Source of the DNA: Brevinematales bacterium
Lineage (GTDB): Bacteria > Spirochaetota > Brevinematia > Brevinematales > JAOACQ01
Reading direction: 5' to 3'
Assembly (NCBI GenBank): GCA_020052515.1
Contig: JAGVOW010000034.1
Span: 296-64,295 of the forward strand
Length of the DNA: 64,000 nucleotides
In this document: piece after piece, positions 1-64,000 of the stretch
How positions within the stretch are numbered: the first letter of the stretch is position 1
How the letters are laid out: each line of letters begins with the position of its first letter
Notes under the pieces: model-generated
The model's database searches: none
What the model was told of the DNA's origin: nothing
What the model saw: the letters and a program-made list of their open reading frames with translations, nothing else
Made by a program: the position numbers and the translations under genes

Positions 1-2
1 AT

Positions 3-377
3 ATCGGCATTGGCATTGGAGCATCCGGGTTTATTGATGGCAAGAGGTGGACAAATTTAACAAAAATGAATGAATATTTTGAAAAATTAGAGAAAAACGA
101 GATGCCCATTGGGTCTTTCGAGAATATTGACCAGCAGACAGCCATTCGGGAATATTTGATGCTTGCGCTTCGAAAAAGAGAAGGATTAAAATTTGAAGAT
201 TTCGAGAGAATTTTTTCATTTGACCTGGAAAAGGTATTAGACCGGAAGAAAGTAGAAAATCTTTCCGCTTTTTTGGACTTGAGCCAAAATGGGATCCGCT
301 TAAAGAAAGAAAGCATACCCGTTGCCAATGAAGTCATTCGTAAATTGTGGGATATGATAAGTGTAATCGGTCAATAA
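3..377 (+). CDS. hemW: Radical-SAM HemW/HemN-like protein, C-terminal fragment (5' end lies upstream of the window)
   Basis: Frame 3 is open from base 3 (IGIGIGASGFIDGKRWTNL...) into the listed ORF 66..377. The tail resembles the HemN_C domain. Confidence 0.7.
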   Translation: MGIGIGASGFIDGKRWTNLTKMNEYFEKLEKNEMPIGSFENIDQQTAIREYLMLALRKREGLKFEDFERIFSFDLEKVLDRKKVENLSAFLDLSQNGIRLKKESIPVANEVIRKLWDMISVIGQ

Positions 378-398
378 ACTCATTCCGGCCTTCGGCCA

Positions 399-444
399 CC
401 CTTCTCTTTTTCCGCAGAAAGAGAGGGGGGACGGGGGAGTTTTT
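399..444. repeat. Imperfect hairpin followed by GGGGGG-AC-GGGGGA-GTTTT; variant of the C5-hairpin-G5 repeat family
   Basis: cccttctcttt / aaagagagggg arms with one mismatch, then gac-ggggga-gtttt. Same architecture as 24898-24927 and 46321-46350. Lies just after the hemW stop. Confidence 0.5.
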
Positions 445-523
445 CCCCGATCACTGATCGATTAAGTAACGAATAACTTTCGTAAAATGGCCGATTATGG
501 TAAAATATATTAAGGATTAGGTT

Positions 524-1786
524 ATGTATAAATACATCATTCACGGGCAAAAGAAACTCAAAGGCGAAGTGGTGATCAGCGGTTCGAAAAACGCTTCACT
601 CCCTATTATGGCAGCCTCTCTTCTCACAAAAGAAGAGGTAATACTTCAGAATATTCCCGATTTAATGGACATTCAAACGATGCGGCAACTTCTGGAAATG
701 CTGGGTAAAAAGACAGTTTTTGAAAACAACACTCTCTCCATTAAGGAGATAGACCCTTCCTTATATGAAGCGCCTTACGATATTGTCCGAAAAATGCGCG
801 CTTCGATCGCTGTGATGGGCCCGCTCTTAGCGAGAAAGGGGCAGGCAAAAATATCCTTTCCCGGAGGCTGCGCTATTGGGCCGCGGCCAATAGATATTCA
901 TCTTCGCGGGATGAAGGCTCTCGGTACCGATTTATTGATTGAACATGGCTACATCTGGGCACAAGCGAAGGAACTTACGGGAAAGCAAATGGACCTGATG
1001 GGCAATTTTGGGCCCAGTGTCCTCGCGACCGAAAATGTGATGATGGCGGCGACCCTCGCGAAAGGCATTACTATCATTGAAGGCGCGGCACGGGAGCCTG
1101 AAATTTCGGATCTGGCGGATTGCCTTATTTCTATGGGCGCTAAAATTAAAGGGTCCGGTACCAGTATTATAGAAATTGAAGGAGTGAAAGAACTTGGCGG
1201 TACCAGCCATACCATTATTCCAGACAGAATTGAAACAGGCACATTTATGGCGGCAGCCGGCACTACCGGGGGAGAAATTTTGCTGAAAAAAGTAAATATT
1301 CTTCATATGGAAGAAGTAATAGAAGGTTTTTCTAAAGCCGGAGTTGAAATAGAAATTCTCTCTCAAGATAGTCTCGTCGCTCGCGGCAAAAATATCCGGC
1401 CGGTAGAAATAGAAACACACCCTTATCCTTTTTTCCCTACTGACCTTCAGGCTCAATTGATGGCGCTTGTGTCCATCAGCGATGGGACTAGCGTGATCTC
1501 TGAGAAAATATTCCCGGACCGCTTTATGCATGCCGCGGAACTCAACCGTATGGGCGCGGACATCAAAGTGGACGGAGCTACAGCCCTCATAAAGGGTGTA
1601 AAAAATCTCTCCGGCGCGGCAGTTATGGCCTCTGACTTGAGAGCCGGCGCGGGGCTGGTGGTAGGTGCTTTAGCGGCACGGGGAAAAAGCGAAATCTTAA
1701 GGATTTATCATATTGACCGAGGTTATGAAAAATTGGACGAAAAACTCAGAAAAATTGGGGCTGACATTGAAAGGGTACCGCAATAA
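524..1786 (+). CDS. murA: UDP-N-acetylglucosamine 1-carboxyvinyltransferase
   Basis: 420 aa, full-length MurA resemblance. Active-site Cys context FPGGCAIGPRPIDIH; C-terminal HIDRGYE motif. Confidence 0.96.
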   Translation: MYKYIIHGQKKLKGEVVISGSKNASLPIMAASLLTKEEVILQNIPDLMDIQTMRQLLEMLGKKTVFENNTLSIKEIDPSLYEAPYDIVRKMRASIAVMGPLLARKGQAKISFPGGCAIGPRPIDIHLRGMKALGTDLLIEHGYIWAQAKELTGKQMDLMGNFGPSVLATENVMMAATLAKGITIIEGAAREPEISDLADCLISMGAKIKGSGTSIIEIEGVKELGGTSHTIIPDRIETGTFMAAAGTTGGEILLKKVNILHMEEVIEGFSKAGVEIEILSQDSLVARGKNIRPVEIETHPYPFFPTDLQAQLMALVSISDGTSVISEKIFPDRFMHAAELNRMGADIKVDGATALIKGVKNLSGAAVMASDLRAGAGLVVGALAARGKSEILRIYHIDRGYEKLDEKLRKIGADIERVPQ

Positions 1787-1804
1787 AATCAAAGGGGAAG
1801 AAAA

Positions 1805-2986
1805 ATGTCACTGAAAAAAACTAATTCAAACTGGATAAAAATAGAGCAGGACGGCATGGAAATTTATATTCTGGGTACGGCGCACGTCCTGGATGAAAGT
1901 AGAAAAGAAGTGGAAAATCTAATCGATGAAATTGATCCGGACACTGTGTGCGTAGAGCTCTGTGACTCGCGGTACCAATCTTTAAAGGACAAAGACCGCT
2001 GGAAAAACTTAGATATTGTTAAAGTGATCCGCGAAGGAAAAGGCTTTCTGCTCCTGGCCAATATGATTCTTTCTTCTTTTCAAAAGAAGGTCGGCGCCGA
2101 TTTAGAATCCGCTCCAGGGGATGAAATGATTGCGGCTTTTCAGATTGCCGAACAGAGAAATAAGAATGTGGTGCTGGCGGATAGGGATGTCAATATTACT
2201 TTGCAGAGGACATGGCGGCTTTCCCCATTCATGGATAAAATGAAAGTATTAGAAATCCTTTTTGAATCGCTTTTTGTAAAAGAAGAAATAAAAAAAGAAG
2301 ACGTAAAAAACCTCCTTGCCGAACAGGATGTGATGAATGAGATGATGGGTGAGCTGTCAAAAAAACTCCCAAAGGTAAAAGAGGTTTTGATTGACGAAAG
2401 AGACCATTATATAGCCAATAAGATTGTCACGGCGCCGGGGAAAAAGATTTTAGCAGTGGTGGGAAAGGGCCATTTAAAAGGCATTGAGGCGGCTATAAAA
2501 AAAAGATTGCCTTATGACCCCTCCATCGAAAAAACCCCTGTGAAACAAAAATGGACAAAGATGATACCCTGGGCAGTGGGGCTCCTTTTTATTGCTTTAA
2601 TCATATTTGCTTTTACAAAAGGAAGCGCGGTCGGTTGGGAAACTCTCAAAGCGTGGACTATTGCTTGCGGGACATCGACTGCTATTTTCGCGGCTCTGGT
2701 TCTGGCTCATCCCTTTACTATACTGGCTTCCTGGGTTGCGGCTCCCCTCAAATTGGTAGCTGTTCCGGTTAGTTCCAGCATTCTTTTGACTCTCTTAGAA
2801 ACGCTATTGCGTAAGCCAAGAGTAGAAGATTTTGAAAAACTCAATCAGGATATGCAGAGCTTTAAAGGATTTATGAAAAATCGCGTAACCAAAATATTAG
2901 TGGTCCTGACGGCGATTACTATCGGCACCTATATCGGGCGATTTATTGCTTTAATCTGGATTGGAAAAATTCTGGTGACTCATTAA
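1805..2986 (+). CDS. TraB/GumN family protein with C-terminal membrane domain
   Basis: N-terminal ILGTAHV...VCVELC motif typical of the TraB family. Hydrophobic C-terminal third. Confidence 0.85.
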   Translation: MSLKKTNSNWIKIEQDGMEIYILGTAHVLDESRKEVENLIDEIDPDTVCVELCDSRYQSLKDKDRWKNLDIVKVIREGKGFLLLANMILSSFQKKVGADLESAPGDEMIAAFQIAEQRNKNVVLADRDVNITLQRTWRLSPFMDKMKVLEILFESLFVKEEIKKEDVKNLLAEQDVMNEMMGELSKKLPKVKEVLIDERDHYIANKIVTAPGKKILAVVGKGHLKGIEAAIKKRLPYDPSIEKTPVKQKWTKMIPWAVGLLFIALIIFAFTKGSAVGWETLKAWTIACGTSTAIFAALVLAHPFTILASWVAAPLKLVAVPVSSSILLTLLETLLRKPRVEDFEKLNQDMQSFKGFMKNRVTKILVVLTAITIGTYIGRFIALIWIGKILVTH

Positions 2987-3008
2987 GTAATTGCTCTATG
3001 GGGTAAAG

Positions 3009-3749
3009 ATGAAGAACTACCTTTGGTTCATGTTTTTATTTTCCGCCTTATTTTTACTGGGAAAACCTCTTTTTTCAGTAGAAGATTTTACAAACGTACC
3101 TTTCCGTTTTAATCAATTAAATCAGGCTATCAGCGGAGGTATTATTTCTGAGACAGAGGCCCGTTCCAATTTTTCAATTTTGATTCCCGAGTTATCCGAT
3201 TACTACAAAAGCAAGAAAGGTAAACCTTACCCCAGAAAAAAATGGGTGTTTCCTCTCAAAGCTTATACTCCCGGATCAAGCCGGCTCAACCGTAGAGATT
3301 ATATCTACAGGGGTTTTAATTACTTTGTGACCAATCGTCATTACGATCACCCCGCTTTTGACCTTTTTATCAAGGATAAAAATCAGGACTTGTTAGATGA
3401 TAGAAATGGCCGTTACGTAAAAGTCCTATCGATGACCGGGGGAATTGTCGTCGCTGTTCTGACAAACTGGACTACCAACAGCAATCTGCATGGAGGAAAC
3501 GTTGTCTGGATATACGATCCTTTTTTGAAGGGATTAGTTTATTACGCTCACAACAATCTGGTTTTAGCAGAGGTAGGCAAACTTGTAAAACCGGGAGATC
3601 CGATAGCCGCAGTGGGGAGAACTGGTGTCAGGGCTTATGAAAAAAAATCGCCTACACACCTGCATATTTCTTATTTGAAGATTGTGAGTAATGATGTTAT
3701 TCCCCTCAATATTTACAAGACACTAAAACGATGCGGGGTAAAGAAATGA
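3009..3749 (+). CDS. M23 family metallopeptidase, secreted
   Basis: HxxxD (HPAFD) and HxH (THLHISY) zinc motifs plus a signal-like N-terminus. Start moved to ATG 3009 (MKNYLWF), which is preceded by ggggtaaag. Confidence 0.8.
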   Translation: MKNYLWFMFLFSALFLLGKPLFSVEDFTNVPFRFNQLNQAISGGIISETEARSNFSILIPELSDYYKSKKGKPYPRKKWVFPLKAYTPGSSRLNRRDYIYRGFNYFVTNRHYDHPAFDLFIKDKNQDLLDDRNGRYVKVLSMTGGIVVAVLTNWTTNSNLHGGNVVWIYDPFLKGLVYYAHNNLVLAEVGKLVKPGDPIAAVGRTGVRAYEKKSPTHLHISYLKIVSNDVIPLNIYKTLKRCGVKK

Positions 3750-4489
3750 ATATTCTAATCGCGTTTATCGGCGGGATCATTACTTTTATCTCTCCCTGTG
3801 TTCTTCCCTTGATCCCTATTTATATCGCATATCTTTCCGGTGTTTCTATTCAAGATTTGAAAGAAAATAAAGAAAAACCATCCTCGCGGATTTTACTCAT
3901 TTCCATTATTTTTGTCCTGGGCTTTACCGTTGTTTTCTCAATCTTAGCCGCGCTTTTCTATGTTTTTGTAGAATCTCTGGGACATTACAAAATCTGGTTC
4001 AATCGAGGTGCCGGTGCTTTGATAGTCCTATTTGGGCTTCACACCATGAAGATTATTCAGATTCCTTTTCTTAATTTTGAAGTCAGATTTCAGGCAAAAG
4101 CCGGGAAGAAAAACTTTTTCTCGCCGCTTTTAATGGGCATGGCTTTCGGCGCGGGCTGGACTCCATGCATTGGGCCAATACTCGCCGGGATATTATTCAC
4201 TTCAAGCTCTTCCAGCGGCAATGGCTTTCAGACAGTTTTCCTATTAGTCGTTTACTCGCTGGGATTGGGAATACCTTTTATTCTGACCGGTTTATTAACC
4301 CGGGAGCTTCTGGGAGTTTTCAGCTTTTTCAAGCGGCATTATAAAGCGGTCGAAATCGTGAGCGGCTTGTTTCTCATTCTATTAGGTTTATTATTAATTT
4401 TTGATTGGCTGGGAATACTTTCAGGATTTTTTTCCCGGTTTTTTCCTTTTCTTGGGGAAATTGAAGGAAGTATAGGCGCGGTTAATTAA
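3746..4489 (+). CDS. ccdA: Cytochrome c biogenesis / thiol-disulfide transporter CcdA (DsbD_2 family)
   Basis: Two membrane Cys motifs, ISPCVLPLIP and WTPCIGPIL. ATG 3746 overlaps the upstream stop (ATGA). The last codons and the stop lie inside the 44-bp palindrome. Confidence 0.88.
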   Translation: MNILIAFIGGIITFISPCVLPLIPIYIAYLSGVSIQDLKENKEKPSSRILLISIIFVLGFTVVFSILAALFYVFVESLGHYKIWFNRGAGALIVLFGLHTMKIIQIPFLNFEVRFQAKAGKKNFFSPLLMGMAFGAGWTPCIGPILAGILFTSSSSSGNGFQTVFLLVVYSLGLGIPFILTGLLTRELLGVFSFFKRHYKAVEIVSGLFLILLGLLLIFDWLGILSGFFSRFFPFLGEIEGSIGAVN

Positions 4490-4507
4490 CCGCGCCTATA
4501 CTTCCTT
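4464..4507. repeat. 44-bp perfect palindrome containing the 24-bp core AGGCGCGGTTAATTAACCGCGCCT (copy 1 of 3)
   Basis: aaggaagtataggcgcggttaa | ttaaccgcgcctatacttcctt; core at 4474-4497. Overlaps the ccdA stop and ends 16 nt before the pyrE ATG. Confidence 0.95.
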
Positions 4508-4522
4508 TTAAGGAGATGATCA

Positions 4523-5176
4523 ATGTCTTACAAAAAAGATTTTATTGCCTTTATGGTGCGTTCAAAAGTCCTTACTTTTGGGGATTTTACCACCAAAAGC
4601 GGGCGACAGACGCCTTTTTTTATTAATACGGGAAATTATCAAACCGGCGAGCAGATTTGCCTTCTCGGCGAGTATTACGCGGAATGCATTTATAACAACC
4701 TGGGAGACCGGTTTGACGTCTTATACGGCCCTGCCTACAAAGGTATCCCGCTTTCCATAGCGGTTTCGATCGCTCTCTATAAAAAATTCGGCTTAAATAA
4801 GGCCTTTTGTTTCAATAGAAAAGAAGCGAAAGACCATGGGGAAGGTGGAAGTCTCATTGGGCACATCCCGAAAGGAGGAGAAAGAATAGTCATCATTGAG
4901 GATGTGATTACCGCCGGTACTTCCGTGAGGGAAAGCGTTCCATTGCTGAAGAAAACCGCTGACGTAAAGATTGCCGCTTTAATAATTTCCGTAGATAGAA
5001 TGGAAAAAGGGTTGGGAAGCAAAACTGCCCTTCAAGAAATAAAAGAAGAATTTGGAATCAATGCTTTTTCTCTGGTGACTATTCGGGACATTGTCCAGAG
5101 TCTTTCTACCAAAAAAGTGGATAATAGCGAGCTGATAGCTAAAATAGAAAGCTATTTAGCGATATATGGGGCTTAA
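4523..5176 (+). CDS. pyrE: Orotate phosphoribosyltransferase
   Basis: PRPP-binding motif VIIEDVITAGTS. N-terminal FGDFTTKSGRQTPFF typical of PyrE. Confidence 0.93.
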   Translation: MSYKKDFIAFMVRSKVLTFGDFTTKSGRQTPFFINTGNYQTGEQICLLGEYYAECIYNNLGDRFDVLYGPAYKGIPLSIAVSIALYKKFGLNKAFCFNRKEAKDHGEGGSLIGHIPKGGERIVIIEDVITAGTSVRESVPLLKKTADVKIAALIISVDRMEKGLGSKTALQEIKEEFGINAFSLVTIRDIVQSLSTKKVDNSELIAKIESYLAIYGA

Positions 5177-5184
5177 AACTTTGC

Positions 5185-6186
5185 TTACAAAAGCTCCGCG
5201 ATCTGAACCGCGTTGGAAGCGGCTCCTTTCAACAAATTATCCGCGACTACCCAGAAATTAAGCGCGTTAGGATTGAATAAATCATCCCGTATCCTGCCTA
5301 CATAAGTTTCAAACTTGTCTTCCGCTTCAACCGGCGTAGGATAAACTTTGTTCGCTATATCATCCATAATCATTAAATTTGGAAACTTTGAGAAAAGCTC
5401 TACCGCTTTCTCTCTACCAATAGGCTTTTCGGTCTCAACGTAAAGGCTTTCGCTATGGCTCCGCAGAACCGGAACCCGGACACAAGTAGCGGTTACCTGA
5501 ATATTTTTGTCATGCATAATTTTGATCGTTTCATAAACCATCTTCATTTCTTCTTTAGTAAAACGGTTGTCTGTAAAAACATCAATTTGCGGAATGAGGT
5601 TAAAGGCTATCTGCTTCTGGAACTTTGATATTTGTATTTCTTTTTTATCCAGAATATCTTTTGTTTGCGCTAAAAGCTCATCCATTCCTTTTTGGCCCGC
5701 TCCCGAAACGGATTGATAAGTAGAAACAATCACTTTCTTAATTTTTGAATAATCATAAAGGGGTTTAAGAGCTACAACCATCTGAATAGTGGAGCAATTC
5801 GGATTGGCAATGATGCCTTTGTGTTTCTTCACATCTTCGCTATTCACTTCTGGGACTACAAGAGGAACATTTTCGTCCATTCTCCATGCGCTGGAGTTAT
5901 CTACTACTACCGTTCCAGCTTTTGCGGCAATCGGGGAAAATTTCAAACTGACATCCCCGCCGGCCGAAAATAAAGCAATATCAATACCTTGTTTATCAAA
6001 AGAATTCTCTGTTAACTCTTCGACCATTACATCTTCGCCCTGAAATTTCAAATACTTTCCCTGAGACCTTCCGGAAGCAAAAAGCCGAATTTCTTTTAAC
6101 GGGAAATTCCTTCTTTCTAAAGTTCTGATCATTTCACGGCCTACTGCGCCAGTAGCCCCAACAACAGCAACATTCTTACCGGACAT
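5185..6186 (-). CDS. asd: Aspartate-semialdehyde dehydrogenase
   Basis: VAVVGATGAVG NAD(P) fold and active-site NPNCSTI. 333 aa. Confidence 0.95.
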   Translation of the reverse strand: MSGKNVAVVGATGAVGREMIRTLERRNFPLKEIRLFASGRSQGKYLKFQGEDVMVEELTENSFDKQGIDIALFSAGGDVSLKFSPIAAKAGTVVVDNSSAWRMDENVPLVVPEVNSEDVKKHKGIIANPNCSTIQMVVALKPLYDYSKIKKVIVSTYQSVSGAGQKGMDELLAQTKDILDKKEIQISKFQKQIAFNLIPQIDVFTDNRFTKEEMKMVYETIKIMHDKNIQVTATCVRVPVLRSHSESLYVETEKPIGREKAVELFSKFPNLMIMDDIANKVYPTPVEAEDKFETYVGRIRDDLFNPNALNFWVVADNLLKGAASNAVQIAELL

Positions 6187-6210
6187 TTTCCTCTCCTATA
6201 CATCTTCACC

Positions 6211-6236
6211 TAAGCGGCAATTATTATTGCCGCTTA
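6211..6236. other. Perfect 11-bp stem / 4-nt loop hairpin between the DUF2934 gene and asd
   Basis: taagcggcaat-tatt-attgccgctta, about 25 nt upstream of the asd ATG on the minus strand. No U-tract, so function is unknown. Confidence 0.5.
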
Positions 6237-6315
6237 AATTATAAATTTAAAAAACTAAGCTCATTTATGGGCAGTTCTAAAAACTAAAAAACGCGGCCTG
6301 ACATCTGGAAAAACT

Positions 6316-6537
6316 TTAAATTTTGTATTTCGCCTTTATATCCTTCTCAGCCTTCAGCCAATCGGACATATCGTTTCCCGAAGAACCATTTCTCTGTCTC
6401 TCCATGTAATTGTCATAAGCCTTTTTTTGAATTTCCCCCAGAAACTGTTTTAGTTCCATCTTTTCCACTTTTTTCCCGACCCCAACTTCTTTCTTTTGTA
6501 CAGCCCCTGTTTTAACGGACGCTTTTTTCACAGCCAT
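6316..6537 (-). CDS. Small DUF2934-like protein
   Basis: 73 aa. C-terminal AYDNYMERQRNG...DWLKAE pattern resembles DUF2934. Tightly packed between der and asd. Confidence 0.65.
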   Translation of the reverse strand: MAVKKASVKTGAVQKKEVGVGKKVEKMELKQFLGEIQKKAYDNYMERQRNGSSGNDMSDWLKAEKDIKAKYKI

Positions 6538-6549
6538 AAAATCCTCCTT

Positions 6550-7890
6550 CTATTTAGCCGATGCCTCATTATTTTTTTCCCTAAAGGTGATTTTAATCGG
6601 CACTCCGGTAAATTCAAACGCCAGCCGGAGCCTGTTTTCCAGAAAACGCGGGTAATCTTTCCGAATATGTTCTTTTTTATTCACAAAAAAAATAAATTTT
6701 GGAGGAGCCGCGAAAACCTGCGTCACATAATAAATTTTTAAGTTCGTAAACTGTTTTCTGTTAAAACTTTCTTTTATTTCACGAGTCAACCATTCGTTCA
6801 ATTTTCCGGTCGATATCCTTAAATGGTAATTTTGATAAACTTCCCAGGTTGTCTGCAGAAGCTTTTCTATTTTATAATTTTCCTTTGCCGAGATAAATTC
6901 TATCGGCACAAACCAATAGACCGGCATAGTATTATATACCAATTTTTTAAATTGTTCCATAATTTTATAATTTTCATCGGAATTTTTCTTTTTTAAATCC
7001 CACTTATTGACTGCCAGAACCAGGCTTCTTCCCTTTTCTATCACCATCTGAGCAATTTTCTCATCCTGATGGGAAACTCCTTCGACAGCGTCAATGAGCT
7101 GGATTACTACTTCGCTTCTTTCTATTGCCTGCGCGGTTCTGACATTACTATAATATTCGATATCGCCTTCAATCTTCGACTTCCTGCGAAGCCCTGCCGT
7201 ATCAATCAAGCGAATTCTTTTCCCCTGCCATAAAAAAATATCGTCTAATGAATCCCTTGTTGTTCCGGGGATTTCAGACACTATACTTCTATCATAACCC
7301 AGAATGGTGTTTAATAGCAGTGATTTACCCGCATTCGGCCTTCCGGCAATGGCAATAGGGATTTCTTCTTCTTCTGTTTCTTCCAGAGGGTAATTTTCCA
7401 ATAAGTCTTCAATTTTTTCAATCAGTGTGGTTAATCCCCTCTTGTGCAGAACGGAAAAAGGAATGATTTCATCAAAACCAAGTTCGTAAAACTCATTGGA
7501 AAGAGATTCCATATCACGATTATCCAATTTATTTACTATCAGAAGGACTTTTTTTTTCTGCTTTTTGAGAAAAAGAGCCAGATCTTTATCAAACGGATGC
7601 AGTTCTCTTCCGTCTACCATAAAAAGAATGAGCTCTGTATCTCCTATCGCTTGTTTTACCTTTTTTTGGACCAGAGGGTTGAAAGTATCCCCTTTTTCCA
7701 GATAACCCGCCGTATCGTAGAGAAAAAAGTCCGAACGGGTAGTTTTCGCTTTTCCTATGTTAATATCCCGGGTAACCCCTTCCATTTCATCGACAATCGA
7801 TTTTCTTTCCTTCAAAATCAGATTAAAAAGAGAAGATTTTCCGACATTCGGGCGGCCTACAATGGCGACAGCGGGAAGTCCATGTTTCAT
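6550..7890 (-). CDS. der: Ribosome-associated GTPase Der/EngA
   Basis: Two tandem G domains (GRPNVGKSS and GRPNAGKSL, each with DTAG and NKxD) plus a KH-like C-terminus. Confidence 0.96.
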   Translation of the reverse strand: MKHGLPAVAIVGRPNVGKSSLFNLILKERKSIVDEMEGVTRDINIGKAKTTRSDFFLYDTAGYLEKGDTFNPLVQKKVKQAIGDTELILFMVDGRELHPFDKDLALFLKKQKKKVLLIVNKLDNRDMESLSNEFYELGFDEIIPFSVLHKRGLTTLIEKIEDLLENYPLEETEEEEIPIAIAGRPNAGKSLLLNTILGYDRSIVSEIPGTTRDSLDDIFLWQGKRIRLIDTAGLRRKSKIEGDIEYYSNVRTAQAIERSEVVIQLIDAVEGVSHQDEKIAQMVIEKGRSLVLAVNKWDLKKKNSDENYKIMEQFKKLVYNTMPVYWFVPIEFISAKENYKIEKLLQTTWEVYQNYHLRISTGKLNEWLTREIKESFNRKQFTNLKIYYVTQVFAAPPKFIFFVNKKEHIRKDYPRFLENRLRLAFEFTGVPIKITFREKNNEASAK

Positions 7891-7902
7891 TTAATAACCT
7901 CT

Positions 7903-9303
7903 CTAATATCGGTAATGTTCCGCTTTATACGGGCCTTCTACCTTTACGCCGATATAATCAGCCTGTTCAGGAGAAAGCTTTGTGAGCTTTACCCCAATTT
8001 TTTCTAAATGAAGCCTTGCTACTTCCTCATCCAGAAGCTTGGACAAACGGTAAACCCCGATTTTATAATTGTCTTTATTCTTCCAGAGATCAATTTGCGC
8101 AAGAACCTGATTCGTAAAAGAGTTGGACATCACAAAAGAAGGATGTCCTGTCGCGCAGCCCAGATTGACGAGTCTTCCTTCCGCTAACAGAAAAATAGCA
8201 TGGCCATCGGGAAACAGGTATTTATCTACTTGCGGTTTAATATTGACCCTTTTGATCCCAGGAAAAGATTCCAGTTTATTCACCTGGATTTCGTCGTCAA
8301 AATGGCCGATGTTGCAGACAATGGCCTGGTCTTTCATTTTTTTCATGTGCTCTATGGTAATGATGTCTTTGTTTCCCGTTGTGGTTACATAAATATCCCC
8401 TTCTCCCAGGGTGTCCTCGACGGTTTTTACCTCATAGCCTTCCATTGCCGCTTGAAGCGCGCAGATCGGGTCAATCTCGGTCACAATAACTCGCGCGCCC
8501 AGTCCGCGCAAGGATTTAGCAGAGCCCTTTCCCACATCGCCGTGGCCGCAGACAACAGCGACTTTCCCGGCTATCATGACATCCGTAGCGCGCTTGATGC
8601 CGTCTACTAATGATTCTCTGCACCCGTAAAGATTGTCAAACTTGGACTTGGTAACCGAATCATTGACATTGATAGCTGGAACTAAAAGCTCGCCTTTTTC
8701 CAGCATCTGATAAAGGCGATGAACACCCGTAGTTGTTTCTTCAGAAACCCCTTTCCAGTCTTTGACAGCGTTGTGCCATTTATTGGGCTCTTCTTTTAAA
8801 ATCTTTTTGAGCAGATCGAGAATTATGCCTTCTTCTTTATTCGAGGGCTTTTTGTCCAGAATAGAAGGGTCCTTCTCTGCGGCATAGCCTTTATGAATGA
8901 ATAGTGTGGCGTCGCCGCCGTCATCCACTATCAGTTCCGGGCCTTTCCCGCCGGGAAAAGTCAAAGCTTCTTTGGTGCACCACCAGTATTCTTCTAGAGT
9001 TTCGCCCTTCCAGGCAAAAACAGGAATTCCGGCTTTGGCAATCGCGGCCGCGGCATGGTCCTGCGTTGAGAAAATATTGCAGCTTGCCCAGCGTACATTG
9101 GCGCCTAATGCCGCAAGCGTTTCTATTAATACTGCTGTTTGTATGGTCATATGAAGTGAACCGCTGACGCGGACACTTTTCAAAGGCTTTTCTTTGGCGT
9201 ATTTTTCACGGACAGCCATCAACCCCGGCATTTCTTTTTCCGCTATTTCAATTTCTTTTCTTCCCCATTCGGCAAGAGAAATGTCTTTTACCTTGTAATC
9301 CAT
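7903..9303 (-). CDS. ahcY: Adenosylhomocysteinase
   Basis: 466 aa. Start [22 protein letters not shown]; NAD-binding [10 protein letters not shown]; C-terminal HYRY. Confidence 0.96.
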
Positions 9304-9340
9304 GATAAACCCCTTCGATTTTTTTGTTTAACAGCTCTTT

Positions 9341-9369
9341 ATTATAAAAGCCATTAGCCTTTTTAGCAA
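9341..9369 (-). promoter_or_regulatory. Sigma70-type promoter for the ahcY-der-asd gene string
   Basis: Minus strand reads TTGCTA, 17 nt, TATAAT. The -10 hexamer ends 38 nt upstream of the ahcY ATG. Confidence 0.65.
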
Positions 9370-9391
9370 AAAATAAAAGTTGTGTTTTCTC

Positions 9392-9409
9392 CCCCCTTTC
9401 GAAAGGGGG
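9392..9409. repeat. 18-bp perfect palindrome CCCCCTTTCGAAAGGGGG (hairpin-only member of the C5/G5 family)
   Basis: Read directly from the sequence. Lies in the divergent ahcY / TetR intergenic region. Confidence 0.6.
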
Positions 9410-9448
9410 AATTCATACTCTTTAGTTGAAAAGCAAAAAAAATTTATC

Positions 9449-9477
9449 TTGACATTTTGCATTTTTCTTATTATATT
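9449..9477 (+). promoter_or_regulatory. Sigma70-type promoter of the TetR-hemerythrin-ldhA operon
   Basis: TTGACA (9449-9454), 17 nt, TATATT (9472-9477). Confidence 0.75.
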
Positions 9478-9501
9478 AAGTTAGTTAATATTAACTAACT
9501 T
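9478..9501. promoter_or_regulatory. 24-bp perfect palindromic operator, probable TetR autoregulatory site
   Basis: aagttagttaat|attaactaactt starts immediately after the -10 hexamer, so it covers the expected transcription start. The adjacent gene is a TetR repressor. Confidence 0.7.
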
Positions 9502-9511
9502 GGGGCAGAAG

Positions 9512-10096
9512 ATGATTCCTTTTACTAAAAGGCAAACAGAAATTATTGAGACAGCTATGCGGATAATTTCTCAAGAGGGTTTGGAAAATCTGACGATAAA
9601 AAAAATGGCCAAAAATCTGAAGATTACAGAACCCGCCCTTTATCGGCATTTTGAGAGTAAAGCGGACATTTTGCTCAATATATTGATCTATTTTGAGGAA
9701 ATGGCAGACTCTTCTCTTCGATTAATTAACAATCAAATTTATCCCCCTGTAGAAAGGATTTATCAGATATTAAAAAAACGCTGCGAGAATTTCACTAGAA
9801 ACCCGGCATTATTTACAGTTGTTCTGGCAGAAGAGTTATTCCCAAATGATGAGCGGCTTTCAGAAAAGGTTCGCTCTATTATGGAATTAAATCATCAGTT
9901 TATTTCAAAGGCCATAAAGGAAGCCCAGAAAAATGGGGAAATCAGAAAAGACATAGAGGAAGAATCTATTTTCCTTTTTTTATTAGGGCCTTTTCGATTG
10001 ATAGTAACTCAGTGGAGGCTTTCTAATTTTTCCTTCAACTTGATACAAAAGTTTGAAGAATGGTGGGGTTCGTTTAAAAAACTGGTAGAAGTTTAG
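9512..10096 (+). CDS. TetR/AcrR family transcriptional regulator
   Basis: N-terminal HTH TIKKMAKNLKITEPALYRHFESK. ATG 9512 preferred over TTG 9500, which lies inside the operator. Confidence 0.9.
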   Translation: MIPFTKRQTEIIETAMRIISQEGLENLTIKKMAKNLKITEPALYRHFESKADILLNILIYFEEMADSSLRLINNQIYPPVERIYQILKKRCENFTRNPALFTVVLAEELFPNDERLSEKVRSIMELNHQFISKAIKEAQKNGEIRKDIEEESIFLFLLGPFRLIVTQWRLSNFSFNLIQKFEEWWGSFKKLVEV

Positions 10097-10108
10097 GAGG
10101 GGAAACTT

Positions 10109-10516
10109 ATGGATAATTTTATTGCTGAATTGAAGAGCGAACACAAAGAGCTTCTAGAAATGTTAGAAGGTTTTAAAAAAGGACAGGGCATTACAGCTCC
10201 AGGTTGGAAAGAAAAACTGTTCGCGGCAAAAAATCTTTTTCTTAAGCATCTGAAAGAAGAAGACGAGAAGCTTTATCCAGCTTTGCTGAAAGTTTCTGAA
10301 AAAGACGAACTCTTAAACAAAATTGTAACCCGATTTACTCAGGAGATGAAAAAAGTCTCTGAAAAAACCATTCTTTTTCTCGAAAAATACGCCTCTGTCA
10401 GTCAGGGTAGTGATTTTATAAAAGACTTTGCTCAGTTAGAAATTCTCTTGAAAAGCCGGATTGAGCAGGAAGAAAAAGTCCTTTATGAAGAATATCTAAA
10501 AGCTCAAAAACAATAG
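10109..10516 (+). CDS. Hemerythrin-like (HHE cation-binding) domain protein
   Basis: 135 aa helical protein with H/E ligand patterns (SEHKELL, KHLKEEDEKLYP). Strong aggagg RBS. Confidence 0.75.
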   Translation: MDNFIAELKSEHKELLEMLEGFKKGQGITAPGWKEKLFAAKNLFLKHLKEEDEKLYPALLKVSEKDELLNKIVTRFTQEMKKVSEKTILFLEKYASVSQGSDFIKDFAQLEILLKSRIEQEEKVLYEEYLKAQKQ

Positions 10517-10524
10517 GGGGGGAA

Positions 10525-11292
10525 ATGAATTCTGAATTGGAAAAAAGTAAAAATGACGTAAAAGAAATGATGAAAAAACTCCGCGGGACCAAAGAATGCA
10601 ATAATGTAGAAGAACTTCAAAAAGATTTTGAAGCGCTGCTTGCAAAGGTACCGCCCCTTGCCATCGCTGTCGCGGAGCAGGAACTCTTGAATGAGGGCTA
10701 TACTTTTGAAGATTTAAAAAACTCCTGCGACGTGCATCTGGCTCTTTTTAAGGGTTCTTTTGAAAACAACAGAATCAATGTCCCAAAAGACCACCCTATT
10801 TTTCATTTTCAGGAAGAACATCGTGCTATTACCAGGTTTCTGGAAAAACTGCGGGCAGTTATAAAAGAAGCAAGTTCCAAATCTTCTAAGGAAGAGGCAA
10901 AACTTGAGTTAGAAACTATTTCCAAAATTGCCCGAAAGCTAATGGAAGCCGAAAGCCACAATGTCCGCCAGGAGAATACGCTTTTTCCCATTCTGGAAAA
11001 ACATGGAATTACAGCGCCTCCGGCTGTTATGTGGGAAGAACACACAGAAATGAAAGAGCAGAAAAAGGCTTTTCTGAAAAAATTGGAAAAAGTGGATGAA
11101 TTTCCTTTCAAGGAATTCCTTGACCGCCTGGACGCGATTGCGAGAATTTTGATGGAAAAATTTTTCAAGCATTCCCAGAAGGAGAATAATATCTTATATG
11201 AAACCGCTCTGAGAGTTATTACAGAAGAGGAATGGAAAGACATTAAAGAAGAATGCGACAATCTGGGTTATTTTAAACTGGAGATGGACTGA
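10525..11292 (+). CDS. DUF438 plus hemerythrin domain protein
   Basis: N-terminal AEQELLNEGYTFEDLKNSCDVHLALFKG resembles DUF438. Followed by HHE-type motifs (FQEEHRAI, ESHNVRQENTLFP, WEEHTEM, KHSQKENNILY). Confidence 0.8.
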   Translation: MNSELEKSKNDVKEMMKKLRGTKECNNVEELQKDFEALLAKVPPLAIAVAEQELLNEGYTFEDLKNSCDVHLALFKGSFENNRINVPKDHPIFHFQEEHRAITRFLEKLRAVIKEASSKSSKEEAKLELETISKIARKLMEAESHNVRQENTLFPILEKHGITAPPAVMWEEHTEMKEQKKAFLKKLEKVDEFPFKEFLDRLDAIARILMEKFFKHSQKENNILYETALRVITEEEWKDIKEECDNLGYFKLEMD

Positions 11293-11340
11293 TTTGCTCT
11301 ATCAAAAAAAATTGAGTATATTATTGAAGAGGAGAACTAT

Positions 11341-11739
11341 ATGAATCTAAAAGAATTATCGATTGACGCAATCGAGGCAATTATGGATAATCTGCCGGTG
11401 GATGTTTCTTTTGTCGACGCGGAAGATAGTGTAAAGTTTTTTAACTCGCCTAAAAAGGGGAGAATATTTCCCAGAACGAAGATGGATTTAGGTAGAAAGG
11501 TGCAGAATTGCCACCCGCCAAAGAGCGTACATATTGTAAACAAAATCCTCACTGATTTTAAAGAAGGCAAAAGAGAAGAAGCGGCTTTCTGGATCCGTGC
11601 TGGAGGTAAAATTGTTTTTATCAATTATTTCCCGGTAAGAGATAAAGAAGGGAAGTATCTGGGAACTCTGGAAGTGACTCAAGATATTACTCATCTTCAA
11701 AAGCTGGAAGGAGAAAAAAGAATACTGGACGAAGCCTAG
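11341..11739 (+). CDS. PAS_10-type PAS domain protein (the module normally fused C-terminally to DUF438-hemerythrin proteins)
   Basis: NLPVDVSFVDAEDSVKFFN...NCHPPKSVHIV...FWIRAGGKIVFINYFPVRD...LEVTQDIT. Own RBS gaggag. Confidence 0.8.
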   Translation: MNLKELSIDAIEAIMDNLPVDVSFVDAEDSVKFFNSPKKGRIFPRTKMDLGRKVQNCHPPKSVHIVNKILTDFKEGKREEAAFWIRAGGKIVFINYFPVRDKEGKYLGTLEVTQDITHLQKLEGEKRILDEA

Positions 11740-11747
11740 GAGGACGT

Positions 11748-12803
11748 ATGGAAGCTAAAAAAATTGCCTTTTTTGACTCAAAGCCTTATGACAGAGAGTC
11801 ATTTGATGAAATCAACAAAGAATATGGTTTTGAGCTGAAATATTTCAAAGGACATCTTAACCAGGACACGGTTCCATTAGCTAAAGGTTTTGACGCGATC
11901 TGTCTCTTTGTCAATGATATCGCTTCAGCCGAAGTTATTCAAAGACTCCAGGAGAATGGAAACAAGCTGATTGCTTTAAGATGCGCTGGTTATAATAATA
12001 TCGATCTAAAAAGCGCTTTTGGGAAAGTCCATGTAGTCAGGGTTCCTGCTTATTCACCGTATGCCGTCGCAGAACATGCCATTGCGATGATGCTCACTCT
12101 CAACCGCAAGACACACAAGGCTTTTTACCGGACTCAGGACAACAACTTTACCATTAATGGGCTTTTAGGCTTTGATATGTTCGGCAAAACAGTGGGAGTT
12201 ATCGGAACAGGGCAAATCGGCAAGGTGCTGATTCATATTTTAAATGGCTTTGGGATGAAGATACTTGCTTATGACACATTTCCCAATCCTGACTTTGCTA
12301 AGAAAGGAGGCTTTCAATACGTAGACCTGGATACTCTTTACAAAAATTCCGATATTATTACTCTTCATTGTCCGCTAACGCCGGAAACCCAGTATATTAT
12401 TAATGAAGAAAGTATTCAAAAAATGAAGACTGGCGTTATGCTAATCAATACAAGCCGGGGAAAGCTTATTAACACAAAGGCTTTGATTAACGGTTTGAAG
12501 GACAAAAAAATCGGCTACGCGGGACTGGATGTCTATGAAGAAGAAAGCGAATACTTTTTTGAAGATATGTCCAACACTATTCTGGAGGACGATGTTTTAG
12601 CCCGGCTTCTCACATTCCACAATGTTTTGATTACTTCCCATCAGGCCTTTTTTACAAAGGAAGCGCTGACCAATATCGCGCATACCACTTTGCAGAATGT
12701 AAAGGATTACTTTGAAGAGAAGAAGCTTGTCAACGAAGTCTGCTACCGTTGCGGACAAGCAACAACGAATTGCTCAAAAATTTCAACAGGTAAGTGCTTT
12801 TAA
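11748..12803 (+). CDS. ldhA: D-lactate / D-2-hydroxyacid dehydrogenase with a Cys-rich C-terminal tail
   Basis: Resembles E. coli LdhA along its length (ALRCAGYNNIDL, GVIGTGQIGKV, TSHQAFFT). Extra tail YRCGQATTNCSKISTGKCF. Confidence 0.9.
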   Translation: MEAKKIAFFDSKPYDRESFDEINKEYGFELKYFKGHLNQDTVPLAKGFDAICLFVNDIASAEVIQRLQENGNKLIALRCAGYNNIDLKSAFGKVHVVRVPAYSPYAVAEHAIAMMLTLNRKTHKAFYRTQDNNFTINGLLGFDMFGKTVGVIGTGQIGKVLIHILNGFGMKILAYDTFPNPDFAKKGGFQYVDLDTLYKNSDIITLHCPLTPETQYIINEESIQKMKTGVMLINTSRGKLINTKALINGLKDKKIGYAGLDVYEEESEYFFEDMSNTILEDDVLARLLTFHNVLITSHQAFFTKEALTNIAHTTLQNVKDYFEEKKLVNEVCYRCGQATTNCSKISTGKCF

Positions 12804-12822
12804 CAAGCGTGCCGCTTGACCG

Positions 12823-13872
12823 TTATAATCTCTGCATCCTCTGCGCCTCAGCGTGAAAAAGACTTTCTTGATATGGCGGATACAAAATTCCTCGTTCTGT
12901 AATAATTCCAGTAATATAACACGCAGGGGTCACATCAAAAGCGGGATTTCGGACTTTTATTCCTTCCGGAGCGATGCGGATCCCTTGAATATGTGTCACT
13001 TCTTCGGGTTTTCTTTCTTCAATTGGAATCTGTTCTCCTGTTTCGGTCTTTAAATCAATAGTAGAAAAAGGCGCAGCAACATAGAATGGTATATTGTTTT
13101 CTTTAGCCAGAACAGCTACAGAATAAGTACCGATTTTATTCGCGGTATCACCATTCAATGCAATTCGATCCGCTCCTACAATCACACAATGAATCAACCC
13201 TTGCTTCATAAAACATCCCGCCATATTGTCGCAGATAAGCGTTACCGGGATATGATCCTGCTGAAGTTCCCACGCGGTCAGACGAGCCCCCTGCAAATAA
13301 GGCCTTGTTTCATCCGCAAATACCTGAATATTTTTCCCTGCCCAATGAGCAAAACGAATAACAGAAAGCGCCGTGCCGTATTCAGTAGTCGCAAGAGCTC
13401 CCGCGTTGCAGTGAGTAAGTATGGTCCAGTTCGCCTGAATGATCTCATTCCCCGCAATGCCGATTTTTTTATTTGTCTCAATATCCTCTTTTTCTATCAG
13501 GTACGCTTCATCCGTTATAATTTGTTTGATGTCTTTAACAGAAAGTTCCTTGTTTCTAAAAGCTTTTTGGTAAACGCGGTCTATTGCCCAAAATAAATTC
13601 ACCGCCGTAGGACGTGTGTTTCGAAGGGTCTGACAAATTAGTTCCAATTTTTTGAAAAATTCTTCATTTGATATCGTCTTTATTGCAGCCGCTCCTATAG
13701 CAATGCCATAAGCCGCTGTTACACCAATAGCGGGAGCTCCCCGGACAATCATATCCTTTATCGCTTTCGCGGTTTCTTCGTAGGTCCTGCATTTTACTAT
13801 TTTTTTCTTCAACGGCAATTTAGTCTGGTCAATCAAACTTAAAATGCCGCCTGTAAACTCAAGAGGCCTCAT
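12823..13872 (-). CDS. mtnA: S-methyl-5-thioribose-1-phosphate isomerase (eIF-2B alpha/beta/delta family)
   Basis: [16 protein letters not shown] and [18 protein letters not shown] motifs. Confidence 0.92.
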
Positions 13873-14540
13873 AAATGTTCCTTAGAAATCACTTTGGTAT
13901 CCCCATAAATATTTTTATACAATTTTTCAAACTCATCGAGAATGTCCGGGAAATTCTCTCTAATTTCCTGCTCGTGTTCCAATAAGCTCATAAAAATTTT
14001 CTTCGCCAGCTCTTCATTATCCTGATTGTGCTTGGCTTGCTTTTCTAAAAAGAAAGCATAACGAATCCGTGAAAGATAATAATACTTCTGAGTCTTCCCA
14101 AAATTTTCGGAAAGCAGGTACTTTTCAGCCGCAATATGATAATATTTCGCCGCCATAAAATAAACATCTTGAATGGCATAAATATTGGCCAAATTAAAAT
14201 ACACATCCGCTTCTTGGGGCAATTTTCTGGAGGCGTCTTCATAATATTGAATGGCTCTGGTATAATCCCCTTTGTGGTAGTACAAATCAGCCACTGCTTT
14301 TGCCCGGAGTCCTTCCAATTGGATCCTATCCCAAAAAGGCTGCCGAAAGCCATTGATGAATAAATTCTCTTTCTGAATTTGTTCCTTTTTAGGCAAAATA
14401 TCATGAATGCTATTCTGCTTAGCTTCATTTTGCTGAACGCTGTTTTTTTCGACTTCTTTCTCAGAAGAATTTGCTAACAGATTGCCCTGCAGCAAAAAGC
14501 TAATGATGATCCCTAAACATATCCGATAGTTTCCAAACAT
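13869..14540 (-). CDS. Secreted TPR-repeat protein
   Basis: Signal-like N-terminus and TPR-like Y/A-rich repeats ([23 protein letters not shown]). Overlaps both neighbouring genes. Confidence 0.7.
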
Positions 14541-15894
14541 CGCCCGCTCCTAAAGTAATGAGTATGTTATTCCCATTCAAGAAAGGCCTCACTTTTCCAG
14601 GAATATCGCTCAATTTTTCAGAGTAGATAACATTGTTCAAGCCTTTTATCTTCACGACTTCATCGTAAATCATCCTGGCGCTGATTTTATGGATATTTAC
14701 TTCCCTTGCCGCGTAAATTTCTGTCAAAACCACCCGGTCTGCTTTAGACAAAGCGCGCGCGAATTCTTTATACAACTGTTCTGTTCTGGAGTAAAGATGC
14801 GGCTGAAAAATAGCGATGAGCTGAGCGCCTTTCTTGAGAGAAAGGTTTTTAGCCGCGTTTAATGTAGCGTCAATTTCCGCCGGGTGATGCGCGTAATCAT
14901 CAATGACCATAAAATTATGCTCAGAAAATTTTAACTCAAAACGCCTATCCGCATTCTTAAAATTCGCTAATGTAGAAGAAATAGTGCTATAAGGTATAGC
15001 GTTTATTTGAGCGGCCGCAATAGCCAGAAGGGCATTGGTTACATTATGAAATCCTGGGATATTCAAGAAAAATTCACCTATCATTTTACCCTTATTCCTT
15101 ACCAGGAAAGAAGAAGAGAATTCATTTAAATAAATTTTTTCCGCTGTAAAATCCGCATTTTTCGTCTGAATGCCTATCGAAATTTTATTTTGAAATTTTG
15201 TTTTTCGGACAACTTTTCTGAGAATCGCATCATCATTATTATAAATTAAAAATCCATAAGGCGGTATGTTTTTTAAGATATATTCTTCAAAAGCTTTTTT
15301 CACATTTTTAAAAGTTTTGTAATAATCCAGATGGTCCGAATCAATATTAGTGATCACAGCAATATTAGGATGGAGTTTTAAAAAAGAACCATAAGCCTCA
15401 CAGGCCTCATAGATAAAATACTTTCCTTTTCCTTCATACCCTGAACCGCCAATTTCAGAAAGATACCCACCAACAGCTAAGGTAGGGTCCATCCCGGCAT
15501 TCAAAAAGATCTTTGATACCATAGAGGTAGTGGTCGTTTTTCCATGAGTTCCGGAAACACCGATAGAAAATTTTTCACAGGCTAAAAAATCGAGCATTTT
15601 TGCCCTTTCAAAAAGAGGAATTCCCAAACTCTTCGCCTTAAGATACTCTGGATTGTCTTCTGAAATGGCATTGGTAAAAACAACAGCATCTATATTGTCT
15701 TTAATATTAGACTCGCTGTGGCCAATAGCTATCTGAATCCCCTGTTTTTCTAAATTTTTTGTAGCCTCTGATTCCTGCTTATCAGAACCAAAGACCTCAA
15801 AACCCCTCTTTTTCAGGATTACGGCCAGGGCGGACATACCTACTCCGCCGATTCCTAATAAAAAAAAACGCTTCATCGCGCCGATATCATCCAT
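14500..15894 (-). CDS. murC: UDP-N-acetylmuramate--L-alanine ligase
   Basis: LGIGGVGMSALA Rossmann start and the GTHGKTTT P-loop of the Mur ligase family. Confidence 0.95.
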   Translation of the reverse strand: MDDIGAMKRFFLLGIGGVGMSALAVILKKRGFEVFGSDKQESEATKNLEKQGIQIAIGHSESNIKDNIDAVVFTNAISEDNPEYLKAKSLGIPLFERAKMLDFLACEKFSIGVSGTHGKTTTTSMVSKIFLNAGMDPTLAVGGYLSEIGGSGYEGKGKYFIYEACEAYGSFLKLHPNIAVITNIDSDHLDYYKTFKNVKKAFEEYILKNIPPYGFLIYNNDDAILRKVVRKTKFQNKISIGIQTKNADFTAEKIYLNEFSSSFLVRNKGKMIGEFFLNIPGFHNVTNALLAIAAAQINAIPYSTISSTLANFKNADRRFELKFSEHNFMVIDDYAHHPAEIDATLNAAKNLSLKKGAQLIAIFQPHLYSRTEQLYKEFARALSKADRVVLTEIYAAREVNIHKISARMIYDEVVKIKGLNNVIYSEKLSDIPGKVRPFLNGNNILITLGAGDVWKLSDMFRDHH

Positions 15895-15946
15895 AAAGCA
15901 AAGCCCTCCCCTCTCATTATCGGCTTTTTTTTGATTTTCGAAAAAT

Positions 15947-15955
15947 ATTATACCA
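15947..15955 (-). promoter_or_regulatory. Extended -10 element (TGgTATAAT) upstream of murC
   Basis: Minus strand reads tttggtataat, about 50 nt upstream of the murC ATG. The -35 hexamer is weak (TTAAGC at 18 nt). Confidence 0.4.
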
Positions 15956-15965
15956 AATTACAATC

Positions 15966-17516
15966 TTAGTGCTTAAAATGCCTGACGCCGGTAAAAACCA
16001 TTGCCATATTGTTTTCATCCGCGGCCTGAATAGAATCCGCGTCTCTTACCGACCCGCCGGGTTGAATGATCGCCGTTATACCTAATTTTGCCGCGTTATC
16101 CACTGTATCCCGAAAAGGGAAAAAAGCGTCAGACGCCATCACAGCGCCTTTCAAATCAAATCCAAACTCCTGAGCTTTAATCGCCGCAATTCTCGCAGAA
16201 TCCACTCTCGACATCTGGCCTGCACCGGCCCCAAAAACCTGCTGATTCTTCACATAAACAATAGCGTTTGATTTAACGTATTGAGCTATTTTCCACGCAA
16301 ATTTCAAATCTCTCGCTTCACTTTCCGTAGCGCTGCGTTTTGCCGCTGCTTCCCACTTTTCTGGATAAAAACCAATATTATCCCAATCGCCTAACAAAAA
16401 CCCATTCTCGATCCTTCGGTAATTTTTCCCTTGCTTACTCCAATCTTCTCCCTTCAGCTTTAAAATTCTTAGATTTTTCTTCCCTTTCAATAAGGCAAGC
16501 GCCGCTTCATCATAATCCGGGGCAAGCACAATGTCAAAAAAAGTTTCATTCATTTTCGCGGCAGTCGCAGCATCCACTGTTTTATTAAATCCAACAATCC
16601 CTCCATAAGCTGAAACCGGATCACCCGCTTTAGCTCTTTCAAAGGCGTCTAAGATAGTATTTCCCAGAGCCGCTCCGCAAGGGTTTGTGTGTTTAATAAC
16701 TACACAAAAAGGGTCATTAGATACAAATTCTCTCAATATATCCAGACAAGCGTCGGCGTCCAGATAATTATTATAAGACATTTCCTTTCCCCACAAAATT
16801 TCAGAGCTCAGCAAAGAAATATTATGATCCACACCGCTTTTATACAATCGGGCCTCCTGGTGAGGATTTTCGCCATAACGCAGATGACTTTCCAATTTCA
16901 AGGGAATTGAATGTTCAACCGGAAACTTTTGGTTAGTCTTCTGATTAAAAAAGCTGGAAATCAACCCATCGTAATAAGCAGTATGACTGAAAGCCTTAGC
17001 GGCTAAAAGCATCTTAGTTTCTAAAGAAACAGAACCTTTTTCGCTCATCTCTTTCCTGACAAACTCAAAGTCCTGATTATTTACCAGAACAACAACATCT
17101 TTATAGTTTTTCGCCGCCGCGCGAATGAGAGCAACCCCGCCAATATCAATCTGTTCAATAATTTCTTCCAGACTGGATTTTTGATTTTGAATGGTTTCTT
17201 CAAAAGGATAAAGATTTACTACCACAAAATCAATGGGAGCAATATTTTTTTCCTCTATTTCTTTTAAATGTTCTTTTTTGTCACGCATCGCCAGAATACC
17301 CGCATGAACAACAGGATGAAGCGTCTTAACCCTGCCGTCCAGAACCTCCGGAAAACCGGTAGCTTCGCTCACTTCAGTAACAGGTACCCCTTTTCCCTTC
17401 AAGTGCTGATAAGTCCCGCCCGTAGATAAAACCTCATAATCCATTTGGGACAAAAAGCGCGCAAATTCATCAATGCCCTCTTTTTTATAAACGCTGAAAA
17501 GCGCCCGCCTCTTCAT
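15966..17516 (-). CDS. purH: Bifunctional AICAR transformylase / IMP cyclohydrolase
   Basis: 516 aa. N-terminal MGS-like ALFSVYKKEGI...STGGT and a C-terminal AICARFT region ending FTGVRHFKH. Confidence 0.96.
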   Translation of the reverse strand: MKRRALFSVYKKEGIDEFARFLSQMDYEVLSTGGTYQHLKGKGVPVTEVSEATGFPEVLDGRVKTLHPVVHAGILAMRDKKEHLKEIEEKNIAPIDFVVVNLYPFEETIQNQKSSLEEIIEQIDIGGVALIRAAAKNYKDVVVLVNNQDFEFVRKEMSEKGSVSLETKMLLAAKAFSHTAYYDGLISSFFNQKTNQKFPVEHSIPLKLESHLRYGENPHQEARLYKSGVDHNISLLSSEILWGKEMSYNNYLDADACLDILREFVSNDPFCVVIKHTNPCGAALGNTILDAFERAKAGDPVSAYGGIVGFNKTVDAATAAKMNETFFDIVLAPDYDEAALALLKGKKNLRILKLKGEDWSKQGKNYRRIENGFLLGDWDNIGFYPEKWEAAAKRSATESEARDLKFAWKIAQYVKSNAIVYVKNQQVFGAGAGQMSRVDSARIAAIKAQEFGFDLKGAVMASDAFFPFRDTVDNAAKLGITAIIQPGGSVRDADSIQAADENNMAMVFTGVRHFKH

Positions 17517-17542
17517 AAAAACTCCTATCTTTTATTCCAATA

Positions 17543-17558
17543 TGTTTCACGTGAAACA
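17543..17558. promoter_or_regulatory. parS: parS centromere-like site (ParB binding)
   Basis: TGTTTCACGTGAAACA matches the canonical parS palindrome. Embedded in a 22-bp perfect palindrome (17540-17561) between purH and the upstream membrane-protein gene. Confidence 0.9.
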
Positions 17559-17561
17559 TAT

Positions 17562-18179
17562 TTAAACTTTATTCTTCGTTGGTTTGATTTTATCAACCCA
17601 TCTTTGAAGAAGATTAACCAATGTCAAAAAAACCAAAAAAGAAAAAACTGTTAATACTATATAAAGTAAAAAAGATCCGCTGTCTTCAAAATAACGGTTT
17701 ATCTGAACAGGGACCCAAGAGAAAGGAACAGACAACTGCGCGGCAAAAGACAATCTTTCTGCGCTTCTTAATACAAACCCGCTTGTCAGAACAAAAGCCA
17801 GCGGCATAACAACTGTAACTAAAATAAACCCGGTAAAATGAAAAAGAGTAGGAATCAACTGATAAAAATATCTCCCCGCCGATCCCAGATAAACCATGCA
17901 AACATAAGCGCAAAAGGCCTGCGCAACCAAATACGAAGCTATCCACCCTGCCGAAGGAGAAAATGCCCCAAAAGAGGGAATAGCTCTAAAAATATCTGAA
18001 ATATTCTGGATAGAAAAAATCAGCATTAGAATTGTAAAAATCTTCAACAAAACCAGAAATGATTTTAAAATAAAATAAATAAAAATCGGCGGCTTTGCTT
18101 CTTTTCCGGAAACAGTACTCTCCACTTCTTCCGGCTGTTTTCTAGGGCCTTGATGTACTTTTACCTTTACTTCTTCCAT
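17562..18179 (-). CDS. Multi-pass membrane protein, unknown function
   Basis: 205 aa: charged N-terminus followed by about 5 hydrophobic segments. Co-directional with parAB and tightly spaced. Confidence 0.65.
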   Translation of the reverse strand: MEEVKVKVHQGPRKQPEEVESTVSGKEAKPPIFIYFILKSFLVLLKIFTILMLIFSIQNISDIFRAIPSFGAFSPSAGWIASYLVAQAFCAYVCMVYLGSAGRYFYQLIPTLFHFTGFILVTVVMPLAFVLTSGFVLRSAERLSFAAQLSVPFSWVPVQINRYFEDSGSFLLYIVLTVFSFLVFLTLVNLLQRWVDKIKPTKNKV

Positions 18180-18194
18180 AACTATTCCTTTTTC

Positions 18195-19031
18195 TTAATT
18201 TTTCTGGCCTGATTTCAGCTGAAGTAAGTTTTTCTCAATCAGATTGATATTCAGATATTTTTCTTTTAATTCATCCACTTTATTTTTATCCGAATTTAAA
18301 ACAAAATAAGCCAGCTCATATTGAGGAGAAACGATTTGAAAAAATGGTTTTAAAAAAGAAGTGTCTTCTATTTCTAATCTAAAATACTCACTATTTTCTT
18401 CCATAAATTTTTTAATATTATCCTTCCCGCCTACTTCCTTATAACCGACTGCGCTTAACACCGCGTTTCTGAACTCATTTTTCGCCCGATCCAGGATGTC
18501 TTTTCTGTCTACTCTGGCCATTTCAGCTTCCCAATTCTTTGGGGCAAGAATAAAAACTCTCTGCCTTAAATCTTCCTTATAAAACTCCGCCGCAATCCAG
18601 AAATACGAATCCTTCCGAATTAATCCCTTCGCCAGAACAGTCTGTTCAGCGGGAAGAATTAGATAGGGGGCAACTTTATTCGTATACTCGGAGGAAACAA
18701 TCCTTCTATAAACAAACTTTCTTTCCCTCAGAATATAATAAGAATCATCTTTCAGATAAAAAAGATTGTTAAAATAAAGCGAAGGTTGATAATAGATGGC
18801 TGTATCAATTTTGACAAGATTTTTAACACTTAAAACAATGTTCTCAAAAGTAGGATTGGAAACAAGTTTAATAATAATGAGTAGCGGCACAACTATAACG
18901 GCAAACTTCAACAAATTAAAAATCACTTTAAAGAATTCAGAAAGAGGGTGGTAACAATGAGGGCAATTCCGGGTATTAAAAATACCGCCTTCAAAATGAG
19001 TGCTGCAGTTATTACAAATCCATCGCGCCAT
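18195..19031 (-). CDS. Zinc-ribbon / single-TM protein, unknown function
   Basis: N-terminal CNNC...CPHC zinc ribbon, one TM segment (FAVIVVPLLIIIKLV), then a soluble domain of about 210 aa. Confidence 0.7.
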   Translation of the reverse strand: MARWICNNCSTHFEGGIFNTRNCPHCYHPLSEFFKVIFNLLKFAVIVVPLLIIIKLVSNPTFENIVLSVKNLVKIDTAIYYQPSLYFNNLFYLKDDSYYILRERKFVYRRIVSSEYTNKVAPYLILPAEQTVLAKGLIRKDSYFWIAAEFYKEDLRQRVFILAPKNWEAEMARVDRKDILDRAKNEFRNAVLSAVGYKEVGGKDNIKKFMEENSEYFRLEIEDTSFLKPFFQIVSPQYELAYFVLNSDKNKVDELKEKYLNINLIEKNLLQLKSGQKN

Positions 19032-19056
19032 AAATCACCCCGCTATTATTTACCTA

Positions 19057-19911
19057 TCACCGGGAAGCAATAGAATGAAAGATGTTCTCTAACTCATCCT
19101 TTGAAAAATAATGGATCTCTATTCGCCCTTTTTTGGACGTTCCTTTAATTTCAACTTTAGCGCCTATTTTTTGAATAAATTTTTCCTCTATTTCATGGAG
19201 TGAACGATCCTTCTTTTTTGTTTCACGTGAAACATTTTTTGTTTCTTGAACTGAAAATGTCTTCGCTTCTCTTTCCGCTTCCCGGACAGAAAGGCCCTTT
19301 TCAATAATATAATGAGTAAAGCCAATCATTCGATCCAGATCCTCAATCGTTAAAACAGCCCGGGCATGCCCTTCGGTAATTTCCCCAGTTGCCACTTTTT
19401 CCCGTATGGTTTCCGGAAGCCTTAAAAGCCTCAGTGTATTGGCGACAGAACTGCGGTTTTTACCCACCTTCTTTGCCACTTCATCCTGGCCGCAACCCAG
19501 CCTATCCATTATTTCTTTATAAGCCAGAGCTTCTTCAATGGAATTTAACTCCTGACGCTGAATATTTTCTATCAAGGCTATTTCCAACCGGTCTTCATCG
19601 GTAAAATCTTTTATAATACAGGGAATCTCCATAAGGTCAGCCATTTTTGCCGCGCGCCACCTACGCTCACCAGCCACCAATTCATAAGTCCCATTACCCA
19701 GGTCGCTCACGATAATCGGCTGAATCACACCTTTTTCACGAATAGAATCTGCCAATTCTTTCAGCGCATTTTCATCAAAATTCTTACGAGGTTGATAACG
19801 GTTCGGAAGAATTTTATTAATATCAATAGAATTTACCTGCCCTTTGTCTATTTCTGTAGAAATATTTTCGTCGATTAAAGCCAGCATCCCCCGCCCAAGG
19901 CCGTGCTTCAT
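19057..19911 (-). CDS. parB: Chromosome partitioning protein ParB
   Basis: LVAGERRWRAA ParB box and HTH region. 4-bp overlap with parA. Confidence 0.96.
   Translation of the reverse strand: MKHGLGRGMLALIDENISTEIDKGQVNSIDINKILPNRYQPRKNFDENALKELADSIREKGVIQPIIVSDLGNGTYELVAGERRWRAAKMADLMEIPCIIKDFTDEDRLEIALIENIQRQELNSIEEALAYKEIMDRLGCGQDEVAKKVGKNRSSVANTLRLLRLPETIREKVATGEITEGHARAVLTIEDLDRMIGFTHYIIEKGLSVREAEREAKTFSVQETKNVSRETKKKDRSLHEIEEKFIQKIGAKVEIKGTSKKGRIEIHYFSKDELENIFHSIASR
19219..19234. promoter_or_regulatory. parS: parS site inside the 3' part of parB
   Basis: TGTTTCACGTGAAACA, identical to the 17543 copy. It encodes NVSRET within ParB. Confidence 0.9.
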
Positions 19912-20684
19912 AAAGAACTCCCCGCTTTCTTCAAAAACTCTTTCCCGAAATGAAAGTAGGCTTCCGCGCCCTGGCTTTTATAATCATACTCATAAATTGC
20001 CACCCCATGGCTGGGCGCTTCAGAAAGGCGCACATTTCTAGGAATAACTGTATGGTAAACATTTTCTTTAAAATAATTTTTCACTTCTTCCACTACCTGC
20101 TTTGACAGATTTGTCCGGGAATCGTACATCGTAATCAAAACACCTTCAACAGCCAGATTTTTATTCAACCCGCTTTTAACTATTTTGATTGCCTTCAGCA
20201 ATTGCGCCATGCCCTCCATCGAATAAAATTCGCTTTGCATCGGTATCAGAACGCTATCCGCGGCAACCAACCCATTTAATGTAAACAATCCTAAGGATGG
20301 CGGCGTATCAATTAAAATAAAATCATAGTCCTTTTTAATGGATTCCAGCGCGTCTTTCAAAACATACTCTTTCCTTGGAAAACCCATCATTTCGACTTGC
20401 GCCCCAGCTAAATCGAGAGTCACCGGGACCAGCTTCAAGTCAGGGTACTTTGTATCCAGTATTACGTCTTTGATCTGCTTTTTACCAATCAGCACTTCAT
20501 AAATCCCATTGCCTGTTCTTTCCTTAAAATTAACCCCCAACCCGCTGCAGGAATTCCCCTGCGGGTCAATATCAATCAGAAGGGTCCTCTTCTGGTCTTT
20601 TGATAAAAAAACAGCCAGGTTAATAGCAGTGGTCGTTTTTCCTACTCCACCTTTTTGATTCGCGATGACAATTGTTTTCGCCAT
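19908..20684 (-). CDS. parA: Chromosome partitioning ATPase ParA/Soj
   Basis: Deviant Walker A NQKGGVGKTTT; 258 aa. Confidence 0.96.
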   Translation of the reverse strand: MAKTIVIANQKGGVGKTTTAINLAVFLSKDQKRTLLIDIDPQGNSCSGLGVNFKERTGNGIYEVLIGKKQIKDVILDTKYPDLKLVPVTLDLAGAQVEMMGFPRKEYVLKDALESIKKDYDFILIDTPPSLGLFTLNGLVAADSVLIPMQSEFYSMEGMAQLLKAIKIVKSGLNKNLAVEGVLITMYDSRTNLSKQVVEEVKNYFKENVYHTVIPRNVRLSEAPSHGVAIYEYDYKSQGAEAYFHFGKEFLKKAGSSL

Positions 20685-20756
20685 ATTATTTCTCCATTAT
20701 TCTATTAAATTTCAATAAATCAAGTCATTCTTGAACTATAAGAAACAGCGCCTATG

Positions 20757-20785
20757 AGTATAAACACAAAAGGGCTTTTTTGCAA
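20757..20785 (-). promoter_or_regulatory. Sigma70-type promoter of parAB
   Basis: Minus strand reads TTGCAA, 17 nt, TATACT, immediately after the upstream terminator. Confidence 0.6.
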
Positions 20786-20818
20786 AAAAAAAGAGGCGCT
20801 ATCAGGCGCCTCTTTTTT
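20784..20818 (-). terminator. Rho-independent terminator (bidirectional shape) after the Zn-peptidase gene
   Basis: 8-bp GC-rich stem agaggcgc/gcgcctct with a 6-nt loop. Flanked by an A-run and a T-run, so the minus strand carries a T-tract after the stem. Confidence 0.8.
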
Positions 20819-20843
20819 AAAAGCCTTTACCGTAACAAATATT

Positions 20844-20867
20844 AGGCGCGGTTAATTAACCGCGCCT
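20844..20867. repeat. 24-bp palindrome AGGCGCGGTTAATTAACCGCGCCT (copy 2 of 3)
   Basis: Exact copy, 13 nt beyond the stop of the Zn-peptidase gene and upstream of the canonical terminator. Confidence 0.95.
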
Positions 20868-20879
20868 TTATACTCATCT

Positions 20880-21563
20880 CTAATCTCTATCTCTCGAAAT
20901 TAATATTAACCGAATCAAGTTCAAAATAGCCATCAACGCGGCAGCAATATAAGTCATCGCGGCGGCGCTTAAAACCGCCTGAGCGCCTTTCAATTCCTGA
21001 GTGTTCAAATAGGATCCAGCGCGTAATACTTTTAACGCCCGGCTGCTAGCGTCAAACTCTACAGGAAGAGTCACCAGATGAAAACCCACTACTCCCGCGA
21101 AAAAATAGATACCGAGCTGAGTCAGCATAGGTATGCTAAAGAAAAACCCAATAAGAAACAAGGGAATTGCCAGATTAGAAGTAATATTTACTACCGGCAC
21201 AACCGCGTTACGAAGAGCGATAGGCCCAAAACCCCGCGCATGCTGAATGGCATGCCCTGCCTCATGCGCCGCCACGCCTATGGCGGCTATCGAAGAACTT
21301 CCATAAACGCTCTCGGAAAGCCTTAATACTTTAGCTTTCGGATCATAATGATCTGTCAAGACACCCGAAACGCTTTCTATAGAAACACTGCTGACGCCAT
21401 AATTACGAAGAATCTCTCCCGCGGCTTCTTCCGCTCTTATACCACGACTTGACGCGATTTTAGAATACTTCTTAAATGTAGACTGGGTAACAAATTGTGC
21501 CCACAAAGCAAACAGAAAAGCCGGAATCAGCATCAAAAAAGTCCAATCATTCCAAAAAAACAT
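20880..21563 (-). CDS. Membrane zinc metallopeptidase (Zn_peptidase_2-like)
   Basis: HEAGHAIQH zinc motif and TM segments. Start moved to ATG 21563 (MFFWNDW), preceded by aaggaggg; the longer ORF would overlap the smc 3' end. Confidence 0.85.
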   Translation of the reverse strand: MFFWNDWTFLMLIPAFLFALWAQFVTQSTFKKYSKIASSRGIRAEEAAGEILRNYGVSSVSIESVSGVLTDHYDPKAKVLRLSESVYGSSSIAAIGVAAHEAGHAIQHARGFGPIALRNAVVPVVNITSNLAIPLFLIGFFFSIPMLTQLGIYFFAGVVGFHLVTLPVEFDASSRALKVLRAGSYLNTQELKGAQAVLSAAAMTYIAAALMAILNLIRLILISRDRD

Positions 21564-21576
21564 AAAAAAACCCTCC

Positions 21577-24500
21577 TTATCCCTCGATTTTAGGTTCGTC
21601 CGTTTTGAAGAGAAGTTCCGCTTCGTCAAAAGCGACATTAATGATTTTTGAAACGCCCTGTTCTTCCATGGTCACGCCATAGAGGGCATCGCAAATTTCC
21701 AGAGTCGACTTTGAGTGGGATACAATAATAAACTGGCTGGTCTGCTTGAAATCCTTCAGGATGGATTTGAAACGCTCGATATTGTCATCATCTAAAGGTG
21801 CGTCCATTTCATCCAGCACGACAAACGGCGTAGGCTTTAGATAAAGAATAGCAAAAATAACCGCAATGGCCACCAGGGCTTTTTCCCCTCCGGAAAGGAG
21901 CGAAATGCTCTGGAATTTTTTTCCGGGCGGTTCGGCGAATATATTGATACCGGAGTTTAAGACATCCTCTTCATTTTCCATCACCAGATCCGCGCGGCCG
22001 CCGTCAAAGAGGCGCGCGAATATTTTCTTAAAAGCCTTACGAATATCTTCAAAAGCAGATGAGAATTGATCCACGCACTTCGCGTTCGTTTCCGCAATCA
22101 ATGCCTTAATATCTTCTATTGCCTTTTCACTATCCTGCTTCTGCGTTAGTAGAAAATCCATTTTTTCCTTCGCGCCTTGATATTGCTCAATAGCCAGCAA
22201 ATTGACATCTCCCAGGTTAAGCAAATCCTGCCGGATTTTATTGATTTCCACCGAGATATTCTCAAAACTGTCTGCACTTTCTACTTGAATAGTCCGGACA
22301 TCCGCTCCAAAGTTCTTCATGCTGTTTTCAATAATCGAATCCAGAAAACCTCTTCTCTCAGAAACAGCGCTTTCCAGATTGACCAGCGTCTTTTCCAATT
22401 TCTGGATCGCGTCTTCGTTTTCTTTTCTTTTTAGCTCGAGAGCTTTTCGGGACTTCTGTAAACCTTCTATCTGACTTTTTTTCTGCTCAATTAACTCCTT
22501 GAGTTCGCTGCTTTTCTGGGTTTTTTCCCCAAGTTTTTTCGTATCGTCCAGAATTCTTTTATCCAATTCTTCGACAATCGCTATCGAATTATTTTTATCG
22601 CTTTCATAAGTGTTTTTTATTTTTTCAATATCCGCGATCTGATTTTTGATCCGGGCGGTTTCGTTTAACAAGGACTTGTATTTTTCTTCTACTCTCGCGA
22701 AATCGACTTTCTTCTTGTTTAAATCCTCAAACAAAGCATTCCTTTTATTTTTAAATTCCCGAATTTCTTCATCGTACTGATCCACGCATATCAGCATTTC
22801 CTCTATGAGGCTTTGTTTTTTTTCTATTATCGCCGAAAGTGAATTAATCTGATTTTCCAGTACCTTTTGGGCTTCCTGGGAAGATGCCAGCTGGTCCGCG
22901 ATTTTTTTCAGCTCATTCTTAAGATTGGCCAGTTCAAAATCATTTTTATTGTATTGATTCTGAATGTCTTCACGAACAGCCTGAAGCGCGAGAATTTTTG
23001 CTCTGGCAGCCTCTATTTCCTGCTCATTCTTCTGGATAGAGGAAACAATCGCTTCAATTTCCTTTTCGATAGTTTCCTTCCGGGTATAAGCTCCCTCGTC
23101 GCTGTAAAGAATGCCCAATATCTTTTCATAAGAATTTTTATAATCCGCGAAAAACGCCTTCAGCTTTTCAATCGAGTCTTTTACTTCCTGCACAGTCTGG
23201 TGCTTCTGAATCGAGTCCATCAAAGTTTGTATCACATTCTCAATATTACTTTCTAATAAAGGTTTTTGATGAGAAAATTTTTCCAGAAGCACCGCCTGCT
23301 TTTCCAGCGACTCCATAATGACTTTGTCCATCGACTTTAGTTTTACCTGCAATTCTTTCATCGACGCATTATGTTTAGAATTCTCACCCTTAATAGAAAC
23401 TTCCCGCTGAATCAGTAATTCCAGGTCGCCCATAATCTTTCCAAGCTCGCTTTTTAATTTTGAATTTTCCCGGGAAGAAACCTCAAACTGGTTTTTTTTC
23501 TCCTCCAATTCAATCTGGATTCCCCTGGAAAGATTCCATTTTTCTTCTAAGGACATTCGGTAAGTTTCCAATTTGGTCTGCACGGCAATGAGCTCATGTT
23601 TTTGCTTTTCAATGTCGTCTTTGCTGATGATCTTCTCAAAACCCAGTTCTTTTGAACGAAGAAGTATTCCAGAATCAAGCTGGCGAATTTCTGTGTGGAT
23701 AGCGTCTATTTTAGACTGTATGTCCAGATTCGCGTCCTGTACCCTTTCTTTTTCCTCAAAAACCTGGTCCATTTCCTGGCTTTTTTCAGTCAATTCCTGA
23801 TTCAGGCCTTTTCTTCTTTCTTCCCCTTCGAGAAGCCTGGCTTCCATACTTTTTAATTGATTTTGAACTGAGGTTTTTCTATCCCGATTATTTTCAAGCC
23901 TGGTCCTGGTCTCGCCTAATTCTTTTTCGATAAAACCGTAGTCTTCACGGGTGCCCAGCAGCTCTGTTTCACGATTTTGAATATCGCTCTCTACTATTAT
24001 AATGTTTTCTTCTTTCTGTTTTAATTCTTCAGCCAGAGGTTTTAATTTTTCTTCCGTCTTTCTTTTTTGATTCATCTTATCAGAAATTTCTTTCTCAAAA
24101 TTTTTAATCCGGAGCGCCTCAAATTTTAGTTCCAGATTTCGCAGAAGCGCCTTCCATTCATTGTACTTTGACGCGTTTTCCGCCTGTCCTTTCAGGCTTT
24201 CTATCTCTTTTGAAAGCCCAAGTATAATATCACTCACCCTTTCGATATTGATCCGTGAATTTTCGAGCTTCTTTTCCGCTTCTTCCTTCCGGAATTTAAA
24301 CTTCGAAATGCCGGCAAAGTCCTCAAAAAGCACGCGCCTTTCCATAGCGCTCTCACTGAGAAGCCGGTCAATTTTTCCCTGCTCAAAAATCGCGTAGCTA
24401 TCCCTGCCGATACCGGTGTCTAAAAAAAGTTCCACAATATCTTTCAACCGAACTTTTGACTTATTAATACTGTATTGACCTTCACCGGAGCGGAACATCC

Positions 24501-24813
24501 TTCTGGAAATCATCACCTCGTTGTAATCAATGGGCAGCCAATGGTTTTCATTATCAAAAGTGAGGCTCACTTCCGCCATACTGGCGGGGGTTCTATCGCG
24601 TGTTCCGTTAAAAATCACATCTTCCATTTTATCGCCGCGGAGGCTTTTGGCGCTCTGCTCACCTAAAACCCACTTGATCGCTTCCACAACGTTGGATTTT
24701 CCAGAGCCATTCGCGCCGACAATTCCGGTAATTCCATCCACCAGTTCAATAGTTGTTTTAACAGGAAAAGATTTAAAACCATGAAGATCTATGGTTTTTA
24801 AGTACCGAGCCAT
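21577..24813 (-). CDS. smc: Chromosome segregation protein SMC
   Basis: Walker A GANGSGKSN, long coiled coils, signature LSGGEKAL, Walker B VVLDEMDAPLD. 1078 aa. Confidence 0.95.
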   Translation of the reverse strand: MARYLKTIDLHGFKSFPVKTTIELVDGITGIVGANGSGKSNVVEAIKWVLGEQSAKSLRGDKMEDVIFNGTRDRTPASMAEVSLTFDNENHWLPIDYNEVMISRRMFRSGEGQYSINKSKVRLKDIVELFLDTGIGRDSYAIFEQGKIDRLLSESAMERRVLFEDFAGISKFKFRKEEAEKKLENSRINIERVSDIILGLSKEIESLKGQAENASKYNEWKALLRNLELKFEALRIKNFEKEISDKMNQKRKTEEKLKPLAEELKQKEENIIIVESDIQNRETELLGTREDYGFIEKELGETRTRLENNRDRKTSVQNQLKSMEARLLEGEERRKGLNQELTEKSQEMDQVFEEKERVQDANLDIQSKIDAIHTEIRQLDSGILLRSKELGFEKIISKDDIEKQKHELIAVQTKLETYRMSLEEKWNLSRGIQIELEEKKNQFEVSSRENSKLKSELGKIMGDLELLIQREVSIKGENSKHNASMKELQVKLKSMDKVIMESLEKQAVLLEKFSHQKPLLESNIENVIQTLMDSIQKHQTVQEVKDSIEKLKAFFADYKNSYEKILGILYSDEGAYTRKETIEKEIEAIVSSIQKNEQEIEAARAKILALQAVREDIQNQYNKNDFELANLKNELKKIADQLASSQEAQKVLENQINSLSAIIEKKQSLIEEMLICVDQYDEEIREFKNKRNALFEDLNKKKVDFARVEEKYKSLLNETARIKNQIADIEKIKNTYESDKNNSIAIVEELDKRILDDTKKLGEKTQKSSELKELIEQKKSQIEGLQKSRKALELKRKENEDAIQKLEKTLVNLESAVSERRGFLDSIIENSMKNFGADVRTIQVESADSFENISVEINKIRQDLLNLGDVNLLAIEQYQGAKEKMDFLLTQKQDSEKAIEDIKALIAETNAKCVDQFSSAFEDIRKAFKKIFARLFDGGRADLVMENEEDVLNSGINIFAEPPGKKFQSISLLSGGEKALVAIAVIFAILYLKPTPFVVLDEMDAPLDDDNIERFKSILKDFKQTSQFIIVSHSKSTLEICDALYGVTMEEQGVSKIINVAFDEAELLFKTDEPKIEG

Positions 24814-24844
24814 TCTTACTCCATCAAAATAAATCTAGACAATT

Positions 24845-24873
24845 ATTATATCTTCTAAATCGATACAAATCAA
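24845..24873 (-). promoter_or_regulatory. Sigma70-type promoter of smc
   Basis: Minus strand reads TTGATT, 17 nt, TATAAT. The -10 hexamer ends about 30 nt upstream of the smc ATG. Confidence 0.7.
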
Positions 24874-24897
24874 TTTTTGTAAACTGGCATATTAATT

Positions 24898-24927
24898 CCC
24901 CCTTTGAAAAGGGGGTTAGGGGGATTT
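24898..24927. repeat. C5-hairpin-G5 repeat element CCCCCTTTGAAAAGGGGG-TTA-GGGGGATTT
   Basis: Closely parallels 46321-46350, and both copies are preceded by attaat. Lies between the GT2 stop and the smc promoter. Confidence 0.75.
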
Positions 24928-25930
24928 AACCCCTTTTTTGAAACCAGCTGGTTATCCCTCCAAAAATCTCCGCCAATGCTATAAATGGAAGCATAATCTT
25001 ATTGACAAAATATTTATCATAATGAAAGATAATTCGCAAAGTATTAAAAATCGAAGAAAAATTTAAGGATCTCACACCGGCCAGAATGCTGAGTAAGCTT
25101 CTTTTTGACGCAAACAGATAGCTTTTTCGGACAATTTTTCCCCAATTTTTCCCTTCAAATAATAATTTTACTTTTTCATGATTCAAATATTTCTCAGTAA
25201 TATAATAAAATACTTCACTGTCCATACCTGCGCTATGCAATTGAACCGTGTCTGATTTGGGATTGAAACGCCAGCTTGAAAGAACCTCATCCAGGTAATA
25301 AAAATCATATTCCAAAGAAAAGCGCATGCAAATTTCCACATCCACGGCAAATTTCGCGTTTTTATCCAATAGCCCCAGCCGGTTAAAGCATTCTTTTCTA
25401 TACAGAATACCGGTTGGAACACAGCAAGGATAAACCCTGGCTAAAAAGTCAAACAATATTATTTTTTTATCTATCAGGCCGCTGTCCTTTCTATATTTAT
25501 AGAGATAATTCATTTTTTGAATCAGGTAAAAAACAGGATGGGTTCTTTCATCATTTTCATTAATAATCTCTAAAGGAGACATAACAACACCAACGTCAGG
25601 ATATTTATCCAGAATCGGAACCATTTTTTCAAGGCAATCCGGTTTCAACAAATCATCATCCATTAAATATTTTATGTATTTACCCTGAGACAATTCCAGC
25701 GCTTTATTTAAATTTCCCAGACCACCGATGTTTTTTTCATTCTTATGATATCGAATCGATGAATTATTTAAACTTTCTATTCCGTTTTTTGAATCTTCAT
25801 TGGAGCTATTGTCAGTAATGACAATTTCATAATCTTTGTATGACTGTGCGAGACAGGATTTCAAGGCTTTCAGCAATAAATCCGGACGATTGTAAGTCGG
25901 TATACAGATTGAAACAACCGGGCTTTTCAT
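24926..25930 (-). CDS. Family 2 glycosyltransferase
   Basis: VSICIPTYNR start of the GT-A fold and an LMDDD acidic motif. ATG 25930 overlaps the upstream stop (ATGA) and has a ggggag RBS. Confidence 0.88.
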   Translation of the reverse strand: MKSPVVSICIPTYNRPDLLLKALKSCLAQSYKDYEIVITDNSSNEDSKNGIESLNNSSIRYHKNEKNIGGLGNLNKALELSQGKYIKYLMDDDLLKPDCLEKMVPILDKYPDVGVVMSPLEIINENDERTHPVFYLIQKMNYLYKYRKDSGLIDKKIILFDFLARVYPCCVPTGILYRKECFNRLGLLDKNAKFAVDVEICMRFSLEYDFYYLDEVLSSWRFNPKSDTVQLHSAGMDSEVFYYITEKYLNHEKVKLLFEGKNWGKIVRKSYLFASKRSLLSILAGVRSLNFSSIFNTLRIIFHYDKYFVNKIMLPFIALAEIFGGITSWFQKRG

Positions 25931-26961
25931 TTTAATAGCTCCCCGCATAAATTTTGCGTGAACCCTTCAGCAATAAATGGGAATATTTTCGGCCCCGTAA
26001 CAAAATCGTGTATGGTGTTCAAATAATTCTGATGCTCCGAAGTGCTCATTTTTTTTAGATAGTCGTAAAGCTCATCATAACTCTTGAAATTCCTTTTATC
26101 AATGAAACAGCCAGATGGAATATAATCTTGAACATCCGGCGCGCCTAGATAAACTGGAATGCATCCGGAAAAGAAACAATCAAAAATCTTTTCAGTAATA
26201 TAGCCCGGTATAACAGCGTTTTCATAACAAATAGAAAACTTGTACTGTTTTAACACCTCTTTCTTTGTTTTTACAGGCCCTTTATAAGAAGGAAATAATT
26301 TTAATTTAGGAAAAAACGGCATTTTCTGATACAAGAATTTTAATCCAAAATTCAATGGAAACAACAAACCCGGAAAATAAAACTTGTCCCAATCTAGCCC
26401 AAAAAGGTCAAATTCTCCCGGATGATTTTTCTCAAACCACCGGATTGCCTTCACTCTTTCCGAATAAAGCTCAAGAGGATGATTCCAATATTTATGGCCG
26501 GCTATCACGCTACAAAATTTGCTTTTGAGCGACAAATCAAATGAAGAAGAATCAACTGCTAATTTATTCGAAAAACTCATCAAATGAAAATATTTTTTAT
26601 TATCCACCATATCCGTTTTCCACGTAAAAACTTTTTTAAAGTACTTATGATTTTTTTTATTAAAATTGGCCGGCCGCAGCATCCCGCACTCAAAAATAAT
26701 CAGGTAAAGCTCAGGATGCCTTTTTTGAATCAATTTCCTGAAATAGGAATTGAACTTTGTCGGGTAATCTAAAAAAACAATTTTATCAAATTTCTCCAGG
26801 GGCTCCATGTCTATAGTAGCGGCTTTATGCCCCGCTTCTTTTAAGTATTTACCAAGATAAACCATGGAGTAAAGCAAGTCATCACCGATAGGCGAAGAAA
26901 TATCGTTAAACATTCTATTCTTGTTGTAAAGGGAATAAAAATTATAAAATCCAATAACCAT
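25927..26961 (-). CDS. GT10-family (alpha-1,3/4-fucosyltransferase-like) glycosyltransferase
   Basis: YKFSICYENAVIPGYITEKIFDCFFSGCIPVYLGAPD resembles the H. pylori FucT motif YKFNLCFENSQGYGYVTEKIIDAYFSHTIPIYWG. Confidence 0.85.
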   Translation of the reverse strand: MVIGFYNFYSLYNKNRMFNDISSPIGDDLLYSMVYLGKYLKEAGHKAATIDMEPLEKFDKIVFLDYPTKFNSYFRKLIQKRHPELYLIIFECGMLRPANFNKKNHKYFKKVFTWKTDMVDNKKYFHLMSFSNKLAVDSSSFDLSLKSKFCSVIAGHKYWNHPLELYSERVKAIRWFEKNHPGEFDLFGLDWDKFYFPGLLFPLNFGLKFLYQKMPFFPKLKLFPSYKGPVKTKKEVLKQYKFSICYENAVIPGYITEKIFDCFFSGCIPVYLGAPDVQDYIPSGCFIDKRNFKSYDELYDYLKKMSTSEHQNYLNTIHDFVTGPKIFPFIAEGFTQNLCGELLK

Positions 26962-26969
26962 TTTGCTTC

Positions 26970-28160
26970 CTATTTACCGTTTATTGCCATTTCAAGCGCA
27001 TAAGTAAATATGTTATCCCAATCATATTTCAAAGCTAAATGAAAGGCGTTTTTCCTGTATTCTTTTATCATAGATTTATTTTTTAAATAATCAATGACTA
27101 CTTTTACAAAGTCACTTCTATTATAAGGTATCACAAACCCTGATTTATTATCTTGAATTTCTTTCGCAATAGGGGCTATGTCTGTCATTAATACCGGAAC
27201 TCCACAGCCAAGATAAGTTTTTACCTTGCCTGGATCGGTATTTTTCACATAAGGGTGATCGGGTTTGTAAGTGCAAATCCCAAGAACAGCTTGAGCCACC
27301 CTTTGTTCCATTTTATGAGGGTCTTTCATAAAACCCAAAAACGAAACATTTTTATCTAGTTTTTTCTTTTTCACTTCATTCCTTATTTCCTGTTCGTATT
27401 CATCCCCTTTTCCAATAATTATTAAACAAATATCCGGGAAGACTTTGATTAAATCCTCTAAAGCGCCAATAGCAAGTTCAATGCCCTGGTATTTATGAAT
27501 AAAACCCATATAAACCAGTTCCCTGGAGTGAACTTTATTCATGCTTAGATAATTCTCTTTCTTCACAAAAATTCCATGAGGTGTTACAATTTGATGAGGA
27601 AAAGTATGCCTCCATTTTTTCTCTCTTTCCCTTATCATGGCGCCGCTATAATTCCAGGTAATAGAGCTATACTTCGCGCACCATTTTTCAACAAGATGAT
27701 AAATAGTGTTTATCCATTTATTTTGAAATCTGTCCGGAATGTAGTCAATCACATAATATACCACTTTCCTCACTTTTCCGAAAGACTTTAGTATCAAACC
27801 AACAAAAGCATTAAGATTCCCGGCTCCGACAAACAGGTCAATTTTTCCTCTCACTTTAAATAAAACCCAGAAAAATGTAATAAAAGAATCTTTTATATAA
27901 GATAGGATTTCCGGCAATTTTTCTATGTTAGATTTAAAAGAACGGCGCTCTATACCTTTATGATATAATACAGCGTATGAATTTTTTATCTGATTATTTA
28001 ATACCGCCATGTTTGGATGGCCGATAAAAAAAACTTGATCTGCGTTATTTTTTAGCAGATAATCCCTTAATGAATGCGGCGGGCCGTACACAATATCATG
28101 ACACACTATGACAAATGACTTATCATCCAATTTAGTTTTATCTTTTAATATGCTATCCAT
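26970..28160 (-). CDS. GT4/GT-B family glycosyltransferase
   Basis: C-terminal Rossmann half with LIIIGKGDEY...VSFLGF...LGICTY...GKVKTYLGCGVPVL. ATG 28160 is preceded by aagga. Confidence 0.85.
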   Translation of the reverse strand: MDSILKDKTKLDDKSFVIVCHDIVYGPPHSLRDYLLKNNADQVFFIGHPNMAVLNNQIKNSYAVLYHKGIERRSFKSNIEKLPEILSYIKDSFITFFWVLFKVRGKIDLFVGAGNLNAFVGLILKSFGKVRKVVYYVIDYIPDRFQNKWINTIYHLVEKWCAKYSSITWNYSGAMIREREKKWRHTFPHQIVTPHGIFVKKENYLSMNKVHSRELVYMGFIHKYQGIELAIGALEDLIKVFPDICLIIIGKGDEYEQEIRNEVKKKKLDKNVSFLGFMKDPHKMEQRVAQAVLGICTYKPDHPYVKNTDPGKVKTYLGCGVPVLMTDIAPIAKEIQDNKSGFVIPYNRSDFVKVVIDYLKNKSMIKEYRKNAFHLALKYDWDNIFTYALEMAINGK

Positions 28161-28186
28161 AAAAATCCTTAATTCCACAAAGCCCT

Positions 28187-29614
28187 TTAGCGGTTTTTTC
28201 TAAAGAACCGGGTTTTCAATAAATCTTTGAAACCAAAAAAAATAGGGCCTCGAGACTTCCACACAAAGCAAAAAATAGAAAACAGACGGTCCAGTTGCTT
28301 GAAAAATCCTTTGGGAGTTAAAAATCGATCAAGGGCAACATGATTAAGAATCTGATTTTTGTACTCAATCAGTTCCGCAAGAGAGTGCTCTGCCTGAAAA
28401 AAAGGAACAAATTGATCAGTAAGCCAATAAGAATCGTCTATAAAATGGTTCCTTTTTGCTATTTCATATACTTCTGTTCCAGGATAAATAGTCAAAATTC
28501 CTATATCACTATAAAGAGTGTATTTAATTTTTTGAATTTTTTTGACCAGATCGATGGTTTCCTGAACTGTCTCCTCATTTTCGCCAGGCAAACCAACAAT
28601 AAGAAATGTTGTAGTAATAATTTTAGATTTTGCAAATAATTGATAAGTATAGATAACATCTTCGGGAGTAATGTTTTTTTTGCAGCTTTTTAAGATTCTT
28701 GCGGAACCGCTTTCAAGGCCAAACAAAACCTGGAAAAAACCGGCTTTCTCTAAAGCCGTAATCATCTCTTTCGATACCGGCTTAAAACGGGCACTGCAGA
28801 TAAATCTTATCTTAATATTTCGTTTAACGATTTGATCACAAAAATCCAACACTCTTCTCTGGTCAAGAAAAAACGAATCATCATGAATCCAGATATAAGT
28901 CATCTGGGGGAAATTTTTAACCATCCATTCAATCTCGGCTATTACATTAGAAACCGACCTAAACCGGACCCTACGGTGCGAAATACTATCTAAGCAGCAA
29001 AAACTACAGGAAAAAGGACAGCCCCGGCTCGTTAATATATTACCTCGTGTGCGGTTAGGATGAAAAAACAATTCATGCTTTGGAAACGGCAAATCATCCA
29101 GATTATCAATCAATTCTCTGGCTGGATTAAGAACCACCTGGCCATTTTGAACAAACGCAATTCCTTTAACCGAACTGATAGGCTCTTTTTTCTCAAAACA
29201 AGCCAGCAACTCTGTAAATGTCAATTCCCCTTCGCCAAGAACCGCTATCAGGTAAGGGAATCGATTCAGGATTTGCTCATACATAACTGTAGTATGAACT
29301 CCGCCAATAATTATTTTTATATCCGGGTATTCTTGATGAATTTCCTCGATCAAACGAAAAGCGCTGGTACGATTAAACGCAAGAAGTTGAAACCCAACTA
29401 CATCAAAATGTTTCGCTTTTATTCTATCTCGAACTGTTTGATAGCATGTCTCATAATCGAAATCATTGAGGAAAAGTAAACCAACCTCATGGCCTTTACT
29501 TTCAATGTATGAATGCAGATAGGCTAATCCAATCGGATAATGGGAATTGGTTTGAACGATTGGCGATCGCTGATGCTCTTCAATACTAGTAGTTAGTAAA
29601 AGCACATTAAGCAT
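28187..29614 (-). CDS. B12-binding-domain radical SAM enzyme
   Basis: N-terminal cobalamin-binding-like domain (LLLTTS...YPIGLAYL...IIIGGVH), then the radical SAM cluster motif CPFSCSFC. Confidence 0.88.
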   Translation of the reverse strand: MLNVLLLTTSIEEHQRSPIVQTNSHYPIGLAYLHSYIESKGHEVGLLFLNDFDYETCYQTVRDRIKAKHFDVVGFQLLAFNRTSAFRLIEEIHQEYPDIKIIIGGVHTTVMYEQILNRFPYLIAVLGEGELTFTELLACFEKKEPISSVKGIAFVQNGQVVLNPARELIDNLDDLPFPKHELFFHPNRTRGNILTSRGCPFSCSFCCLDSISHRRVRFRSVSNVIAEIEWMVKNFPQMTYIWIHDDSFFLDQRRVLDFCDQIVKRNIKIRFICSARFKPVSKEMITALEKAGFFQVLFGLESGSARILKSCKKNITPEDVIYTYQLFAKSKIITTTFLIVGLPGENEETVQETIDLVKKIQKIKYTLYSDIGILTIYPGTEVYEIAKRNHFIDDSYWLTDQFVPFFQAEHSLAELIEYKNQILNHVALDRFLTPKGFFKQLDRLFSIFCFVWKSRGPIFFGFKDLLKTRFFRKNR

Positions 29615-29650
29615 TATCGGCCGCTCCTAACGAAGGATTATTCTTGAATA

Positions 29651-29679
29651 ATTATATTGTTTTTTTTTGACTCTGTCAA
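29651..29679 (-). promoter_or_regulatory. Consensus sigma70 promoter of the radical-SAM/glycosyltransferase operon
   Basis: Minus strand reads TTGACA, 17 nt, TATAAT (12/12 match). Confidence 0.8.
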
Positions 29680-29768
29680 ACAAACATGATTACCTATATT
29701 CTAGTATTCCAGGAAATAACACCCGGAAAAACTAAACAGCAAAAATGTTAGGATTTTTAACAATATTT

Positions 29769-29797
29769 TTGACTTAATTTTAATCCTTGCTTATAAT
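29769..29797 (+). promoter_or_regulatory. Sigma70-type promoter of the FecR / CHASE2-cyclase operon
   Basis: TTGACT, 17 nt, TATAAT. The -10 hexamer ends 26 nt upstream of ATG 29824. Confidence 0.8.
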
Positions 29798-29823
29798 TCA
29801 GTAAAACAATGCGGAGGTTTCCG

Positions 29824-30255
29824 ATGAAAAAATTTGGAGTTGTTCTGCTCCTTTTATTCTTTTATTCATCTGGCTTTTCTATTACTACCTCAGAAATTAG
29901 AGATATAATGGAAAAGAAAGTCGCAAATGTAGAAGATGCTCTTTCTCTAACAGCTTCTTTAAAATCAGAAAGAAGTGAGAAAGAAATGGACCTGAAAAAG
30001 AGCAGTCGGCTTTCTTCTTTGAAAAAAGAAGCGAAATTAGACGCTGGTTCTTTAGCGATTATTGCCATTGAATTTAAAAAATGTGATGGCGGTATTATTT
30101 ACAGCCTGACGGGATGGTCAAAATACGCCGCGGAAAGTTTGATTCATCAGAAAATTTTCCCACGCTATTTTTCGTGGAACAGAGAAATCAGTGGAAATGA
30201 GTTGATAGAATTTATTACTGCTTTGAAAGAAAAAGCAGAATCCCCAAAGAAATAA
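29824..30255 (+). CDS. Small secreted or lipoprotein-like protein, unknown function
   Basis: Signal-like MKKFGVVLLLLFFYSSGFS. Start at ATG 29824 with a ggagg RBS; ATG 29809 is too close to the -10 hexamer. Confidence 0.7.
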   Translation: MKKFGVVLLLLFFYSSGFSITTSEIRDIMEKKVANVEDALSLTASLKSERSEKEMDLKKSSRLSSLKKEAKLDAGSLAIIAIEFKKCDGGIIYSLTGWSKYAAESLIHQKIFPRYFSWNREISGNELIEFITALKEKAESPKK

Positions 30256-30265
30256 GGAGGCCTTT

Positions 30266-30931
30266 ATGAAGAAAATTATTATTATTTTGTTTATTCTTGG
30301 TTTTTTCAATCTTCTATTTGCCGGAAAAGTAACAGAAGTAAAAGGCCAGGCGGATGTAATGCAAGATGGGAAGTGGCAAAAGGCCGAAGCAGGAATGGCC
30401 ATCGATAATAATACAAAAATCATGACCGGGATCAATTCCTCACTGAAAATAGAAACAAAAGGCGGTTTCTACATCGTTAAAGAATTATCAATGGTTACTT
30501 TCAACGAAATCTCAAAAGATAAATCATTGGACCAAAAAGTTTCCATAGAAGTAGGCAAAGTAAGGGTCCGCTTTACCAAAATTGCCGGTATTAAATCTTC
30601 CTTTAAAGTACAGACACCGAAAGGAACAGCATCTGTTCGGGGAACTGAGAAAGAACCAAGCTATTTCCCAATTGCTGGGATGAATGTGTTGGTGATAGAA
30701 GGTTCCAGCGATATCAGTGATAATAATGGAAATTCTTTTATCGCGAGACAGGGAGAGAGCGGCGGCGTATCTTCTGACGGTGATATTTACGGAGAGTCAG
30801 ACCTTGATGAGGAAGCAGCCGGCTATATGGACCAATTCGGCGATGATGACATTGGAAGCCTGGGTGATGATTTATCAGAGTTTTTCAATGATTATTTCAG
30901 GCTTTTCTCAAATGAACCGGAAAGATTATAG
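30266..30931 (+). CDS. FecR-domain-like secreted protein with acidic C-terminal tail
   Basis: Signal peptide. Beta-rich region with the GTASVRGTE motif typical of FecR-type domains. D/E-rich tail. Confidence 0.75.
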   Translation: MKKIIIILFILGFFNLLFAGKVTEVKGQADVMQDGKWQKAEAGMAIDNNTKIMTGINSSLKIETKGGFYIVKELSMVTFNEISKDKSLDQKVSIEVGKVRVRFTKIAGIKSSFKVQTPKGTASVRGTEKEPSYFPIAGMNVLVIEGSSDISDNNGNSFIARQGESGGVSSDGDIYGESDLDEEAAGYMDQFGDDDIGSLGDDLSEFFNDYFRLFSNEPERL

Positions 30932-30940
30932 GAGATCGGC

Positions 30941-32140
30941 ATGAAAAAAACAGTTTTATTTTTTTTAATAGTTTTTGCGCTTTTTCCCCTCAGCGCTTTT
31001 AGTTTTAACTGGAATTTCAGTTTTGAAGAAATTCCCATGTTTATCAGCGGAGTGGACGCTACTACCAATATGAATTATTATAGTTTTTTCAACATAGCAA
31101 ATTTGAGTTTCAGTATTCATCCCAATAACGATATGCAGCTCAAGTTTCGAATAAAAGACACTTATTTAGACCTTACCAATAGCATCAATACTTTCAGCAA
31201 CCGAAATAAGCTCTACATTGACCGCTTCAGTTTTGAGTATTCGGGAGATAGTTTAGGCCTCCTTGCGGGCAGGGATATATTCTTGGAAAACAACGGACTC
31301 ATTATTGGAAATCTGGCTGACGGGATCAAGTTTCAGTCCAGCCTTTTTGAGTTTAAGCAGAGATTTTATTTCTATCATTCCGGATTGTTTGGAACGCTTC
31401 CCCGGGAAATCAATCAATTCAACGCGAATTATTTTGATCAAAACCAGACCAACGGCGGAGCAAGCAGGCTATCCACAGGAATTGCCCTGGAAAAGTTTGG
31501 ATTTCTTACTAAATCCATTTCCGCTTTGTTACTCTATAGTATGGATTTATCTACCAATGCTTCTTTTTATCCTCTTTACCTGGGACTTGCCTCAGATGGG
31601 GTCATTTTCTCCGGATTTTCCTACAATGCCTCCTTTTTTTACCAGGGTGGAAGCTATGTGAGCAATATTTCCCTATCCGCATGGGCAGGAGATATTTCGC
31701 TCTTTTATTTCTTACCGATAGACGCAAAGATAGGATTTATCACAGGCATTGCTTTTGCTACAGGAGATGATATAAACACTACCAATTCTATGGAAAGATT
31801 TAATTCCTTTGGGAAATACGACACAGACTTCGTGCTGATACCTGATTTTTCTAATTTATTCTTATTCCGCTTAGGCGCTGTGGCAAAGATTCTGGATGAA
31901 AAATTGTCTATCAAAGCCGATTATGTTTATCTCTCGCGCATGCAAACGAATGATTCAGTAAACGGTTTCTACAGCGGCAGTGGAGCGACAGTCGGCCATG
32001 AGCTTTCAGCCAAAATCAACTGGGAATTTGACCCAAATATATCCATTTTTCTGCAGGCTGGTTCTCTCTTTGGAGGCGACGCGAGAATCGAAAGAACCAA
32101 TGACTATAAATTAATCGCGGGTACAGTTATCAAGTTGTAA
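30941..32140 (+). CDS. Putative outer-membrane beta-barrel protein
   Basis: Signal peptide MKKTVLFFLIVFALFPLSAFS. Alternating aromatic/polar beta-strand pattern throughout; 399 aa. Confidence 0.7.
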   Translation: MKKTVLFFLIVFALFPLSAFSFNWNFSFEEIPMFISGVDATTNMNYYSFFNIANLSFSIHPNNDMQLKFRIKDTYLDLTNSINTFSNRNKLYIDRFSFEYSGDSLGLLAGRDIFLENNGLIIGNLADGIKFQSSLFEFKQRFYFYHSGLFGTLPREINQFNANYFDQNQTNGGASRLSTGIALEKFGFLTKSISALLLYSMDLSTNASFYPLYLGLASDGVIFSGFSYNASFFYQGGSYVSNISLSAWAGDISLFYFLPIDAKIGFITGIAFATGDDINTTNSMERFNSFGKYDTDFVLIPDFSNLFLFRLGAVAKILDEKLSIKADYVYLSRMQTNDSVNGFYSGSGATVGHELSAKINWEFDPNISIFLQAGSLFGGDARIERTNDYKLIAGTVIKL

Positions 32141-32158
32141 TTTTCTGAGGGGCCTGGA

Positions 32159-34495
32159 TTGAAGAAGGAAACGATTTATCAAATCGCAATTATTCTGCTT
32201 GTTCTTTTGTTATCTCTATTGTTTTCTTTTAGCCGTCCGGGTGAGATGATAAATTTAAAGCTCTACGACATATTTTTTCAAGCAAAACCTCAGCCAAAAG
32301 AGTGGGATAAAATACTCTACGTGGATATCGATGACCAATCCATTGATCTCATAGGTCAATACCCCTGGCCAAGAAACATAATGGCCAAGGGCGTTTCCGC
32401 GTTGAAAGACCTTGGAGCTGGAAGGATTATTATTGACATTGAATATATTGATCCCTCGCCCCTATTCCTGAATACCGACTATTACGAAGAAATCCGCCAG
32501 CAAAAGGTCCGCTCACTTCCAACTTCCACTATTCAAGAAAAGCTGGTTGTCAATCCCGACAACGAACTTTTTACTTCTTTCGCGGCCGGAAACAGAAATG
32601 TATACCTCGGGTGCCGGGGGTTGGATGACACCAGCAAAAAGAGGACAGACATAAGAAGTGAAGAAAATTTTGATTTAATAGAAATCACCAATCTTTTCTT
32701 TATCCCTTTAAAAAACAAAAGCCTCACCAATTATTTATCGGTTGACCGGTATATGGAAACCCCTGTCTATCCGCTGTATCGAGGCGCGAAAGATATTGGT
32801 TTTACTCTGGCTGAAAAAGATATAGATGGATCATTGCGAAAAATTAAGCTTTTTAGAATATACGAAGATATGCTGGTACCTCAGCTTTCTCTGGCTCCTT
32901 TAATGGATGAGCTGGGGATAGATCGCGACAGGATTGAGATAAAACCCGGCAATTACATAAAGTTTTTTACTAAAGAAAATAAAACCATTCAAATTCCTAT
33001 TACCAGGTCGGGGGAAATGGCGATCAATTTTACAAAAAAATGGGCCGAAAAACCCTTTGGCCAGCATATTCCTTTTAGTATGTTGATAGAGTATTATGAC
33101 CTGAAGAAGACAGTAGAAGAACAGCTTCCCTATTTGAATAGTACAGCGATATCAGCGGAAGACAAAGAAACTATTCTGGCTAACGCCAAGCTCCTCGAAG
33201 AAATTTCCCAGAAACTTGCCGTGATAAAAGGAAAAATCACCATTACGGGCTGGACAGCCGAATCAACGACAGACAGCGGCGCGATTACAATTGATCCGTT
33301 AGCCCCTTTGGTCCTATTGCAGGGAAACGTCATCAATACAATCTACCAGCAAAATTTTCTCACTGAAATTTCAAAAGAGATAAATATTATTTGCCTTGTT
33401 CTTCTGGCCATTTTCATTTTATTAATCAGCTGGAGAGTTCAATCGGCTTCAAAAGAGACCTTGCTATCAGCAATTTTTATAGGTGTATTAATCATCCTGT
33501 TATACGCGGCACTTGCTGTTTTTGGATGGATTTTTAATTATATATTGATCCTTTCCAGCTCTATTATCTCACTGGTTGTCCTTACGGCCTTCAAATTCAT
33601 TCTTTACGATAAACAGAAAAATTATATTAGAAAAGCTTTTATGCAGTATCTTTCTCCTGAGGTAGTAAGAGATGTGATCGCCAATCCCGGTTTATTAAAG
33701 CTTGGCGGGGAAAGAAGGGAAATCACTGCTTTTTTCTCGGATGTCGCGGGCTTTACGACGATTTCCGAAAAGTTGACGCCGGAAGAAGTGGTCCTGCTTC
33801 TCAATAAATACCTGACGGCTATGACCGATATTATTCTTTCTCATGGCGGAACGGTCGACAAGTATGAAGGCGATGCCATTGTTGCCTTTTTCGGCGCGCC
33901 GTTTCCTCATCCGGACCATGCCGCCCGCTGTTGCGCGGCCGCTGTCGATATGCAGAACGCTTTGATTAAACTCAGGGAACAGTGGATTAAAGAAGGGTTT
34001 CCTCCGGTCGTTATGCGCATCGGCATTAATACAGGCCCGGCCATTATCGGAAATATGGGCTCTCAACAGCGTATGGATTATACAATGATGGGCGACACAG
34101 TAAATTCAGCTTCGCGTTTTGAAGGCGCGAATAAGGCTTACGGAACCTATACGATGATTTCAGAATTTACCTACCAGCAGGTAAAAGATGATTTTTTGGT
34201 GAGAAAACTGGACCTTCTCCGGGTAGTAGGGAAAAGCGCCCCAATAGCGGTTTATGAACTGGTGGGCAAAAAAGAAGATGTGAGTGAAGAAAAATTAGTC
34301 GTTCTCAATCTTTTTCAAATAGCTCTAGAAAAGTATTCTTCGAAAAACTGGATGGACGCTTCTGATTTATTTTACGAGATTTATAAAAAATTTAATGACT
34401 TGCCTTCAAAAACTTATTATGACCGGTGTGTTCAATTCAAGAAAAATCCTCCGCCCCCGGATTGGGATGGCGTTTACGTATTAAAGAGTAAGTAA
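32159..34495 (+). CDS. CHASE2 sensor domain adenylate/guanylate cyclase (class III)
   Basis: N-terminal TM, periplasmic domain of about 350 aa and three TM segments. Cyclase domain with FFSDVAGFTTISE, KYEGDAIVAFFGAP and GDTVNSASRFEG. TTG start. Confidence 0.88.
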   Translation: MKKETIYQIAIILLVLLLSLLFSFSRPGEMINLKLYDIFFQAKPQPKEWDKILYVDIDDQSIDLIGQYPWPRNIMAKGVSALKDLGAGRIIIDIEYIDPSPLFLNTDYYEEIRQQKVRSLPTSTIQEKLVVNPDNELFTSFAAGNRNVYLGCRGLDDTSKKRTDIRSEENFDLIEITNLFFIPLKNKSLTNYLSVDRYMETPVYPLYRGAKDIGFTLAEKDIDGSLRKIKLFRIYEDMLVPQLSLAPLMDELGIDRDRIEIKPGNYIKFFTKENKTIQIPITRSGEMAINFTKKWAEKPFGQHIPFSMLIEYYDLKKTVEEQLPYLNSTAISAEDKETILANAKLLEEISQKLAVIKGKITITGWTAESTTDSGAITIDPLAPLVLLQGNVINTIYQQNFLTEISKEINIICLVLLAIFILLISWRVQSASKETLLSAIFIGVLIILLYAALAVFGWIFNYILILSSSIISLVVLTAFKFILYDKQKNYIRKAFMQYLSPEVVRDVIANPGLLKLGGERREITAFFSDVAGFTTISEKLTPEEVVLLLNKYLTAMTDIILSHGGTVDKYEGDAIVAFFGAPFPHPDHAARCCAAAVDMQNALIKLREQWIKEGFPPVVMRIGINTGPAIIGNMGSQQRMDYTMMGDTVNSASRFEGANKAYGTYTMISEFTYQQVKDDFLVRKLDLLRVVGKSAPIAVYELVGKKEDVSEEKLVVLNLFQIALEKYSSKNWMDASDLFYEIYKKFNDLPSKTYYDRCVQFKKNPPPPDWDGVYVLKSK

Positions 34496-36337
34496 ATGTC
34501 GCCTCATAAAAAATTTTCCGCTTTGTTCTGGATTCTTTGGATTGCCTTAATTTTCTTTTTATTCCCTACTACTCATTTTTTCTCAGCGGATGCCTCAAAA
34601 TTTTCCTCTATAAAACAAAAAGTAGAAGCAATATTGCCGCAGATGACGCTGGAGGAAAAAATTGGACAAATGACCCAGATAGATTCTCAGGTCATAATGA
34701 ACAATTTGCAGGATATTAGTGCTTATGGGATAGGTTCTTTATTAAGCGGTGGAAATTCAGGCCCTTCGTTTAATAGCCCGGAGTCCTGGGCAAATATGGT
34801 AGATCGTTTTCAATCTTACGCCTTGAAATCCCGCTTGAAGATTCCCCTTATCTACGGCATCGACTCGGTGCATGGCCTTTCTCATGTAAAGGGAGCTACG
34901 GTATTTCCTCATAACATTGGATTGGGAGCGGCCAGAAATCCAGTCTTAGTAGAAAAAATCGCGCGAATTACGGCAATGGAGACTGCCGCTCTGGGAATAA
35001 AATGGACTTTCGCGCCCTGTATCGCCGTTCCTCAAGACATCCGATGGGGAAGGACTTATGAAGGTTTCAGCGAAGACCCAAAATTGGTTTCATTATTGGG
35101 GGCTTCCGCTATAAAAGGCTCGCAGAGCACCAATTTGTCTGACCCCACCTCCATTCTGGCCTGCGCGAAGCATTTTGCGGGCGATGGCGGGACGGAATTC
35201 GGCACCGGCTATCCAGAGTTGCTGGACCAGGGTGACGCGAGGATACCGGAAAAAGAATTGCGCTCGATTCATATTTTCCCTTACATTGCCGCTATTTCCA
35301 ATGGAGCTGCCAGCGTGATGGCATCCTTTTCCAGCTGGAATGAAATAAAAATGCATCAAAATAAGTACCTTCTCACCGATGTTCTTCGTAAAGAATTAAA
35401 ATTCTCAGGCATTCTGGTTTCTGATTGGGCGGCGGTCAAGCAGCTTCCAGGGACTCCTGAAGAACAGGTAAAGCTCGCTATCAATGCCGGAATTGATATG
35501 GTCATGGTTCCGGACAGCTACCAGCAATTTATCGGCAATCTAACCGCTTTAGTCAGAAAACAAGAAGTTTCGGAAGAGAGAATTGATGAGGCGGTCAGGC
35601 GGATTCTTACTTTAAAATACAAATTAGGGCTTTTTGAGCATCCCTACTCCCATCGGGAATTACTGGCTCAGGTGGGCGGCAGAGAGCATCGGGAATTGGC
35701 CAGAGAGGCAGTGAGAAAATCTTTAGTGCTTCTCAAAAATAAAGACAAAATACTGCCTCTTTCTAAAAAGCTCAAAAAAATTATCGTCGCGGGTAGAAAA
35801 GCGGATGATATCGGCAGCCAATGCGGAGGCTGGACGATTACCTGGCAGGGAGCAACTGGGGCTATTACTACCGGTACTTCTATCCTGCAGGCTATTAAAA
35901 AAGCTGTTTCTACGAACACCATTGTTTTCTATTCCACAAATGGAGAAAACTGTCTGGGTGCCGATGCAGTTATCGCGGTAGTAGGAGAAGGCCCTTATGC
36001 TGAAATGAAAGGGGATAGAGAAGACCTTTCATTAAAGACTACAGATTTGAAAACGATCCGCAATATCAAAGACGCTGGCGTACCAGTAGTTGTTATCTTA
36101 ATCAGCGGACGTCCTATGATTGTTACCTCCGAAATTAAAAGCTGGAATGCCTTCATTGCCGCCTGGCTTCCAGGCACAGAGGGGGAGGGCATCGCGGACA
36201 TTTTGTTCGGGGACTATCAGCCGGCCGGAAAGCTTTCTTACACCTGGCCTGCCAGCATGGACCAGGTACCGCTTCGTAAAGCAAAAAACTCGCACAGCAA
36301 GCCTTTGTATCCCTATGGATTTGGACTGAGTTATTAA
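34496..36337 (+). CDS. Family 3 glycoside hydrolase (periplasmic beta-glucosidase-like)
   Basis: Signal sequence, KHFAGDGG, and nucleophile context GILVSDWAAV. Confidence 0.9.
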   Translation: MSPHKKFSALFWILWIALIFFLFPTTHFFSADASKFSSIKQKVEAILPQMTLEEKIGQMTQIDSQVIMNNLQDISAYGIGSLLSGGNSGPSFNSPESWANMVDRFQSYALKSRLKIPLIYGIDSVHGLSHVKGATVFPHNIGLGAARNPVLVEKIARITAMETAALGIKWTFAPCIAVPQDIRWGRTYEGFSEDPKLVSLLGASAIKGSQSTNLSDPTSILACAKHFAGDGGTEFGTGYPELLDQGDARIPEKELRSIHIFPYIAAISNGAASVMASFSSWNEIKMHQNKYLLTDVLRKELKFSGILVSDWAAVKQLPGTPEEQVKLAINAGIDMVMVPDSYQQFIGNLTALVRKQEVSEERIDEAVRRILTLKYKLGLFEHPYSHRELLAQVGGREHRELAREAVRKSLVLLKNKDKILPLSKKLKKIIVAGRKADDIGSQCGGWTITWQGATGAITTGTSILQAIKKAVSTNTIVFYSTNGENCLGADAVIAVVGEGPYAEMKGDREDLSLKTTDLKTIRNIKDAGVPVVVILISGRPMIVTSEIKSWNAFIAAWLPGTEGEGIADILFGDYQPAGKLSYTWPASMDQVPLRKAKNSHSKPLYPYGFGLSY

Positions 36338-36390
36338 ATAAAGGCAGCTCTAACGTCATGCCGAAATGTTAATAAACGCTTTAACTAAAA

Positions 36391-36416
36391 CAGGCGCGGT
36401 TAATTAACCGCGCCTG
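36391..36416. repeat. 24-bp palindrome AGGCGCGGTTAATTAACCGCGCCT (copy 3 of 3; 26 bp with flanks)
   Basis: Exact core at 36392-36415, between the convergent GH3 and hppA genes. Confidence 0.95.
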
Positions 36417-36426
36417 AATAAATTCA

Positions 36427-38868
36427 TTATGATTTCTTTGGAATCCTCATACTGTAGAAAGATCTCCACACAAAGACAAGAGCAATGAGGAAGAACACCA
36501 TTCCCACATAAGGAGCAATAGACCGAAAACTTTGAGATATGGCAATTTCCATAGCCAGAAGGCCAAACAGAGTGGTAAATTTAATAATCGGGTTCATCGC
36601 CACTGAAGAAGTGTCCTTAAAAGGATCTCCCACTGTGTCCCCAATTACGGTCGCGTCATGTAGCGGGGTTCCTTTCTCTTTCAGATCCACTTCCACAATC
36701 TTCTTAGCATTGTCCCAGGCACCGCCGGCATTCGCCATAAAGACTGCCTGGAAAAGGCCGAATACCGCAATAGCAATCAGGTAGCTCACAAAGAAAGAGA
36801 CAGGCGCGTTGTTTACGCCCTGCGGAGAGGACAAGAAAGCAAAACCAAGCGCAAATGAAAATACCGCGATAAAGATGTTGAACATGCCCTTCTGCGCATA
36901 TTGAGTACAGATTTTCACCACTTCTTTGGAAGCAGAGGTAGAAGCTTTCTTTTCAGCGTTCGCGTCCAGTTTAATGTTTTTCTTAATATATTCCACCGCA
37001 CTGTAGGCACCGGTTGTCACAGCCTGCATAGATGCTCCGGAGAACCAGAAAATCACCGCGCCCCCGCTGATGAAACCAAGAATAGTATAAGGATTGAGCA
37101 GGTTCAAAATAGTAGCCGGATCAACACCCAGAGTGCTCTGGATTACCAAAATAAGCGAGAAAATCATCGTGGTAGCGCCTACAACGGCTGTACCGATCAG
37201 CACCGGCTTAGCAGTAGCTTTAAAAGTATTGCCCGCGCCGTCATTGAGCTCCAGAAAATGCTTCGCTCTTTCAAAATCCGGCTTGAAGCCAAATTCTTTT
37301 TCAATTTCAGGAGAAGAAGTTTTTTTATTTTCTTCAATCAAAGAAAGCTCATAAACGGACTGCGCGTTGTCTGTCACCGGCCCATAGCTGTCCACCGCTA
37401 TGGTCACAGGACCCATCCCCAGGAATCCGAAAGCGACCAATCCAAAAGCAAAAATGGATGGGAAAACCATAATGCCGCCCAGGCCCATTAAGCTTGCAAA
37501 ATAAGCGATGGCCATCAAAACCACGATGACCAGGCCGATCCAGAAAGCAGAAAAATTTCCAGAAACCAGACCGGAAAGAATAGTCAGAGACGCTCCGCCT
37601 TCACGGGAAGCGGTAACCACTTCTTTCACATGCTTGGAACTAGGAGACGTAAAAATCTTAGTAAATTCCGGAATCAAAGCGGCCCCAACTGTACCGCAGG
37701 AAATAATAATAGAAAGAATCAGCCAGAGATTATTTGGAAGGCTGGAAAGCTGCCAGTAGCTCACCATAAAAGTCATAGCAATCGAAAGAATCGAAGTAAT
37801 CCAGATCAGATTAGTCAGGGGCTTTTCATAATCGATTATTTCTTTTTTGCCGTAAACGAGATTGCTCACAAAGCCATTGATCCAATAAGCGATAATGGAG
37901 GTCACAATCATCAGCACGCGCATCACAAAGATCCAGGTCAATAACTTGATCTGCGCATCGGCTTTCAGCAGCTCTGCATTGCCAGTCACACCCAGAAGAA
38001 TAAAGCTTACCAGAGCCACGCCAGTCACACCATAGGTTTCAAAGCCGTCAGCGGTTGGGCCGACAGAGTCGCCGGCGTTGTCGCCGGTACAGTCAGCGAT
38101 AACGCCAGGATTGCGGGGATCATCTTCTTTTATCTTGAAAACTACTTTCATCAGGTCAGACCCAATGTCGGCAATTTTTGTAAAAATACCTCCGGCAACA
38201 CGAAGAGCCGAAGCGCCAAGAGATTCACCGATCGCAAACCCTATAAAACAATAACCGGCAAGATTGCCAGGAATGAAGAGCAAAATAAAAAGCATAATAA
38301 TCAGCTCGATACTGACAAGCATCACTCCGATGGACATACCGGACTGTAGAGGAATATTGAGAAGCTTAATCGGCTTTTTTTCCAACGCCGCAAAAGCAGT
38401 TCTTGCGTTTGCCAATGTATTCATGCGGATGCCAAACCAGGCCACACCGTAGGAACCGAGAATACCAATGACTGAAAAAGCAAGAATAATCAGCACATTA
38501 GTCATGGTAAACTGTCTCAGAAAACCAAAGTAGAAAGCAATACAAAGAGCGATAAAAATTTCGAGAATAATGAGAAATTTTCCCTGCTGAACCAGATAGG
38601 TTTTACAGGTTTCGAAAATCAGATTTCCGATGTCCTTCATTGACTTATGAACCTTGAGGCCTTTCACCTTCAAAAATTCATAAACACCAAATAGCATACC
38701 CAGAACACAAATTACAATACCGATTAATAAAAGATTATAACTGGTTGGACTGTCTTTTAAAGCTGGCACGACCAAGTCTGCTTCACTTGCCATGAGCGGC
38801 GAAGCGATAAGAACCATGACGACGGAAAGGATCGCTTTTCCTATTCCATTGAAAAACTTCGATGGCAT
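36427..38868 (-). CDS. hppA: Membrane-bound proton-translocating pyrophosphatase, predicted K+-independent
   Basis: GDNAGDSVGPTADGFETY, GGAWDNAKK and DTVGDPFKDTS motifs. Lys in GNTFKA occupies the position that distinguishes K+-independent enzymes. 813 aa. Confidence 0.93.
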   Translation of the reverse strand: MPSKFFNGIGKAILSVVMVLIASPLMASEADLVVPALKDSPTSYNLLLIGIVICVLGMLFGVYEFLKVKGLKVHKSMKDIGNLIFETCKTYLVQQGKFLIILEIFIALCIAFYFGFLRQFTMTNVLIILAFSVIGILGSYGVAWFGIRMNTLANARTAFAALEKKPIKLLNIPLQSGMSIGVMLVSIELIIMLFILLFIPGNLAGYCFIGFAIGESLGASALRVAGGIFTKIADIGSDLMKVVFKIKEDDPRNPGVIADCTGDNAGDSVGPTADGFETYGVTGVALVSFILLGVTGNAELLKADAQIKLLTWIFVMRVLMIVTSIIAYWINGFVSNLVYGKKEIIDYEKPLTNLIWITSILSIAMTFMVSYWQLSSLPNNLWLILSIIISCGTVGAALIPEFTKIFTSPSSKHVKEVVTASREGGASLTILSGLVSGNFSAFWIGLVIVVLMAIAYFASLMGLGGIMVFPSIFAFGLVAFGFLGMGPVTIAVDSYGPVTDNAQSVYELSLIEENKKTSSPEIEKEFGFKPDFERAKHFLELNDGAGNTFKATAKPVLIGTAVVGATTMIFSLILVIQSTLGVDPATILNLLNPYTILGFISGGAVIFWFSGASMQAVTTGAYSAVEYIKKNIKLDANAEKKASTSASKEVVKICTQYAQKGMFNIFIAVFSFALGFAFLSSPQGVNNAPVSFFVSYLIAIAVFGLFQAVFMANAGGAWDNAKKIVEVDLKEKGTPLHDATVIGDTVGDPFKDTSSVAMNPIIKFTTLFGLLAMEIAISQSFRSIAPYVGMVFFLIALVFVWRSFYSMRIPKKS

Positions 38869-38897
38869 TTCATCCTCCTTATATTTAGATAATTAAA

Positions 38898-38926
38898 ATT
38901 TTAGAAAGCAAGATATTCTAAAGCAA
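38898..38926 (-). promoter_or_regulatory. Sigma70-type promoter of hppA
   Basis: Minus strand reads TTGCTT, 17 nt, TAAAAT, about 30 nt upstream of the ATG. Confidence 0.65.
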
Positions 38927-38980
38927 TTTTCGATTTATCACAAAAAAAATAAACTAGTTAATACTTAATTCTACTTAAAT

Positions 38981-39009
38981 TTGCTTTTAAGAAACATTTT
39001 TTGTATAAT
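38981..39009 (+). promoter_or_regulatory. Sigma70-type promoter (extended -10) of the GH13-like gene
   Basis: TTGCTT, 17 nt ending in TG, then TATAAT (tgtataat). Confidence 0.65.
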
Positions 39010-39062
39010 AAAAAGAGTTAGTGGGAGGGGTTCTAAACTAAAATATTTTTTGGGGGTAAGTC

Positions 39063-40103
39063 ATGGGGGAAAATCCTGCTAACGCTCTTCATATGCCGGA
39101 ACACGTTGACATCTACTCAAATGATACGGTTTATTTAAAAGCTGTCATTGACAAAAGCATGTTTAAGAACGCTAAGCTCATTCTTACGATTCATGACATT
39201 CCAAAAGCCATACCAGGGTATGTGCTCTATTGGGATGAAAGCCATTCTTATTTTCTTTTCAAATTTCAGAACAGCGCTATGATTGATAGTTTTCTTTATT
39301 ATTTTGAGCTGATGAAAGTAGGTGGTGGTTCCTCTTACCTGGGTTCTAACGGTATGACGAATTCCGAATGGGAAGTCAATCATTTTGAATATCAGGTTGT
39401 AGACAATGTTCTAGACAATTCCGGCTGGATCCAGAATGAGTCTTTTCTTCCGCTTTCTATAGAAGACGATACGGAAAGAATCAGACAGGCTGCTCATGAT
39501 TTTTTTGCTAAAAGAAGCATTTCAGCGGAGGAATTTGTTAAAAGAATAGGCCGGCATGTGTTTCATTACCCTATGCATATCAATTTTTCCGCTTTGAAAC
39601 TTTTCAGTAATGAAGATAAAAAAAATTTTTATGACATTACCGAGAAAGAAGTAGTAAGGCTCAAATTAGCATTGTCGTTTCAATTCACCTACTTAGGATC
39701 ACCCGATAGTTTATTAGAAGAAGAGGAAAAAAAGGCTTTGTCATCCTCGCCTTCTGAAAGTAAGTCTACGTCCAGTGTAAAAAAACAAAATATTGCCTCA
39801 GAGATAGAAAATACCTATAATTTGCTGGCCCAAATCAGAAAAGATAATAAAATACTGGAACAAGGCGACTTCCGGTTTATTTTTGCGAAAGACGGAGTGA
39901 TAGGGTTTGAAAGATTCTTAAAGGATCAAAAATTGGCTGTTTTTATTAATAATTCTGATAAGAGCACCCATATTGACGTAACTGAAATCTTTGGAAATGG
40001 GGATTTTGTAGATATTTCTAAAAACCACCCCTTGAAAAGGAAAAAAACCTACACTCTGTATGAAAATGATTTTGTGATCCTCAAAAAGATAAAAGACCGT
40101 TAA
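39063..40103 (+). CDS. GH13 (neopullulanase/cyclomaltodextrinase)-like protein apparently lacking the catalytic barrel
   Basis: The N-terminus resembles the alpha-amylase N-domain (FLYYFELMKVGGGSSYLGSNG). The C-terminus resembles the GH13 C-domain (IRKDNKILEQGDFRFIFAKDGVIGFERF...LAVFINNSDKSTHIDV). Only about 150 aa lie between them. Confidence 0.6.
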   Translation: MGENPANALHMPEHVDIYSNDTVYLKAVIDKSMFKNAKLILTIHDIPKAIPGYVLYWDESHSYFLFKFQNSAMIDSFLYYFELMKVGGGSSYLGSNGMTNSEWEVNHFEYQVVDNVLDNSGWIQNESFLPLSIEDDTERIRQAAHDFFAKRSISAEEFVKRIGRHVFHYPMHINFSALKLFSNEDKKNFYDITEKEVVRLKLALSFQFTYLGSPDSLLEEEEKKALSSSPSESKSTSSVKKQNIASEIENTYNLLAQIRKDNKILEQGDFRFIFAKDGVIGFERFLKDQKLAVFINNSDKSTHIDVTEIFGNGDFVDISKNHPLKRKKTYTLYENDFVILKKIKDR

Positions 40104-41116
40104 GAGTTTCGAATCTCTTTATCCTCAGCTTCTTTATATTTCCTATAAATGGCCTTTTTGAGATCAGAAAGGCCATCTCCGTTTAGAGCCGAGATGAAAT
40201 GTACTTCTTGAGGTAGTTTTTTGAAAAGGCCCATTATCGCTTCTTTTTCCGCGCTGTCAAACATCAAATCCATTTTATTGACCGCTATCATAAAATTGCG
40301 CTGATACAAGTTTTGAGAATACTTCTGAAGCTCATTTTGAAGCACCTCAAACCTTTTTTGCGGCTCATCCGCAGCGTCTAGAATGTAAAGAATCAGCTTT
40401 GTCCTTTCAATATGCTTTAGAAATTCAATCCCTAAGCCTTTGCCTTGATGCGCTCCTTCAATCAATCCTGGAATATCCGCAATAAGGATGCTGGTATAAG
40501 CGTCATCAATCGTCATAACCCCAATATTCGGCTTTAAGGTCGTAAAAGGATAATTGGCAATCTTTGGCCGTGCATTGGTGATTTTTGATACCAATGTGGA
40601 TTTACCGGCATTTGGATAGCCTACCAATCCCACATGGGCAATCATTTTAAGTTCTAAAAGAAGGTTTTTTCCCTCCCCTGGAAGGCCCTTCTGTGCATAA
40701 TGGGGAGTCTGATTTGTGGCGCTCTTAAACCAGACATTGCCGCGGCCGCCTTTTCCCCCGACTGCGGCTTTAAAGACAGAAAATTCCTCGGTCAGATCAG
40801 CGAACACTTCTTTTGTATCCTTATCATAGACTAAAGTTCCGGGCGGCACTTCAATGACGCAATCCGTTCCTTTTTTCCCGTACATTTTCTTGGCCATTCC
40901 TTTTCCGCCGTCTTCAGCCTTAAATTTTTGATTATTATGAATATGAGAAAGTGTCCGAAGATGCTGGTTGATCTGAATGAGAACACTGCCGCCGTCACCG
41001 CCGTCACCGCCATCCGGGCCGCCCCTCGGAATGTATTTTTCTCTCCGGAAGGTAACTGCTCCGGCGCCGCCTTTGCCGGCTTTTATTTCTATTTCTACTT
41101 CGTCTTTAAAAATCAT
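40100..41116 (-). CDS. obg: GTPase Obg/CgtA
   Basis: MIFKDEVEIEIKAGKGGAGAVTFRREKY, GGDGGDGG and the G domain GYPNAGKST. ATG 41116 overlaps the upstream stop (ATGA). Confidence 0.95.
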   Translation of the reverse strand: MIFKDEVEIEIKAGKGGAGAVTFRREKYIPRGGPDGGDGGDGGSVLIQINQHLRTLSHIHNNQKFKAEDGGKGMAKKMYGKKGTDCVIEVPPGTLVYDKDTKEVFADLTEEFSVFKAAVGGKGGRGNVWFKSATNQTPHYAQKGLPGEGKNLLLELKMIAHVGLVGYPNAGKSTLVSKITNARPKIANYPFTTLKPNIGVMTIDDAYTSILIADIPGLIEGAHQGKGLGIEFLKHIERTKLILYILDAADEPQKRFEVLQNELQKYSQNLYQRNFMIAVNKMDLMFDSAEKEAIMGLFKKLPQEVHFISALNGDGLSDLKKAIYRKYKEAEDKEIRNS

Positions 41117-42174
41117 CTTGTATTCTCTATCAAAAATTCTTTTGAAATCAACTCGATCCATTCATCTGACTTTTTTGAATAACTACGATCAGGAAATTGC
41201 TCTTTTAATTTTTGAAAAACTTCCAGCGCTTTTTTCTTCTGGTTCATTTCATATAATACAAGGCCTTTCTTATAAAACACCAATTCGTTTTGTGAAGAAC
41301 TGTTAACCATTGCCCGATTAAGGTAAGAAAGGGCATGAGCGTATTCTTTCTTTGTGTTATAAATATCCACTATTTCAATACACGCTTTTTCAGAAGAAGG
41401 ATCCCTGGGAAACAAAAATACGACATTGGAAAGATAATTCAATGCTTCTGAATAAGATTTAGCTTCTTCCAATTTTTCCGCATAATAAAGTGATTGCTTT
41501 AAAAAAGCCGACTTCACGGCTTCAAAATAAACCCCTTTAGGATAAGCGTTAAAAAAATTCAAGTATTCCCGGATAGCCCCCGGATAATCGCCTTTCTCAA
41601 TATAAACCCTTGACTGTCCTATAATAGATAGTTCACCGGACCCTTGACTGAAATACTTCAAGGCACCTTGATAATCCTTACCGTACAAATAAAGATAACC
41701 CAGATAGTTTGCTATTTCACTTCTTTTGGCTTCATTCGCCTTGATAAAAGCACTTTCTAAATAATTTACCGCGGCTGTATCATACGCTTCTGTTTCTCTG
41801 GCTACTTTTCCCAGGACAATTGCCGCATCAGAGTAATCTAAGGCATCTATTTCTTTGCTATCAAATATCTCCCGCAGATATTTTCTCGTTCTATCAAAAT
41901 CTTTTTTTTGTAAAAAGGATTCAGCCATTTTAATGAGAATTTTGTTTTTATTCTTACTTTGAGGGTAATTAAATAAAAAATCTGACCCTAGTTCAAGAAC
42001 TTTATTATAATCAGATACTTCATAGGAAATGCTTATTCTCCTGAGATTCTTTTCTTCATTCTTGAAAAAAGAAAAGATTGATTGATCAACAAAATTAAAA
42101 TAGGAAATAGCAATGATAACCACAGCTAAAAAAAACAATGCTAATAAAGCGATTGTTCTCTCAAAAGAACTCAT
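41113..42174 (-). CDS. TPR-repeat protein with N-terminal membrane anchor
   Basis: TM segment ALLALFFLAVVIIAISYF followed by multiple TPR-like repeats. Translationally coupled to obg. Confidence 0.75.
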   Translation of the reverse strand: MSSFERTIALLALFFLAVVIIAISYFNFVDQSIFSFFKNEEKNLRRISISYEVSDYNKVLELGSDFLFNYPQSKNKNKILIKMAESFLQKKDFDRTRKYLREIFDSKEIDALDYSDAAIVLGKVARETEAYDTAAVNYLESAFIKANEAKRSEIANYLGYLYLYGKDYQGALKYFSQGSGELSIIGQSRVYIEKGDYPGAIREYLNFFNAYPKGVYFEAVKSAFLKQSLYYAEKLEEAKSYSEALNYLSNVVFLFPRDPSSEKACIEIVDIYNTKKEYAHALSYLNRAMVNSSSQNELVFYKKGLVLYEMNQKKKALEVFQKLKEQFPDRSYSKKSDEWIELISKEFLIENTR

Positions 42175-42270
42175 ATGTCCTACCTAATTAAAACAAAAAT
42201 CATTTTCAAAACCTTATAACAACTCTAAAACTAAGTCAAGATACCTTATTTCACTCAGAATGACAGCCTT

Positions 42271-42299
42271 TTGACAGTTTTTAGAACTACCCTTATAAT
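42271..42299 (+). promoter_or_regulatory. Consensus sigma70 promoter inside the 413-bp intergenic region
   Basis: TTGACA, 17 nt, TATAAT (12/12 match). The -10 hexamer ends 288 nt upstream of the next ATG (42588). Confidence 0.75.
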
Positions 42300-42587
42300 A
42301 TTTTCGGTACAAGAAAAGCTTTACTTGAAGAAGCTGGAATTACTGATCTGTATTTTTTTGTGCTTTAGTTTTGTTTATCCTGTGCGTTTGTTATGAGTAA
42401 TTTTGTTCGTTTTACTTTTTTGCCGTTTTTTAGGTCTGTGTGAGCGATTTTTATACAATTACTAAACTAAAAAAACCATTTTTGCACAAAAATTTAGATA
42501 GTTAATTCTATTTATAATAAACAATTAACAATTACTTACATTCAATTTATTTATTACTACTAAGTACGACTAATAAAAGGGGTTAAA

Positions 42588-43631
42588 ATGAATATAAAAA
42601 AAATAATAGAAAGTAAAGAAGAATTCGTGCTTTCGGAAAAAGCATCTTTCAGTTCAAAAACAAAGGGAAGAAGTAGAAAAGAAGAAAGTGATGAAACTAG
42701 AACAGAGTATATGAGAGATAGAGACAGAATTGTACATAGTGAAGCTTTTAGAAGATTAAAACATAAAACACAAGTATTTTTATCCCCGACTAATGATTTG
42801 TTCAGGACAAGATTAACGCATACTTTAGAAGTTTCTCAAATTGCCAGAACGATTTCCAGGGCATTAAGTCTCAATGAAGATCTAACAGAAGCTATTGCCC
42901 TGGGCCATGATGTAGGCCATACTCCATTTGGACATACAGGAGAGCTGGTAATCCGGGAAGAAGCTTATCCCGATTTTAAGCACTCTGAACAAAGTGTACG
43001 AGTTTTAGAAAATTTAGAAAAGAATAGAAAGGGATTAAACCTGACCAGTGAAGTACTCGACGGCATTAGAAAACATTCTAAAACCTGGAAAGACCATATT
43101 ATGCCTGAAAGTAGTGATGATTTTTCTTTGACTTTAGAAGGAGAAGTAGTTAGAATCTCAGATACGATAGCTTATGTAAACCATGATGTGGATGATGCGG
43201 TAAAATCAGAAATACTTCATGAAGAAGATTTACCAATGGATTGTCAGAAAATATTGGGTAAAAAACATTCTGAGAGAATTGATACTCTGGTAAAAAGTGT
43301 GATACACAATAGCCTTGATTTGGACCATGTTGTTATGGATAAAGAAGTTTTAAATGCTGTTGAAAAATTAAGGGATTTTTTACATGCTCATGTTTACAAG
43401 CACCCTGTTATTCAAAATGAAATGGAAAAAGCAAAAAATATATTGTATGAATTGTACTATTTCCTGAAAAAAAATATGGATATAGTCCATCAAATGCTAA
43501 ATTTGGTTAATTATACTTCCGATGAAGATGAAAAAAGAGCCCTGGTGGATTTTGTTGCTCTTATGACAGATACAGAAGCTATAAAGCTTTATTATAAACA
43601 TTTTATACCAAAATCTTTTTATCTTTTATAG
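42588..43631 (+). CDS. dGTP triphosphohydrolase-like HD-domain phosphohydrolase
   Basis: RDRDRIVHSEAFRRLKHKTQV, RLTHTLEVSQIAR and HDVGHTPFGH motifs. Confidence 0.9.
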   Translation: MNIKKIIESKEEFVLSEKASFSSKTKGRSRKEESDETRTEYMRDRDRIVHSEAFRRLKHKTQVFLSPTNDLFRTRLTHTLEVSQIARTISRALSLNEDLTEAIALGHDVGHTPFGHTGELVIREEAYPDFKHSEQSVRVLENLEKNRKGLNLTSEVLDGIRKHSKTWKDHIMPESSDDFSLTLEGEVVRISDTIAYVNHDVDDAVKSEILHEEDLPMDCQKILGKKHSERIDTLVKSVIHNSLDLDHVVMDKEVLNAVEKLRDFLHAHVYKHPVIQNEMEKAKNILYELYYFLKKNMDIVHQMLNLVNYTSDEDEKRALVDFVALMTDTEAIKLYYKHFIPKSFYLL

Positions 43632-43646
43632 ATTACAAAGGAGATT

Positions 43647-45785
43647 ATGAACATTTATTTTTATATTTTTTGGTTCACTTTAAGCGTTCTATTTATTTTC
43701 ATTGTTTTTGGTGTCGATTACGTTCGAAATGTTTATAAATTAGAGGTATTAATAGAAAAAATATTCAGGAATTTTTTAAGGATTGAGAAGACTTCTATTG
43801 ATTTCTCAAAAAATTTTTATAACTATTTGTGCCATGAAATTATGAAGGAATTTTTTGCGAAAGCAGTCTTTTTCTTTACCGCGGACGGAAAGAAAATCAA
43901 GCTGGAATCGATATCCAGTCAGGATATGGAAAGCCTGGATAAAATCATTTTTTCTCAACTAAAAGTGAATTTGAAAAGTGAATTTGAGATAAATAAGAAA
44001 TTCATTTTTGGCAAAATAAAAAAGGGTGAGCTGAGTAAAGAAATATTAAAAGAATTCTTTATAAATAAAGGCATTGCCCTCATCCTGCCGCTTTATCAAA
44101 ATAAGAAACTTTACGCGTTTTTTATCTTTCTCTTTGGTGATATCTTTTCCTATTTTAACGCTTCACGCTTGTCCTCTATGAACAGCAGAAAATTAAAAGA
44201 GGTTATATTAGATATTATAGCTGTCATCAAAGAAAGGCACCAGAATATTAATATGCTTATTATGGGCAGTATAAAGGACTACGCTTTTATTACGGTGGAC
44301 ACGGAACTGCATATAACTTCCTGGAATAAAGGCGCGGAAATGATGTTTGGGTATGATCCTATTGAGGTGGTAAACAAAAAAATAACAGATTTTATTGATC
44401 CGGAATCACTGGATGCTTTTTATGAATCCATAACAAAATTAGAGAGAACCGGAGAGGTAAAGATATTTATTAAAACCAGAGATTATAATCGGACCCAGCT
44501 TATTTCAGAAATGGTAATGAAAAGAGTGGTAATAGAAGACATTTATACAGGTATTTACCTGGTTATCAAAGATATCACTAAAGAAGAGATATGGAAAAAC
44601 AATCTCAGACAGCAAGCTATGATCAATAAAAGTATTGTTGAAAACGCGAGAGATATTATTCTTCTTCTGAACGAAGAGAATAGAATTATCTTTTTGAATG
44701 AAAAGATATACAAAATTATTGATCCCGCTGTTTCTTGCATAGGGAGAATGGTTACAGACATCTTTCCGCTGAGCTACAGTCAGAAGATAAAAGAAAAAAT
44801 TGATGAAGTGAAAAACAGCGAAATAGAATTGTCATTTTTAAATATAAAGATACTGGATACCTGGTACAACGTACGCTTTTTCCCTATAAAAAGCGAGGGT
44901 ATTTTTAAAGGTGTGATTATTTTCTTTATTGATAATACTTATTTGATGAAAACCAGGGAAAAAGTGGAGGAAATGAACGCCAGCCTGATCGAAAACCTGA
45001 GAACGGCCAAACTGATGCATTCTACCTTGATACCGGCAGTTTTGCCCGAAAATGAAACTATCCGTTTCCAGGTGATATTTATGCCGTCGGATGAAATCGG
45101 CGGCGATTTTTACTACGTTGATGAGATCCATATCACGCAAAAATATTGTCTTCCGGGAGAGACAGAAAATGCCAATAAAAAATATTATCTGGCAATGATA
45201 GCGGATGTTTCCGGGCATGGCGTAGGGGCTTCTATGCTGACTGTGCTGGTGAAAGATGTTTATAATGATTTTAAAAGCTCCCTTCAGAGTGAAGAAGATA
45301 TTGTATTAGCAAGATTTCTTCAGATGCTCAATAAAAAAATGATTAATCTGAATATGCAGGGAAGCAAGTTTGTTACGGTCATGATTGCTTTAATTGATGT
45401 GGAGGACAAGTTTATTAAGTACAGTTCAGCCGGCCACCCAAACGCGATCATTATTCGGGATGAAAGAAAGATGGATATGTTCGGGATAGAGAAATCGCCT
45501 CCAGTGGGAATTATAGAAGATTATATCTATAAAGAAGAAACTAAAAAGATAAAAGCGAAAGATAAAATATTTATTTACAGCGATGGAATACTGGATCCTT
45601 TTTCAAATGAAATGGAGCAGTTTAGAAAATTTTTGTTCACCTTGAAGAAAATGGATATTGCTGAGATGAAGCAGAATATTGAGAAAGAAATTGATATTAA
45701 AACAAAGAAAATTGAGGAAGAAGAAGGCGAGATCAGCAGTATAACCAGAGATGACATTACTGTTTTACTAGCGGAAATTTTGTAG
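43647..45785 (+). CDS. Membrane-anchored PAS-PAS-PP2C (SpoIIE/RsbU-type) protein phosphatase
   Basis: N-terminal TM, two PAS-like regions (ITSWNKGAEMMFGY), and a PP2C domain with GGDFYYV, IADVSGHGVGAS and YSDGILD. Confidence 0.88.
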   Translation: MNIYFYIFWFTLSVLFIFIVFGVDYVRNVYKLEVLIEKIFRNFLRIEKTSIDFSKNFYNYLCHEIMKEFFAKAVFFFTADGKKIKLESISSQDMESLDKIIFSQLKVNLKSEFEINKKFIFGKIKKGELSKEILKEFFINKGIALILPLYQNKKLYAFFIFLFGDIFSYFNASRLSSMNSRKLKEVILDIIAVIKERHQNINMLIMGSIKDYAFITVDTELHITSWNKGAEMMFGYDPIEVVNKKITDFIDPESLDAFYESITKLERTGEVKIFIKTRDYNRTQLISEMVMKRVVIEDIYTGIYLVIKDITKEEIWKNNLRQQAMINKSIVENARDIILLLNEENRIIFLNEKIYKIIDPAVSCIGRMVTDIFPLSYSQKIKEKIDEVKNSEIELSFLNIKILDTWYNVRFFPIKSEGIFKGVIIFFIDNTYLMKTREKVEEMNASLIENLRTAKLMHSTLIPAVLPENETIRFQVIFMPSDEIGGDFYYVDEIHITQKYCLPGETENANKKYYLAMIADVSGHGVGASMLTVLVKDVYNDFKSSLQSEEDIVLARFLQMLNKKMINLNMQGSKFVTVMIALIDVEDKFIKYSSAGHPNAIIIRDERKMDMFGIEKSPPVGIIEDYIYKEETKKIKAKDKIFIYSDGILDPFSNEMEQFRKFLFTLKKMDIAEMKQNIEKEIDIKTKKIEEEEGEISSITRDDITVLLAEIL

Positions 45786-45799
45786 TTACTTGAGGTAAG

Positions 45800-46312
45800 A
45801 TGAAAGTTGCTCAAGCTATTGTTTCTAAGATGGAAAACCGTTTTTCAGAAATGACTCTCGAAGAAATTCAGGAAGTAAAATCTGTCTATCAGCAGGACAA
45901 TAAGTTTTTTATCCGGTGGATGGAAGAGCTTCTTTCTAAAATCAAAAAAAAAGAGGATATTGAAAAATTTATCTTTTATATCAGCCAGCTGAAATCCGAA
46001 TTTTTGGAAATAGCCCCCTTTTTGTCCCGTCAGCTCAATCGCATTTTTGTGCTTATGCTTAAAAACAATTCTTACAGGGCCGTTGCGGAAAGCGTTTCTT
46101 TACTGGAAAGCTGCGCCAATGTCCGTATCCTGGAAATATTGGATGAGTTTACAAAAAATAAAAGCGCGCTGAAATTTCTTTCTTCCGTCGAAATATACAA
46201 GTTGAAAAAAATAACTTATCAGCTTGCTCAAAAATTTGAGAAAACCGATATCGCTTATCAAATTCAATTAGAACTGGAAAATGAAGATTTGAAATGGATC
46301 GATCATTTATAA
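45800..46312 (+). CDS. Hypothetical helical protein
   Basis: 170 aa with a gaggtaag RBS, 14 nt after the phosphatase gene. I recognise no family. Confidence 0.6.
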   Translation: MKVAQAIVSKMENRFSEMTLEEIQEVKSVYQQDNKFFIRWMEELLSKIKKKEDIEKFIFYISQLKSEFLEIAPFLSRQLNRIFVLMLKNNSYRAVAESVSLLESCANVRILEILDEFTKNKSALKFLSSVEIYKLKKITYQLAQKFEKTDIAYQIQLELENEDLKWIDHL

Positions 46313-46320
46313 GTATTAAT

Positions 46321-46350
46321 CCCCCTGGAAAAGGGGGCCGGGGGGATTTT
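46321..46350. repeat. C5-hairpin-G5 repeat element CCCCCTGGAAAAGGGGG-CCG-GGGGGATTTT
   Basis: Same architecture and same attaat prefix as 24898-24927. Abuts the TTG start of the ttcA-like gene. Confidence 0.75.
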
Positions 46351-47143
46351 GAAAGAGAGAAAACTGTCCAAACTAATGGGGCAGGCCATCAATGATTATG
46401 ACATGATTCTGGAAAACGACCGAGTCCTGGCAGCTCTGTCAGGCGGTATGGACAGCATTGTATTGGCATTACTTTTAAGCGAAAGATTGTCAAGGATTCC
46501 GATACAATACGAGCTTTTCCCTGTTTTGATTGATCATTTTAATGGGGATAATCCGGAAATGAATCAAAAAATAGAAAAGTTGAGCGATTTTATTCTGCAA
46601 AAAACCCGTCTAACCTTAAAAATCCTGAGATTCCCTATGGTTCAAAATTTGACGGGTGAAGCATCTCCCCATAAAAGAAGGGATATTTGTTTTGTGTGCG
46701 CGCAAAAAAGGCGCACAGAGCTGATTAAATGCGCGGATGCTCTGGGCTGTAATAGAATTGCCCTTGGCCACCACAAAGATGATATTGTGGAGACAATATT
46801 AATGAATCTGTTTTACAAGAGGGAGCTTTCCGCTATGCTGCCCAGGCTTGATCTATTCGGCGGAAAAATGAGCATCATCCGGCCGATGGCTTACATTCAA
46901 AAGAGCCAGATAGAAATCTATATGGCTGAAAACAAACCGTTTATAATTGAGGAAGATTGTCCTGCGAAAATACTTCCAAGGGATGAGAGGAGAAAAAAGG
47001 TTAGAAAAATAATAGAGGAGCTGGTTCAAAAAGTGCCGCATCTGAAAAACAATATCTTTGCTTCTTTCCGGAATCCAAAACCGGATTACCTTTTAGACCA
47101 CTTTTTTGATCCTAAGAAATCCGGCCTTTATAAAAGGCCGTAA
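46349..47143 (+). CDS. ttcA: PP-loop ATPase, TtcA-like tRNA 2-thiocytidine biosynthesis protein
   Basis: ALSGGMDS PP-loop and CFVCAQKRR Cys motif. The N-terminal KLSKLMGQAINDYDMI resembles the E. coli TtcA N-terminus, which supports the TTG 46349 start. Confidence 0.82.
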   Translation: MKERKLSKLMGQAINDYDMILENDRVLAALSGGMDSIVLALLLSERLSRIPIQYELFPVLIDHFNGDNPEMNQKIEKLSDFILQKTRLTLKILRFPMVQNLTGEASPHKRRDICFVCAQKRRTELIKCADALGCNRIALGHHKDDIVETILMNLFYKRELSAMLPRLDLFGGKMSIIRPMAYIQKSQIEIYMAENKPFIIEEDCPAKILPRDERRKKVRKIIEELVQKVPHLKNNIFASFRNPKPDYLLDHFFDPKKSGLYKRP

Positions 47144-48061
47144 TTACTTTCCGAAGAACAGCGTTGATGGATTGTCTTTTATCTTCTTGCTGAATTCTTC
47201 AAAGTTCTTGACCGTATTTTCCAATCGAACACGAAATTCCCTATCTCTGGCCAGGCTTAGCGGGCTGTTTCTATCGTAGGAAAGCCGGTTTAGGTCGGAA
47301 GAGAGGTTTTTCAGCTCGTAAGTGGCTACGTTTACATTGCTGATGATAGAAAGAACATCACTTTCATTGATGCTGGAAAGGGTTGAATTCAGCTTCTTTG
47401 AGCTTGATTCAATATTTACAAGAGTGTTGTTGATCCTGTGCATGATCTCGCCTGTGTTTTGAATACCGGTATTGAGTTTTATAATACTCTGCCTGATATC
47501 TTTCGCGTTGTCGTTGATGAGGTGATTAAGGCCTAACATTAATTCGGAAGTGTTATTAAATAAATCTTTAACTTTGCTAATGGTGTCTGTATTAGCCGGC
47601 CCCATCAGCGATTTTACGCCCGCTCCAGCGAGCTCTATCGTCCGGGCAAATCCGATCGGGGTAATACCCATAACAATCTCATTGTTTGTGTAGTAGTCTG
47701 TGCTGGAAGAGTCATATCCGGAAACGTTGATGTACTTTTGTCCTACCAAGCTGGTGGAATAAATGTTAAAAACGGCGCTTCTATTAATCTTGTAATGTCC
47801 TTGAATCCAGGTCTCTACTATGATTTTCCCTGTGTCAAAGTTAATTTTTCCTACATGGCCGATAGCCGGGCCTCCGGAAACCTTGACTTTTGCTCCAGGC
47901 TGAAGATTGTCTAGAAACTCGTATTCAATCAAGAGTTTATAACCGCCGCCCAGGAAAAAGCTGAATTTCCCGGCAAAATAGATAAACAGCAGGATTACAA
48001 ACAATCCGGAAAAAATAAAAACGCCTATAGCGATATTATTGGCCTTTTTTCCTCGCTCCAT
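47144..48061 (-). CDS. mlaD: MlaD/MCE-domain protein
   Basis: N-terminal TM, MCE domain (GAKVKVSGGPAIGHVGKI) and a helical C-terminus. Follows mlaE and mlaF. Confidence 0.85.
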   Translation of the reverse strand: MERGKKANNIAIGVFIFSGLFVILLFIYFAGKFSFFLGGGYKLLIEYEFLDNLQPGAKVKVSGGPAIGHVGKINFDTGKIIVETWIQGHYKINRSAVFNIYSTSLVGQKYINVSGYDSSSTDYYTNNEIVMGITPIGFARTIELAGAGVKSLMGPANTDTISKVKDLFNNTSELMLGLNHLINDNAKDIRQSIIKLNTGIQNTGEIMHRINNTLVNIESSSKKLNSTLSSINESDVLSIISNVNVATYELKNLSSDLNRLSYDRNSPLSLARDREFRVRLENTVKNFEEFSKKIKDNPSTLFFGK

Positions 48062-48070
48062 AAATACCTC

Positions 48071-48835
48071 TCAATCGTTTATCGGCCCTTCGAAGCGGCC
48101 ATTAATAAATTGAACAACATAAGGGTTGTCTGTTTTAGTTAATTCTTTTGGAGTTCCCAGAAATATCAATTTACCTTTGTAAAGCATCCCTATTCGATCC
48201 GCGACATATTTGGCGCTCTGGATATCGTGGGTAACCATAATAAAAGTGGTTTTCAATTTATTTTTGAGCGATAAAATCACTTCATTAATATTCGCTGTGG
48301 TAATGGGGTCAAGGCCTGTTGTCGGCTCATCAAAAAGCACAACAGAGGGTTCGGCGACGATCGCCCTGGCCAGGGCAACCCTTTTCATCATTCCGCCTGA
48401 AAGAGAAGCGATCATTCTATTTTCTATGTCTGGTAATTCAACCAAATCCAGAGATTTCCGCATCATTTTTAGTTTTTCTGTTTCTTTCAGTTCAGGCCTC
48501 AGATGGTCCAGCGCAAAAAGAATATTTTCACCTACTGTCAGTGAATCGAAAAGCGCGCCGCCCTGGAAAAGCATGCCAAACTTTTTGCGGATATTATCCC
48601 ATTGCTTTTCATCATCAAAATCAATCTTTTCCCCGTCAATATAAATCTCCCCTTCATCAGGGGCCATTAAACCAATGATGTGCTTGATTAAGACGCTTTT
48701 GCCGACACCGCTCTGGCCAATAATAGCCAAAGTTTCTCCATCCAGAATCTTCAGGTCAACCCCGTCCAGGACTTTTTTCTGATTGAGTTGTTTTTTTAAC
48801 CCGTAGATTTCAATTTTCACATTTTTTGCGCTCAT
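48071..48835 (-). CDS. mlaF: ABC transporter ATP-binding protein MlaF-like
   Basis: Walker A GQSGVGKS, signature LSGGMMKR, Walker B VLFDEPTTGLD. Confidence 0.9.
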   Translation of the reverse strand: MSAKNVKIEIYGLKKQLNQKKVLDGVDLKILDGETLAIIGQSGVGKSVLIKHIIGLMAPDEGEIYIDGEKIDFDDEKQWDNIRKKFGMLFQGGALFDSLTVGENILFALDHLRPELKETEKLKMMRKSLDLVELPDIENRMIASLSGGMMKRVALARAIVAEPSVVLFDEPTTGLDPITTANINEVILSLKNKLKTTFIMVTHDIQSAKYVADRIGMLYKGKLIFLGTPKELTKTDNPYVVQFINGRFEGPIND

Positions 48836-49608
48836 GATAACACTCCGCCGGAGAAAAGCATAAACACAGCGCCGAGCAGATAATCAAGCATGATTACCAA
48901 AAAACTGCTCACTACCACTGAACGGATGACTGATTTACCAACGCCGGCGGCTCCCTCTTTCGTTTGAAAACCGCAGTAAGTGCTGACTAAGAGCAAAACG
49001 GCGCCGATTATGGCCATTTTAAAAACAGATTCATAGATAAACCTGGTTTTCAAAGGTATTTGCGCTACTTCCAGAAATACGCTGTTAGGCACATCATAAA
49101 GGGCAGATATCATTAACCATGAACCGAACAAAGAAACCAGGATGGAGAAAAACCCTAAAAGCGGCAGGGAAATTATGCCGGCAAGCACTCTGGGCGTCAC
49201 CAAATAATCAACAGGATTGACCGCGAATGTTTTCAGAGCGTCTATTTGTTCTGTTACTTTCATGGTTCCCAGATGCGCTGTGACCGAAGAGCAGACACGG
49301 CTGACGACAATCAGGGAAGTGAATACAGGCCCGATTTCTTTGATTAAAGAAAGTGAAAGCGCTCCGCTGATGTATTGAGCTGTGCCAGCGATGATGGCCT
49401 CCATAGCGTTGCCCAACTGCAAGCCAAAGATCAATCCCATAAAGAGGCCGGTTGTCAGAACCACTGGAAGAGATTCTACTCCAATAGAAAAAACATTCTG
49501 AAATATTTCCCGGGGTTTTAATATATTTTTGGGGAAATACTTAAAAGCCTCAATAGAAAAACGAGTAAATTGGCCTAAATCGTGAAAAAAAGCCTTTAGT
49601 TTTTCCAT
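48832..49608 (-). CDS. mlaE: ABC transporter permease MlaE-like
   Basis: 258 aa multi-pass membrane protein of MlaE size and pattern. 4-bp overlap with mlaF. Confidence 0.88.
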   Translation of the reverse strand: MEKLKAFFHDLGQFTRFSIEAFKYFPKNILKPREIFQNVFSIGVESLPVVLTTGLFMGLIFGLQLGNAMEAIIAGTAQYISGALSLSLIKEIGPVFTSLIVVSRVCSSVTAHLGTMKVTEQIDALKTFAVNPVDYLVTPRVLAGIISLPLLGFFSILVSLFGSWLMISALYDVPNSVFLEVAQIPLKTRFIYESVFKMAIIGAVLLLVSTYCGFQTKEGAAGVGKSVIRSVVVSSFLVIMLDYLLGAVFMLFSGGVLS

Positions 49609-49617
49609 GCTATTCCT

Positions 49618-51018
49618 CTAAAATTCTTCCTTTTCGGAATTCTCCTCTTGATCCAGATGGGCTGAATGCTTTTCCAGATTATCAAAGCGGACAATTTCTC
49701 TGAAGAAAGCCATTTCCATATCGCCGGTCGGGCCGTTTCGCTGTTTTTGCAGAAGAAGCTCCGCGATATTTCTTTTTTCACTGTCTTTTTTGTAATACTC
49801 TTCACGGTAAAGAAAAGCCACCAGATCAGCGTCCTGCTCAATAGCGCCTGATTCCCTTAAGTCGGAAAGAATAGGCTTGTGGTCTCCTCCCCGCTCATCG
49901 ACTTTTCTGGACAGCTGTGACAATACAATAATGGGTATATCGAGTTCTTTGGCCAGGGCCTTCAAGCTTCTGGAAATATAAGAAATTTCATTGTTTCTAT
50001 TGATTATCATTTTGTTGGATTCCGCTGTCGAAATCAATTGCAAGTGGTCAATTACCAATAGTTTTATGTCGTGTTTAGATTTCACTCTTCTGGCTTTCGC
50101 GCGGATTTCATTCAGAGAAATAGCCGGGGTATCGTCAACCAGGATTTTCATTTTGGAAAGACTGCCTGCCGCCCGGACTAATAAATCCCATTCACCGGCG
50201 GAAGAATTCAGTTTTCCCTTTCGAAGCCGCTGCATATCCAGCCTGGATTCGCTGGAAAGCATTCTAAGGACCAATTCCTGATAAGACATTTCTAAAGAAA
50301 AAAACAAAACCGCGTTTTCAGTATTCATTTTTGCGACATTGCTTGCAATGTTCAGGGCAAAAGCCGTTTTTCCCATGGAAGGCCGGGCGGCAATGACAAT
50401 CAAGTCGCCTTTCTGCAGGCCGCTGGTCTTGTCATCAAATTCCACAAATCCGGTGGGAAGCCCGGTATAAAGATGCTTTGAATGAGCAATACGCTCAATC
50501 CCTTTAAGAGTATCCGTCAAAATTTCTTTTAAAAACCGGTAGTTAGACCTCAGTTTCCGGTTTGTTACGTCAAATATGAGCTTTTCTGCTTGGTCAGACA
50601 ACTGTTCTACATTCGCTGGATTTTCGTAAACATTGTCAATAATTGTGCGCGACGCGTTGATGAGCTCTCGAAGCATAGATTTTTCGAGCACAATCTTCGC
50701 ATGATAAGAGATATTGGATAAAGAAGGGACATTTTCTATGAGTTTTGATAAATAAGCGCTTCCACCGGTCTTTTCCAGCAGATTTCGTGTGGAAAGCCTC
50801 TCCGAAACGCTAACCCCATCTACAGGAGCGTTTTTGTCACTCAGTTCCTCGATTATTTTATAAAGAATCTGGTGCCTTTCATCAAAAAAATCTTCTTCCC
50901 GAAGTATTTCCTGTATAGTTGAAATAGCAGAAGAAGACATGAGCATCGCGCCGATGCAGGATTGCTCTGCCTCCAAGCTGTGAGGAGGAACTTTCCTGAT
51001 CAGATCATCTGCGGCCAT
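49618..51018 (-). CDS. dnaB: Replicative DNA helicase
   Basis: PPHSLEAEQSCIGAML N-terminus and Walker A ARPSMGKTAFALN. 466 aa, so no intein. Confidence 0.96.
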   Translation of the reverse strand: MAADDLIRKVPPHSLEAEQSCIGAMLMSSSAISTIQEILREEDFFDERHQILYKIIEELSDKNAPVDGVSVSERLSTRNLLEKTGGSAYLSKLIENVPSLSNISYHAKIVLEKSMLRELINASRTIIDNVYENPANVEQLSDQAEKLIFDVTNRKLRSNYRFLKEILTDTLKGIERIAHSKHLYTGLPTGFVEFDDKTSGLQKGDLIVIAARPSMGKTAFALNIASNVAKMNTENAVLFFSLEMSYQELVLRMLSSESRLDMQRLRKGKLNSSAGEWDLLVRAAGSLSKMKILVDDTPAISLNEIRAKARRVKSKHDIKLLVIDHLQLISTAESNKMIINRNNEISYISRSLKALAKELDIPIIVLSQLSRKVDERGGDHKPILSDLRESGAIEQDADLVAFLYREEYYKKDSEKRNIAELLLQKQRNGPTGDMEMAFFREIVRFDNLEKHSAHLDQEENSEKEEF

Positions 51019-51020
51019 AC

Positions 51021-51461
51021 TTATTCTTCAATCACCTTGATTTTGATCGTGGCTGTTACGCCTTCATCCAGCCTTATCTTGACGGGATGCTCTCCCAGCG
51101 TTTTAAGGTGATCGGAAAGTATTTTTTTCTTGTCTACATCAAAACCCTTTTCTTTGAGAAGGGTGGCAATGTCGGTATTGGTGATAGAACCAAACAATTT
51201 GCCTTCTTCGCCGGCCTTTGCTTTAATCTCTATTTCTTCTTTTTCTAAAGCCTCTTGAAGAGTTAGAGCGTCTTCATAAAACTTTTTCGCCTTTTGAGCT
51301 AAAGAAGCGGCCAATAGTTTAAGATGCGTTTCCTTTCCTTTAGTCGCGATTTCCGCGAATTTTTTCGGAATAAGATAATTTCTGGCATAACCATCCTTGA
51401 CGGCTTTTATATCTCCGGCTCTGCCCAAACCGATTACATTGTCTAACAATATGACTCTCAT
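51021..51461 (-). CDS. rplI: 50S ribosomal protein L9
   Basis: MRVILLDNVIGLGRAGDIKAVKDGYARNYLIP. Confidence 0.95.
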   Translation of the reverse strand: MRVILLDNVIGLGRAGDIKAVKDGYARNYLIPKKFAEIATKGKETHLKLLAASLAQKAKKFYEDALTLQEALEKEEIEIKAKAGEEGKLFGSITNTDIATLLKEKGFDVDKKKILSDHLKTLGEHPVKIRLDEGVTATIKIKVIEE

Positions 51462-51476
51462 AAAAATCCTCCGAAC

Positions 51477-52229
51477 TTATTTTTCTTCCATAACTTTCTT
51501 TTGGCTTCTTCTATAGTGCATCCAGATATCGGATATGCCGACACCCATTAAAATAATCAGGGGAAAAGAAAAAAACTTTCCTGACAAAAGCAACGCTAGA
51601 TAAAGGATGGCAAGGGCAAAAAATTGAGAAAATCTGCGCCTGCGCATTCCATAAAACAATGTCAGAAACCCATACAGCACATAAAAATAAGAATAGAATA
51701 AGCAAAGGTTCAACAGTCCCATTTCCCAGTCCCATTCTATCCATTGGGGATAAAAATAATTTTCTATAAAAAACACCGTCCACAAAAGAACCGGCGCGGC
51801 AATCAGCCTGTGATCAAAATTTTTCAAAAAGCGGTACCAAAACGAACTCTTTTTCCATCCGGAGACCGAATAAAGAAAAGCGGTTGTTAATAATCCAACC
51901 AGCCAAACCGGATAGACAAACCGAAAATCTTCGGCTAGATAATAAACATCTATAAACCGGTAACTTTTCAATAAACCTAAGCCTGCTAGCGAATTTTTAA
52001 CTATTTCACCAATCTTCTCCCAGATCAGTGGGACTCTCGGCAGATAAAACCAGCAGACAAAGAACACAAGCGATCCCATGACTAAAACAACGGGCATCAG
52101 CCACTGTCCGGGAAAAAAGCGCCGTCCTTTTTCAAAGAGCCCATTTACCGTAAAAAACAAAACGGAAAAAAGGTTAAAAATCCCTATTGTAAAAAGGGTC
52201 AAGAGGAGTAAAAAAAAGGAAAATTCCAC
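51477..52229 (-). CDS. Multi-pass membrane protein (possibly DUF2232/YybS-like, by position between rpsR and rplI)
   Basis: 250 aa and highly hydrophobic. Occupies the position of Bacillus yybS. The family assignment is a guess. Confidence 0.7.
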   Translation of the reverse strand: MEFSFFLLLLTLFTIGIFNLFSVLFFTVNGLFEKGRRFFPGQWLMPVVLVMGSLVFFVCWFYLPRVPLIWEKIGEIVKNSLAGLGLLKSYRFIDVYYLAEDFRFVYPVWLVGLLTTAFLYSVSGWKKSSFWYRFLKNFDHRLIAAPVLLWTVFFIENYFYPQWIEWDWEMGLLNLCLFYSYFYVLYGFLTLFYGMRRRRFSQFFALAILYLALLLSGKFFSFPLIILMGVGISDIWMHYRRSQKKVMEEK

Positions 52230-52240
52230 TCCTCTCCCTC

Positions 52241-52597
52241 TTATCTGTCGAGGAAAGGAAGAAGCGCTATAATTCTAGCCTTTTTAATTTCCCTGACAGC
52301 CGCTCTCTGGTGTTTTGCGCAATTGCCGCTGATTCTTCTGGGAAGAATTTTTCCGCTGGGCATAACAAAACGTCTGAGAACATCGACATTTTTATAATTC
52401 AGGACTTTTACTTCTAGTTGTTTTGTACAAAATTTACATACTTTCTTGGTATAAAAAAACTTCTTTCTTTCAGGAATGCCTTCCGGTATATCTTCCTTTA
52501 CTTTCTTAATCTCGACTGGATCTAAATTAATAGGGGCAACGACATCAACAGGCAATTTTTCTTCCGGCTGTGTATTATTCAAAACTTCTTCGGGCAT
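52241..52597 (-). CDS. rpsR: 30S ribosomal protein S18 with an acidic N-terminal extension of about 44 aa
   Basis: The C-terminal 74 aa resemble E. coli S18 (KFCTK...[15 protein letters not shown]...ARIIALLPF). ATG 52597 lies 6 nt after the aaggag RBS. Confidence 0.9.
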
Positions 52598-52620
52598 AAT
52601 CATCTCCTTTCTTTTTCAAA

Positions 52621-53103
52621 CTAAAAATTTGGTTCTTCAGGATTGCTTTCACTCTGATAAAAAGCTGTATCAACGGGAGCGGGATCAAAATTGGTATTGT
52701 CATAAAAATTGTCATCTTGCTTAGTGCCAGTATTTGGCGAAGCCGGAGCAGTTGAAGCATTCTGGTTTTTTGAAGCTCCTGGAGAGCCTAAAAACTCTAC
52801 TCTCTCAGCGATGACCTCAACGGTACTTCTTCTGGAACCATCCTGCGCTGTCCAGCTTCTCTGTTCCAGACGGCCGTCAATGGCGATCTGTTTCCCTTTT
52901 GAAAGATAATTGCTGCAAGTTTCACCGGCCTTTCCCCAGACGACAATGTTGAAGAAAGAAACGCTGTCAGAGCCATCCTGTTTGGGTTTTCCGCCGACGG
53001 CTAAACCAAACTTGGCGACAGCCGTTCCGCTAGGAGTGTATTTGAGCTCAACATCAGCGGAAAGCCTTCCTACCAGGACAACTTTATTGATATCCCAGCT
53101 CAT
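52621..53103 (-). CDS. ssb: Single-stranded DNA-binding protein
   Basis: OB fold (INKVVLVGRLSADVELKYTPSG), a disordered tail and an acidic tip ending PEEPNF. Confidence 0.94.
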   Translation of the reverse strand: MSWDINKVVLVGRLSADVELKYTPSGTAVAKFGLAVGGKPKQDGSDSVSFFNIVVWGKAGETCSNYLSKGKQIAIDGRLEQRSWTAQDGSRRSTVEVIAERVEFLGSPGASKNQNASTAPASPNTGTKQDDNFYDNTNFDPAPVDTAFYQSESNPEEPNF

Positions 53104-53107
53104 GGCG

Positions 53108-53395
53108 CTACTCCGCTAAAACCATATGGCGAATGATTTCTTCATCAAACTTGATCTGTTTTTCCAATTTAATGATAGAATCCGGCGACATCTCAGCCTT
53201 TACAAAGTAGTAGAATGCCCGGCTGAAATTCTCGCGGTTTCTGTGAATGGGGTAAGCGAGCTGACGGGTGCCCATATCATTCTCGCTCAAAATGGACGCT
53301 TTTGCTTTAGAAAAATATTCTTTAATTCTTTCCACAGCAACTTTTGCCAATTCTCCTTCTTTCAGAAGAAAGGCAACCTCATAATTCCTGGACAT
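53108..53395 (-). CDS. rpsF: 30S ribosomal protein S6
   Basis: MSRNYEVAFLL... 95 aa, first gene of the rpsF-ssb-rpsR string. Confidence 0.93.
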   Translation of the reverse strand: MSRNYEVAFLLKEGELAKVAVERIKEYFSKAKASILSENDMGTRQLAYPIHRNRENFSRAFYYFVKAEMSPDSIIKLEKQIKFDEEIIRHMVLAE

Positions 53396-53448
53396 ATTTC
53401 CTCCTTATGGACTTACGCCTGTTCCTTCAGAAACAGGAAGGACACAAG

Positions 53449-53477
53449 ATTTTAAGGAAGTAGAGCTGTTTTGTCAA
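53449..53477 (-). promoter_or_regulatory. Sigma70-type promoter of the rpsF-ssb-rpsR-rplI-dnaB-mla string
   Basis: Minus strand reads TTGACA, 17 nt, TAAAAT. Confidence 0.75.
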
Positions 53478-53514
53478 GGAAACAAGGACTAATTTTGCAT
53501 TAATTTTAGAGTCC

Positions 53515-53543
53515 TTGACATAGATTTTTTTATATACTATAAT
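53515..53543 (+). promoter_or_regulatory. Consensus sigma70 promoter of the TetR / HlyD-ABC operon
   Basis: TTGACA, 17 nt, TATAAT (12/12 match). Confidence 0.8.
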
Positions 53544-53546
53544 CTA

Positions 53547-53566
53547 CTAATAGTTTAAACTATCAG
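53547..53566. promoter_or_regulatory. Near-palindromic operator candidate for the adjacent TetR
   Basis: ctaATAGTTTAAACTATcag: 14-bp perfect core and 20 bp with one mismatched pair. Starts 4 nt after the -10 hexamer. Confidence 0.6.
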
Positions 53567-53587
53567 TTTAACTTGCGGAGAATTTTA

Positions 53588-54193
53588 ATGACAAAAAATA
53601 AAATGGGTGAAAAAACAAAGGAAAAAATTCTTTTGGCGGCAAGGCAGGAGTTTACTGAAAACGGTTTTGACCAGGCCAAGATGGATCAAATCGCGAAGCG
53701 AGCCGGGGTAAATAAAGTGATGCTTTATTATCATTTTGAAAGTAAAGAAAATATGCTTCGGGAGTTGATTTACAAAATCATTGGCGAATCAAAGATAAAA
53801 TTTCATGAGGGTTTTCGTTTTGTAAAGAGTCCGCAAGAACTTGCTCCGGATACTATAACTCAGAAAATAGAAGAGGTATTGGGGAGTAACAAAGATCTGA
53901 TCCATCTGATTACAGTTGAAATTCTCAAGGGAACCATTGATATAAAAATAGTGCTGGATACTCTAAAAGGCTTTTATCAAACAATTCTTTCTTTTGCTCA
54001 AAAGAAAGAAGGGAAAAAAGCCTATGGTGATGAGTTTTTTATTCAAATGTTTTTCTTTCAGACGATTCCTTTGATTTTATACTTTCATTTTTCTTCAGAA
54101 TTAGCAAAGGGTTTAGAAATAAAAAAAGAGAAATTGGATAAAATTTTTATGGAGAAATTTCTGGATAGTTATTATCGGACTTTCTCCCTTTAA
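53588..54193 (+). CDS. TetR/AcrR family regulator (CecR/YbiH-like by context)
   Basis: HTH region KMDQIAKRAGVNKVMLYYHFESK. ATG 53588 follows a ggag RBS. Confidence 0.9.
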   Translation: MTKNKMGEKTKEKILLAARQEFTENGFDQAKMDQIAKRAGVNKVMLYYHFESKENMLRELIYKIIGESKIKFHEGFRFVKSPQELAPDTITQKIEEVLGSNKDLIHLITVEILKGTIDIKIVLDTLKGFYQTILSFAQKKEGKKAYGDEFFIQMFFFQTIPLILYFHFSSELAKGLEIKKEKLDKIFMEKFLDSYYRTFSL

Positions 54194-54256
54194 AACGGGG
54201 GAAACGGTTTCGATTAGAAAACTTTTGACATTACCGGTAAAATAAGGAGAAATTTT

Positions 54257-55060
54257 ATGCACAAGAAAGCCATTATTCCTTTAATTATTGTGGTGTTGTC
54301 GCTATTGGCTGCGTTATTATATTTTGATGTGTTCCGCAACCGGGATGGAGATTCCTCTCGGGTAGAGGGATCGGGAACGATTGAAGTGACCGAGATTGAA
54401 ATGAGTTCCAAAATCGCCGGCCGGGTAAAAGAAATTCCCTTTGAAGAAGGGCAGAGTGTCAAAAAGGGAGAATGGATCATTAAGCTGGAGGACGAAGAGC
54501 TAATAGCCCAGGTGAATTCAGCGAAAGCGAACTTGATAAACGCGGAGGCGAATTATAAAAGAAGTCGGGAGCTCAACAAATCCGGTTCTATTTCCAGAAA
54601 AGACTATGATAGCTCGGAAACCCTTTTTAAGGTCGCGAGAGCCAATCTGGATTTAATTTCGGCTTCTATCGGCAACGCGGTTTTAGTTTCGCCGATTGAC
54701 GGGGTAGTACTCGAAAAAAACCTGGAAGTAGGGGAAATGGCTTTCCCGGGTTCTGTTATTCTGACGCTGGCAGAACTGACAAAGCCATGGATCAAAATTT
54801 ATGTGGCGGAGAAAAAGTTGGGTTTTGTAAAATTAGGCCAAAAGGCTCTGGTGACGGTAGATACTTTTCTTAATAGAAAATTTGAGGGGAAAGTGGTTTC
54901 CATTTCCAGCAAAGCGGAGTTTACTCCGAAAACCATTCAAACTAAAGATGAAAGGGTCAAATTGATGTTTGCCGTAAAAATTATTCTAAACAATCCGGAT
55001 TTCAGCTTGAAACCGGGAATGCCCGCGGATGTAACTGTTCAGACAGAGGAAAAAAAGTGA
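54257..55060 (+). CDS. HlyD-family membrane fusion protein (YbhG-like)
   Basis: N-terminal TM, lipoyl-like and coiled-coil regions, C-terminal LKPGMPADVTV. Confidence 0.9.
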   Translation: MHKKAIIPLIIVVLSLLAALLYFDVFRNRDGDSSRVEGSGTIEVTEIEMSSKIAGRVKEIPFEEGQSVKKGEWIIKLEDEELIAQVNSAKANLINAEANYKRSRELNKSGSISRKDYDSSETLFKVARANLDLISASIGNAVLVSPIDGVVLEKNLEVGEMAFPGSVILTLAELTKPWIKIYVAEKKLGFVKLGQKALVTVDTFLNRKFEGKVVSISSKAEFTPKTIQTKDERVKLMFAVKIILNNPDFSLKPGMPADVTVQTEEKK

Positions 55061-55779
55061 TAGAAGTTCAAAGCCTTTCTAAAAGTTTTGAAGGCAAAAA
55101 AGCTGCGTCAAATCTCTCTTTCAATGTAAAAAAAGGCGAAATATTTGGAATAGTGGGCCCGGATGGCGCCGGAAAAAGCACGCTTCTGCGAATGCTTGCC
55201 TCCATTTTGAGGCCGGATCAAGGCTCTATCACACTGGAAAAAGTGAGTATTTTTGAGAATCCATTTTTGACAAAAGAAAAAATAGCCTACATGCCTCAGC
55301 GGTTTGGGCTTTACGAAGATTTAACAGTGGAAGAAAATATGATTTTTTTCTCAAAGCTTTTCAATGTTTCCAGAAAAGACCGCCTGAAAAGGATGAAAAG
55401 GCTTTATGAATTCAGTCATCTGGAGCCTTTTAGGACGCGCCTTGCCGGTAAACTTTCCGGCGGTATGAAGCAAAAATTGGGGTTGGCATGTTCTCTCATT
55501 CACCAGCCGCAGATTCTTCTCCTAGATGAACCGACTAATGGAGTAGATCCGGTTTCCCGCCGGGAATTCTGGAAAATTCTTTATGATTTATTAGGGGAAG
55601 GTGTGACAATTTTAGTCAGTACGGCCTATCTAGATGAAGCGGAAAGATGCAACCGGCTGGCCCTTATGTATGAAGGTAGATTTATCGCCCTGGGAAGCCC
55701 GGATGAAATCAAGGCGGATTTCCCAAAATTTTCTTTAGAAGATGTTTTTATCGCTAGAATGGCGAAAGGGGCGTTTTAA
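55057..55779 (+). CDS. ABC transporter ATP-binding protein (NBD 1 of a YbhF-like pair)
   Basis: Walker A GPDGAGKST, signature LSGGMKQK, Walker B LLLDEPTNGVD. GTG start overlaps the upstream stop. Confidence 0.9.
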   Translation: MIEVQSLSKSFEGKKAASNLSFNVKKGEIFGIVGPDGAGKSTLLRMLASILRPDQGSITLEKVSIFENPFLTKEKIAYMPQRFGLYEDLTVEENMIFFSKLFNVSRKDRLKRMKRLYEFSHLEPFRTRLAGKLSGGMKQKLGLACSLIHQPQILLLDEPTNGVDPVSRREFWKILYDLLGEGVTILVSTAYLDEAERCNRLALMYEGRFIALGSPDEIKADFPKFSLEDVFIARMAKGAF

Positions 55780-56936
55780 TGATGAAGATAAAAGCTTCTT
55801 TTGTCCGGCTTCTCGCATTGGCCGAAAAAGAATGGATTCAGCTTCGCAGAGATGTTAGAAGCTTGATCTTGAGTCTGGTTCTTCCTGTGTTTCTCGTTTT
55901 AATTTTTGGTTACGCGCTGACTATGGATGTGAAGCATGTCAGCATGGCTGTTCTGGATCAGGATAAAACCTCTTTTTCCAGAAACTTTCTGGAAAAATTT
56001 TCCCACACAGAGTACCTTTCGATAAAAAAATATTTAGAGAATGAGAAAGAAATCGATGCTTTGATTAACGAAGGCAGAATAACGATGGCGCTGGTCATTC
56101 CTTCCGGGTTTCACAATCGTTTTTTATCCGGAAGGAACGCTGATGTCCAGCTCGTTGTAGACGGGTCGGATTCCACATCCGCGACAGTCGCGATCGGCTA
56201 TATTAAATCCATCATCTTTGAGTGGAATAAAAACTTGAAGGAAAAAGGGCTTCGTTCTATTGGAATTCATGACACACAGCCGCCGGTGGATGTCAGAAAT
56301 CGTATCTGGTACAATTCCGAGCTCAAAAGCAAGAATTTTATTGTTCCCGGAATCATTGTGATTGTAATGGCTATCATTTCCGCTTTGATCACATCACTGA
56401 CCATTTCCCGCGAGTGGGAGAGGGGAACTATGGAAACCCTCATTACAACACCGGTCCGGCGCTTTGAGGTCTTTTTCGGAAAGCTGATCCCTTATGTTTT
56501 TATTGCCCTTTTTGACGTGGTCTTGACAGTGGCAATTGGGTACTTTGTTTTCGAGGTTCCGCTCCGGGGTTATTTCTTTGAGCTTTATCTGGTAGCTTTT
56601 CTTTTCCTGGTAGGGAATTCCAGCCTGGGGATACTGATTTCCTCCGGGACAAAGTCCCAGGTGTTGTCAGTCCAGCTGGCTATTATTTTAACCTATATGC
56701 CGTCTATTATTCTTTCCGGCTATATTTTTCCGGTAAAGAATATGCCTCTCTTTGTGCAGGGTGTTACCTATCTCATCCCGGCGAAGTATCTCATTATCTA
56801 TATGAAAGGTGTCGCTTTAAAAGGAGTCGGATTCACCGTTCTTTGGGCGCAGATAGTTTTTCTTTTTTTATTCGCGCTGGTGGTAGGAATCATTAGTTTA
56901 AAGAATCTGGAGTTAAGGCTGCCGGAGAAAAATTGA
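55779..56936 (+). CDS. ABC-2 type permease (YbhS/YbhR-like)
   Basis: 385 aa: N-terminal TM, large extracytoplasmic loop and a C-terminal bundle of 5 TM segments. Confidence 0.9.
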   Translation: MMKIKASFVRLLALAEKEWIQLRRDVRSLILSLVLPVFLVLIFGYALTMDVKHVSMAVLDQDKTSFSRNFLEKFSHTEYLSIKKYLENEKEIDALINEGRITMALVIPSGFHNRFLSGRNADVQLVVDGSDSTSATVAIGYIKSIIFEWNKNLKEKGLRSIGIHDTQPPVDVRNRIWYNSELKSKNFIVPGIIVIVMAIISALITSLTISREWERGTMETLITTPVRRFEVFFGKLIPYVFIALFDVVLTVAIGYFVFEVPLRGYFFELYLVAFLFLVGNSSLGILISSGTKSQVLSVQLAIILTYMPSIILSGYIFPVKNMPLFVQGVTYLIPAKYLIIYMKGVALKGVGFTVLWAQIVFLFLFALVVGIISLKNLELRLPEKN

Positions 56937-58114
56937 TGAAGGAAAGAATTGGAATGAGAACAAATGTTATCAAGGGTTTTTTGAAAAAAGAATTCGCGCA
57001 AATGGTCAGGGATGTCCGGATGCGTGTGGTTCTTTTTGCCGCGCCTGTTTTTATGCTTCTCCTGTTTGGATACGCTGTTACGACTGATGTCAAAAATGTC
57101 GAAATGGCCGTTTTAGATGAGGATAAATCGGCTCAGAGCCGGGCCTTGATTGAGAGGTTTACGGCGTCAGGCTATTTTCAGCCGTCTGTTTATTTATTCT
57201 CTGAAAAAGAATTAGTTCCCTTGATGGATCGAGGCAAAGTAGAGGTTTATATTCACATTGGAAGGGGTTTTGCTGAAAGGGTCAAATCCGGCAAAGCGAC
57301 AGCCATTCAACTGATTGTCGATGGGACAGATTCGACCAGGGCTTCTGTAATTGTGTCATATGTGAATATTATTACTTCGGGTTTTTCTTTTGAGTTTTTT
57401 CAAAACAGGATCCGGCTCTTGATATTGGCTAAAGGGGTTGATCCTTCGCAGGCCCTTCGAATACAGCGACAGAATATTGAGTTGAAAGAGCGCATTTTGT
57501 TCAATCCCGATTTATCGAGCCGGAATTTCTTTTTGCCCGCGATACTGGGCCTTTTGATTACGATGATTACCATTACCCTGACTTCTATGTCGATTGTCAA
57601 AGAAAGAGAGACCGGTACTATAGAACAGCTCATTGTTTCACCGCTTAAACCTTCTGAGATCATTGCCGGCAAGACCATTCCTTTCGCGCTGGTGAGCTTT
57701 TTTGATACTGTAGTTATTACGGTGATAATGGTGTTCTGGTTTAAAGTCCCGTTTCAAGGCGGAATATTATTCCTTCTGATTTCCAGCCTGCTTTTTATTT
57801 TCTGCAGTATTTCTGTGGGCCTTTATATTTCAACGATTTCAAGGACTCAACAGCAAGCTCTCCTTTCGGTTGTTCTTTTTTTTCTTCCTTCTATTTTGTT
57901 TTCCGGTTTTATGTTTCCCATTTACGCGATGCCGCTGTCGATGCAGATAATCACGCTTTTTAATCCAATCCGCTATTATGTGGAAATCATCCGGGGAATC
58001 TTTTTAAAGGGAGTGGGGATAGAAGTCCTGTGGAGTCAGGTTTTAGCTCTGGCGTTGCTTGGCGCGGCGCTCTTTTACTTAAGCGCGAAGAGATTTGCTA
58101 AGAGGATAGAATAA
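56936..58114 (+). CDS. ABC-2 type permease (YbhS/YbhR-like), paralog of the preceding gene
   Basis: Same architecture as the preceding permease. ATG 56936 overlaps the upstream TGA; TTG 56933 is an alternative start. Confidence 0.9.
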   Translation: MKERIGMRTNVIKGFLKKEFAQMVRDVRMRVVLFAAPVFMLLLFGYAVTTDVKNVEMAVLDEDKSAQSRALIERFTASGYFQPSVYLFSEKELVPLMDRGKVEVYIHIGRGFAERVKSGKATAIQLIVDGTDSTRASVIVSYVNIITSGFSFEFFQNRIRLLILAKGVDPSQALRIQRQNIELKERILFNPDLSSRNFFLPAILGLLITMITITLTSMSIVKERETGTIEQLIVSPLKPSEIIAGKTIPFALVSFFDTVVITVIMVFWFKVPFQGGILFLLISSLLFIFCSISVGLYISTISRTQQQALLSVVLFFLPSILFSGFMFPIYAMPLSMQIITLFNPIRYYVEIIRGIFLKGVGIEVLWSQVLALALLGAALFYLSAKRFAKRIE

Positions 58115-58117
58115 TCT

Positions 58118-59035
58118 ATGACTACCGTTGATGTAAAGCTTTTGACTAAAAATTTTGGTCATTTTACGGCTGTCGACCATGTCAGCTTCACTGTCGAAAA
58201 GGGTGAAATATTCGGCTTTCTGGGCCCAAATGGGGCGGGGAAAAGCACGACGATCAAAATGCTTTGCGGAATATTGGTTCCGACGAGCGGCGAGGGTCAT
58301 GTGGCCGGGTTGGACATTATGAAAGAGCAGGACAAAATCAAACAGATGATCGGGTATATGTCGCAAAAATTTTCTCTTTATGATGACCTGACCGTGATCG
58401 AAAATTTAGAATTTTTCGGAAGTGTTTATGGCTTAGACGACAAAAAACTCCGGCAAAGAATCAAAATGGCCCTTGAAATGGCGGAGATCGGGAAAGAAAA
58501 GAGTCATCTGGTAAAAAGCCTGCCGGCGGGAATGAAACAGCGCTTGTCTCTGGGCGCTTCTATATTACACGATCCTTCTATTCTCTTTCTGGATGAACCG
58601 ACTTCCGGGGTAGATCCCATTATGAGGAGAAATTTCTGGGAGCTGATCTATCAATTTTCCCGGGAAGGGAAAACTATTTTTGTTACAACGCATTATATGG
58701 ATGAAGCGGAGCATTGTAACCGGGCCGCTTTAGTAACAGCGGGGAAAATTATCGCGCTGGATTCACCGGCTTGTTTGAAACAGTCTTTGCCCTACGATGT
58801 TTTTGCTTTGAAAATAAAGGATTTTATCCGGATTTTTGAGCGGGTGTCGCGTCTGCCTTTTGTTCATGAAGCCTCTATTTTTGGAAGCGATATTCATCTT
58901 CTTTGCGAAAAAGGATTTCATCTGGAGAAGGAACTGGGAGTTTTCTTGAAAAAAGAAAATTTTTCGGATTATCATATTGAGCGGATAGAGCCGACACTGG
59001 AGGATGTGTTTGTGACGCAGGTGAGAAAGCATTAA
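58118..59035 (+). CDS. ABC transporter ATP-binding protein (NBD 2) with degenerate signature and a C-terminal extra domain
   Basis: Walker A GPNGAGKST and Walker B LFLDEPTSGVD. The signature position reads LPAGMKQR instead of LSGG. 305 aa. Confidence 0.9.
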   Translation: MTTVDVKLLTKNFGHFTAVDHVSFTVEKGEIFGFLGPNGAGKSTTIKMLCGILVPTSGEGHVAGLDIMKEQDKIKQMIGYMSQKFSLYDDLTVIENLEFFGSVYGLDDKKLRQRIKMALEMAEIGKEKSHLVKSLPAGMKQRLSLGASILHDPSILFLDEPTSGVDPIMRRNFWELIYQFSREGKTIFVTTHYMDEAEHCNRAALVTAGKIIALDSPACLKQSLPYDVFALKIKDFIRIFERVSRLPFVHEASIFGSDIHLLCEKGFHLEKELGVFLKKENFSDYHIERIEPTLEDVFVTQVRKH

Positions 59036-59249
59036 ATGACAATGTTTACTTTTTCACCAACACCTGAATCCATAAGAGGGATCATAGACAATTGGCTTTT
59101 GAGGAGCATAGCTTCATTAATAAAGGAATTTACTCTGGAAGTGGTTTGCGCAATCTGCTGATAAAGCTTAAAGTTAATAGAGCCGATCATACTTTCTCCG
59201 CTTGTTTTGTTGAATTATCGGCAGATTGCTGAAAAACTCCAGAAAATTT

Positions 59250-59753
59250 ATGAGGGTGGCAGCCATGTTCTGGATCATCGGCCGTACAATCGCTAAAGCC
59301 GGCATCGGCATACTCACTCTTCCGATCAGCCTTACTATTGATCGCTATATTCTGAGAAAGAACGGCTTGAGCACCGGGACATTTATCCTGGTTTTCATTT
59401 TTGTCAATGCTTACTGGGCAATTCCAATGCTTGGTTTCGGCCTGGAAGCAATGATCCATTGTTTTGATCCTTCAAAAGCCTTTCTGGGAAAAGAAATCGC
59501 TTCGAGCTTTTTGATCCTTGTCGGTTCTTATTTTTATTGGCTTCCTGCCGGCTGTCTCTTTTGTCTTGTTTTTCTGGCTTTATTCAGACGTAAGGCCAAT
59601 TTTTTCTCGTGGAATTTTGGATCCAAGGGAAATAATCATTCGCATTTGCTGTGTCTTATTTTTGCTGCTGCCTCTGGTTTTTCAAGTGGGAGTATTTATT
59701 GCCCGCAAGTTTGGCCGGATCGGGTAAAAAAGCTTATACCGTTAACTTTTTAA
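59250..59753 (+). CDS. Possible small multi-pass membrane protein (uncertain)
   Basis: The ORF has about 4 hydrophobic segments, but no clear RBS and no family resemblance. It overlaps the 3' end of the convergent DUF4276-like gene by 20 nt. Confidence 0.35.
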   Translation: MRVAAMFWIIGRTIAKAGIGILTLPISLTIDRYILRKNGLSTGTFILVFIFVNAYWAIPMLGFGLEAMIHCFDPSKAFLGKEIASSFLILVGSYFYWLPAGCLFCLVFLALFRRKANFFSWNFGSKGNNHSHLLCLIFAAASGFSSGSIYCPQVWPDRVKKLIPLTF

Positions 59754-60285
59754 CCGCTTGAATCAAATGATAAAAACTTAGAGATCGTTTATTATCCACT
59801 TTCAAGTGCGGGCTGATCCGTCGAGAACCGTCTATCTTCTGATAATGCGGGACAAGACGCTTCAGCTCTATTGAAGGTGACATAGCGCTGTCCGGTTTCC
59901 GGAACAATCTTTTCCCTTGCAAAGAAGCTATACCGGGTAAACCCATGCCTTTCTCAACCGCTTCTAAGTCAGCAAGGTACCAGCTTTCCAATTCACGACA
60001 CGCTATTCTAATAATTGTCTCAGACTTTCCTGCCTCCAGACATTTAGCGTACAAATTTTTTTTAATATCCTTACAGTCACCAGAATCCTGATCACGCAGA
60101 ATAATAAACTGAACATCCGACTTCAGATATCCACGAAGTTTCCTCACCAATTGCTTTTCAAGATCCTGCTTTCCTTCAAACACAATATAACGTACTTTGA
60201 TAGTATTGGGTAATATTCTCGGAAGTAACCCTTCCAGCATTACTTTTGCAGAACGCTCTTCCAGTAAAAAGACAATCTCGCTCAT
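59734..60285 (-). CDS. DUF4276-like protein with a Toprim-like acidic motif pattern
   Basis: 183 aa with VFLLEERSA, FEGKQDL, ILRDQDSGDC and ELESWYLAD. Its ATG overlaps the stop of the upstream ATPase gene (ATGA at 60282-60285). Confidence 0.8.
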   Translation of the reverse strand: MSEIVFLLEERSAKVMLEGLLPRILPNTIKVRYIVFEGKQDLEKQLVRKLRGYLKSDVQFIILRDQDSGDCKDIKKNLYAKCLEAGKSETIIRIACRELESWYLADLEAVEKGMGLPGIASLQGKRLFRKPDSAMSPSIELKRLVPHYQKIDGSRRISPHLKVDNKRSLSFYHLIQAVKKLTV

Positions 60286-61469
60286 AAAGGGTCTGCCCCC
60301 GTAAAGAACCCCTGCCGCCAGAGATAACCGAGTTTATCCCCTTCTCCCATATATTTTCTAAGCTGCTCATCATCGGCGGCCTTTTTTATTATTGTGTAAC
60401 CGTTCTCTTTCTGAAGCCAAAAAACTTCTTCCAGTTCCGCAGCGTTTAGAAAATCGGGAGAGTGGGTAGATACGAATACCTGGCCGCCTTTTCTGGAATA
60501 TTCGCGAAATTCTTCGGCTAACTCCATTAAAAGCTTTGGATAAAGCTGATTTTCCGGTTCCTCGACGCAAAGGAGCGGATGAGGTTTCGGATCGTTCAAT
60601 AAGACCAGATAAGCAAACATCTTTATAGTACCATCCGAAACATGCCGGGCTAGAAACGGATCCTGAAAAGCCCCATCTTTAAACCGAAGCAAAACACGCC
60701 CTTCTTCGGTAATTTTTGAGTCAACATCCGATATTCCTGGAACCCGCTGTTTTAGCTTTTCAATTATGGAACTGAATATTTCCGGATGGCGTTTGTAAAG
60801 AAATTCTGTGACCAGAGAAAGGTTTTCGCCTTCGCGCGATAAGTGTTCCGCATAGCCCGCTTCATGTTCCGGTTGAGCACGTTGAATATGAAAATCAGAT
60901 ATATACCAGTTTTCCAGAAGCTCGCCAAGTGCTTTACTCGCGGGAAATTTTTCAAACTGGGCAAGTCCTTTTAACGCCAGAATATCAGGTGATTTTAAGG
61001 TGTGGTCTTCCCGCTTTAGTTCTGTTTTTTCTGTTACTTTATCCGGTTCATTCATAACCGCTTTTCCTGTTCCACGGGAGAAATCGAGGAATCTCCAAGG
61101 TTGGCCTTTACTACCTCGGCGGTATTGTAAGATTTCTTTTTCTATAATAGGGCGGCCTTTTTCTTCATTTATAGATAAAAAATAGGTTACCAGTGGTGAT
61201 GAAGAATTTTCCCGAAATTTAAGCTCAATTTCTATTGGACCTTCTGCCCCTCTGCTTTTGACCTCTTGAAATCCCTTACTGCCGCCTAGTTTTGTTAGGG
61301 CTACATGAATATTGTCAGCTAAAGCGTCCTGGAGGAAACTGAAAACATTAAACAGGGTTGTTTTACCCGACCCATTAGCGCCGACAAAAATGCACATTTT
61401 AGGCAAGTTTTGTATTTCCACATTTTTTAGGGCCTTAAAATTTTTAAGCCGAATAGATTCAATTTTCAT
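60282..61469 (-). CDS. SMC/RecF/ABC-type AAA ATPase (AAA_21/AAA_15-like)
   Basis: Walker A GANGSGKTT, helical insertion, signature-like VSDGTIKM, Walker B LLCVEEPE, H-loop STHSP. aaggag RBS. Confidence 0.88.
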   Translation of the reverse strand: MKIESIRLKNFKALKNVEIQNLPKMCIFVGANGSGKTTLFNVFSFLQDALADNIHVALTKLGGSKGFQEVKSRGAEGPIEIELKFRENSSSPLVTYFLSINEEKGRPIIEKEILQYRRGSKGQPWRFLDFSRGTGKAVMNEPDKVTEKTELKREDHTLKSPDILALKGLAQFEKFPASKALGELLENWYISDFHIQRAQPEHEAGYAEHLSREGENLSLVTEFLYKRHPEIFSSIIEKLKQRVPGISDVDSKITEEGRVLLRFKDGAFQDPFLARHVSDGTIKMFAYLVLLNDPKPHPLLCVEEPENQLYPKLLMELAEEFREYSRKGGQVFVSTHSPDFLNAAELEEVFWLQKENGYTIIKKAADDEQLRKYMGEGDKLGYLWRQGFFTGADPL

Positions 61470-61618
61470 GGGATGTCTCCTTTTTGATCAAATATTATTA
61501 TACAGTAAACCTAAAATTAATCATAAAATCTTTGCTATTACAAATAAATTTCTGGTACTGTTTCCTTTACCAGCGAATAGCGCGAAATTTTATGACTTTC
61601 GTGATTTTTTCTGTGTTC

Positions 61619-61678
61619 TAATATTTAGCATAAGGATTAAGAAGACTAAAATCAAGTTTTATTATTGATGATTGCTTC
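61619..61678. repeat. 60-bp direct repeat, copy A (carries a TTGATT-17-TATGCT promoter on the minus strand)
   Basis: 58/60 identical to 62314-62373. Lies 150 nt upstream of the ATPase ATG. Confidence 0.95.
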
Positions 61679-61808
61679 CATCAGGAGGACCCTTTTGCGC
61701 AATTCGGGGACGGTTTTTATGCCGCGAAACATTCTAAATTTCGTGTGGTTGGTGAGCTTGTCGTTCTTGGTTTCACTTCTTCAAAAAGGCTTCCAGAGTC
61801 AAGTAAAA

Positions 61809-62078
61809 TTATTTAGGGAAGTATTTGTAAATATCCTTTCTATCTAAAAATCTGGAAAAAAACACAGTTTTATTAACAATTTCAATGCCCGCACGATATG
61901 ATCCGGTAGAGATCCTATAATATGTTTTGTAACCTTTTAATTTCTTCAAATTTTTTATTTCCCTTATGTCTTTAGCATTGGCAACAACTGTGATAACGTC
62001 TTTTACTGCCTGAAAAAGCTCTTTGTTTTTTATATTGAGCATATCTTTTTTAAAATTGCGTTCCAGTTCATAATTCAT
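61809..62078 (-). CDS. RelE/ParE-family type II toxin
   Basis: 89 aa. The KKLKGYKTYYRISTGSYRAGIEI...FLDRKDIY pattern is typical of the RelE/ParE family. ATGA overlap with the upstream gene. Confidence 0.85.
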   Translation of the reverse strand: MNYELERNFKKDMLNIKNKELFQAVKDVITVVANAKDIREIKNLKKLKGYKTYYRISTGSYRAGIEIVNKTVFFSRFLDRKDIYKYFPK

Positions 62079-62302
62079 CAGCGGCTGCCGATTTTAGAAT
62101 CTAAAAACTTCATGAATTCATCTTTGTCGATAAAATCATTTTTCCGGCCTTCCTGAATTAAAAGCCCAAGATTTCGATCCTCGATAGCTTCGATAAGGTT
62201 TAAAACTTTATTCTCATCGACAAAAATTTCCGTTACAGTTTCAATAACAGTTTTATGAACAATGTCTTTTAATTCGTTTCTGCTTAAAGTAATGCTTTCC
62301 AT
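62078..62302 (-). CDS. Putative antitoxin of the RelE/ParE pair
   Basis: 74 aa from ATG 62302, which follows a ggagg RBS. Acidic C-terminal half (EDRNLGLLIQEG...DKDEFMKFL). Sits upstream of and overlaps the toxin gene. Confidence 0.75.
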   Translation of the reverse strand: MESITLSRNELKDIVHKTVIETVTEIFVDENKVLNLIEAIEDRNLGLLIQEGRKNDFIDKDEFMKFLDSKIGSR

Positions 62303-62313
62303 AATGACCTCCA

Positions 62314-62373
62314 TAATATTAAGCATAAGGATTGAGAAGACTAAAATCAAGTTTTATTATTGATGATTGCTTC
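62314..62373. repeat. 60-bp direct repeat, copy B (promoter of the toxin-antitoxin operon)
   Basis: -10 TATGCT at 62327-62322 and -35 TTGATT at 62350-62345 on the minus strand. The antitoxin ATG is about 20 nt downstream. Confidence 0.95.
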
Positions 62374-62517
62374 TCCGAATTGGCTGTCGTCAAATTTGTA
62401 AGAAAGCTTTTCCCCTTTAATTAAGGCATGCATAGATAATCCAAGTAGTTCCGAGAATTTCAATAATCTTTCCGTCGGAGGAAAGGATGATAATTCATAT
62501 TGCGACAAATCTGTCAA
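62347..62517 (-). pseudogene. Possible degenerate XRE-type HTH remnant (56 codons, TTG start only)
   Basis: The frame reads TDLSQYELSSFPPTERLLKFSELLGLSMHALIKGEK..., which resembles helices 2-3 and the following region of an HTH_3 domain but lacks the N-terminal helix. Its stop lies inside repeat copy B. Confidence 0.3.
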
Positions 62518-63641
62518 TTTTTGAAGGATTTAATCCACTTGATAAGATCACTGGCATGAGGAGGGCAGCCCGGGACAAAGCCCTCTGTACTGCTGTTCTT
62601 TTTTGAGCAATTTCCCACAAAAATAGAATTGACAAAAGGGGTAATTATTTCAGGAGCAGCTTTTAGTCCAATGTAAAATTCCTGGGTCGCTTTGTCGTAT
62701 CCTTTTTCCAGCACCTCGATTACAGAGGAAAGGCATTGTGAGCAGATTGCCTTGTTTGAGAACAGCTTACTCTGAAAACGCTTGTTGATCAAAGCATCCG
62801 GGTTTTCCAGCTCGGCGGGGGCCTTATTCAGCTCTACGATTTTAGGTTGGCCGGAAAAACCAAGGTATTCTTTGTAGGCCTTTAAGTAGCCAATCTCCCG
62901 GATATCCAACCCTAAACTGGCCGCGGCATAGTAATCAAAAGCAAACAAATCCTGGCTCATAAATATTTTTCTAAACCGGACTGGCGCTATCCCCTCTTCA
63001 GAATAGGCGTCGCCGACGATAGCGTCCCCTATATTCAGGGTAGTTTTGATGACAGTATTTAATTCAAAAATAGAATTGTCTAATCCGGAATGATAAAAAT
63101 TACTTTTTTCACTCTCGCTGATAATGCCCATCAGATTTTTCATCCCGCATGACAGGCCGGTCTGGCTATGCGCTTTTAATACGGGGATGTTAATAATTTT
63201 ATCCGCTTTTAATATCGTTTCGGCTATTCGGATATCTTTTAATTTCGAATAATTTCCCGGAACTTTCACAGGTACAAATTTATCTTGCTTTAAATCGACC
63301 AGATTGACATTGTATTTTGTGCAAAGTTTCTCATAATCGCAAAATTTGAAAGCCTTTGCTGTGTCAATTTTAAGTTCTGCCCCTTCCGCTATGGTTATTT
63401 TTTTTACTTTCAGCTTCATTAACTCGATGATTACCTGTTCTACCAGAGACGGGTCAGTAGTGGCTCCTGTGGAGCTTTCTTTCAGGATTTCCACATTTGG
63501 CTTTATGACCACATTTTCGTTAGGTGAGAAGAGCTCTGCCGGGCTTATTTTGTCGGATTTGGCGGTTTCATCAAATAAAGTATGTATCAAATCAGCGGGA
63601 GAATCACCATAAGCGACATATACCGAATGGTCCTGAATCAT
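62514..63641 (-). CDS. DUF362 domain protein
   Basis: VVIKPNVEI...TGATTDPSLVEQVI...KKITIAEGA pattern of DUF362 and a Cys-rich C-terminal part. ATG 63641 chosen because the longer ORF would contain its own promoter. Confidence 0.82.
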   Translation of the reverse strand: MIQDHSVYVAYGDSPADLIHTLFDETAKSDKISPAELFSPNENVVIKPNVEILKESSTGATTDPSLVEQVIIELMKLKVKKITIAEGAELKIDTAKAFKFCDYEKLCTKYNVNLVDLKQDKFVPVKVPGNYSKLKDIRIAETILKADKIINIPVLKAHSQTGLSCGMKNLMGIISESEKSNFYHSGLDNSIFELNTVIKTTLNIGDAIVGDAYSEEGIAPVRFRKIFMSQDLFAFDYYAAASLGLDIREIGYLKAYKEYLGFSGQPKIVELNKAPAELENPDALINKRFQSKLFSNKAICSQCLSSVIEVLEKGYDKATQEFYIGLKAAPEIITPFVNSIFVGNCSKKNSSTEGFVPGCPPHASDLIKWIKSFKN

Positions 63642-63663
63642 AAAATCATCCTTTACGCATTTC

Positions 63664-63692
63664 ATTATAACCTGGCTGAAGCGATATTTCAA
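63664..63692 (-). promoter_or_regulatory. Sigma70-type promoter of the DUF362 gene
   Basis: Minus strand reads TTGAAA, 17 nt, TATAAT. The -10 hexamer ends 22 nt upstream of ATG 63641. Confidence 0.7.
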
Positions 63693-63714
63693 AATTTGAG
63701 TAAGCTAAGGACTT

Positions 63715-64000
63715 TTATGATTTCCGCCAATTAGCCAGAGTAAACCACACCGCGGATAAAATACAGAACAGCGAACAGGCATAAAATCCCCAGCTTCTTC
63801 CCGCGAAAGCAATGACAATCCCCGCTATAAAAGGCCCCGAAGAGTGCCCAATGTCCTTAATGGAAGAAAGCGCCCCCATAGAAGCTCCCAGGCTATTTTT
63901 TTCGGAAATATCCCCCACATAAGAACTGGTAGCGACAGTCGAAAGAGACATTCCTAACCCAAAAATCAAACTGATCCCGATTATTAGCGCTATGCTTGCA
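63715..64000 (-). CDS. MFS transporter, C-terminal fragment (5' end beyond the window)
   Basis: The frame is open to the window edge (ASIALIIGISLIFGLGMSLSTVATSSYVGDI...GPFIAGIV...), with hydrophobic MFS-like helices. Confidence 0.75.
   Translation of the reverse strand, partial: ASIALIIGISLIFGLGMSLSTVATSSYVGDISEKNSLGASMGALSSIKDIGHSSGPFIAGIVIAFAGRSWGFYACSLFCILSAVWFTLANWRKS

What the first reader, a model, noticed from the sequence alone, without database searches (positions are those of the whole stretch)
59734..61469. Two-gene ATPase + DUF4276-like module: candidate split OLD/PARIS/AbiL-type defence system
Seen directly: a 395-aa protein with Walker A (GANGSGKTT), a long helical insertion, an ABC-signature-like VSDGTIKM, Walker B (LLCVEEPE) and an H-loop (STHSP). 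It is translationally coupled (ATGA overlap at 60282-60285) to a 183-aa protein with acidic motifs in the order E (LLEERS) ... DxD-like (RDQDSGD) ... ELESW. From memory, the small protein fits the DUF4276 family, which commonly sits next to AAA_21-type ATPases. From established knowledge, an ABC/SMC-like ATPase paired with a small Toprim-type nuclease is the logic of OLD-family nucleases, Gabija GajA, PARIS (AriA + DUF4435 AriB) and AbiL (AbiLi + RloB-like AbiLii). Inference: this is a related abortive-infection or anti-phage pair. To my knowledge the DUF4276 version has no experimental characterisation. The context supports this: it sits next to a RelE/ParE pair, a degenerate HTH remnant and a duplicated promoter, at the edge of an otherwise housekeeping region.
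Basis: partly seen in the sequence, partly recalled or inferred. Interest (0 to 1): 0.78.

Follow-up and report, generated by a model that had tools for sequence, protein, structure and literature searches.

The report
Known candidate ATPase–Toprim defence pair (HEC-01)
This is a real two-gene operon encoding an ATP-driven sensor-like protein and a small metal-dependent nuclease, and it belongs to an already catalogued candidate anti-phage system (PADLOC "HEC-01") whose activity and mechanism are still unsettled.

Summary
On the minus strand, a 395-aa ABC-type ATPase (60282-61469) overlaps a 183-aa DUF4276 protein (59734-60285) by 4 nt (ATGA).

- Both proteins match the PADLOC HEC-01 models over their full length (668 and 272 bits).
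- They are 54 % and 51 % identical to the Pseudomonas agarici HEC-01 pair tested by Payne et al., which gave no defence in E. coli.
- Another HEC-01 representative protected E. coli B against at least one of T7, T5 or T4 (Nat Commun 2026).
- DUF4276 has been published as a Toprim-superfamily domain. Its homolog Mad4, with Mad3, is needed for MADS defence.

My own evidence:
- The partner's model (pLDDT 95.8) best matches the Toprim region of B. pseudomallei OLD.
- E9, D65xD67 and E98xE100 are invariant.
- ATPase-then-partner order holds in 36 of 39 species genomes.
- Neighbourhoods are mixed: defence or toxin-antitoxin islands, or lone cassettes.

One point I did not find in the papers read: the ATPase is under much stronger purifying selection than the nuclease.

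Verdict: a new member of a known candidate kind, with moderate-to-low interest.

The parts
60282..61469 (-). HEC-01 ABC-type ATPase, 395 aa (SMC/OLD-class; Pfam AAA_21/AAA_15). Walker A 30-38, signature-like SDGT 278-281, Walker B and catalytic Glu 299-304, H-loop H336.
   Evidence: ORF. Pfam. PADLOC PDLC04144, 9e-202, 668 bits, positions 1-394 of a 395-position model. It is 54 % identical over its full length to the tested P. agarici HEC-01 ATPase. Motif residues are invariant. The fold matches SMC, Rad50, OLD, PtuA and GajA heads, but the model is of low confidence.
59734..60285 (-). HEC-01 DUF4276 protein, 183 aa: predicted Toprim-fold, metal-dependent nuclease. Candidate catalytic residues are E9/E10, D65-x-D67 and E98-x-E100. 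K39, K150 and R155 are also conserved.
   Evidence: Pfam DUF4276 2.9e-11, above the gathering score. PADLOC PDLC04143, 7.2e-82, full length. AlphaFold2 pLDDT 95.8 with a beta-alpha x4 core. Foldseek top hits are 6nk8_B and 6nk8_A (OLD Toprim region): probability 1.0, TM 0.60 normalised to the query and 0.55 to the target for 6nk8_B, 208 columns. The acidic residues are invariant down to 34 % identity and in remote relatives.
60282..60285 (-). ATGA stop/start overlap, indicating translational coupling of ATPase and nuclease.
   Evidence: Sequence. Among the 31 homologous loci examined, the junction is the same 4-nt overlap (ATGA, GTGA or TTGA) in 16, a 1-nt overlap (TAATG or TAGTG) in 6 and a 13-nt overlap in 5. 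The rest have a short gap, a 202-nt gap, or were unassigned.
61477..61482 (-). Shine-Dalgarno AAGGAG, 7 nt upstream of the ATPase ATG.
   Evidence: Read directly from the sequence.
61619..61678 (-). Copy 1 of a 60-nt direct repeat, about 150 nt upstream of the ATPase start. Copy 2, at 62314-62373, sits immediately upstream of the RelB-like antitoxin. It is a candidate shared regulatory or promoter element; the by-eye TTGATT-17-TATGCT match is 8/12 and falls below the scan's threshold.
   Evidence: Searches show exactly 2 copies in the window against 0 expected. The consensus scan reported no sigma-70-like site on the minus strand between 61470 and 61808, so its function is inferred only.

Best explanation
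The locus is a stand-alone, two-gene HEC-01 cassette.

What is shown or predicted:
- The upstream gene encodes an SMC/OLD-class ABC ATPase.
- The downstream, translationally coupled gene encodes a DUF4276 protein. This is a Toprim-fold nuclease carrying the Toprim glutamate (E9), the DxD motif (D65/D67) and a further E98xE100 pair.

Most likely mechanism, inferred by analogy with PARIS, OLD, Gabija and Mad3-Mad4:
- The two proteins are made together and form a complex.
- The ATPase acts as the nucleotide-dependent sensor or gatekeeper.
- On an infection-associated cue, ATP binding or hydrolysis licenses or releases the Toprim nuclease.
- The nuclease then cuts nucleic acid, either DNA as in OLD and Gabija or tRNA as in PARIS AriB.
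- This blocks phage replication, possibly at the cost of the cell.

The ATPase is held under exceptionally strong purifying selection across phyla. I therefore infer that the cue is more likely a conserved nucleic-acid or nucleotide state than a fast-evolving phage protein. That step is speculation.
For: Family identity:
- PADLOC HEC-01 models hit both proteins over their full length.
- They are 54 % and 51 % identical to the published, tested HEC-01 pair, with the same lengths and the same 4-nt overlap.

Nuclease fold and active site. Published assignments of DUF4276 to Toprim are in PMC12065111 and in Payne et al. Fig. S6.

Obligate partnership:
- DUF4276 lies directly downstream in 36 of 39 species-representative loci.
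- Overlapping junctions are conserved.

Defence association:
- HEC-01 was found embedded in Hma systems.
- One ATPase copy sits inside a BREX-like cluster of BrxC/PglY, methylase, SNF2 and PglZ.
- The pair sits in a phosphorothioation and toxin-antitoxin island on Synechocystis pSYSM.
- It sits next to a methylase, an AlbA_2-HATPase and a ResIII helicase in a Spirochaetota contig.
- It sits in dense ParE/AbiEii/HEPN-MNT/HicAB islands in Ignavibacteria.
- It is on a conjugative plasmid.

Experiments in the literature:
- One HEC-01 representative protected E. coli B against at least one of T7, T5 or T4.
- Deleting mad3 or mad4 weakens MADS.

Selection: synonymous sites are saturated (pS >= 0.75), yet the ATPase dN is 0.14 and the partner dN is 0.30-0.33. 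Both genes are therefore functional and constrained.
Against: - The closest tested relative, P. agarici HEC-01, gave no protection against any phage tried in E. coli.
- The positive report gives no fold-change and no mutant controls for HEC-01. I could not check which HEC-01 subtype it was, because no supplements are held.
- About half of the neighbourhoods I sampled are ordinary housekeeping DNA. [quoted passage not shown]
- Very strong conservation of a supposed sensor is atypical for phage-sensing proteins.
- No complex, no nuclease activity, no substrate and no trigger is known for any member.
- The ATPase model is of low confidence outside the core.
Confidence: 0.6

Rival explanations
1. 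The pair is a portable nuclease 'plug-in'. It does not defend on its own. Instead it serves as the effector arm of a methylation- or modification-based system (MADS/Hma, BREX-like, Dnd-like). In this window it would be an orphan copy with little or no autonomous activity.
For: - Mad3 and Mad4 (Mad4 is a DUF4276 homolog) are accessory, not present in all MADS, yet are needed for full defence. mad5 could be deleted only when mad2 or mad3 was also deleted.
- HEC-01 was discovered embedded in Hma.
- Copies sit inside or beside BREX-like, phosphorothioation-type and methylase-helicase clusters.
- The stand-alone P. agarici pair was inactive in E. coli.
Against: - In this window, and in about half of the sampled loci, no such system is nearby.
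- Even so, both genes stay intact and under strong purifying selection.
- A HEC-01 cluster alone was reported protective in E. coli B.
- The window ATPase is not a Mad3 equivalog: 121 bits against a cutoff of 420.
Confidence: 0.2
2. The pair is a selfish addiction or toxin-antitoxin-like stability module. The nuclease is the toxin and the ATPase its neutraliser. The module persists by post-segregational killing rather than by defending against phage.
For: - Pfam labels AAA_21 as 'putative AbiEii toxin, Type IV TA system'.
- The pair sits beside toxin-antitoxin-like genes in the window and in toxin-antitoxin islands elsewhere.
- It occurs on plasmids.
- The nuclease partner is fragmented or lost in several genomes while the ATPase survives.
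Against: - The ATPase, not the supposed toxin, is the gene most often retained alone and the more conserved one.
- Both genes show long-term purifying selection in chromosomes.
- No labile-antitoxin features are evident.
- Addiction and abortive-infection functions are not mutually exclusive.
Confidence: 0.1
3. The pair is a housekeeping-type DNA repair or maintenance module, analogous to RecF (an SMC-like ABC ATPase) working with RecR (a Toprim protein).
For: - The N-terminus of the ATPase resembles RecF/RecN/SMC (SMC_N 1.9e-10; TIGR00611 recF 1.2e-7 over 40 residues).
- The ATPase is about 82 % identical across phyla, a level typical of core proteins.
- The window is otherwise housekeeping.
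Against: - Its distribution is patchy, with different flanks in every lineage.
- It is carried on plasmids.
- Copies are tandemly duplicated or decayed.
- It is embedded in defence clusters.
- The RecF similarity is limited to the P-loop region and far below the family cutoff (31 bits against 172).
Confidence: 0.05

Closest known systems
HEC-01 (Hma-embedded candidate 01; PADLOC-DB v2; Payne et al., bioRxiv 10.1101/2024.01.29.577857)
   Same: - Same two-gene architecture: a 395-aa ABC ATPase followed by a DUF4276/TOPRIM-like protein, with a 4-nt overlap.
- Full-length hits to the HEC-01 HMM pair.
- 54 % and 51 % identity to the tested P. agarici representative.
- Same structural match to the Toprim region of Bp OLD, 6NK8.
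   Different: - Here the pair is not embedded in an Hma system. It sits alone between an ABC-2 efflux operon and a toxin-antitoxin-like pair.
- The matching PADLOC models carry swapped A/B labels: PDLC04144 'HEC-01B' is the ATPase and PDLC04143 'HEC-01A' is the DUF4276 protein.
Mad3-Mad4 of MADS (methylation-associated defence system, P. aeruginosa)
   Same: An AAA_15/21-type ABC ATPase paired with a DUF4276 (Mad4-like) Toprim protein. Both are needed for full MADS defence.
   Different: - The window ATPase scores 121 bits against the 420-bit cutoff of NCBIfam's MAD3 equivalog model.
- No mad1, mad2 or mad5-8 genes (methylase, helicase and so on) are present in the window.
- The PADLOC mad3 hit is uninformative, because that model also hits the housekeeping SMC and ABC transporters.
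PARIS (AriA ABC ATPase + AriB DUF4435 Toprim nuclease)
   Same: A split ABC ATPase of the AAA_15/21 family plus a separate small Toprim nuclease. AriA models are the best non-HEC hits (116 bits). It offers a plausible mechanistic template: an ATPase scaffold releases the nuclease on a trigger, and the nuclease cleaves tRNA.
   Different: - The partner is DUF4276, not DUF4435. No DUF4435 or AriB hit appears in Pfam or PADLOC.
- The AriA score is far below the HEC-01 score.
- No trigger or substrate is known.
AbiL (AbiLi ATPase + AbiLii RloB-like Toprim)
   Same: A two-gene ATPase plus small Toprim-like protein. AbiLi hits at 92 bits. The best viral structural match of the partner is an RloB-like protein (probability 0.99, TM 0.48 normalised to the query and 0.43 to the target).
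   Different: The partner shows no sequence-level RloB (PF13707) match, and the ATPase hit covers only part of the AbiLi profile.
OLD-family nucleases and Gabija GajA (class 1 and class 2 OLD)
   Same: The same two catalytic modules. The partner's fold best matches the Toprim plus helical C-terminal region of B. pseudomallei OLD, with equivalent E and DxD positions. The ATPase model matches T. scotoductus OLD and GajA among other ABC heads.
   Different: - In OLD and GajA the ATPase and Toprim are fused in one polypeptide. Here they are separate, translationally coupled genes.
- There is no GajB-like helicase.
- Sequence similarity to GajA is weak (58-64 bits).

Membership tests
PADLOC HEC-01 candidate system | An ATPase component matching a HEC-01 ATPase HMM | tested here: met
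   PDLC04144, 9e-202, 668 bits, residues 1-394 on positions 1-394 of a 395-position model. A second model, PDLC04182, scores 429 bits.
PADLOC HEC-01 candidate system | A DUF4276/TOPRIM-like component matching a HEC-01 partner HMM | tested here: met
   PDLC04143, 7.2e-82, 272 bits, full length. PDLC04202 scores 116 bits.
PADLOC HEC-01 candidate system | The two genes adjacent, on the same strand, ATPase first | tested here: met
   A 4-nt overlap on the minus strand. The tested representative has the same layout, as do 36 of 39 species loci.
PADLOC HEC-01 candidate system | Anti-phage activity | not testable with these tools
   The literature is split: no defence for P. agarici HEC-01, and protection against at least one of T7, T5 or T4 for a cold-seep representative.
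Pfam DUF4276 (PF14103) | Score above Pfam's gathering threshold over the whole domain | tested here: met
   44.4 bits against 30.2; residues 9-178 on profile positions 2-191 of 192.
Toprim superfamily | Three-layer alpha/beta fold with a four-stranded parallel sheet (beta-alpha-beta-alpha-beta-alpha-beta) | tested here: met
   AlphaFold2 pLDDT 95.8, with strands at 3-8, 30-35, 58-65 and 91-95 alternating with helices. The only probability-1.0 PDB matches are the two chains of the OLD Toprim region 6NK8. This is a prediction, not a solved structure.
Toprim superfamily | A conserved Glu after strand 1 and a DxD motif after strand 3 | tested here: met
   E9 is present in 31 of 32 sequences; D65 and D67 in 32 of 32. 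All are retained in remote DUF4276 relatives.
Toprim superfamily | Metal-dependent phosphoryl-transfer or nuclease activity | not testable with these tools
   No biochemical data exist for any DUF4276 protein in the papers found.
ABC ATPase (SMC/Rad50/OLD class; Pfam AAA_21/AAA_15) | Walker A, signature motif, Walker B with catalytic Glu, and H-loop, in order, with an insert between Walker A and the signature | tested here: met
   AAA_21 at 122 bits and AAA_15 at 87 bits. G30, G35, K36, T37, S278-D-G-T281, E303, E304 and H336 are invariant. Foldseek hits cohesin SMC head, Rad50, SMC, OLD, PtuA and GajA heads at E around 1e-10, though TM is only about 0.4 because the insert is poorly modelled.
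OLD family nucleases (class 1 and 2) / Gabija GajA | ATPase and Toprim domains fused in one polypeptide (with a GajB helicase for Gabija) | tested here: not met
   Two separate ORFs. No helicase is adjacent. GajA HMM hits reach only 58-64 bits.
PARIS (AriA/AriB) | The partner nuclease is a DUF4435-type Toprim (AriB) | tested here: not met
   The partner hits only DUF4276 in Pfam, and only HEC-01 partner models (plus one marginal RTasNERD-Hel match, E 0.0086) in PADLOC. There is no AriB or DUF4435 hit.
AbiL (AbiLi/AbiLii) | The partner is an RloB-family (PF13707) protein | tested here: not met
   No RloB hit at sequence level. Only a fold-level resemblance to a viral RloB-like protein.
MADS (Mad1-8) | An ATPase reaching the MAD3 equivalog cutoff, and the presence of the mandatory mad6-8 genes | tested here: not met
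   NCBIfam MAD3 scores 121 bits against a cutoff of 420. No methylase, helicase or other MADS genes occur in the 64-kb window. The window ends 2.5 kb beyond the pair, so more distant genes on that side are unseen.

The most novel reading that the evidence does not exclude
The HEC-01 ATPase is held at about 80-84 % identity and a near-constant length of 394-408 aa (mostly 395-397) across Desulfobacterales, Nostocales, Spirochaetota, Ignavibacteria and KSB1. This holds even though synonymous sites are saturated, and its nuclease partner evolves about twice as fast.

That pattern is the reverse of what is expected for a phage-protein sensor. It would fit a system that monitors a universal molecular state, such as a DNA or RNA structure, nucleotide levels or a conserved host machine. 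It would equally fit a standard 'socket' ATPase that plugs a nuclease into different modification-based immune systems (MADS/Hma, BREX-like, Dnd-like). Either would be a distinct sensing logic within the ATPase-Toprim systems.
Probability: 0.2. Interest if true: 0.55.

Novelty: new member of a known kind. Interest (0 to 1): 0.3.

Why it matters
ABC-ATPase plus Toprim pairs (OLD, Gabija, PARIS, AbiL, Mad3-4) are a recurring design in bacterial immunity. HEC-01 is one of the more abundant PADLOC candidate types in environmental genomes. Even so, its activity is disputed and it has no known trigger, substrate or structure.

This locus adds nothing categorically new. It is, however, a clean, intact, stand-alone example from a non-model lineage.

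The comparative data gathered here give concrete handles for a mechanistic study of the family:
- a strictly coupled gene pair;
- an invariant E/DxD/ExE site;
- an ATPase under far stronger constraint than its nuclease;
- recurrent loss or decay of the nuclease.

Tried and rejected
- **Source contig.** The exact-sequence contig look-up for the window's own protein found nothing on record. The source organism therefore stays undetermined; the nearest named relatives are Desulfobacterales MAGs.
- **Empty-site comparison.** I looked for close relatives of the flanking DUF362 gene in metagenome contigs. Only 29 %-identical hits came back, so I could not show that the cassette is an insertion.
- **PDB sequence searches.** These gave nothing useful for either protein: only EcfA2 at 6e-4 for the ATPase, and noise for the partner.
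- **ATPase structure.** The only homologs available were at least 79 % identical, so the alignment was shallow and the model reached pLDDT 63. The fold search therefore resolved only the class (SMC/Rad50/OLD/PtuA/GajA), not the nearest system.
- **Three invariant cysteines (C71, C82, C96).** I suspected a metal or redox site. They are absent from remote DUF4276 relatives that keep the acidic site, so they are subfamily-specific and probably structural.
- **PADLOC mad3 similarity.** I rejected this as evidence, because the model also hits the window's SMC (187 bits) and ABC transporters.
- **Alternative effectors where DUF4276 is missing.** In L017 and L018 nothing replaces it; these are simply orphan ATPases.
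- **RNA features.** No tRNA and no Rfam RNA lies around the cassette.
- **Promoter.** The scan reported no sigma-70 consensus site on the coding strand upstream of the ATPase.
Full report
**1. Observation**

The ATPase is at 60282..61469 (395 aa) and the small protein at 59734..60285 (183 aa). They overlap in ATGA at 60282-60285. An AAGGAG ribosome-binding site lies 7 nt upstream of the ATPase start.

All quoted motifs are present. Comparison with homologs shows they are invariant or nearly so:
- ATPase: G30, G35, K36, T37 (Walker A); S278-D-G-T281 (signature-like); E303/E304 (Walker B and catalytic Glu); H336 (H-loop).
- Small protein: E9/E10, D65-x-D67 and E98-x-E100.

**2. Family assignment**

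- Pfam gives AAA_21 (6.7e-35) and AAA_15 (1.9e-24) for the ATPase.
- Pfam gives DUF4276 (2.9e-11; 44.4 bits against a gathering score of 30.2, nearly full length) for the partner.
- PADLOC is decisive. The ATPase matches PDLC04144 at 668 bits (positions 1-394 of 395). The partner matches PDLC04143 at 272 bits. Both models are labelled HEC-01.
- NCBIfam has no model that either protein passes. MAD3 scores 121 bits against a cutoff of 420.

**3. What HEC-01 is**

- Payne et al. (bioRxiv 10.1101/2024.01.29.577857) defined 'Hma-embedded candidate 01' as an ABC ATPase with a TOPRIM-like partner. They showed by structure prediction that the partner shares the metal-binding site of B. pseudomallei OLD. 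They found no protection in E. coli MG1655 deltaRM against their phage panel.
- Their tested pair, from P. agarici, is a 395-aa ATPase plus a 192-aa DUF4276 protein with a 4-nt overlap. It is 54 % and 51 % identical to the window's proteins over the full length.
- A cold-seep study (Nat Commun 2026, PMC12881386) reports that one HEC-01 representative protected E. coli B against at least one of T7, T5 or T4. It gives no effect size and no mutants for HEC-01.
- The Menshen paper (PMC12065111) classifies DUF4276 and RloB as Toprim-superfamily members with conserved E and DxD, and names Mad4 of MADS as a DUF4276 homolog.
- The PARIS paper (PMC11464382) adds AbiL and MADS3-4 to the ABC-ATPase + TOPRIM systems.
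- In MADS, deleting mad3 or mad4 reduces defence. mad5 could be deleted only together with mad2 or mad3.

**4. My own structural test**

The partner:
- With a 46-sequence alignment, the model has pLDDT 95.8.
- It has a beta-alpha-beta-alpha-beta-alpha-beta core followed by a helical C-terminal part.
- E9/E10 sit at the end of strand 1, D65xD67 at the end of strand 3, and E98xE100 just after strand 4.
- Against the PDB, the only probability-1.0 hits are the two chains of the Toprim-containing C-terminal region of B. pseudomallei OLD (6NK8). The better chain has TM 0.60 normalised to the query and 0.55 to the target, over 208 columns. Everything below is generic Rossmann-like.
- Against viral models, the top hit is an RloB-like protein (probability 0.99).
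- A profile search of PDB sequences found nothing, so this relationship is visible only at fold level.

The ATPase:
- The model is confident only in the ABC core (pLDDT 63).
- It matches cohesin SMC head, Rad50, SMC, OLD, PtuA and GajA heads about equally.
- I therefore cannot say which solved ATPase is closest.
- At sequence level the order is HEC-01, then AriA (116 bits), AbiLi (92), NsnB (77) and GajA (about 60).
- The PADLOC mad3 hit (98 bits) must be discounted. That model also hits the window's housekeeping SMC (187 bits) and three ABC-transporter ATPases (86-104 bits).

**5. Comparative genomics**

Family size and spread:
- The partner family has more than 3,500 clusters.
- The ATPase search saturated at 8,000 candidates.
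- Named relatives come from Desulfobacterales, Nostocales and other cyanobacteria, Spirochaetota, Ignavibacteria and KSB1.
- More distant relatives come from Dehalococcoidia, Acidobacteria, Proteobacteria and others.

Gene order in 39 species-representative genomes:
- The DUF4276 gene lies directly downstream of the ATPase in 36.
- In five of these the partner is fragmented, and in one the ATPase is split.
- In three the partner is absent. In two of them (L017, L018) nothing replaces it. In the third (L045), as in L009, the ATPase sits inside a BREX-like cluster.

Junctions are overlapping in most loci: 4 nt, 1 nt or 13 nt.

Neighbourhoods are mixed.
- With defence, toxin-antitoxin or mobile-element neighbours:
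  - a BREX-like cluster of BrxC/PglY, methylase, SNF2 and PglZ;
  - a phosphorothioation-associated and toxin-antitoxin island on Synechocystis PCC 6803 plasmid pSYSM;
  - a methylase, an AlbA_2-HATPase and a ResIII helicase cluster in a Spirochaetota contig;
  - dense ParE/AbiEii/MNT-HEPN/HicAB islands in Ignavibacteria;
  - a conjugative Pseudomonas plasmid.
- Lone cassettes in housekeeping DNA: next to PGK, ArgRS or NADH dehydrogenase genes.
- Phage genomes hold only distant relatives, at most 32 % identity.

**6. Selection**

- The ATPase is always more conserved than its partner: 82 % against 60-65 % for cyanobacterial copies, and 55 % against 34-45 % for distant ones.
- A Nei-Gojobori estimate shows synonymous sites saturated (pS at least 0.75) in every comparison.
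- Over the same comparisons, dN is 0.14 for the ATPase and 0.30-0.33 for the partner.
- The cross-phylum similarity is therefore long-term purifying selection, not recent transfer.
- Both genes are clearly functional.
- The presumed sensor is the slower-evolving component, which is unusual for phage-sensing proteins.
- I did not find this point in the papers I read.

**7. Local context in the window**

- Upstream on the plus strand is a TetR-HlyD-ABC-2 efflux operon ending at 59035. Beyond it are DnaB and other core genes.
- A hydrophobic 175-aa ORF with no family (59226-59753, plus strand) converges on the DUF4276 gene and overlaps its 3' end by 20 nt.
- On the other side lies a small pair: a RelB-like gene (E about 0.01) and a ParE/RelE-like gene (Pfam 0.0018; PHROG 5e-4). 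Next to it is a 56-aa ORF matching only the C-terminal half of an HTH_19 profile (E 0.019). All of these are sub-threshold but consistent with one another.
- A sharply bounded 60-nt direct repeat (97 %) sits upstream of both the antitoxin and the ATPase operon. It brackets the toxin-antitoxin-like pair.
- G+C drops to 0.32-0.35 over 61100-62600, against about 0.42 elsewhere.
- There is no tRNA, integrase or Rfam RNA nearby.
- No other defence system is present in the window. The dGTPase and PycC-like PADLOC hits are to otherwise ordinary-looking genes.

**8. Mechanism**

What is shown or predicted with confidence:
- an ABC ATPase with intact catalytic motifs;
- a Toprim-fold partner with an intact acidic site;
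- obligate genetic coupling;
- purifying selection on both genes.

What is inferred by analogy with PARIS, OLD, Gabija and Mad3-4:
- The ATPase gates the nuclease in response to an infection cue.
- The nuclease cuts DNA or tRNA.

Whether the outcome is direct restriction or abortive infection is unknown, as are the trigger and the substrate. The main rival is that the pair is an effector plug-in for modification-based systems and is weak or inert alone. A selfish toxin-antitoxin-like role and a repair role are less likely.

**9. Verdict**

The finding is real and correctly interpreted. It is a new member of an already catalogued candidate family, HEC-01, whose partner domain has already been assigned to Toprim. 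Interest is moderate to low. The residual interest lies in the unresolved mechanism and the unusual conservation pattern.

Noticed in passing
window 61619-61678 and 62314-62373: A sharply bounded 60-nt direct repeat (97 % identical, only these two copies in the window) lies upstream of both the RelB-like antitoxin gene and the ATPase operon, so it brackets the toxin-antitoxin-like pair. It could be a duplicated regulatory element or a scar of cassette insertion. G+C drops to 0.32-0.35 across this stretch.
   Followed up: partly
window 21577-24813(-), 48071-48835(-), 55057-55779(+), 58118-59035(+): The PADLOC v2 'mad3' model (PDLC04135) hits the housekeeping SMC protein at 187 bits and three ABC-transporter ATPases at 86-104 bits. 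That is as strong as or stronger than its hit to the HEC-01 ATPase (98 bits). The model is promiscuous, so its hits should not be read as MADS.
   Followed up: yes
window 42588-43631 (+): An HD-domain protein matches the PADLOC dGTPase model at 1.6e-71 over nearly its full length. It may be an ordinary dGTP triphosphohydrolase or a defence-type dGTPase. Another window ORF, not identified, matches PycC cyclase models (best 3.8e-29).
   Followed up: no
window 59226-59753 (+): A hydrophobic 175-aa ORF with no Pfam or PHROG family converges on the DUF4276 gene and overlaps its 3' end by 20 nt. It is unclear whether it is a real gene, part of the ABC-2 operon, or part of the cassette.
   Followed up: no
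L019 6941-8793 and 9998-11748 (Anabaena lutea FACHB-196): Two ATPase + DUF4276 pairs sit in tandem. The upstream pair is divergent: ATPase 313 bits and partner 111 bits against the window's proteins or profile. Its partner lacks the three subfamily cysteines but keeps the acidic site.
   Followed up: partly
L009 / L045 10001-11188 (Desulfobacterales / Deltaproteobacteria MAGs): An 82 %-identical ATPase has no DUF4276 partner. It is wedged between an N6_N4 methyltransferase and an SNF2 helicase, inside a cluster of BrxC/PglY-like protein, PglZ and a second SNF2 helicase. This looks like a BREX-like system that has kept only the ATPase.
   Followed up: partly
L008, L022, L025, L031, L034, L040, L054 (partner gene); L047 (ATPase): In several genomes the DUF4276 gene is split, truncated or interrupted while the ATPase stays intact; the reverse occurs only once. 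This suggests recurrent inactivation of the nuclease.
   Followed up: partly
L005-L008, L055 (Ignavibacteria contigs), about 7-10 kb upstream of the pair: There are dense islands in which toxin-antitoxin and Abi genes (ParE, AbiEii, MNT/HepT, HicAB) alternate regularly with small '23S_rRNA_IVP' / bAvd-like four-helix-bundle genes. The islands sit at the edge of a polysaccharide-biosynthesis locus.
   Followed up: no
window 59734-60285 (-), residues C71, C82, C96: Three cysteines are invariant across 32 partners, down to 34 % identity, and in the tested P. agarici protein. They are absent from more remote DUF4276 proteins.
   Followed up: partly

Follow-up and report, generated by a model that had tools for sequence, protein, structure and literature searches.

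Described systems related to the locus

Most type II antitoxins autoregulate their own promoter. Three-gene toxin-antitoxin (TA) operons such as paaR2-paaA2-parE2 of E. coli O157 and omega-epsilon-zeta of pSM19035 have a separate regulator upstream. Both share with the elements described here an HTH-type regulator just upstream of antitoxin and toxin on a mobile element. They differ in that here the regulator is of the XRE type, with two domains and a conserved tail, its stop codon is overlapped by the TA promoter, and TA pairs from seven or more unrelated families lie behind the one type of regulator; in the locus under study the regulator is a non-functional stump. This locus lies in a 64-kb stretch of DNA, which is called the window.

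Integron cassettes often carry TA pairs with their own promoters, and the window likewise has a sub-kilobase unit between direct repeats, holding a TA pair with its own promoter in a slot for variable cargo. Unlike in integrons, the repeat is a gene end plus a promoter, has neither a folded attC nor core sites, and its junctions vary among relatives. TA pairs occur also in Tn3-family transposons (PMC7157771). As in these and in P2/P4 prophage hotspots, the related loci have conserved module flanks (85-99% identical between loci with different cargo) that enclose unrelated cargo families. The backbone of these elements is different, however, encoding ParA, a DnaG-type primase and tyrosine recombinases, the last of which adjoin the slot, and it comes from groundwater metagenomes; the variation includes the regulator gene as well as the cargo, and in the window the promoter block is doubled.

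DUF4276 has been placed in the Toprim superfamily (PMC12065111), and it is found among the defence systems with AAA15/21 ATPases (PMC11464382). The second operon of the locus, in which an AAA_21/AAA_15 ATPase is followed by a DUF4276 protein, resembles the OLD/PARIS-type systems of ABC ATPase and Toprim protein. It differs from PARIS, whose AriB is a DUF4435 protein, and from other HEC-01 loci, since the upstream promoter block is specific to the window locus.

The repeat and its two copies

The repeat R is present as two direct copies (A and B) that are identical at 58/60 positions, with starts 695 bp apart, and each copy consists, on the minus strand, of 23 nt, TTGATT, 17 nt, TATGCT and 8 nt. 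Alignment, core search and BLAST confirm what the first-pass annotation had claimed for this repeat and its layout. The copies differ on the plus strand at 61626/62321 (T/A) and 61639/62334 (A/G), both outside the -35 and -10 hexamers, and the identity ends sharply at both edges. A 52-nt core of R matches two sites only within the window when up to three mismatches are allowed, while zero are expected from 100 dinucleotide-preserving shuffles. GAAGCAATCATCAATAATAAAACTTGATTT is an example of an R core. Short-word BLAST detected no third copy in the 64 kb, and a 27-nt core has zero matches in the metagenome and viral collections. R is made up of the last eight codons and the stop of a double-HTH (XRE-type) gene of about 230 aa, followed by 33 nt. 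Features are collected in Table 1.

Table 1. Positions of the features of the locus in the window
Feature	Position	Strand	Remarks
DUF4276 (Toprim-superfamily) partner	59734..60285	-	PADLOC PDLC04143 (HEC-01A), 272 bits; Pfam DUF4276, 2.9e-11
ABC-type (AAA_21/AAA_15) ATPase	60282..61469	-	PADLOC PDLC04144 (HEC-01B), 668 bits; Pfam AAA_21, 6.7e-35
Leader, 149 nt	61470..61618	-	between copy A and ATPase start
R copy A	61619..61678	-	EAIINNKT codons and stop at 61652-61678
R copy A promoter (predicted)	-35 61650-61655; -10 61627-61632	-	predicted start near 61619-61621
Spacer from toxin stop to copy A, 130 nt	61679..61808	-	
RelE/ParE-family toxin, 89 aa	61809..62078	-	start overlaps antitoxin stop (TGATG)
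Antitoxin, 74 aa	62078..62302	-	GGAGG upstream; weak Pfam RelB_like_antitoxin
R copy B	62314..62373	-	EAIINNKT codons and TGA stop at 62347-62373
R copy B promoter (predicted)	-35 TTGATT 62345-62350; -10 TATGCT 62322-62327	-	17-nt spacer
R copy B predicted transcription start	near 62314-62316	-	8 nt after -10
Regulator stump	62347..62517	-	family HMM match 62511-62356, E 5e-19

The edge of copy B lies 11 nt from the antitoxin ATG (62302), rather than the approximately 20 nt given at first; it is the -10 hexamer that ends 19 nt before this ATG. GGAGG and the ATG follow copy B with the spacing typical of the regulator-gene family. Between copy A and the ATPase ATG (61469) there are 149 nt, where the earlier estimate was 150 nt.

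It is scarcely credible that R is a generic dispersed element of the MITE or REP kind, or a product of chance or of assembly. Nothing speaks for this beyond the existence of two copies, which are the only ones in the 64 kb, have no terminal inverted repeats and contain a core absent from the metagenome and viral collections, and one half of R demonstrably encodes the C-terminus of proteins from a known family. The first-pass annotation had allowed for such a generic element, against which the copy number and the coding half now stand; a MITE was rejected on the copy number and the missing terminal inverted repeats. The template and variable repeats of a diversity-generating retroelement were rejected as well, with the mismatches (T/A and A/G on the plus strand) not being adenine-specific and none of the ORFs read around the locus standing out as a reverse transcriptase gene.

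A regulator gene end in each copy

A phmmer search of 1.8 billion representative proteins returned 36 relatives of the regulator stump, mostly of 220-240 aa, and all of them have two HTH_3 domains. The tail of the family (alignment A1) reads SIHALxTGxKLxFxFxDxxFxxxILxADxxLxLExxKxLIxLMxxII, and its genes end in LMEAIINNKT* (the loci L043 and L061), LMKAIINNKT* or LMESALNNKT*, followed by AAAACTTGATTT. This motif is coding in genes of the NNKT* type and lies past the stop in genes of the NNQK* type, so it is conserved as DNA. In PLSDB only generic HTH matches were found for the family, and none in IMG/VR.

Of the 232 profile positions the window gene covers 157-208, and it also has the last four residues. 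It lacks the N-terminal two-thirds, that is the first HTH and half of the second, and alignment with L044 reveals an internal deletion of 66 nt (22 codons) that fuses ...SQFG-EAII directly to NNKT*. Its 5' end abuts the stop of a DUF362 gene, whose best match is 57% identical and which has a 52%-identical relative without synteny. Lacking two full HTH_3 domains and the complete tail, the stump is, as judged from its sequence, a gene remnant and a non-functional member of the family.

The first-pass annotation had noticed two frames that end in GEAIINNKT* and MEAIINNKT* and had taken them for different small frames. Both ends are present, but they are not separate small genes: the frame ends LM-EAIINNKT* are the genuine C-terminus of the double-HTH family, belonging to a truncated gene at copy B and to a bare gene end at copy A. 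The match of copy A to family gene ends runs 6-11 nt past R, into 61679-61689, where CTGATG encodes Leu-Met just upstream of the copy (94% identity over 36 nt with L043 and L061, E 5.5e-8), and copy A is thus not simply a duplicate of copy B. Regulator-like codons are limited to these last 6-11 nt of the 130-nt spacer, and the peptide upstream of them, beyond Leu-Met, was not among the best matches of the window to a tail-only HMM. In the spacer, whose GC content is 45% compared with 31% in the TA genes, neither a terminator nor a significant fold was predicted, relatives were not detected, and nhmmer found no match to the conserved right flank of the family.

The promoter in R and in related loci

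TTGATT-17-TATGCT agrees with the sigma-70 consensus at 8 of 12 positions, so it falls below the cut-off of a consensus promoter scanner, which omitted it. The comparison with relatives is more informative. There are about 20 related loci, all from groundwater metagenomes, in which the same gene end has TTGATT-17-TAT(C/G/T)CT and then a ribosome-binding site. TTGAWW-17-TATNCT is kept in eight independent spacer classes, just before the ribosome-binding site and the antitoxin start: the 17-nt spacing in 8/8, the -35 TTGATT in 7/8, and the -10 as TATCCT, TATGCT, TATTCT or AATAAT. Because hexamers and spacing are kept while the spacers vary, the comparison supports a sigma-70-type promoter-like element in R and backs the promoter proposed there by the first-pass annotation. 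The family -10 is located 6-12 nt before the ribosome-binding site, so that the leaders would be very short, which counts against a promoter. No sequencing run containing the window was found, and matches of the family loci were confined to groundwater DNA runs; the RNA runs linked to these loci are tiny and empty.

Exchange of cargo behind the promoter

The cargo directly behind the family promoter consists of TA pairs of at least seven types, namely PIN, PIN_2, PIN_3, RelB/RelE, DUF2281/YafQ, UPF0175/DUF3368 and HicBA. The pair L042 and L048 is 91% identical up to TTGATTT and 45% beyond it. Between L040 and L044 the identity is 69% upstream, rises to 94% (68/72) within a shared block and drops to 42% after it, and this block extends from the M-E-A codons to 7 nt past the -10, its ends almost coinciding with those of R. 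That two otherwise diverged relatives share such a block, near-identical and equally bounded, indicates a recurrent recombination unit.

Since tyrosine recombinases are encoded beside the slot in related elements, and the layout of repeat, cassette and repeat with a 695-bp unit resembles integron cassettes, R could in principle be an attachment site, similar to integron attC or to Xer/dif, at which a recombinase inserted the unit. This is highly improbable. Single strands of R are unfolded for both strands and both copies (-1.9 to -2.5 kcal/mol, z +0.2 to +0.4), its ends lack GTTRRRY/RYYYAAC, and the other approximately 20 loci have no second copy of the promoter block. Among relatives the left junction is not fixed, coming after TTGATTT in some and after the -10 in others, and the right junctions spread across some 45 nt with no motif in common with the left side. 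An integron attC was rejected for want of fold and core sites, and a site-specific cassette system is largely refuted; the exchange of cargo looks like homologous or illegitimate recombination.

No HEC-01 or other defence operon was found directly behind the family promoter among the relatives, so the junction between copy A and the HEC-01 leader is a one-off. This junction lies 8 nt after the -10, a position at which cargo junctions are seen in the relatives.

The toxin-antitoxin pair

The pair behind copy B has the composition of a type II RelBE/ParDE system, with a RelE/ParE-homologous toxin and a small upstream antitoxin gene that overlaps it. The toxin resembles RelE3 of the Methanocaldococcus jannaschii RelBE (PDB 3BPQ), aligning to 3bpq_B over residues 7-88 with E 2.8e-14. 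Its relatives carry PF05016, for which its own Pfam score of 19.3 bits is under the cut-off of 23. In contrast to the M. jannaschii pair, the window antitoxin has no relative detected in the PDB, and its Pfam match to RelB_like_antitoxin is sub-threshold (E 0.009, 16 bits, cut-off 27). L044 carries a homologous RelBE pair behind an intact regulator gene, with a toxin 52% and an antitoxin 47% identical to those of the window; the L044 antitoxin is itself RelB-like at E 0.0017. Apart from it, the antitoxin has no word-sharing relatives among 5.8 billion proteins, and no exact or near copies of the window ATPase, toxin or antitoxin exist in the collections searched. Nor did these collections contain any genome closely related to this one that would show the locus with or without the cassette.

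Since autoregulation is usual among type II antitoxins, the antitoxin or the TA complex could bind an operator in R and so control the HEC-01 operon too, via copy A. The near identity of the copies, with differences outside the hexamers, would agree with this. Copy B ends in an 8-nt palindrome, TAATATTA, of which copy A retains AATATT, and in seven loci with one cargo type (an antitoxin MTINLTLN... and a PIN toxin) the spacer accompanies the cargo whichever of three regulator variants stands upstream, as would fit a cargo-specific operator. On the other hand, operator-like repeats in R, inverted or direct, do not exceed 4-5 bp, and the 11-nt gap from R to the antitoxin ATG, into which an operator could reach, is not duplicated; an alternative in-frame ATG at 62312-62314 straddles the junction of R and unique sequence. 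The RelBE homologue of L044 sits behind a promoter with a spacer unrelated to that of R, and L040 and L044 have one promoter including the spacer in front of different TA families. The single-sequence AlphaFold2 model of the antitoxin (pLDDT 56) is too poor for use. Antitoxin control of the HEC-01 ATPase is therefore a putative coupling only; it is unlikely and not favoured.

The HEC-01 operon and its leader

The adjacent AAA_21/15 ATPase and DUF4276 genes, which overlap by 4 nt at the ATPase stop, both match the HEC-01 models of PADLOC and form a candidate anti-phage defence system. The gene pair is conserved in 39 loci, and the relatives of the ATPase with 82% amino acid identity come from cyanobacteria and a deltaproteobacterial MAG. 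In the 39 loci the DNA homology begins at the ATG, and neither an HTH regulator nor a TA pair was found nearby.

The leader, which is unique in all the sequence compared and includes the inverted repeat I1, is predicted to fold into one long imperfect hairpin (-31.6 kcal/mol, z -2.9, with 1 of 200 shuffles as stable). It carries TGTATAAT about 30 nt before the ATPase ATG and also AAGGAG. No known RNA element was found by Rfam in R, spacer or leader, even at E up to 1.

Copy A may be an inert scar, with HEC-01 transcribed by read-through or from the proximal TGTATAAT promoter and the duplication having no regulatory meaning. This is possible but the less probable view. In its favour, the stretch 28-35 nt ahead of the ATPase ATG reads TG followed by a perfect TATAAT, terminator prediction gave nothing from toxin to ATPase, the HEC-01 relatives have entirely different upstream sequences, and the R promoter, at 8/12 of the consensus, is weak. 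Against it, the hexamers and spacing of copy A are intact, both differences falling elsewhere, and the proximal TATAAT has no recognisable -35 and is buried in the 3' arm of the predicted leader hairpin.

Origin of the two copies

The evidence points to R as a portable block of gene end plus promoter, derived from a regulator gene of mobile elements, with the copies made by recombination; the probability of this reading is roughly 0.72. The first-pass annotation had offered scars of cassette insertion by recombination as its alternative, and this fits best, given the same-edged mosaic block in two loci. In related elements the promoter starts at or next to the regulator stop, and TA pairs are exchanged behind it by recombination; R most likely occurs twice because cargo genes are swapped in this way. 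The window contains a decayed chromosomal remnant of such a unit, with the regulator stump, copy B and a RelBE-type pair. In copy A the block is present a second time, preceded by a few genuine codons of the gene and joined to the HEC-01 leader.

The two copies probably arose by recombination within or beside the R block. A single event is preferred. In it, a resident regulator gene would already have stood before the HEC-01 operon, and a fragment of R, RelBE and spacer from a related unit would have been inserted into the tail of that gene, through the short EAII/EAII repeat at the left end and by illegitimate joining at the right. Two tandem units followed by deletions, or a short patch of gene conversion, cannot be separated from it, and the peptide upstream of copy A is not scored as a family tail past Leu-Met.

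With the same weak promoter before both operons and no terminator between them, HEC-01 may be transcribed from several starts: by read-through from copy B, from copy A and perhaps from the proximal TGTATAAT. The regulator that probably went with the R promoter would be non-functional in the window.

It is quite unlikely that the block of gene end and promoter (about 60-70 nt) is a dedicated capture point, by which the HEC-01 and TA genes of the window were captured and became co-expressed or co-regulated. An operon recombined just after the -10 would in that case come to be expressed and, where the element is intact, be controlled by the double-HTH protein.

Significance

The locus is a chromosomal island of about 2.8 kb (59734-62517), apparently put together from mobile-element pieces, with a regulator gene that no longer functions, a RelBE pair and HEC-01 as a candidate defence against phage, and with the same promoter block before each operon. 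The related elements of uncultivated groundwater organisms have an undescribed and very regular arrangement, in which the stop of a double-HTH gene overlaps a conserved promoter that heads a slot where at least seven TA families swap between nearly identical flanks. They form a natural system in which the shuffling and expression of TA and defence cargo on mobile elements can be studied, and the 60-nt fragments are concrete material for the question of whether a TA pair and a defence operon are regulated together. If the block were indeed a capture point, these elements would capture cargo in an integron-like manner by homologous or microhomology recombination at a promoter, without a dedicated integrase and attC.

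Structure of the repeat

The two copies of the repeat are identical at 58 of 60 positions, lie in direct orientation with starts 695 bp apart and lose identity sharply at both edges. On the minus strand each is built by 23 nt with the codons E-A-I-I-N-N-K-T and the beginning of a stop codon, the hexamer TTGATT, which includes the TGA stop, a 17-nt spacer, and TATGCT followed by 8 nt. One mismatch is found in the spacer and the other directly 3' of the -10. The 52-nt core, with up to three mismatches, matches only these two copies in the window (none expected in shuffled sequence), short-word BLAST gives no further copy in the 64 kb, and no single-strand folding of the repeat was found. The repeat and its parts are as described in the first-pass annotation apart from small distance adjustments: copy A is 149 nt from the ATPase ATG, close to the 150 nt proposed, and copy B is 11 nt, not about 20, from the antitoxin ATG.

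Features of the repeat-bearing locus and its flanking genes
Feature	Position	Strand	Remarks
DUF362 gene	62514-63692	minus	
56-codon ORF	62347-62517	minus	ends inside copy B
Copy B of the repeat	62314-62373	minus	
Antitoxin gene	62078-62302	minus	74 aa; GGAGG ahead
RelE/ParE-family toxin	61809-62078	minus	89 aa; PDB RelE3, E 2.8e-14; relatives with PF05016
Spacer	61679-61808	minus	130 nt
Copy A of the repeat	61619-61678	minus	
Leader	61470-61618	minus	149 nt
AAA_21/AAA_15 ATPase	60282-61469	minus	
DUF4276 protein	59734-60285	minus	

An alternative in-frame antitoxin ATG at 62312-62314 (minus strand), formed by the last base of copy B and the two following bases, lies four codons 5' of the antitoxin start and is used by a public gene call (P0069, 78-aa form). 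The 74-aa form is more likely, because GGAGG would sit within the coding sequence of the 78-aa form.

Regulator gene end in the repeat

In a search of 1.8 billion representative proteins, the 56-codon ORF aligns with the C-terminal region of proteins some 220-240 aa long, which carry two HTH_3 domains of the XRE type followed by a tail that is conserved (...SIHALxTGxKLxFxFxDxxFxxxILxADxxLxLExxKxLIxLMxxII...). Small frames had been annotated as ending in the repeat; their codons and stop are present, and the one in copy B, this ORF, is a regulator C-terminus and no small gene in its own right. The family HMM covers only 62511-62356 of the window, profile positions 157-208 of 232. Family genes from metagenomes end in LMEAIINNKT (loci L043 and L061), LMKAIINNKT or LMESALNNKT and a stop, and the next bases are ...AATAATAAAACTTGATTT...; the double-HTH genes of this family thus have their genuine 3' end in the first 27 nt of the repeat.

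Of the intact L044 gene, 66 nt (22 codons, KTILSADQQLSIEEKKNLINLM) are missing from the stump in the window, where ...FG is joined directly to EAIINNKT-stop. The FGEAII of the stump aligns with FGKTIL, FGETIL or LNEAII of the family, so the deletion falls between two similar short motifs, EAII...EAII. The double-HTH gene of L060 (2661-3332) is frameshifted, with body and tail (LMEAILQNTSYS and stop) in differing frames, and is another decayed copy.

Promoter footprint

The layout downstream of the regulator gene end was compared in 14 family loci. The -35 is TTGATT (TTGAAA in one locus), the spacer is exactly 17 nt, and the -10 is TATCCT, TATTCT or AATAAT, with TATGCT in the window; 6-12 nt, GGAGG or GAGG, 5-9 nt and the ATG of a small gene follow. 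Hexamers and spacing are kept, while the spacers are eight unrelated sequences. This phylogenetic footprint is the main new backing for the putative promoter assigned earlier to the repeat, whose hexamers agree with the sigma-70 consensus in no more than 8 of 12 positions and are unlisted by a consensus scanner. A search of sequencing runs gave no transcripts of the window or of the family loci. One class of family genes uses AAAACTTGATTT as coding sequence (K-T-stop), whereas in another it lies downstream of the stop (...NNQK-TAA-AACTTGATTT), so it is conserved as DNA and not as protein.

The plus strand of the repeat has TTGAGA-17-TATTAT in copy B (62332-62360, 10/12) and TTAAGA-17-TATTAT in copy A (61637-61665, 9/12), both scoring above the minus-strand promoter. 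Transcripts from these sites would run antisense into the stump of the regulator gene or the 3' end of the toxin gene; the block being AT-rich, the matches may be due to chance. The sole other match to TTGATT-N17-TATNCT in the window, the third in all, is at 17205-17233 on the minus strand (TTGATTTTGTGGTAGTAAATCTTTATCCT) and is probably due to chance.

Cargo and backbone of related loci

The genes behind the family promoter are toxin-antitoxin (TA) pairs of many families: small antitoxin with PIN (L042, L043, L045-L047, L056, L057, L061), PIN_2 (L040, L041), PIN_3 (L048, L065), RelB-like with RelE/ParE (L044), DUF2281 with YafQ (L049), UPF0175 with DUF3368 (L053), and HicB with HicA (L055, L058). 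The window antitoxin and toxin are 47% and 52% identical to the L044 pair. With TA pairs behind the promoter across the family and a homologous pair in L044, the order found in the window is the normal arrangement of the family: the end of the regulator gene, the promoter, 11 nt that include GGAGG, and the RelBE pair.

The left flank of the regulator gene (ParA side) is 85-99% identical across loci with different cargo, as is the right flank, which begins 0-45 nt after the toxin stop. The backbone, read from the longer contigs L040, L065 and L051, has the order tyrosine integrase, DnaG-type primase, ParA, small gene, regulator-TA module and another tyrosine recombinase. The metagenomes that yielded these loci are from groundwater and soil, and no family member was found in PLSDB or IMG/VR.

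The double-HTH gene, conserved promoter and TA pair form a hypervariable module (L040-L061, L065, L066) with at least seven TA families, many variants of which coexist within the same groundwater metagenomes. Right after the toxin stop there is a conserved non-coding stretch (L061, 1034-1900; equivalents in L053, L042-L046, L048, L055 and L057), 85-96% identical between loci over up to about 860 nt. It has no long ORF and no Rfam match, includes a GC-rich hairpin-like segment (CTCACGGGGTACTGGGTTAGAGCCAGTCTCC...), and is followed by a conserved ORF of 52-63 aa (...YRLTGYEHKGAWRERG). Both ends of the 1985-nt contig L055 (1-101 and 1764-1985) lie inside one conserved flank element and correspond to L061 positions ~1376-1476 and ~1040-1259, so this unit could be a circle of about 2.1 kb or one member of a tandem array. 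In L067 (4272-12267), a RelB-like/RelE pair, 51% identical to the window toxin, adjoins a type I restriction-modification system as well as a tyrosine integrase and has no double-HTH gene, so this TA family travels in other defence-island contexts too.

Junctions and origin of the two copies

Across the regulator gene and as far as TTGATTT, L042 and L048 share 91% identity, against only 45% beyond that point. L040 and L044 share 69% identity over the 150 nt upstream of a common block, 94% (68/72) in the block, which runs from the M-E-A codons to 7 nt past the -10, and 42% after it. The repeat has nearly the same edges, the E-A codons at one end and a point 8 nt past the -10 at the other, so the last codons plus promoter are an independent recombination unit in the family, and cargo junctions fall at the -35 or directly downstream of the -10. 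On the right-hand side the junctions are scattered and have no motif in common with the left side; this scatter and the unfolded repeat make site-specific (attC-like) exchange unlikely.

Copy B has its authentic downstream context, and the gene body upstream is authentic but truncated and internally deleted. Copy A has CTGATG (Leu-Met) directly upstream, as in the family. Its DNA match starts at 61684 for L043 and L061 (94% over 36 nt, E 5.5e-8) and at 61689 for L042, and with this extension of 6-11 nt past the repeat copy A is more than a pasted copy of copy B. Neither a regulator tail nor the family right flank is recognisable in the 130-nt spacer, which has 45% GC versus 31% in the TA genes, and no relative has a defence operon directly behind the family promoter.

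We infer a single event. A resident gene end (...FG-EAII-tail-LM-EAII-NNKT-stop-promoter) would have headed the leader and HEC-01 operon, and a fragment EAII-NNKT-stop-promoter-RelBE-spacer from a related unit would have been inserted there, with one join made by microhomology in the first EAII motif and the other placed arbitrarily within the tail. Such an insertion would account for the fused FG-EAIINNKT-stop end, the Leu-Met remnant ahead of copy A, the normal distance between promoter and antitoxin, both sharp repeat edges and, as donor versus resident, the 2/60 differences. Other possible histories are two regulator-headed units in tandem that later underwent deletions, or a short patch of gene conversion of the kind seen in L040 and L044. 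The earlier suggestion that the repeats are recombination scars is supported, and it merges with the promoter reading into one picture.

HEC-01 operon and its expression

The ATPase and the DUF4276 protein match two PADLOC models of HEC-01, a candidate defence system, with 668 and 272 bits. DUF4276 has been placed in the Toprim superfamily (PMC12065111) and is among the listed AAA15/21-ATPase defence systems related to PARIS (PMC11464382). DNA common to the window and 39 HEC-01 relatives extends from the ATG onward only, and no family regulator or TA pair was found near HEC-01 in these relatives. The ATPase has 78-82% protein identity to copies from filamentous cyanobacteria (Anabaena, Cuspidothrix, Phormidium) and a deltaproteobacterial MAG (L001-L010, L036), whereas no relative of the adjacent DUF362 gene exceeds 57%, a difference suggesting that the two-gene module (59734-61469) was recently transferred horizontally.

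For the leader (61470-61625, minus strand) folding predicts a single hairpin, long and imperfect (-31.6 kcal/mol, z -2.9), with 40-nt arms at 61490-61529 and 61587-61626 and a base that takes in the final 7 nt of copy A. Downstream of copy A the window sequence is unique, and the hairpin region has no Rfam match and no second copy. TGTATAAT at 61496-61503 (minus strand), about 30 nt 5' of the ATPase ATG, is a perfect -10 preceded by TG, has no recognisable -35 and may be a proximal HEC-01 promoter.

The RelBE pair is most likely transcribed from copy B. Since the stretch from toxin to ATPase has no predicted terminator, read-through past the toxin can extend into HEC-01; copy A has kept its hexamers intact and probably provides a second start, with TGTATAAT as a possible third. 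This locus cannot make the double-HTH protein found with the promoter elsewhere. Control of both copies by the antitoxin, which would couple HEC-01 to the TA pair as the first-pass annotation proposed, is possible as a minority hypothesis; against it, the repeat has no operator-like repeat, the homologous L044 pair lies behind an unrelated spacer, and L040 and L044 have one promoter in common but different TA pairs.

Known themes come together at this locus: promoter duplication, mobile TA cassettes and hotspots for cargo. More interesting than the locus itself is a by-product, the architecture of regulator, promoter and TA slot that runs through the whole family.
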